A stretch of DNA of 64,000 nt from Eledone cirrhosa. Its lineage: Eukaryota. Where the stretch lies: assembly GCA_964016885.1 (NCBI GenBank), contig OZ024743.1, forward strand, positions 124,434,001 through 124,498,000, in the 5' to 3' direction. Under the pieces are notes generated by a model. The model had not been told where the DNA came from and did not search any database. It saw only the letters and a list, made by a program, of their open reading frames with translations. Shown piece after piece: positions 1 through 64,000 of the stretch (positions are counted from its first letter, which is position 1; every line of letters starts with the position of its first letter). The translations under genes were made by a program, and so were the position numbers.

Positions 1-33793: not shown

Positions 33794-35290
33794 GGGGTGG
33801 GGTAAATGATGCTACAGAGGTCCGATGGGCTGCATCGGGGTAGGCGAAAGGGGAAAAGCAGACGAGGAAGAAAATAGGGGATGGAAGGAAGTGATAGGAT
33901 GAGACAGGGGGAAGAAGAAGACATAGAGGAAAAGAAAAGAGATACATCTACCTATGTAAACTGGGGTTTCTCCTAAATTAATCGGCAAGTGGGTGGGGGT
34001 GGGGGGTATCAACCCTTGTCTACCCACCCGGGTCGTTATGGGGTTTGAGGGCGAGGTACAACCAGGCCCTCAAGCGGAGTGGCTTCCGGGAGGAAATATC
34101 CTTTTATCCAGCTTCCCTTAGCGGAACCAGCAGGCGACACCGCCGCTCACGCAACGTTATGTGGTTCAATCCTCCCCATAATGCCGAGGTGGCAACACCT
34201 ATCGGAAAATTCTTCTTTAGGCTCCTCGAAAAACACTTCTCACTACAACACCGCTACCACAACATAATCAACAAAAACACCATCAAACTCTCCTACAGCA
34301 CCACACCTAACTTCGACAAAACATTGTCTCCTCAAACAACAAAAAACTCAACCGCTTGAGGGCCTGGTTGTACCTCGCCCTCAAACCCCATAACGACCCG
34401 GGTGGGTAGACAAGGGCTGATACCTACCCCCATTTGCCGATTAAGTTAAGGAAAACCCCGGCTTACATAGGTAGATGTATCTCTTTTCTTTTCCTCTATG
34501 TCTTCTTCCCCCTGTCTCATCCTATCCCTTCCTTCCACCCCCTATTTTCTTCCTCGTCTGCTTTTCCCCTTTCGCCTACCATGATGCAGCCCATCGGGCC
34601 TCTGTAGCATCATTTATCCCACCCCTGTAATTTTCAGATAGAATTGGCTGAATACGTTTTACTAACTACTTATAGCACATGTGTTAGACCCCTTTAATTT
34701 TTTATCAGTTTTGTTACTACTCCATTTCTACAATTTTTTTTTTCTATTCTCAACTTATTAACCTGTAATTGTAAGATAGCATTGTGATTTTTTTTATTCA
34801 TTTCCCACTATCTAATTTTATATATTTTTTATTTCTTTCTATTATCTTTTATTGTCTCCTACTCTCATTTGAATTACCTATTCTATAACCTCCCTCCTCC
34901 ATTTCATACTCTATCCTTAGAATCTGCTGTATACATATCACTTTCAACGCTTGACCGGCTCCACTCACTCCGCTATTGTTCTACAGGCAAGTTCAGCCAC
35001 CCCTACCTCCCACCAAATGCCATGATAGACTTATTTGTGTTTACAACAAATTTTAACCAATCCTCTTGACAACTACAATCTTCCCATATAAGGAAGTACC
35101 CCTTGACAAGTTCGGCTATTTATTCACCAGGCTAAACATTCTAATTTAGTCCAGAAATAGCCGTCGAAACGGCTTGAGCTCTGGTGTCGGGGTCATACTT
35201 TTTCATATTTCCCACTCTACTACCCTAAGTATTGAGTACTCTGGTGCGTTATGGTCCATCTGGTTCCTTACCACAATTCCCCTTCGTTAT
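33794..35290 (+). mobile_element. Rearranged PLE: inverted UTR copy, ORF fragment (34053-34350), 3' UTR and hammerhead
   Basis: RYNQALKRSGF...RNVMWFNPPH...KLSYSTTPN homologous to the 25432 ORF; inverted arms 33794-34078 / 34353-34627. Confidence 0.85.
35094..35200 (+). ncRNA. Hammerhead with U3-A8 core and extended stem III
   Basis: AAGTACCCC-TTGACAA-gttCGGCTATTT...AAATAGCCGtc-GAAA-CGGC...-GTC-GGGGtcaTACTT; sibling fragments have perfect CGGCT/AGCCG stem III. Confidence 0.75.
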
Positions 35291-37404
35291 ATATATATAT
35301 AACAGACCCGTATTAAGCAATTTAGTGCTTTTGTACGATAAACCAGCAATAAAACAGCTCCACAGTAACTTTATGCATATAAACCGAGGCCATCCAATTT
35401 TAGTTCATAAAACCGCGATATTTAATCACTGAGAGTACAGAACGACTCAACAGGTAGTCGTTGTTATGACAACGGGCCTGTGTGAATTAAACAAAAGAGA
35501 AGAATGGCCGTCGTCAAATATATCACAAATAATATATAGAACTAGTGAACCCTGAGGTTAAACTGATGCAGAGTATATCTCTACGGATTTTGGTAGTGGG
35601 ACGGCAAAAATTGAACAAACTCATAAGGGCAATCAACAATAGTTCAATATGATCAGTGACTTAATGATCATCGAATCATCCATTAACGCTATCAATGTAA
35701 TTTGTCTTGCTGCTTTGAATACTTGAATTTTTCAATACGTTAACACGTATGTGTATATGTGTGTGCGTGTGCGTATATGTGTTATGTCCTTATGGACAAA
35801 CGAATACACTGCAACAGTGTAATAACAATATAATCGAAACAAATGGCAATAACCACATGGAACGGAACAGCAATCTTTTAAGAACCAACAATCTAACACG
35901 CTAACTAGAACTGTGAAATTTGAACTCCAACTTCGATTATCAACACATGAACTGTGGAACTAGTACAACTTTGACTATCAACATACGAACTGTAGAACTA
36001 GTACCAACTTACCTACTTACTCAGGCTGCTACTATTTATATGTAGTGGTCCAGCCCATTCTCACCAGGGGGCGTCGTACTCTCACACAACAATGTGCATA
36101 TGCATACATTTATATATATGAGTATATAAATATAAACGCACAAAAACAGACACACTTACAAAAATACACACTCACAAACATACATTCACACAAATACACA
36201 TACATTCACAGAAACACACACATAGATTCACACAGACATACACACACACACATACACTCACACACAGCGTAGAAAATGGAACGCCGGCCGCTGTTTTGCT
36301 GTAGTTTTTTCACTATCCCCATCCTTCCTTTTACACACACATAAATTCACAGACAGACAGACAGACAGACAGACACACACTCACACAATTATGTGACGGA
36401 TGGAAGTCACTCAAATTTATATATAGACTATTGTTGATTAAATTCTGACCATGTTTTCTCTTGAGTATTGTTATTCATCTCTTTTACTCTGTGGCTTTTT
36501 GTTGTTGGTATTGAGACAATTGTGCAGATTCGCTTAACTAAGTGGAATATTAGTACAAATGTAAATTAGATGATGTAAAAAGAAAGTACTGTTGGGAGTC
36601 AGTCACTAAGTTTGAAATATATGTAACTTTCTAGTTTTCTTTTTTTTTGTTATTAGTATATCTAAAACGGGAAGTTTTTCGTCAATGAAGTTCATAGCAA
36701 ATTTAATGTTAGGGTTAATATTGTTGATGGGGTTTTGAAAGTGTTTTAATTTGTCAAGATTTCACCTCAACAAAGTAAAACATGTATCTTCTACAGTTTT
36801 CTATATATAGCAGCTGAATTCATTTCGACAAATTTGTAGATTTTTAATCAGGTGATGTGTGTCTTGTAAATTGGGCCTGCTATAATGGGTTGTAGTTTTA
36901 AATTGATTTGGTGTGTGTGTAAATGATAGTTCAAATGGCCATCTTTGTCACACACTTGGATTGTGCAGTGAGTAGATGGGTCAACTGGAAGACTCAACGT
37001 CAAAACCAACGGAAATGTGTAAGTGCTTGCGTGCGTGTATGTGCGTGGGGGCAGTATAGCTGAATGGTTAAGAAGTTTACTTCACAATCATTAAGTCCCG
37101 GGTTCAATCCCACTTCGTGGCATCATGAGCAGATGTCATTTACTATAGCTTCGGATCAACCCCTGCCTTGTGACTAAAATAGGATAGGCGGAAACTGTTT
37201 AAAAGCCTGTTGGATGGACTGTACCAATAATTTAAAGGGCCAGCCTTGTTACATCCTGTGTCCCGCTGAATCTTCTCGAGAATTACATTAAGGAATTGTT
37301 TGTAGAATACTCGGCTACTTACATGTTAATTTCACTTATACGCTAAATTCTTCATGAGAATTGCGTTAAGGATGAACATTTCTGTGAAATGCTCAGCTAT
37401 TTTA

Positions 37405-38010
37405 TCTATTACTAGCAGTAAAGCCCGGCGTTGCTCGGGGTCGCTCAGTAGCTGTGTTAAAGTTACAATGTTAAGTTTCTTTTTTGGCTTAAAAACTGTA
37501 GTGTCTACTGTGCAGACTTGCATGTGGTGTTTTTGATTAATATTCCCTCAACCAACAATATGCCTTATGAAGTTAAGAAAACATAACGATAACCCGAATG
37601 TTATAACAAAAGAGGATGCTGGGGATAAAAACTGCACTGGTTATTTATTAACAAAGATCGAAAATGTAAACACTGCAACGCAGAGAAAAACATTAGCGTA
37701 ACCAAATTATCAGTTATTGTATTAATGTCATTTTAAACGCTGAGAAAGCCAGCGTAATTTTTTACGTAAGACGCTCAATGTAAACAGAACAAAGGGAAAT
37801 AACTGATAACTTACGCTCAAAAATCGATACATTATATTCGATTTCGTCACATAGGGTGGGTCAATTTGAAATTTTTTTTTTCCGATCTCTTCGCTAGGGC
37901 TCAATGTACAAGTATAGCAATTTCGGTGCAATTCCGTGAGAGATTCTAAGAGGAGATGTGTGCCAAAAATCGATAGACAGACAGACAACCACAGTTTTAT
38001 ATATATAGAT
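37405..38010 (+). mobile_element. Helentron/HINE-like non-autonomous element
   Basis: Starts ACTAGCAGTAAAGCCCGGCGTTGCTCGGG, ends (GACA)n...TTTTATATATATAGAT; similar end at about 36350-36430. Family call is from recalled structure. Confidence 0.55.
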
Positions 38011-38133
38011 TTCACGCTCGTATTATATTCGTTTTTTCCCGTTCTTTACCAGGGAACGTTTCCACGAACCAAAGTATCGTCTTCCTGTGTTCCTCCGGTT
38101 GCAACGTTTTTTGAAATATACACTTTTGCGTTT

Positions 38134-38209
38134 ACAGATTGACTTTGTTAGTTTCAGAAGATCCCGTTAAGGGTGAAAGCAGCGATTCTTTGCTTAAACT
38201 TTAATCTGT
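38134..38209 (+). ncRNA. Hammerhead with CAGAAGA (U4>A) core; partial second copy at 10304-10352
   Basis: AGTTT-CAGAAGA-tCCC gttaa GGGt-GAAA-GCA...TGC-TT-AAACT plus distal ACAGATTGA/TTAATCTGT. Confidence 0.65.
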
Positions 38210-38211
38210 TA

Positions 38212-38247
<36 letters not shown>

Positions 38248-38250
<3 letters not shown>

Positions 38251-38400
38251 CGGTTGTTTGCTCAACACAAAGCTTGACCACCTCATGTACATGGAGCTCA
38301 ATTCTGGCATGAAAACCCATGTGGCTTTTTAGACCAGACATACGTTTAAATTGTCGTCCGCATAAATTGCACCTTAGTTTAGGTGTAACTTCAGTGTGTG
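38248..38400 (-). pseudogene. LINE 3' remnant with C2H2 finger (RTE/BovB-like)
   Basis: CNLCGRQFKRMSGLKSHMGFH, ending at a TA tract. Confidence 0.5.
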
Positions 38401-38611
38401 TGTGTCCATTTAAACCTCTGAAAATCCCATTAAGACCTTTACTTTCATGAAGTGGAATAAACGGAAGATAAACATTCGACTGGCTTAGACAAGAATCTTT
38501 CCCTAAATAATTTACCCAGATATGGCTGTCTATTTCTGACATTTAACTGTCGGACAAGCGATCGAAGAATTAATTAGGTGCAAATTGTAAAATGTCTAAA
38601 ACGCACGCACA

Positions 38612-38714
<103 letters not shown>

Positions 38715-41207
38715 GCATTTCATACACATTACACATTCACACATACATACATATACACACACATAGACATATACACACATGTATACACCCATGCAGACAT
38801 GCACATACACTGCGCCCATTCACACATATTCATTTGCATTCATATATTAAAGACCGACTCATATACGTACTCCTGCTAACGAACGTACTCAGAAACACAT
38901 AGTAAAAACCCTACCTATCATTCGTTTCTGCCTTTCCGTTCTCTCTTCATATAATGTTGAATTAACACCGAGAACTTAGTTCTATTTCCGTACACAATTT
39001 GTCCGTATACAACAGATACAGAAACATCTATGTGGCCACTTGACCTGCAAGAAATAGCAGTCAAATATTCATCATATAATGTGGTTCTGGTGCACTATAT
39101 CTAAAAGGTGATCTTCCGACATAAATATATAAAATGGCTGACAATAAAATTATATGAAAGGAACTAATTTTTCAGTTTCATTATATTGGTGAATTTTATC
39201 GTAAGATCGCTCAATCAGATCTGATCTAGGTCAAACAACAACAACACGTTTATGAGTGTCTACAGTATTTATAGAATATTTTCTGATCATTAAATGTTGT
39301 ATAAAACAATAGATTCTCACATCACGACGACAAAAATGAAAGCATTATTTTCTTGTAAATCCCTTAGTTGTTTCATACATAAAAGGAGACGTGAAATGCA
39401 ATATTTAATTAAGTAGAAAGGCAGAGGACATTACGTGCACTCAGATTCGTTTTTGTTGTCATTCATGATTAACGAGTTCGAAAGAAACAGCTACGTTATT
39501 ATAATAGATATGAGGTGTGCTAAACTTAATACAACACCGTCCTTCAGAAGTTAGAACTGTCTCTCAAGCCTATTACTCAATTAATATAAATCAATATAAA
39601 ATTATATGAAATGCTTGATCGTTAAGTTAAATGAATGAGGCGAAAGCCGGAATTATTATATCAAAGCATGTAATTCGTTCGATGATCGACTTTGCCTTTT
39701 AAATTAGCAAGATCTATACAGAGCCGGCGTCTGTACATTTGGAGACTATCTCCCTGTTATGCGCCTCATTCTTCCAAATAAAATGATTTTAAAACATAGT
39801 TTGGTCAGCTGACGAACCTGCTCTGGCTATACAAAGAAAATTTCCAAGTCTGCATTTTCCACTACACAATCCACAACCACCTACGCTAAATCATGTGACA
39901 GGTCATAACATCAAATGACCTTCTCTACTGCTTTACCTATTTTCACAACACTGCTATGCGGCAAAGACGTTTAGCGATTTATTTACTTAATAGTAGGGCT
40001 GACCCTAGTTCTATAAAAACTACCAGAGGAGATGGAGTAATGAGTGACACTGTTAGCTTTCAAGAAAACTCTCACCACCCAGTGCTGTAGTTACGACGAG
40101 GCGAGTAAAGATCGCTTCTAAAAAAGCCTAGACTTCGCGGATCAGAGAAAAGTACCAGATTGGTGACTGGCGCGAATGAGACCACAAAAACACTACAATA
40201 TGGCTAAATACAATAAAGACAGTGTTATGAGCATTATATAAAATTTGTTGTATGAAAATTTGTGAAGTAAAAATGACAGTTAATTGTTGGGCTAGAAGTA
40301 GATACCCTTCATGTTACAATTAAATATAGATCTCTTCCATGGCTTAGTTAAATGAAGGCTTAGAAGCAGCCTCTTCTGTCGTTCTGATGTATTCCATGTT
40401 CCAACTGAATGTAAACCTTTCCCATGATCAAGTTAAATGCTGGTCTATAATCCGCGGAACAAAATATTAAGGTTGAACCTTTGATGTAGTAGTGTAACTC
40501 CATGCGACAGGTTTTCACATAATTTCCGTCCGCCTAATTTCAATCACAATGCTTGGTTCGACTCGAAGCTAGAATATAGGGGAATTGACCAAAATGCTTC
40601 AAAATGGAATTGAACCCTGGACCCTGTGATTGTGAAGCAAATTTTTTAACTATTCAACCAGGCTGCGACTACTATATCGACACAACAAGCAGTGATACTA
40701 ACATCGCATCTCCCAGTGCCATTGATAACATGACTGTTAAGCCCCAGCGCAGCGTTGACTGAACAAGAACTAAAGTTAAAAAAATTCTAACTATGACCAT
40801 TCCATTTATTTTAAATATAGTTTTTCTTAGACTACATCATCCAATATGTCCTTCCATTCTGAAAGACTTGGCTGTTATTTTATTATGTCTTATGACTGTC
40901 TATTTTATTATGTCTTATGACTCAGAATAATTACGCCACCCAACAAATTTATGGGTCTTGATTTATAATGTCTTATGACTGTGTATTTTATTATGTCTTA
41001 TAACTCAGAATAACTACGCCACCCAACAAATTTATGGGTCTTGAGGTATCCTTATTACTACATATAATATGCAAAATATGAATATATACATATATGGTAA
41101 ACCCTTTCGGAATAACCCGTCTTGGGTTCGATTAGAAATTCCTGCCCTCTTTTTTATTTTTTTCGTGTGTTCTCAACGAATCTGACTTGCAAACGCATCA
41201 GAAATTA

Positions 41208-41381
41208 CCGTATTTCCCGGCGTCGAAGACCCTACTTTTTTCCCTAAAATAAGTCTAAAAAATCTACCATGCGTCCTGTAGGCCGAAGGTTATTTATTAT
41301 TTTTTTTTTCTTCAAATTTTTGGTTGTGAAAATTAGGATGCGTCCTTGAGGACGAAGCGTCTTCGGCACCGAGAAATACGG
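41208..41381. mobile_element. Tc1/pogo-type MITE
   Basis: TA-CCGTATTTCCCGG...CCGAGAAATACGG-TA. Confidence 0.75.
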
Positions 41382-41606
41382 TACTTGTTGTTCAGATATA
41401 GGAGGGGGAATAATATTTTTAAAAGCATTAAAAAAAATTCAAATCCCCTTATTTGTCATAAAATGAAATTGATTTCAAATTGAATAAACGAGTTAATAAC
41501 ACTTTTCTGGCGTAGGGTTGAGGTTGAATTTAGAGTTAGAGTTAAGAAAAAATCGACTGCTTTCCACTCCAAATATGAGATGGGTGTTTATGTAAAAACT
41601 TACCAT

Positions 41607-41637
<31 letters not shown>

Positions 41638-41925
41638 AATGTGTGTATGTGTGTGCGTATGTATGTATGTATGTATGTATGTATGTATGTATGTATGTAT
41701 GTATGTATGTATGTATGTATGTGTGTGTGTGTGTGTTAGGTTTAGGGTATATTTTATATATATAATATACCCTAAACCTAACACACACAGTCGCCCCTCT
41801 CTCTCTCATATATATATAAGACATGTACATGAAGGCATATACATATATGATATGTTTGTTGTGTATAATAAACATAGATTAGTTTTGCTAGAACTGTTTT
41901 AAGGTGTGATAGATATATTAAAGTG

Positions 41926-41994
<69 letters not shown>

Positions 41995-42166
41995 TACATA
42001 CATATTAGTGACAGTGAAAAATATAGGAAGAAGTAACAAGAGGAAATAGTATTAGTAGGATAACGTTCAAAGTTCGGTGAAAATCAACAGAAACGCCGGC
42101 ATATTTGAAAAGAATTTGGGGCGCGATTAAGATCAAAAGCAGACACCTATACGTATTTACATTCAA

Positions 42167-42226
<60 letters not shown>

Positions 42227-42295
42227 AAAAAGGGATGAAATCGAAAATGCAACTGAAGTCTTATTTTTAAAAAAAATATATATATTTATTTGGTT

Positions 42296-42333
42296 CCTTT
42301 ACCGGTTTCGCAGTTCTTCTGCTTTTCAAAAGG
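42296..42333 (-). ncRNA. Minimal hammerhead with U3-A8 core
   Basis: CCTT-TTGAAAA-GCAG aagaa CTGC-GAAA-CCGG-TA-AAGG, in a 150-bp TA-flanked copy of 13036-13186. Confidence 0.72.
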
Positions 42334-42396
42334 TGAGTTGAGATGGAGGGTCTGTGGTTTTTCTCACATCTCACATATATTTCTCACATATATATA

Positions 42397-42431
<35 letters not shown>

Positions 42432-42437
<6 letters not shown>

Positions 42438-42665
42438 GACAGGGGGAAGAAAAAATGGCTTCACTTGTGCTTTCAACAAATTTATTTCCTTCACAAAATC
42501 CAAAAAGAATTTTTCTTAAAAAAAATTATTTTATAAATTAAGTAACCAACAACTTAATTTATAAAATAATTTTTTTTAAGAAAAATTCTTTTTGGATTTT
42601 GTGAAGAAAATAAATTTGTTGAAAGCACAAGTGAAGCCATTTTTTCTTCCCCCCTGTCTTAATAT
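42432..42665. repeat. Fold-back inverted repeat, ~104-bp arms
   Basis: 42432-42535 / 42558-42665 are reverse complements. Confidence 0.88.
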
Positions 42666-43149
42666 ACCTAACTGTACCAAGGATTACACACATTTTCCAA
42701 TATATATATATATATACACACACTTGCATACACATACCCATCTACATGTATACCTACAAACACAGACAGGCAAAAAAAAAAAAATAAACTCACAGATATA
42801 CATATGTATACTTTCGTTTATACACCAAAAAGGAAGAGGATGGGGGGGGGGGGGATATTAGTAGTTTCTATTATATGTCTTATGATAGAAAATATCGAGG
42901 ACAGATATCCATTAATACCCATGAGCGAGGAGGAAGTACTTAGAATAAAACTGAGGTGTTTTTCTTTTTGTTTACGATTGAAGGTCACGTTGTGATGCAA
43001 ATTGACTCGACAAACGAAGAGGTGATTCAATGAGTGACCTAGTGAATTGAAATGTCAAGCTACAGGTTTTACAAGTGTTTGGATGCGACTGAGTACGTTG
43101 TGTGGGCGCCGGCAGATTCGGTTCATTAAATCCATGTATAAGTGATAAG

Positions 43150-43934
43150 CGATTCAATAAATAAAGTTCAAGGAGGTATAATCAAATATGCGTATATATC
43201 CATGCGCACCCACGCGTGTTTAATGTGTGTGTATGTACGTATGTATGTATAAAATGTGTGTGTATGTATGTATAAAATGTGTGTATGTACGTATGTATGT
43301 ATAAAATGTGTATGGATGTATGTATAAAATGTGTGTATGTACGTATGTATGTATAAAATGTGTGTGTATGTATGTATAAAATGTGTGTGTATGTACTATG
43401 TATGTATAAAATGTGTGTATGTACGTATGTATGTATAAAATGTGTATGTATGTATAAAATGTGTGTGTATGAATGTATAAAATGTGTGTGTATGTATGTA
43501 TACAATCAGAAATGAAGTGACATTATTTAGGGTGGATTGGCAGTATCGGTAGAGGGTCCGACGCCATGCTTTGCAGTAAAGAGTTACGGCCCTTTATGGT
43601 CTGAGTTCAAATCCCGCCGAGGTTAACTTTGCCTTTCATCCTTACGGGGTCGATAAAATTAAGTACCAGTAATGCACTGGGATAATTGCTGGCCTTGTGC
43701 CAAAAGTAGAAATAATTATTTACGATTTTATACATACATTTTATACATACATTCATACACACATTTTATACAAACATTCATACACACACATTTTATACAT
43801 ACATACGTACATACATTTTATACATACATACACACATTTTATACATACATACACACACATACACACACGCGCGGGTGCGCATGGATATATACACATATTT
43901 GATTATACCTCCTTGAACCTTATTTATTGAATCG
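43150..43934. repeat. Inverted repeat with mirrored GTATGTATAAAATGT minisatellites around a SINE A copy (43530-43720)
   Basis: 43150-43218 matches the reverse complement of 43865-43934. Confidence 0.85.
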
Positions 43935-43936
43935 TG

Positions 43937-44321
43937 AATTGGCAGTATCGGTAGAGGGTTGGACGCCATGCTTTCTAGCAGAGTTACGTCCCTTTACAGT
44001 CTGAGTTCAAATCCCGCCGAGGTTAACTTTGCCTTTCATCCTTACGGAGTAGATAAAATAAAGTACCAGTAATGTACTGGGTATTTGCTGGCCTTGTGCC
44101 AAAAGTAGAAACAATTATTTAGGTTAACTTTGCCTTTCATCCTTACGGGGTAGATAAAATAAAGTACCAGTAATGTACTGGGTATTTGCTGGCCTTGTGC
44201 CAAAAGTAGAAACAATTATTTAGGTTAACTTTGCCTTTCATCCTTACGGGGTAGATAAAATAAAGTACCAGTAATGTACTGGGTATTTGCTGGCCTTGTG
44301 CCAAAAGTAGAAATAATTATT
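43937..44321 (+). mobile_element. SINE family A with its 3' 100 bp tandemly triplicated
   Basis: Near-identical units with 100-bp period. Confidence 0.9.
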
Positions 44322-44397
44322 TCCGTTCCTACCTATGATTCAGCGAACCACACCATTAACTAGAGTGTTTATTCCCGTGAATATAGACGTGTAATAT

Positions 44398-44810
44398 GTG
44401 TGAGTGAGTGAGTGAGTGAGTGCGTGAGTGAGTGCGTGGGTGAGTGAGTGCGTGCGTGTGTGCGTGAGTGAGTGAGTGAGTGAGTGAGTGAGTGGTGAGG
44501 GAGTGAGTGGGTGGTGAGGGAGTGAGTGGGTGGTGAGGGAGTGAGTGGGTGGTGAGTGAGTGAGTGGGTGGTGAGGGAGTGAGTGAGTGAGTGAGTGAGT
44601 GAGTGAGTGAGTAAGTGAGTGCGTGCGTGCGTGCGTGAGTGAGTGAGTGAGTGAGTGAGTGGTGAGGGAGTGAGTGAATGAGTGAGTGAGTGAGTGAGTG
44701 AGTGGTGAGTGAGTGAGTGGGTGGTGAGGGAGTGAGTGAGTGAGTGGTGAGTGAGTGAGTGAATGAGTGGTGAGGGAGTGAGTGGGTGGTGAGGGAGTGA
44801 GTGAGTGGGA
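44398..44810. repeat. (GAGT)n/(GGT) microsatellite
   Basis: Direct reading. Confidence 0.9.
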
Positions 44811-45991
44811 ATGTATGTGTATATCTTTAATCTATATATGTTGTCGACAAAAAAGAGAAGCACCAATGCTTTACGAGAAAATTAACCTTGAGATATCTGC
44901 TGGGAATGGCGGAGACACTGGCTTGTCTCACATGTTATCAAAAGTGCAGTCAACCAGTAATTGGTCCACTGTAAATCAGTAACAAACTGCGATTTAAAAT
45001 ATCATAACATAAAGGCGTGACTGATTTGACCATCACGATATTCTATACAAAGATCGACTGAAAAGTTCATAGGCTAACTATGGAGGAGTGATTGATGCTA
45101 GAGCTATGAAATTTGGCAGCAGCCATAGTAGCGTCACCGTCATGAAGGGATTTAGTCACCCTCATTGACCTCTGTTTGTGATGTTTTTCAAGTCAGACAT
45201 GTATATATATATTATGGTATTCTTCATAACACTGATTTCATGTGTGAGCATTTGTTGGTTTGTTGGCGTAGAGTGACTGAAAATACAAAACTTCCTCTGG
45301 TCAGGACGCTAGACCATCACAGAGTTTACCTCCAGCTGCTGCTGTTAGTGGTACCCATTTCCTAGCTCTTGCCAACTCGTCCCCTTCCCGATGGTTTTCT
45401 TCATTCTTTTTCTCCTTCACTTTTTTCTCTGAATTTTTCTTTTCTATATTTCCCTATTCTCTCTTTCCTTTTGTTTCCCCTTCTTTTTTATTACTTCTAT
45501 ATTAAAGATAAACATGAATTGTCAGGAGCAATGCGAAATGAAGCGTCTTGCTCAAGAACATAATGCGCCACTCCGCTTAGGAATCGAACCCACGACATTA
45601 TAATCGTAAATCCAACACCCCCAACCACTTGGTCATGCCTGGCTTAATAATTAGGGTGTCCAGCTCACAAGCGTAAGGTCGTGAGTTCGATTCCCGGTGA
45701 TGATACTTGAGCAAGGCATCATTTATTTCATGTTTCAATTCACTCAGTTGGCAAAAATGTGTTGTATATGTAATTCAAAGGTACAGTCTTGTCCCACATT
45801 GTGTCACGCTACACGCGTCTGTGGAATGCACATGTATATTAATTTCACGTGGAGACTTTTCTGTTGATCGTATCAACCGGAACAATCGTTGCCGGAACTG
45901 ATTGAGGGCCAACACACACACATACATACACACACAAAGACACACATGCATATATATGTGTGTGTGTGAATATAGAATTGCATACATACAT

Positions 45992-46097
<106 letters not shown>

Positions 46098-46454
46098 ACA
46101 AACACAACCACACACACACACATATATATATATCCAGGGAGTGTAACGTGATATTACTGTAGGTTGACCCAGGTGAGCACTCGAAGTTTAGGTTCACGTC
46201 AGTGGTGAGGTGTAGAGCTAGACAGAGTGTAATATAATACAAGGAGGGTTTGTTAAGCCTTCATTACGTTTATTGATTGGTGACGCGCGTTTCGCTATAG
46301 ATCAGCTCAATTACAGAATGTCATTTCATCAGCGGAGGTCCGTCGAACTTTTGATTCCAGAGTCATACTTGTTCCTATTACCCACTCTACTACCCTAAGT
46401 ATTGAGTACTTTGGTGCGTTATCGTCCATCTGGTTCCTTACCACAATTCCTTCG

Positions 46455-46494
<40 letters not shown>

Positions 46495-46583
46495 AGAGAG
46501 AGGGAGAGAGAGACTTCCTCCGAGCGTGAACCTAATATGACTTTCTAATTTTGCATCGCTGTGCTGGTTTTGTTTCATTTATC

Positions 46584-46644
<61 letters not shown>

Positions 46645-46725
46645 AATGGAATAGAATGAAACGAAATTTCATTTCTCACTCTTAGTACGGCACTTACTTA
46701 AATGTAAGTATGTATGTATGTATGT

Positions 46726-47214
46726 TTTCTCTTTCTCTTAATTTTGAGTATATTTTTTTGACCGGCCACCTTCCTGGTGGCAAGGTTGTAAAAGAAAAGA
46801 AATTGTCATCCCTTGAATCGCAAGAATGTTTTGCAAATTTTGAAGGTGCCAGCTATCGCAGCCATTTGTAGACTATGAATTAGGGAGCTGCGCTTTTTGT
46901 CCGCAAACCCAAGTTCAGTCATACTTTGGTCCAAGCGGGTTGGTATATAACCCGTAGCTCCAATAATGATGGGTATGAAGCTAAAGGTGTATCTTGGATA
47001 CTGGATTTGTAAACTCCTCATCAATGGTCCGTAGATGTCCTCCTTCTCCTGTATTTTTCTGACAACGTTTACATCAAGTGGGCAGCTGATCTCCACAACA
47101 GAACACGTTTTCAATGTGTGGTCCCAAACTACAATATCAGGCCGGTTGTGCTTTAATCTGGTGGCAGTTTTTATTTTCAGGTTCCACCAGTATTCCTTAG
47201 TGCCATCTGTCTCA

Positions 47215-47216
<2 letters not shown>
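46726..47216 (-). pseudogene. 3' end of R4/Dong-type non-LTR element (restriction-like endonuclease)
   Basis: HNRPDIVVWD...VVEISCP...K.EK..Y..L motif; (TATG)n on both sides; short 3' copy at 62570-62690. Confidence 0.88.
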
Positions 47217-47245
<29 letters not shown>

Positions 47246-47701
47246 TGTATGTATGTATACATACATATATGTATACAGACGTACAGTAGTATGTATATAT
47301 ATACATACATGCACACATATATATATATATGCACGTATCGATTTACCGAACATTTATTATAATGCTCGGTTTGTTCGTTTGTAAACAAACAGCCCGAATT
47401 ACGCCGTACAGTGTTTAGGCAACCACGTCACCTTTTTTTTCAATACTGACATGTGTGCATGTATGTATATATATATACATACTACTGTACGTCTGTATAC
47501 ATATATGTATGTACGTATACATACATACTTACATTTAAGTAAGTGCCGTACTAAAAGTGAGAAATGAAATTTCGTTTCATTCTATTCCATTTATAATTTT
47601 CGGTGCGCCGGCTGACTGAACTCACTCGATATGCAAATTAGGCTGCTCAGCCGTTAATATGCATAAGGAAAGTATATACTTTCAGACGTTCAACCATCTG
47701 G

Positions 47702-47760
47702 CAGGAAGGTATACGATGCTGACGATAGCTAATAAGCTTGAAACTAGTACATCGTTCCTG
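47702..47760 (+). ncRNA. Minimal type I hammerhead
   Basis: CAGGA..ACGATG-CTGACGA-tAGCT aata AGCTt-GAAA-CTAG-TA-CATCGT-TCCTG. Confidence 0.88.
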
Positions 47761-47948
47761 TGTCAGTGTTGAGCAAAAAAGGTGACGTGGTTGCCTAAAC
47801 ACTGTACGGCGTAATTCGAGCTGTTTGTTTACAAACGAACAAACCGAGCATTATAATAAGTGTTCGGTAAACCGATACGTGCATGTATGAATATATATAC
47901 ATACTACTGTACGTCTGTATACATATATGTACGTATACATACATACTT

Positions 47949-48006
<58 letters not shown>

Positions 48007-48270
48007 GATAAATGAAACAAAACCAGCACAGCGATGCAAAATTAGAAAGTCATATTAGGTTCACGCTCGGAGGAAATCGATCTCTCTCCCTCTCTCTCTC
48101 TCTATATATATATAACGAAGGAATTGTGGTAAGGAACCAGATGGACCATAACGCACCAAAGTAGTCAATACTTAGGGTAGTAGAGTGGGTAATAGGAACA
48201 AGTATGACCCCAACGGTAGAGCTCAAGCCGTTTCGACGGCTATTTCTGGACGTCGGGGGTCATACTTATT

Positions 48271-48338
<68 letters not shown>

Positions 48339-48613
48339 TATAGATTTTGAGTTTATGTTGGTTGTATACCAACACCTCAATATGCAGGCTGGAGCACTCG
48401 ACGAAGTGCGCAGGTTGGTTTGGTTACTCCGGAGTAGTGTAAAATAAAGTTAAATAAAAGTCAAATGATTAAAATTTAGCTTCGTTTATTACTGCTATAT
48501 ATATTTCAGTGACACCCATCTTTGGCTAATATTGTCAATACTCTGATATCAGAGTATTGACAATATTATACACCGCAACAACATATGTACTTGTCTATAC
48601 CATACTAATTCTA

Positions 48614-48668
48614 ACTGCCTGAAGAGGTCACAGCCAAAGATGGCTGTCTCTGAAATATATATAGCAGT
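48614..48668 (+). ncRNA. Minimal hammerhead within fold-back 48440-48717
   Basis: ACTGC-CTGAAGA-gg..ACAGCCA aaga TGGCTGT..ct-GAAA-TATATA-TA-GCAGT. Confidence 0.85.
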
Positions 48669-48754
48669 AATAAACGAAGCTAAATTTTAATCATTTGACT
48701 TTTATTTAACTTTATTCTATATAAATATATATATATATATATATATGATAATAA

Positions 48755-48941
48755 TTGTTTCTACATTTGGCACAAGGCCAGCAATAAACCAGTGCATTAC
48801 TGGTACTTTATTTTATCGACCCCGTAAGGATGAAAGGCAAAGTTAACCTCGGCAGGATTTGAACTCAGAATGGAAAGGGCTGTAACTCTTTGCGTCAAAG
48901 CATGGCGTCTGACCCTCTACCGATACTGCCAATCCACCGCC
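48755..48941 (-). mobile_element. SINE family A with TSD
   Basis: ATATATATATGATAATAAT on both sides. Confidence 0.88.
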
Positions 48942-49004
48942 TGATATATATATGATAATAATGATGGCTGCGCGTTGCAAATGGTGGTGCATATGAAAAA
49001 GTAA

Positions 49005-49106
49005 GTCCTTCATCAGTGACCCTCCAACCGTCCCAGGCATTTCATCGCTTTAAGGGCCATATGCCTCAGGTTGGTGCGAACAACGGCTAAAAAAAGTCGT
49101 TGGGAC
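49005..49106 (-). ncRNA. Permuted, pseudoknotted hammerhead-like RNA, copy 3
   Basis: GTCCC-hairpin-TCGCA-CCAACC-TGA-GGCA-TA-TGGCCCT-taaaGCGAt-GAAA-TGCC-TGG-GA-C-GGTTGG-AGGGTCA-CTGATGA-aGGAC. Confidence 0.7.
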
Positions 49107-49131
49107 ACGTAAACAAAGGGGACGCCAGGGT

Positions 49132-49178
<47 letters not shown>

Positions 49179-50259
49179 GATTTTGTCATTCAAATTTCAC
49201 TCACATGACACGGGTCAACTCAAGCCTTTAGTAAAAGATGTATACTCAAAATATAACGCAGTAAGACAGAGACTGAAACAAACGGCCTAACCAAACAATC
49301 ATATCTCCGCTTACATTACATTGTCAAATCTATCGTTCTCTAATTAAGAATGATGTTATTTGTGAATGATTTGGCTGATATTTCCTGCAGGGCGAGCGGA
49401 GACATCCTCGAGACCTTTTCTGTAAGTGATAATGTTTTACCTGACACTGTTAGCTCCAGATATTTAATTACTGCTGGTTATTCTATCGATCCACGAATCT
49501 CCGTTCGATTGGATCCATGGAGGTATTCATACCTGCCAACCTCTAAAAACCCCAAACGGGGAGTACAATGAAAAAAATTGCCCCCAAACGGGTAGAAATG
49601 AAGCAAAATGGGGAGATTTTACATAATTGTTTCTACTTTAGGCACTAGGCCAGCAATTACCCAGTGCATTACTGGTACTTTATTTTACATAATGAAAGCT
49701 ATACCTACTTTTACAAAAGAAGACATCTCTCACCCACCCAGAAATGGGTGGGAGATCTCCCCGTCGGACGGGGAGAGTTGACAGCTCTGGGGATCTAAAA
49801 GAAAAAACACGATACACCCAACTTGATATTGACTGATTGAAGAAGCTTGTACATTATCATTCAATATGCTAGAAATAGTAGTTATTTACCCTCAAACCAC
49901 ACCCGGATGTCTAAAATAGAATTTGGATAATGTTATTCTAAATACACTAAATCTGAAAACAAACAAAACACAACAACAACAACATAGCAACAGAACAAGA
50001 AAACAAAAACAGACGGGGTAGTTGCAGCAGCAGCAGCACCGCTTTGATTATATGTTTTCATAATCAGAGCTGACACAGTGGGAAACAACAGCAACTAGCT
50101 GCTGAAAAGTATCCTGTCCTCAAGCTCTCACACACACACAACCGATTGCGCCAGATCACTCAACCTAAATATAGAACATACTAAAGCAATACAGTAACCA
50201 TTGAAACACCATTTAATAAATAATACAAAATAAAAAGATATTTAAAAAAGCAGAACTAA

Positions 50260-51139
50260 ACAAAAGCAACAGCAATAACAACAACAATACGACGACAACA
50301 ATAACAGCAACAATACGACGACAACAACAGTAACAACAGCAATACGACGACAGCAACACCACCACCACCAACAACAACAACAGCAACACCACCACCACCA
50401 CCAACAACAACACCACCAACAACAACACCAACACCACTAACAATAGCACCACCAACAACAACATCAGCAACACCACCACTACCACCACCACCAACAACAA
50501 CATCAGCAACACAACCACTACCACCACCACCAACAACAACAGCAATACCACCACCAACAACACCAACTCCACTAACAACAGCACCACCAACAACATCAGC
50601 AACGCCACCACTACCAACAACAATACCACCACCAACAACAACAACAGCAACACCACTACCACCAACAACAACAACAACAGCAACACCATCAACAACAACA
50701 CCAACATCACAACAACAGCAACACCGCCACCACCACCAACAACAACACCAACACCACCACCGCCAACAATAACAGCAACAACTACAACAACAGCAACAAC
50801 TACAACATGACACCACCACCAACAACAACAACATGACACCACCACCAACAACAACAACATGACAACACCAACAACAACAACATGACAACACCAACAACAA
50901 CAACCACAGCAACACCAACAACAATAACAGTATCATCAACAACAACAACAACAGCAGCAACAACAACACCAACAATAACAACAACAACAACACAAGACCA
51001 CCAACAACAACAGCAACACCACCAACAACACCAACAACAACAACAACATCAACAACAGCATCAACAACAGCATCAACAACAACAACAACAACAACACCAC
51101 CACCATCAACAACAGCATCAACAACAACAACAACAACAG

Positions 51140-51171
<32 letters not shown>

Positions 51172-51293
51172 CCACCACCACCAACAACAACAACAACAAC
51201 AGCAACAACAACAACAACAACAACACCACCAACACCACCACCACCAACAACAGCATCAACAACAGCATCAACAACAGCATCAACAACAACAAC

Positions 51294-51324
<31 letters not shown>

Positions 51325-51389
51325 CCACCACCAACAACAACAGCAACAACAACAGAAACAACAACAACACCACCACCACCACCACCACC

Positions 51390-51421
<32 letters not shown>

Positions 51422-51595
51422 CAGCATCAACAACAACAACCACCACCACCACCACCACCACCAACAACAACAACAGCATCAACAACAACAACAACAACAA
51501 CAACCACCACCACCACCACCACCACCACCATCAACAACCACCACCACCAACAACAACAACAATAACATCATCAACAACAGCATAACAGCAACAAG
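50260..51595. repeat. 1.3-kb mixed (CAA/CAC/CAG)n trinucleotide array
   Basis: Direct reading. Confidence 0.95.
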
Positions 51596-51721
51596 ATTAT
51601 GTTCTTATGTGAATACCAACAGAATGTATTCCCATGAAGAGAACTGGTGATATTTGAAAGCTACTTTTGGAACAAAGGAGGAGTACACCTCTATGACAAT
51701 ATAGAATGGGGTTTATAAAAA

Positions 51722-52945
51722 ATATTGATTTCTAATTTAGGCACAAGGCCAACGATTTGTGAAGAAAGGAAATATATTATATCATAACCTCGGTGGAATT
51801 TGAACTCAGAACGTAAAGGGCAGTAACTCCATGTCGCAAAGTATGTTGTCCAACGTTCTACAGCTACTGTCAATTCACCACCCTCAGAGATATTCGTAAT
51901 AATTGTTTCTACATTTGACACAAGGACAGTATTTTGAAGGGAAGGGAAAAGTCGATTAAATGGACTCCAGTACATAACTGGTACTTTATTTTATCGACCC
52001 CCCCCCCCCGTAAGGATGAAAGGCAAAGTTAACGTCGATGGCATTTGAACTCAGAAGGTAAAGGACCGTAACTACAATATATGCCGCAAAACATGTTATC
52101 CGACGTTCTACCGATACTGCCAATCCACCGCCCTAACAGAAATCATAATACCAACCTCAGTACTTTACTGTTACGTTAGTTTATCAACCTCGGAAGGATG
52201 AAAGGTAATGTTGGCCTCAGCGAGATTTGAACTGAAGAAGTAAAGAACCAGAACAAATATTGTAATGACATTTTAAACGACTCTTTACCAGTTTCTAAAT
52301 ATAATTGTTTCTACTTTAGGCACAAGGCCAGCAATTACCCAGTGCATTACTGGTACTTTATTTTATCGACCCCGTAAGGATGAAAGGTAAAGTCAACCTC
52401 GGCGGGATTTGAACTCAGATCGTAAAGGGACGTAACTATGCTGGAAAGCATGGCGTCCGACCCTCTACCGATACTGCCAATCCACCGCCAGTTTCTAAAT
52501 ATAATCAAAGTAAAAAAAGGAATATTCACTTGAGGATAAAATAAGATGACTTTATCCGGGAATTTTCTGAGTTTAGTCATAAAAGTTAGTCATATGAAGA
52601 ATCGCAACGATCAAGAGAAGTAAAGTACGTGGTCCTTAACTCTTGTTGGTATCGTAGGGCCGCCGTCCTGACACACAGCGTATCTTAGGCAATATTTTAA
52701 ACCTGGGGTAACCCATTCCTCGAACATAGCCAATTTTTTTCCAGAGAATGAGAGAGCGAAAAAAGTGATAAAGAGAGATAGAGGAGGGATCGATCCCAAT
52801 ACTAGACTAGTAATTTATTTGTTGGCTTCGAAAAGATGAAAGGCAAAAGTGACTGAGGCGGAATTTGAACTCGGAAAGCTGTACGCCGGAACACATATCG
52901 AGGCTGCTAATCTGACACGCTAACGACTCTGTTAATTCGCCACCT
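51722..52945 (-). mobile_element. Cluster of about 5 SINE family A copies of different ages
   Basis: Repeated family A motifs; 52305-52488 has TSD CCAGTTTCTAAATATAAT. Confidence 0.85.
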
Positions 52946-53624
52946 TACAACCCAGAGACCCAGTGTTTAATTTGGATTTCGACGAAAGACTAGAAAATAT
53001 ATCAATTTTCCACAGAGGGAAATAGGTGAGCCAGTTAGATAGGCTTAAATTTTGAAGGTGGGCTTGCTCCCACTAAATTCTAGTTGATTTATTTTGTTCT
53101 GTTACTTGTAAGTACATCATGATTACTTCATACACATGTATATAAATGTAGCCCCTACATAAATCATGTTTCTGATTGCTAAAATACGTAATGATTAGTT
53201 TGAAATGACATCTACATTTCACACAGGCCATCGGAGTCTACATTTTACATTTGTCCTGAAATTATTTCCAGTTATGCACGGGCCTGAGAACACCACCTTC
53301 CTTCCTCAAAATAATATTATGGAGTTTCGATGAGAAGTTTGCAGAGTGAAGAAAGTGGAAAACACACCGGTTAAAATAAATACTCCCACTTCACCCATGT
53401 CACATTTTATCTCTCGCAGCCTCTTTCTCTCTCTCTTCTCTAGCCTTTGTTTAACATCCCTGTAAATCTACTTGCAGCATTAAACGCAGGTAGCATGAAT
53501 CTAAATAAGGGTGTATATAGATACATCTACCATGTTTATGTATTATAAATATACAATTGTTCGCGATTTATTGACAACACACATAAAGAATTTTACTAGA
53601 GCAACCTCTGCCGAAAGACATAAA

Positions 53625-53813
53625 ATAATTGTTTCTACTTTTGGCACAAGGCCAGCAATTACCCCAGTGCATTACTTGTACTTTATTTTATCGACTCCCT
53701 AAGGATGAAAGGCAGAGTTAACCTCGACGGGATTTGAACTCAGATCGTAAAGGGCCGTAACTCTGTACTGCATAACATGGCATCCGACCCTCTACCGATA
53801 CTGCCAATCCACC
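53625..53813 (-). mobile_element. SINE family A
   Basis: Full-length match to the family. Confidence 0.88.
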
Positions 53814-54641
53814 TGAAGCTTTAACGGATAAAACGAGGACAGATATTTCCTCAAAATTGCAGCAGCAAGAACCCTTGTCATGTTAGACTGAATATACGAG
53901 CTCGTATAATATACTATCGGGTCCTAAATAATAGGAGGTGGGTGGAATAAGCGGGAGGGTTGGAAAACGGTAATTTTTTTAGGTTGTCTCCGTTGATTTA
54001 AAAAAAACCCAGAGTTAGTGTTTTAGTATACATATTGAGACCCCAACCTATCCTATTTATTTTATAACGTATTGGATTTCTAGTAATGTACTTTTTATGT
54101 CATATATAATGTTTTTTTAATGTCTAAAGAAAATTTTCGCGGAGGTGGGGGATCTGAAAAAATTAATAAACTGTGGGGATGATTATTCGAGACCCGAGAA
54201 GAAATACCAATGACGGACGCCGTCTTCTCGCTCTAATTTTATTCATATGTATCCCATTTGCAACAACGCAGCACGCCATTTTTCATTTATATTTTTCCCT
54301 CCGCTGTCTGTTTCTTTCTTACTGCTATCCTCTTTCTCTCCCCCTGTATCTCTCACCTTCATTTCATCCCCTCTGCCAGTCACTCTCTCTCTCAGCTGGC
54401 CTCTTCCTCACACTTTCACCCACTCACTCTCTGCTACTCCCCCTCTCTCACTTCCTCCCGTCTACCTGTGTAAAATACTTTTCTCGCTCACATTTCACAC
54501 GGGCTGGACGTGTCTGTGTCTCTCCTCGTCCATGATTTGATCGAACAGATATCACGGACTTGTTTCCCTTCTTCCTCTCTTTCCGTTGCATTACCATCTC
54601 TATTTGTTTAAATGTATCGCTCGCTTCACCCTATTCTACGT

Positions 54642-54743
54642 GTCCCAATAACTTTTTTAAGTTATTGCTCGCACCAGCCAGAGGTATATGATCTTTAATG
54701 CGAAGAAATACCATTGACGGCTGGAAGATCACTGATGACGGCC
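54642..54743 (+). ncRNA. Permuted, pseudoknotted hammerhead-like RNA, copy 2
   Basis: GTCCC-hairpin-TCGCA-CCAGCC-AGA-GGTA-TA-TGATCTT-taaTGCGAa-GAAA-TACC-ATT-GA-C-GGCTGG-AAGATCA-CTGATGA-cGGCC. Confidence 0.7.
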
Positions 54744-54811
54744 GCCCTGTCTTCTCGCTCTAATTTTATTCATATGTATCCCATTTGCAACAACGCAGCA
54801 CGCCATTTTCC

Positions 54812-54877
<66 letters not shown>

Positions 54878-54916
54878 GTAATATACGAAAGATATATACT
54901 TTATATCATCTCTATT

Positions 54917-54993
54917 TATTTCATTGTATATATTTCGAAGATGCAAGGTTAATGTATATCATAAAGCAGAACATGTACTCGTCAGACAAAATA
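54917..54993 (-). ncRNA. Degenerate hammerhead
   Basis: TATTTTGT-CTGACGA-...-GAAA-TATAT-ACAAtgAAATA; one nucleotide short at the cleavage site. Confidence 0.5.
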
Positions 54994-55236
54994 CATAGAT
55001 GTATGTATTTTTCATATGCTGGTAGTCAAACGAGTTCGACAGATCGGTGACCAACCAAGCATATGAGTAGAAAGAAACTCAACACATAGGAGGTTACGTT
55101 AGTGGGAGAATAATTACAGTTGGTTTAAACGCTTTAGAAATTATTTAAAATAGGACATAATTAGATTGGTAAAAAGATAAAACAAAAATTGACAGTTATT
55201 CAGGTCAATTAAAAAAAAATGTTTACCAATCTAATT

Positions 55237-55297
<61 letters not shown>

Positions 55298-55336
55298 ATA
55301 TTAAATAAATGGAAACGATATTTATAAAACCATATT

Positions 55337-55397
55337 TATTCTATTATATATATTTCAAGGGTACCAAAACTTTGGTACGCTTTCATCAGATAAAATA
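55337..55397 (-). ncRNA. Minimal hammerhead at the 3' end of an AT-rich TA-flanked insertion (55293-56527)
   Basis: TATTTTAT-CTGATGA-AAGcGTACCAAA gt TTTGGTACcCTT-GAAA-TATATA-TA-ATAGAATA. Confidence 0.85.
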
Positions 55398-56523
55398 CAA
55401 ACTGTGTTTTATAAATTTTGACATAGCCAAGGAACATACCTTATCAGTTGAATTTTCCTTGGATAGTGAATTTAAAGAACGGATTTTTCAAAATTGTTAG
55501 GATAAGTATGCAAATGAATATGTAAATGAGGTTGAGGTATATGATTGAAAAACCGTTATTTTAAACGCTATGGAAAATTTAGATATATGTTTATATTAGT
55601 AGGAGAGAAAGAAAGAAAAAGAAAAAGGAAAAAGAAAAAGACCACTTATATACGTTAATTTTGGGGAAAAAATTTGAATATTTACCTATATTATGCATAT
55701 ACTTATATGGAGAATTATGTTTGTAAGTATTTATCTTATTACAATATTGTAGTGGGTTAAATATATAAATATCTCTATATATTTTAATAATAGCATATGT
55801 ATTAGTATTAAAGAGATATAGATAATTTGCAATTATTAGTTGTTTATAATATGAGTTACGAGGGTGTTGATTTTGTGTTTTATGTAGCTAAATAAATAAA
55901 TAAATAAATAGGTAGTTCAAGTTTTAGGTGGTTGTTTCTAATATGAGTTACGAGGCACGTTGATTTTGTATTTTATGTAAATAAATAGGTAGTTAAAGTT
56001 ATGAATTTATATATTTGAATATCTTGTTCGGCATTGAGAATGTTTTAATTTAACGGAGTTTCGTATATAATAATATAATAAGTTTGTATGATTGAGAAAG
56101 GAAAGATAACTCCAATTTTGTTTGTTAATCGATACTTTTTAAGAGTTAGTGTGAGATTAATGAATTATTTAGTCGAAAGAAGTGCGAATGTTTGAAAATC
56201 GTCGTGAATTGGATACATTTTTCTAATGTCAGTTAATGGTTATTAATCAACGTTTAAAAATATCTTTAGAGGGTGTCATTGGAAAAATATAATGCAAGAA
56301 TTAAAGAATTAAAAAATTAAAATTAAAATTATATACATACACATATATATATATAAACATTTATACATATATATATATATAAATAAATAAATATATATAT
56401 ATATATTAAAATAAATTTTTGCTGAAAGGTGAAAGTATTACAAATATTAGAGATATTACCATTTATAAATATTAATAGATTAAAATATTAAAAATTTTAA
56501 TTGTTTAAGAAGATAGGATCATT

Positions 56524-56576
<53 letters not shown>

Positions 56577-56657
56577 TATAGTACATTTATTGAGGGTAAT
56601 ACAAAGTTATGAGTGAGTATGCAAATGAGTGTCCGAAAGGTTGAAAAGATAACGGTT

Positions 56658-56795
<138 letters not shown>

Positions 56796-56801
56796 TATAT
56801 C

Positions 56802-57140
56802 AATGATATTAATAAATGGAAACTATATTTATAAAACCATATTTATTCTATTATATATATTTCAAGGGTACCAAAACTTTGGTACGCTCTCATCAGATAA
56901 AATACAAAGTTTGTTTTATAAATATTGACATATCCAGGAATGAGACCTGAACGGTTCAAATTTTACCTACCCAGGTAAAATTTGAACCGTGAAGGTCTCA
57001 TTCCTGGATATGTCAATATTTATAAAACAAACTTTGTATTTTATCTGATGAGAGCGTACCAAAGTTTTGGTACCCTTGAAATATATATAATAGAATAAAT
57101 ATGGTTTTATAAATATAGTTTCCATTTATTAATATCATTG
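56802..57140. repeat. Fold-back palindrome with a hammerhead in each arm (56844-56904 -, 57037-57097 +)
   Basis: ~168-bp reverse-complement arms with a few-nt spacer. Confidence 0.92.
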
Positions 57141-57232
57141 GTATTATACTTCAGAAAAAGTGTCGAGTGCTTCGAATCTGTTATAAATATATATATATTT
57201 GTTGAATTACCAACAAATTAAATATCCCTTTG

Positions 57233-57276
<44 letters not shown>

Positions 57277-57328
57277 AACCAGTAAGACCCCGACGGCTGA
57301 GCTCAAGCCGTTTCGACGGCTAATTCTG

Positions 57329-57382
<54 letters not shown>

Positions 57383-58327
57383 CAACAAGGTCGGACTGGA
57401 AATATCCTTTCAAAGTTTTAACACTGTATATTTTTGCAACATTAAAAGGAGAGACACAAAATAACAAATTAGTCACTGAGTGACGAAAGACCTTTGACAA
57501 TAAATAAATAAACAACCACCCGGTTATTAAACGAAACAACTGAAAGTTATAATAAATTAAGTGAAAACCCAGCAGTTGCGTGTGTTTTTATTGGCAGCAT
57601 GACCCTCTCAAAGTATTACAATATATATATATATATGTGTATGTATGTATGTATGTGTGTGTGTGTGTGTTTTTTTTCTCTCTCTATCTCTCTTTCTCCC
57701 CCCTCCTCTCTCTCTCACAACCATAATAAAATGCCATATGTGTTTGTATAATTATTTTTGCGTATCGCTGTCTGCAACTTTTTAAAGTTTCTATACACAC
57801 GATGCATTTCTTATCTCATTCGTGTTGTTCGAATATGAAGTTCGCTTTCAAATCACATTTATCCTGTCAATAGTAATTTCTCCAAAGTTACTCATACATT
57901 TAATCCTGTATGTCAGTTTTATATATATGCTGAAAATGTATGTAATTATATCCTAGAAAGATATTATTAAAATATAATTCTTCTCTTTAATCACTTCGGC
58001 GTTTCAGCAATCAACATAGAGTATAGGGTTTCTCTTATGTAAACCATTTCTGACAAGAGTACTCGATACTTGGAGTAGTAAAGTATGGTTATATCATAAA
58101 GAGTCGGAACCACGACGGCTGAGCCCTTGCCGTTTCAACAGCTACTAGTGTGCGTGTGTGTGTGTTAGTTAAGTGTGTAACGACAGTTACAGGCGGCGCT
58201 CCGTTCGAAGCACTCAATGCTGTTACGAGGTCCGTTTTGTTCGGGTTGTATTCCAGAGTTACGGTTGTAGTCTGCAGAATGTAAATAGTTTTATAAGAAT
58301 CGAAGTCAGTGTTGCACATATAAGCTC

Positions 58328-58416
58328 GCATATCTGATGAGATGTCGAAAAAGAGTTGGGTCTCGTCACTTTGATTGTACCCTGAGCTGATCGATTTCGA
58401 AAGAATTGTAATATGC
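58328..58416 (+). ncRNA. Type I hammerhead (stem III mismatch)
   Basis: GCATAT-CTGATGA-GAtGTCGA...TCGATtTC-GAAA-GAATTG-TA-ATATGC. Confidence 0.78.
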
Positions 58417-58444
58417 AAATAGAGTTTGTACATATGCTGCAACA

Positions 58445-58498
<54 letters not shown>

Positions 58499-58500
<2 letters not shown>

Positions 58501-58609
58501 TATTCTGATGATTTTATCAGGTATCGACTGTTATTAAAATCGAGTGACGTAGCTGCTTGCGATCAGCGATTTTTAGACACACCGGACTAATGAAACAATT
58601 GTTAATACT
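58499..58609 (+). ncRNA. Type I hammerhead
   Basis: AGTATT-CTGATGA-long stem II-GAAA-CAATTG-TT-AATACT. Confidence 0.8.
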
Positions 58610-58843
58610 TTAAATAAACCCTATTGTACAGCCGACCACGTTATTCTTCACTCATTTACTATCATTACTCCAAGAACCGCTCACCTAGGAACTGTCTTAA
58701 GCCGGCCAAGCGACTAAGAAAACAACGTATTGAGTCAAACAACGCCGAACGTTAAAACTACTCTCGATACAGAGTAATCATAATCTCTGATTGGATTACC
58801 TTAAACGATATCTTGTTAACTTATATATATGTGTGTGTGTGTA

Positions 58844-58914
<71 letters not shown>

Positions 58915-58953
58915 ATGTGTATATATATATATATGTGTGTGTGTGTATGTGTG

Positions 58954-58984
<31 letters not shown>

Positions 58985-58993
58985 GTGTGTGTA

Positions 58994-59046
<53 letters not shown>

Positions 59047-59055
59047 ATATATATA

Positions 59056-59134
<79 letters not shown>

Positions 59135-59141
59135 ATTTATA

Positions 59142-59175
<34 letters not shown>

Positions 59176-59196
59176 TATTTATATATATGTATATAT

Positions 59197-59256
<60 letters not shown>

Positions 59257-59261
59257 TTATA

Positions 59262-59312
<51 letters not shown>

Positions 59313-59319
59313 ATTTATA

Positions 59320-59372
<53 letters not shown>

Positions 59373-59375
59373 ATT

Positions 59376-59447
<72 letters not shown>

Positions 59448-59483
59448 CACATATATATATATGTATATCGTATGGTTCACATG

Positions 59484-59515
<32 letters not shown>

Positions 59516-59700
59516 CATGTGAACCATACGGCTTAAAAAGTTTCTATTGTTGTATAGAAATAGAAATTTTCATTGAATCATCGAAACGGTTTAAGCTTGA
59601 TTATGGTAGATGTGTATTAAAATATCTACATTTCACTTCCAAGTATAAAGTTGAATAATGGCGTTAATAGTCTGTAATTCTCCCCTCCCTCTCCCTCTCT

Positions 59701-59760
<60 letters not shown>

Positions 59761-61739
59761 CTGTGTGTGTATGGCATTATAGAGGGAACAAGTAGAAGGC
59801 GTCAGATGCATATCAGAAATTGTGGGCTTTGCAAATACATTGTGTGTCTCAGCAAGTCATTGAGCAATGCTGCGTATGTATCACACTGCATCGGAGACAG
59901 TAAATACATGCTAAAACCTTCTTTATGTTTAACATACGTAATAGATGTGACGTAATAGATAACAAAGTGTCAAAATGATAATTGAGGCTATCAGGCTCTA
60001 GCAATGCAGATTTTCATGACTATGAGCAAGCATGACTAAATAGTTAGCAAGTAAAATCTGACAACAATTTCTCGTCCCCCACCTCACTTCTCGGACGTCC
60101 CCATTCCAGTTCGAATAACATGAAACAACTGTTAGTGGGAGTCTAACGCCCCTACATTAGCATCTTGTGGAGGTGCGTAATTTACTGGTTAGGGAGTTCG
60201 GCTCACGGTCCTAAGTCGTGAGTTCGATTTCTAGCGGGGCACTGTATCCTTCAGCAAGACACCACATTTCACATTGATCCAGTCTAATCAGCTGGCAAAA
60301 ATGAGCTATACCTGTAATTTAAAAGGCTAACCTTGTCGCGTATTCTCTCACGCTGAATCTCCCTGAGAACTAGGTTAAGGGTATACGTGTCTGTGGAATG
60401 TTCAGCCACTTTGCCTTAATATCAAAGAGATGCGGGCTGTTCTGTTAATCATACAGCTGGAACACTCGTCTTCGGGACCGACGGACATCCAACACACACA
60501 CAATTTGCCACGCGGCTCTAGTGCAGCCCTGTTTATCAATCGGATTATTCGTATTTCTGGATGAAATAACCTTTTCATAGCAGTATTCCCATTGATTGTT
60601 TTAGTGATCGATTTTCTGACAAGCACCTGTCTGTTTTAGACGATCACCGTTGGTAGAGAACCATTCTTAATTGCTATCTTTAATTAATTTGATTCAGTTA
60701 AGAAGTAAAAGCAGCAACAGCATCATCTTTGAACCTCCCAAGGATTCAAGTTGTCTTTTCCCCTTCAGACCACATGAGTGGTGTGGAGTCATCTTCTTCC
60801 TCGTCATCCCATCCACCTCCTTCACATCATCATCACCATCACTATTATCGTCATCATTGTCATCATCATCATCCACATCATCCATTTTAATGGCTACTTG
60901 TCCATAATGGCATGGGCTGAAAGGGACTTTTCAATGCAGTGTTTTACGACCGTATGCCATTCCGGACGTCAATCCTTTTGGTTGAGCCTTGTGCGGTGCA
61001 GAAATATAATGTAGCTATTAAAAAACGGAGATGGACACGGAATACTCAAACCCAGAGTGTAATTCTAATAAAAAATTTAATAGGAAACATTGATAGAGAT
61101 TCATATAAATTCAATGTATCTCGCGTTTCATTGTAAAGGAAGGGAACTGATATTCAGATCAGACCAAGGAAGTAATGCTTCATTTGTTCTTTCCATTTCT
61201 GATATTATCTCCCTGTTGCAACTCCTGGCGAAGGAGACGGAATTTAAACTCAGAACGCACAGAGCCGAATCAGATATTACAAAGCATCCCACCCAACTTT
61301 TTAACAGTTCCGCTAATCCACAGCCTTTGGACTGCTACTTTATTTATCGACTCCGAAATAATGAAAAGTAAAGTTGACCTCAACGGTACTAGAACTCTGA
61401 GTGCATTGAACTGGAACAAATACTATGGCATTGAAGCCAACACCCTAACGACCTATCTCCCGAGGACGTATATACATAAATAAGGCGTACACAAAAATAT
61501 ATGTAATAATGCTAGTGGACGCTAAAATAATCATATTCAGAATATTACTAATAGAAGAAATTTTGAAGAAAAAAATTGAACACACCCAAAGCAGACAGGT
61601 ATATAGACGATTGTGTTAATAATTTCTATATAAATTATATCAACAAATAGCAATAAATATGCAGAGAACATATGGAGAAAGTAATAAGTCCTTGGAAGGG
61701 CTAAAGAGACATGTTCATGACTCAAGGGATTAAAAGAGA

Positions 61740-62320
61740 TTCTATTATTTGAGGAAACTAGCCTTTGGACCACGATCCACTAAGGTCCAAGTATAGTTCA
61801 AATCTACTAACAGAAGTGGATAGTATAGCTAAAAGTTGACGGCAATATTCCAATGATTTATTAAATAGAGATTTTCTGATTGACCAACACGTTATCAGCA
61901 ATATTCAACAATGACCCACAGTATTTTCTCTTAATGACCCTCCACCCTCCTATCCTTGAAGAAGTATATATTATCACCAAGAAACTTGAATTAGGTAAAG
62001 ATGCATGAAAGGATGGATTATTCGCAGATATTTTCAAACTAGGATAAAGCATGCATGAACTAATTCTGGAAATATGGTGAGAGTATAAAGTACTAAAGGG
62101 TTAGAAAGAGGCAATAATGATACCAAAGGCCAGCAGGAGGTATGCAGAAAATGTAGAGGAATAGCTCTTCTATGTGCTACTGGAAAACTTCTTGCTTCAT
62201 TCATGCTTTCAAAACTAAATAATAATATATCAAACACGATCTTACCAGATCACAATGTGGCTTTTGATCTAAAAGAAATACAATTGATATGATATTAACA
62301 GCACATCAAATTCAAGACTC
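61740..62320 (+). pseudogene. Degenerate RTE/BovB-like RT fragment
   Basis: ...KDGLFADIFKLG...CRGIALLCATGKLLASFMLSKL...TIDMILTAHQIQ with stops and frameshifts. Confidence 0.7.
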
Positions 62321-62525
62321 AGTTTATATGAAGTGTATGTGGCCGTATATGCCTGTCAAATGCTGGCCTTATATGTCACCTACGTAAGCACGCAGAAATG
62401 CCACAGGTCGAATGTGACTAATTCCTTGCAGTCAATATGACATACGGTATACATGGCAGAACATTTTCATATAAATCATTCAAATGTACATAATCTTGTC
62501 TGGATCAAACAGCTATTATAATATG

Positions 62526-62572
<47 letters not shown>

Positions 62573-62753
62573 CTCTTTCTCTTAATTTCGAGTATATTTT
62601 TTGACCGGCCACCTTCCTGGTGGCAAGGTTGTAAAAGAAAAGAAATTGTCATCCTTTGAATCGCAAGAATGTTTTGCAAATTTTGAAGGTATGTATGTAT
62701 GTATGTATGTATGTATGTATGTATGTATGTATGTATGTATGTATGTATGTATG

Positions 62754-63617
62754 TTCTTCTGGTTTTATAATTTCACAAAGTTTTACCAATAGAGAGAGAG
62801 TCGGTTTCTAACATAGACACAAGACTCTCTCATTGGAATTTACACAACGTCAACTAGGTAGATATGTATGTATGCATGCATGTGTAGATATGGATGTTAT
62901 TGTATGTGTGGATGTGTATGTTTTGAGTTGTATGTGTGCATGTGTATATGCTTTGTACATGTGTATATGCTTTGTATCTGTACATGTGTATATGCAGTTA
63001 TTAGATGCAACATTTTTGGAATGTTTTACATATTTTTACTGTTCCATTAATGGATTGTACTTGTAATTTCCTAACTAGTTGTGTTCTTTCTGTTCCTGTG
63101 AAGCCTAGCTTCTCAAGATTTGTATTGAGGCAGTTACTAACACATCCCAGTGCCCCAATAATCACAGGCATAAATCTGAAGGTGTAATCAGGGTGGAGTA
63201 TCTGCAGATTTCTCATCAGTTCTGCATAAATATTCTCCTTTTCACTAATCTTTGATATTATATTGGAATCTGCTGGGCAGCTAATTTCCACTGCTGTGCA
63301 TGTTTTCTTCTCCCTGTCCCATATCATAATATCTGGTCTGTTATGACTGCATTTTATAGGGGTTTTTACTGGAACATTCCACCAGTACTCTTTCATATTA
63401 TGTACATGGATGTCTTCCACATTGTTGTAGCTTTTAATGTGTTTATTATTGGGGCTATCTTTTTTACGAACTGCATTGTACAGTGTTTTGGCCACTACAT
63501 CATGCCTCATAGGTAGATAGTACCGCGATGACATCTTTGGACAGATGTTAGTTCTGCAGAGTCTGCACTTGTTATCACATCTAGGTGGTTTGCCTGCATC
63601 TCTATCTCTTTTGTGAA
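62754..63617 (-). pseudogene. 3' part of R4/Dong-type non-LTR element (partial CCHC + restriction-like endonuclease), ORF open 63001-63617
   Basis: KCRLC...CPKM...RHDVVAK...HNRPDIMIWD...AVEISCP; embedded in (TATG)n at both ends. Confidence 0.9.
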
Positions 63618-63871
63618 TGTATGTATGTATGTATGTATGTATGTATGTATGTATGTATGTATGTATGTATGTATGTATGTATGTAGAAGGCAACTCAGGA
63701 AACTGGGATAACTCCAATATAAAACCTGCGGCTCAGTAGTTACCGATGATGATCTTTTCTTCTTTTCGGGTTATAGCTACTGTCGCTCAGAGAGTGGGAT
63801 TGGCTCAGTGCACAGTCTTTCATCACTTTAAAAAATATCTTCACGTACAGGCATTGCATGAAAGAATTAAT

Positions 63872-64000
63872 TAATTGTTTCTACTTTTGGCACAAGGCCA
63901 GCTATTACCCCAGTGTATTACTGGTACTTTATTTTATCGACCCCGTAAGGATGAAAGGCAAAGTTAACCTCGGCGGGATTTGAACTCAGAATGGAAAGGG
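63872..64000 (-). mobile_element. SINE family A, cut by window end
   Basis: Family A tail and core. Confidence 0.88.

Follow-up and report, generated by a model that had tools for sequence, protein, structure and literature searches.

A 102-nucleotide (nt) motif dispersed through the genome of Eledone cirrhosa is probably a self-cleaving hammerhead ribozyme of permuted block order, carried by a Naiad-type Penelope-like element (PLE) and predicted, in the copy studied here, to cut between positions 49060 and 49059 of the window (the whole stretch of 64,000 nt that was analysed, interrupted by a 200-N gap at 2143-2342). In all window copies and in a set of 32 aligned copies from many subfamilies, the three hammerhead blocks run S-G-C from 5' to 3', and the core sequences CUGANGA, GAAA and NUH adjoin stems I and III. 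Non-circularly permuted hammerheads have previously been without a known host genome or job, and Naiads are the one animal PLE clade said to be without hammerheads.

The set of aligned copies was drawn from 175 segments falling into 55 clusters, from which 32 real copies retaining the 5' part (the 32 rows) were picked by eye, truncated copies, fold-backs and chance matches being left out. From 5' to 3', the parts of the motif are strand a, a hairpin, strands b and c, UGA, the stem III 3' strand, A17, the stem I 5' strand, UAA and b', followed by N, GAA, the stem III 5' strand, a six-nucleotide loop, c', the stem I 3' strand, CUGAUGA, N and a' (Table 1). The 5' strand (a, hairpin, b and c) is predicted to act as a splint: a would pair behind CUGAUGA-N and b in front of N-GAAA, so that stem II would shrink to no more than a single base pair, which opens on a junction, and helix c would tie stems I and II together and be joined to stem III by a likely k-turn. 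The invariance of GAAA, CUGANGA and the k-turn GA counts for nothing in this set, because the search pattern fixed them in most rows; among positions that the search did not fix, U16.1 is present in 31 of the 32 rows, position 17 is A, C or U and never G in all 32, and N7 is variable.

Table 1. Positions in the window of the focal copy, its predicted parts (listed 5' to 3' on the minus strand) and the other two copies of the motif.
Feature	Position	Strand	Remarks
5'-truncated copy of the non-coding PLE, young subfamily A	48947..49135 (189 nt)	minus	(TA)n on both sides
Focal copy of the motif (subfamily A)	49106-49005	minus	102 nt
Strand a (GUCC)	49103..49106	minus	10.x half of split stem II; its partner a' directly follows CUGAUGA-N
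Upstream hairpin h, between a and b	49081..49102	minus	helix 2; missing in family E
Strand b (UCGCA)	49075..49079	minus	11.x half of split stem II; its partner b' directly precedes N-GAAA; pseudoknot
Strand c (CCAACC)	49069..49074	minus	helix c bridges the distal ends of b and stem I
UGA, non-bulged strand of predicted k-turn	49066..49068	minus	NGA in 23/32 rows; mostly lost in family D
Block S: stem III 3' strand GGCAU, ending in U16.1	49061..49065	minus	helix 5
Predicted scissile bond, A17 (49060) / U1.1 (49059)	49059..49060	minus	triplet AUA
Stem I 5' strand UGGCCCU	49053..49059	minus	helix 6; pseudoknot
UAA linker, stem I to b'	49050..49052	minus	fits the ~3-nt linker of type SGC (PMC10085705, partial text)
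Strand b' (AGCGA) and nucleotide 11.1 (U, 49044)	49044..49049	minus	
Block G: G12 A13 A14, then stem III 5' strand AUGCC	49036..49043	minus	
Bulged strand of predicted k-turn (UGG-GA-C)	49030..49035	minus	NNUGAN in most other subfamilies
Strand c' (GGUUGG)	49024..49029	minus	
Block C: stem I 3' strand AGGGUCA, then CUGAUGA (49016-49010)	49010..49023	minus	
Nucleotide 10.1 (A, 49009) and strand a' (GGAC)	49005..49009	minus	
Second copy (subfamily B)	54199..54811	plus	partial tandem; starts at GAAA of an upstream partial motif; (TA)n end; complete motif 54642-54743
Third copy (subfamily C)	9345..9800 (approximate ends)	plus	between (TA)n tracts; motif 9639-9740

A canonical stem II is missing: positions 10.1 and 11.1 pair in 23 of the 32 rows, the next two positions in only 9 and 10, and of five registers tried none was retained, the strands after A9 and before G12 pairing instead with the 5' strand. 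A canonical type I fold was rejected as well, the block order being S-G-C. Searching the whole window against Rfam returned no matches at the gathering score; an Rfam search at E≤10 returned 16, with no hammerhead among them. The folding energy of the focal 102-mer is no better than that of shuffled sequences (z=-0.27), and a nested-ensemble calculation, by a program that is unable to draw pseudoknots, assigns stems I and b a probability of zero.

A k-turn consists of a 3-nt bulge followed by tandem G-A and A-G pairs between two helices. This pattern fits the loop between stem III and helix c in most rows outside family D, one of its GA steps being fixed by the search, and is lost in family D; stem III likely carries a k-turn-like loop. 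In subfamily A only, the k-turn-like bulge strand (49030-49035) is complementary to strand a and adjoining nucleotides (49101-49106; 6 bp, -8.7 kcal/mol as a duplex), a helix that may represent an alternative, competing fold. The window also contains a second hammerhead-like family, with CUGAUGA starting at 4151 (plus), 55389 (minus), 56896 (minus) and 57045 (plus). It is composed of a hairpin stem I, CUGAUGA, a long stem II and GAAA in apparently canonical order; two of its copies are inverted about 56.9-57.0 kb, and it too has no Rfam match at the gathering score.

The element that carries the motif is abundant and, in the subfamily of the focal copy, young. Subfamily A has 1092 candidate copies in the genome; among 40 scored matches, 16 (the window's own included) are 100% identical over 151 nt and the remaining 24 are 99% identical. 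The subfamilies of the other two window copies, B and C, comprise 2099 and 1074 candidates, respectively. A 34-place core pattern (GAAA, TGA and CTGATGA at fixed spacing) occurs genome-wide at 7577 + 7749 = 15,326 places, compared with 7 + 6 = 13 for the reversed control, a count that is a lower bound because the pattern excludes subfamily A; a variant pattern occurs at 727 + 726 places, compared with 28 + 30 for its reversed control.

The full tandem unit of subfamily A is 788 nt long (locus L027), pyrimidine-rich and free of any recognisable protein-coding frame, and its units occur as direct partial tandems plus inverted copies. Motifs of other subfamilies are spaced 445-679 nt apart. More than one motif was found at 33 of 148 loci, with motifs on both strands at 19, and (TA)4 lies within 150 nt downstream of 140 of 170 matches. 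This anatomy (partial tandem and inverted copies, 5' truncation and a microsatellite target) is that of a non-autonomous PLE, as such elements are described in PMC8557442 (partial text). Within the window, a SINE-like abundant repeat directly adjoins two of the insertions (48945-48760, minus; 9930-10100, plus), and a perfect fold-back at 1205-1309 has CUGAUGA on both arms. A 3.3 kb tandem on contig C2 (343.59 Mb), considered as a full-length element, was rejected as a genomic duplication that includes an unrelated non-LTR fragment. Non-LTR fragments with a zinc knuckle and a restriction-like endonuclease motif were also seen at 46809-47342 and 63004-63732 of the window (both minus) and at locus L071, the last with a match to zf-RVT.

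Sequence comparison indicates that the family is likely derived from a Naiad-type PLE. Naiads target (TA)n and are described as lacking canonical hammerheads, some tails being flagged ‘HHR_core’ or ‘HHR_half_core’, GAAA in the half cores lying on one side or the other at a distance of 35-50 nt (Craig et al. 2021, PMC8557442, partial text). The last 330-420 nt of 49 of the 54 published Naiad consensus sequences (same source) were examined by eye. Eight of the 49 tails show the S-G-C layout with split stem II (Obim, Ovul, Amil, Aacu, Anas, Bfor, Naiad-3_Chem and Naiad-2_Movir, strand a being cut off in the displayed tail of the last), and four nematode tails (Naiad-1, -2 and -3_Nbra, and Hcon; supplement S5) show the order C-S-G with a normal stem II, a type otherwise known from two metagenome sequences; neither layout was seen by eye in the displayed part of the remaining 37. 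Naiads probably carry permuted hammerheads across animal phyla, of the split-stem-II S-G-C type in ctenophores, cnidarians and cephalopods and of the C-S-G type in nematodes, and the scrambled block order likely explains why they were thought to be without hammerheads.

In the E. cirrhosa genome itself, Naiad open reading frames (ORFs) survive as remnants that resemble Octopus Naiads: one search returned 10 matches and another 44, with no intact ORF among these and a longest open frame of 223 aa. Twelve of 29 stretches downstream of such remnants matched a shared 3' tail. Seven decayed tails that could be aligned (L244, L294, L295, L297, L298, L302 and L305) have S, G and C in order and a local hairpin before GAAA, in a periphery unlike that of the window motif. 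Positions 3 and 8 are U-A in four of the seven, and C-G, C-A and A-A in one each; U3-A8 is a core covariation reported for PLE hammerheads (PMC4209133, partial text). The genome has no exact match to a 19-mer from the Octopus Naiad motif, and a looser pattern for that motif gave a single decayed match with no ORF upstream. The window element lacks an ORF, and no intact example was found of an ORF with N-terminal GIY-YIG, DKA and reverse transcriptase (RT) that also has the window-type periphery.

A candidate source of helper enzyme is a young RT-EN PLE, abundant genome-wide (35,672 candidates, with open frames up to 951 aa), which is joined head-to-head to copies of the motif at L099, L106 and probably L168 (loci listed: L099/L152, L106, L130 and L168). 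Its own hammerhead is of the minimal type I and has CUGAUGA-A-GGAC in common with the scrambled motif. It was rejected as the motif's parent: the motif is present at only 2 of 20 of its loci, and it has that type I hammerhead of its own. Fragments of an AT-rich PLE ORF also lie in the window (25348-27078, plus; 14053-14745, minus), in which RT, a Cys-rich linker and a GIY-YIG-like C-terminal region can be recognised by eye; they gave no meaningful Pfam match.

If the motif cuts, the RNA template would owe its 5' end to cleavage of tandem transcripts; reverse transcription, by a PLE enzyme provided in trans, would then likely start a short way 3' of the motif, and would stop at or just before the template 5' end made by the cut. 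The 5' ends of genomic copies bear on this scheme. They were scored for 170 pattern-selected matches, from loci that were early matches on contig C1, with 28 hand-picked for diversity; after 13 matches without a family reference had been dropped and fold-back arms collapsed, 155 events remained. Measured upstream of GAAA, 25 of these ends fall within 17 nt, none at 18-29, 15 at 30-59 and 115 further away, counts that include at least one diverged full copy called as short (L132) and two short fold-backs called as longer (L116 and L193). The step departs from a uniform spread (p=1.6e-5; about 45 ends would be expected at 18-60 at the same rate) and coincides with the predicted bond, 16 nt upstream of GAAA. 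Four ends lie at that bond within one base: the fold-back junctions L084, L194 and L226, plus L217. The crowding of ends just 3' of the predicted cut suggests cleavage in vivo. The UAA linker has microhomology with (TA)n, which can account for some of the 5' ends. Locus L003 begins at the predicted bond, spans one unit and ends behind the next motif, a layout to be expected if reverse transcription starts inside the RNA, as it does in a Poseidon PLE (PMC11167929).

The same Poseidon work provides grounds for caution, as hammerhead cleavage was dispensable for insertion in vitro and was protein-assisted, with no RNA ends at the cut site (PMC11167929). Together with the missing canonical stem II and the retention of an uncut motif at every intact 3' end, these observations would fit a folded 3' tail, derived from a hammerhead, that persists because the reverse transcriptase recognises it and that no longer cuts, or cuts only when bound by protein. 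We consider this reading unlikely, as it leaves aside several features: 5' ends of copies that stop at the predicted bond, a position 17 that varies without ever being G, a free N7, and the replacement of C3-G8 by U3-A8 in Naiad remnants. These features fit the rules of catalysis better than those of protein binding.

The frequent tandem arrays (more than one motif at the 33 of 148 loci given above), and the proposal that minimal PLE hammerheads act as dimers (PMC4209133, partial text), raise a different arrangement, in which cutting takes place in a dimer or across tandem units, blocks of different copies forming an ordinary hammerhead and the scrambled order not being the active fold. This appears very improbable, given that the stem II strands are complementary in no pairing of copies, that all six helices close within ~100 nt of a single copy, and that GAAA follows CUGANGA by 45 nt or less in only 23 of 293 matches.

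Covariation across subfamilies supports selection at the level of RNA structure on all six helices of this predicted fold. In the 32 rows, the 34 proposed pairs are paired in 86.3% of 996 cells, compared with 68.1% after shuffling, a control that ignores relatedness among rows, and 30-46% after sliding; 26 of the 34 pairs show two-sided change. Helix 1 (a/a') is 88% paired, with two-sided change in 3 of 4 pairs, helix 3 (b/b') 82%, helix 4 (c/c') 90% and helix 5 (stem III) 91%, with U-A in 31 of 32 rows, and helix 6 (stem I) shows two-sided change in all 7 pairs; the values for the a and h helices are lowered because family E and D rows are partly misaligned there. In a structure-blind ranking of 2707 column pairs, the top 6 are all proposed pairs, as are 12 of the top 25. 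On a tree built from the same columns, 26 double changes each fall within a single branch, whereas 2000 re-pairings gave 1.26 on average and never more than 5. The S block that closes stems I and III upstream was found in 112 of 165 pattern matches here and in none of 52 in viral contigs. At the level of single copies in subfamily B, 3 of 264 core positions and 69 of 2141 positions outside the core have decayed, a difference that is not significant (p=0.08). That the paired changes stem from shared descent of a few subfamilies or from DNA-level templating is hardly credible even though the rows are related, the shuffle control is blind to this and the tree reuses the tested columns, since the tree-based same-branch count is 26 against 1.3, pseudoknotted pairs 40 nt apart covary, sister subfamilies have G-U intermediates, and the same layout recurs, by eye, with different letters in other phyla.

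The three window copies illustrate the same process on a small scale. They align without gaps over 102 nt, with 30 of 102 columns variable and no change at any of 11 core positions (Fisher p=0.03), in agreement with an earlier note on the focal copy, made from these letters alone, which had reported the core and total length unchanged. That note had called the focal copy the most diverged, and inside the window it is: it has 16 private changes against 6 and 6, and identities of 0.73 and 0.71 to the other two, which share 0.80 with each other. Genome-wide, it belongs to a very young subfamily, and because its subfamily is young it is no old outlier. Three consecutive stem I pairs were said to have changed to C-G. 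The strands read UGGCCCU/AGGGUCA in the focal copy, UGAUCUU/AAGAUCA in the copy at 54.6 kb and UGAUUUU/CAAAUCA in that at 9.6 kb; three pairs do differ from the 9.6 kb copy, but only two from the 54.6 kb copy and from sister subfamilies, since C-G is the most frequent state of the middle pair (25 of 32 rows). The covariation described for stem III is borne out by one change of U-A to C-G among the window copies, with sister subfamilies carrying a G-U step toward the focal C-G, and that described for the upstream hairpin by two double changes, next to which stands one A-C mismatch.

The observation is therefore real in part. The focal copy is not the decisive compensatory case it was taken for, as other subfamilies are more distant and yield more covariation; the proposed interpretation, selection on RNA structure across subfamilies, is supported by the two-sided changes through which six helices, both pseudoknotted ones included, keep pairing in the 32 copies. 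The selection supported is that on the master elements that found subfamilies, and not on this genomic copy itself. Paired changes would have been fixed in successive masters, so that the focal copy would show the sequence of a recently active master rather than its own decay.

Should the motif cut, permuted hammerheads would be among the most numerous ribozymes in some animal genomes, and would be of a kind overlooked by Rfam and by the usual descriptors. The step that 5' ends show at the predicted bond is also rare genomic evidence on the action of PLE hammerheads in vivo. The literature searched, which left most subscription papers outside it, describes permuted hammerheads neither from PLEs nor from animal genomes, and no matching variant appears in the available portions of PMC10162972 and PMC13725137.

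Among known systems, the window element shares with Naiads (TA)n targeting, partial tandem and inverted insertions, and a motif in the 3' tail, and the a-h-b-c-S-G-C layout is seen, by eye, in Naiad tails from Octopus, Acropora, Clytia, Morbakka and Beroe (PMC8557442, partial text); it differs in being young and coding for no protein, whereas the Naiad ORFs in the same genome are old remnants. With the minimal type I hammerheads of PLE pseudo-LTRs (Cervera and de la Pena 2014, PMC4209133, partial text) it shares the PLE setting, an extra nucleotide after A9, the U3-A8 core variant and many dispersed copies. In those circular permutations (C-G-S), helix II is long and canonical and helix III is short or missing; in the window motif helix III is complete and helix II split. 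Animal non-LTR retrozymes (bioRxiv 10.64898/2026.07.22.740005, partial text) are likewise non-coding tandem units of a few hundred bases, PLE-derived and with one hammerhead each, but are defined by type I hammerheads, from which the S-G-C order sets the window motif apart; that July 2026 survey used only type I descriptors, by which the window motif would be overlooked.

The closest likeness is to the type-SGC hammerheads (HRIMA-1 and variants), a non-circular permutation described in 2023 from metatranscriptomes (Eckert et al., PMC10085705, partial text); the available part of that paper states that, in the genomes of known organisms, a single type-GCS candidate was found and no others. Shared with type SGC are the S-G-C order, two pseudoknots, all core nucleotides, a linker of ~3 nt between stem I and the stem II strand, and a further helix that connects the distal ends of these two stems (PMC10085705, partial text). 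Type SGC has a canonical stem II and an unbroken block C, whereas in the window motif block C is interrupted behind A9-N, two helices formed with a 5' strand take the place of stem II, and the loop at stem III is k-turn-like; type SGC is known from metatranscriptomes, and the window motif is chromosomal, with more than 15,000 copies. Because it is SGC-like but lacks a canonical stem II, we class the motif as a variant of the type-SGC hammerhead, in which the split stem II and the k-turn-like loop are new. If it cuts, block C of a hammerhead can be broken, which would add a topology to the six proposed in 2023 (PMC10085705, partial text).

Follow-up and report, generated by a model that had tools for sequence, protein, structure and literature searches.

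The window (the whole 64,000-nt stretch analysed here, 31% GC and rich in (TA)n) contains a non-coding repeat that has the insertion anatomy of Penelope-like elements (PLEs) and that is, judged from its sequence, quite probably a non-autonomous, retrozyme-like descendant of a Naiad 3′ end; a pseudoknotted hammerhead within it is predicted to cut after position 54688. As an element, the carrier is of an expected kind, a PLE-dependent retrozyme-like repeat; what is new is the topology of its ribozyme and the tie of that ribozyme to Naiads. The repeat, its surroundings and its relatives in the window comprise:

54198–54292, + strand: upstream partial copy of the unit's 3′ end (corresponding to 54702–54819), from self-comparison
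54293–54819, + strand: full family A unit, non-coding, period 527 bp, from self-comparison and related loci
54293–54641, + strand: CT-rich body of the family A unit, seen in the sequence and 83–90% alike in 30 other loci
54780–54819, + strand: 40-nt PLE-type 'tail' between two recurrent 3′ ends (54779 and 54819)
54820–54874, no strand: (TA)n target microsatellite, seen in the sequence
9342–9802, + strand: 5′-truncated monomer of sister family B, predicted cut after 9685, from comparison with the full family B unit
48945–49135, − strand: 5′-truncated copy of the young sister family C, predicted cut at 49060, from the fold descriptor and family search

An earlier note on this DNA had described a partial repeat of the unit's 3′ end with a deletion between two TGACGG words, and this repeat is real: 54198–54216 equals 54702–54720 and 54222–54292 equals 54749–54819, with a repeat period of 527 bp. 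The 21 nt between TGACGG at 54715–54720 and TGACGG at 54736–54741 are gone from the upstream copy, a deletion that removes its CUGAUGA block, and a further 2–3 nt are lost just past it. The CT-rich body, the hammerhead-like core and the (TA)n run are likewise visible in the sequence as first described, and the cleavage then predicted after 54688 is right by hammerhead numbering. ORFs in the family A unit are of low complexity only (46–118 aa), with none for RT plus GIY-YIG endonuclease, nor was such an ORF joined to any copy examined; a tRNA search of the unit found none, and the unit has no inverted self-match except TA and no TIR. A copy at 9180–9800, to which the same layout had been attributed, proved to be a family B monomer, 72% identical to the window's family A copy, in which homology to the full family B unit begins at 9342, directly after a (TA)n run, and which has no partial upstream repeat. 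The third, younger copy (approximately 48945–49135, − strand) had not been listed. Many copies of another, dispersed repeat of approximately 190 bp, 85–93% alike, also occur in the window (53623–53813, 9929–10120, 13536–13726, 43531–43721, 48751–48941, 52301–52489 and others), which we take to be SINE-like.

The hammerhead blocks of the family A unit lie in the order S-G-C (S 54683–54695, G 54699–54712, C 54725–54738), and the predicted fold is built from the following parts:

54642–54667, + strand: P4 5′ strand (54642–54645) and hairpin P5 (54646–54652 with 54661–54667), extra helices closing the split C block
54669–54679, + strand: stem II 5′ strand (54669–54673, pairing with 54699–54703), then a strand of the helix bridging stems I and II (54674–54679, pairing with 54719–54724)
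54683–54695, + strand: block S, with stem III strand, AUA triplet, predicted cleavage after A54688 and stem I strand, by hammerhead numbering
54699–54712, + strand: block G, with stem II 3′ strand, GAAA (54705–54708) and stem III strand
54719–54743, + strand: bridging-helix strand, stem I strand, CUGAUGA core (54732–54738) and P4 3′ strand (54740–54743)

Bases 3′ of CUGAUGA pair with 54642–54645, forming P4, rather than with the bases 5′ of GAAA. P4 is followed by hairpin P5, the true stem II strand (54669–54673), one base and the bridging-helix strand, such that the stem II strand lies upstream of the core, held by the two extra helices P4 and P5 in a four-way junction. The whole is predicted to be a pseudoknotted hammerhead that self-cleaves after 54688. 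In the window copy P4 has a mismatch at 54742 (C where family A has A), and this family A ribozyme copy is probably old and weakened.

Five families in the host genome, A–E, share the fold. The hammerhead core (CUGANGA, GAAA and UH) is present, and H is never G in family-typical copies. A descriptor of the fold matched three copies in the window and nothing in 100 shuffled windows; at the match it was satisfied by 19, 27, 30, 10 and 13 of 30 loci from families A to E respectively (99/150 in total), and in 0 of these 99 did a stem II directly follow CUGANGA. Rfam hammerhead models gave no hit to the unit at the gathering score and none at E≤5, as would be expected from the permuted topology. 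Single-sequence folding, which cannot display pseudoknots, gave z of about −1 to −2. The cleavage-site base (54688) was observed as A or C in related contigs of runs X1–X3, all from one sample; both are allowed for hammerheads.

Covariation was measured in an alignment (A2) of ten copies picked for diversity, drawn from outside family E and omitting loci L084 and L180 (a row with an indel). Here 95.8% of cells pair and 17/33 pairs are changed on both sides, values that refer to a structure read from these same sequences; 0/500 shuffles reached either value, and slid registers pair at 24–51%. Each of the six helices has at least one double change, those of stem II and P4 coming from family D alone, with 5/6 pairs changed on both sides in stem I and 2/5 in stem III. 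Column 38–64 is unpaired in 6/10 rows. The 10.1/11.1 pair beside the core is non-Watson–Crick in families A and D and G–C in family E and Naiad_Ovul; family E, inspected by eye, has an unbroken four-way junction together with this G–C pair.

What the earlier note called a new fold is new in its permuted topology, with the stem II strand upstream, but it is a relative of the published type-SGC hammerhead and not a new ribozyme class. With type-SGC (HRIMA-1; Eckert et al. 2023, PMC10085705) it shares the S-G-C order, a 3-nt linker between stem I and stem II, a helix bridging these stems and two pseudoknots, as well as the module 'stem II – 1 nt – bridging strand' of SGC-1, recognised by eye from the published oligos (PMC10085705). 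The two differ in that stem II of type-SGC comes straight after CUGAnGA, whereas in the unit its strand lies upstream, tethered by P4 and hairpin P5. In SGC-1, as rebuilt by eye from those oligos, CUGAUGA leads into stem II, after which come one G and the bridging strand (PMC10085705); the unit's ribozyme therefore reads, at the level of sequence, as the SGC circle opened between CUGAUGA and stem II. The CUGAnGA–stem II junction was assumed to be obligatory by Eckert et al. (2023), and the published SGC forms come from metatranscriptomes, none from the genome of a known organism (PMC10085705).

The 3.0-Gb host genome assembly gave 3084, 1264, 1220, 3576 and 744 first-look candidates for families A to E, of which 40 were scored per family, so that the figures do not give the number of copies. 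In ~466 kb of sequence retrieved for unrelated purposes there were 11 loci with a copy (5 in 206 kb, with the selected L061–L062 excluded, 4 in 100 kb and 2 in 160 kb), which suggests a genome-wide copy number of, roughly, tens of thousands, the sampled sites being transposon-rich. Unit lengths in families A–E are ~520–790 bp; the copies are for the most part truncated monomers or partial dimers. Family A copies are 88–95% alike. Family C is young, as 12/40 scored matches (of 1220 candidates) are 100% identical, the query being among the 12.

Several local arrangements were also seen. A family E locus (host genome C3:110376856–110377694; L238, L240) contains an inverted copy and approximately five head-to-tail 95-bp repeats of the ribozyme 3′ half. 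At host genome C2:343586000–343598500 (L061–L062) a four-fold 3.3-kb tandem duplication, 97–99% identical, has a family B copy and a LINE fragment inside it; these family B copies, spaced by 3.3 kb, had been considered as full-length PLEs and were rejected as local tandem duplication. Another tandem repeat family of approximately 500 bp, with a CTGATGA core and GAAA upstream, occurs at L133 (~7980, 8490 and 8980, + strand) and L137.

Insertions have recurrent 3′ ends and variable 5′ ends. The aligned family A segments, 104 in all and taken from 60 loci, end most often at 54819 (61 segments), next at 54778–54779 (17) and otherwise at scattered points, and families C and D likewise have two 3′ ends ~40–46 nt apart. 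Of 30 family A loci selected on the body, nine have an inverted 5′ piece (seven long, two short), and TA lies at the 5′ side in 23 and at the 3′ side in 20. The inverted pieces are 5′-truncated copies of the unit's 3′ end, of variable length, and not fixed TIRs. TSD-like words were found in 7/30 loci, variable in length and mostly TA-rich, one being of 18 nt. Fixed TIRs and a fixed-length TSD, which the earlier note had named as marks of a DNA transposon, were sought in the unit and the 30 loci, and neither was found. Of 29 upstream partial copies, 23 begin 3′ of the predicted cut (14 nt beyond it in the window), 6 run across it and none begins exactly at 54689; such start sites fit cleaved templates or RT stalling at the fold and are proof of neither.

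The insertion anatomy is that of PLEs, with partial tandems, inverted 5′-truncated pieces, a 40-nt tail and a microsatellite target. Partial tandems, inverted 5′-truncated copies, a 30–40 bp tail and a (TA)n bias are described for PLEs and Naiads (PMC8557442), and the PLE tail has been described as the distance between two RT start sites, both target strands being cut and extended (PMC11167929). The fixed 3′ ends 40 nt apart, together with the tandems, inverted pieces and (TA)n flanks, bear out the earlier reading of the repeat as a non-autonomous PLE-type, retrozyme-like retroelement with a permuted hammerhead.

The ancestry of the ribozyme points to Naiads, which have been reported to be without a canonical hammerhead, some being flagged 'HHR_core' or 'HHR_half_core' (Craig et al. 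2021, PMC8557442). The 3′ ends of 53 published Naiad consensi (PMC8557442) were read by eye over ~280 nt each, some deeper, the end of Naiad_Cmel lying outside. The split S-G-C fold with P4 was recognised in seven of the 53 (Obim, Ovul, Amil, Aacu, Anas, Movir-2 and Plae), and Bfor and Esco probably carry it too; six nematode ends (Nbra-1, Nbra-2, Nbra-3, Hcon, Hpol and Asuum) are clean type CSG, again by eye. No permuted core was seen in 38/53 consensi, mostly within the last ~280 nt only, which is not to be read as absence. Many bivalve and hemichordate 3′ ends in the same set share, by eye, another conserved motif that is not a hammerhead. By eye, the Naiad_Obim and Naiad_Ovul ends have the same six helices as the unit and short linker and loop sequences in common with families A and B; the distance from core to 3′ end is ~85 nt in these two and 81 nt in the window unit. 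Judged by this likeness to published octopus Naiad ends alone, the host is probably an octopus. Naiads, especially these two, also share with the unit (TA)n targets, a 30–40 bp tail and partial tandem and inverted structure, and differ in that they encode EN-RT whereas the unit encodes nothing (PMC8557442). The unit is likely descended from a Naiad 3′ end.

A mechanism that we regard as probable, in view of this anatomy, would begin with transcription of tandem copies. The ribozyme would adopt a circularly permuted form of the type-SGC/CSG pseudoknot, in which the break falls between CUGAUGA and stem II and the closure is provided by P4 with hairpin P5; it would cut the tandem RNA to unit-length pieces, which might circularise. 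A PLE protein (GIY-YIG endonuclease and RT), acting in trans, would then nick (TA)n and prime reverse transcription at one or the other of two positions separated by 40 nt, using a single target strand or both, which would account for the tailed and untailed ends and for the inverted 5′ pieces. A cycle of this kind would parallel that of retrozymes (PMC7229834; bioRxiv 10.64898/2026.07.22.740005). The 21-nt deletion may represent a jump of RT between the TGACGG words, across the folded ribozyme.

The earlier note had also proposed a search for tandem arrays and an autonomous partner; partial tandems were found, but no autonomous element with the same 3′ end in the host genome. Short-motif searches and one seed family recovered no Naiad whose 3′ end matches families A–E. 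One motif had 0 matches, one a single match at control level (a degraded remnant) and one 10 matches, against 0 in the control, all decayed; the Naiads found are decayed only, 69–87% alike and without an ORF, and the Naiad_Ovul ribozyme sequence is absent from the host genome. Twenty further Naiad remnants had no link to families A–E. Nine of these have, in the 3′ UTR, a degraded S-G-C-order hammerhead-like motif with a U3–A8 core (UUGAUAA), without a stem II assignment (L323:3515–3684, + strand; also L309, L311, L313, L315–L318 and L321), which is not the parent of families A–E. No Naiad motif was found in family E flanks (1.5 kb).

A GIY-YIG search of the host genome, in which 150 of 10596 candidates were scored and 30 loci plus 20 wider stretches were read, recovered PLEs with a C-terminal endonuclease, mostly Neptune-type. 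None among the loci read had an S-G-C ribozyme at its ends, copies of the unit near these PLEs look like independent insertions, and no joined PLE ORF was found upstream of 17 family C and 15 family D stretches. Two long, apparently recent Neptune-type ORFs lie beside (TA)n, at L123:4309–7122 (− strand, 938 aa stop to stop) and L125:1775–5062 (+ strand, 1096 aa stop to stop), and their PLEs are candidate trans-acting partners. In one Neptune-type family (L126, L127, L131, L136 and L139) CTGAAGA...GAAA was observed in the 3′ repeat, ~350–410 nt past the ORF stop, with the look of a minimal type I hammerhead; CTGANGA was not seen in that 3′ region of any further Neptune family examined.

For the same element and fold, a present-day mobiliser among active Neptune or Hydra PLEs, in place of a Naiad, is a serious possibility, if short of an even one; this reading overlaps the preferred one and departs from it in the partner alone. 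Naiad ancestry of the ribozyme says nothing on the current partner, and near-identical Neptune-type copies with long ORFs (those of 938 and 1096 aa, with RT, CxxC linker and GIY-YIG) are often beside (TA)n; the Naiads found are decayed, cephalopod Naiads have been called remnants (PMC8557442), and young family C needs a present-day mobiliser. Against this, Neptune 3′ regions share neither sequence nor SGC fold with the unit, and a young Naiad could have escaped searches that relied on short motifs and a single seed family.

It is unlikely that the structure has been kept for protein binding or for the initiation of reverse transcription, or as a ribozyme that works with the help of protein, the naked RNA not self-cleaving efficiently. 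The hammerhead of an Anolis PLE requires protein for cleavage, insertion does not depend on it and no RNA-seq ends mapped to it (PMC11167929), and metazoan PLE hammerheads are slow and of low activity (PMC4209133), data that count against a processing role for the unit's ribozyme; the non-canonical 10.1/11.1 pair of families A and D and the read-through copies across the predicted cut point the same way. On the other side, the catalytic core is kept in five families and across animal phyla, and published SGC relatives cleave at 0.007–0.19 per min (PMC10085705). That the unit is a MITE, some other kind of DNA transposon or a satellite and resembles a hammerhead by chance, a view that would suit its non-coding nature, high copy number and inverted segments, is highly improbable given 5′ truncation with fixed 3′ ends, variable inverted pieces that derive from the unit's own 3′ end, TSD-like words of variable length in few loci, a unit without inverted self-match except TA, and the absence of descriptor matches in shuffled windows.

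The preferred reading, a retrozyme-like descendant of a Naiad 3′ end, places the unit beside two known kinds of element. Like non-LTR retrozymes (Cervera and de la Pena 2020, PMC7229834; bioRxiv 10.64898/2026.07.22.740005), which have been proposed to be PLE-derived and PLE-mobilised (same sources), families A–E have tandem non-coding units with one ribozyme each; retrozymes, however, have type I hammerheads and units of ~170–400 nt, in place of the split S-G-C pseudoknotted ribozyme and units of ~520–790 bp found here. Chlamys elements such as MRC1 (PMC8557442) are likewise non-autonomous PLE derivatives with pLTRs and head-to-tail copies; the unit differs from MRC1, which is algal, has no reported hammerhead and has 3′ ends matched to autonomous partners (PMC8557442). 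The literature searched, which included PMC13725137 and lay outside most subscription papers and the supplements of bioRxiv 10.64898/2026.07.22.740005, contained no description of a split C block, nor of a permuted hammerhead, whether in Naiads, in octopus or in another animal retroelement.

We favour, with some reserve, a wider proposition: that active, non-circularly permuted hammerheads are a feature of Naiads across animal phyla and of the non-autonomous elements derived from them. Those of nematodes would be of type CSG; those of corals, box jellyfish, an acanthocephalan and octopuses would be the pseudoknotted circle opened at a fourth point, with a four-way junction separating the CUGAUGA block from stem II. 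Non-circularly permuted hammerheads are known so far from anonymous metatranscriptome and metagenome contigs and one doubtful bacterial case. If the proposition is true, they would have here their first genomic home in animals, in tens of thousands of copies, and the view that Naiads lack hammerheads would be overturned; the assumption of the three-block model that CUGAnGA and stem II are inseparable would be broken by a four-way junction in an animal retroelement, and the split fold would account for the 'HHR half-cores' of Naiads in Craig 2021. As standard descriptors and Rfam miss the split fold, surveys of animal ribozymes and retrozymes probably undercount them.
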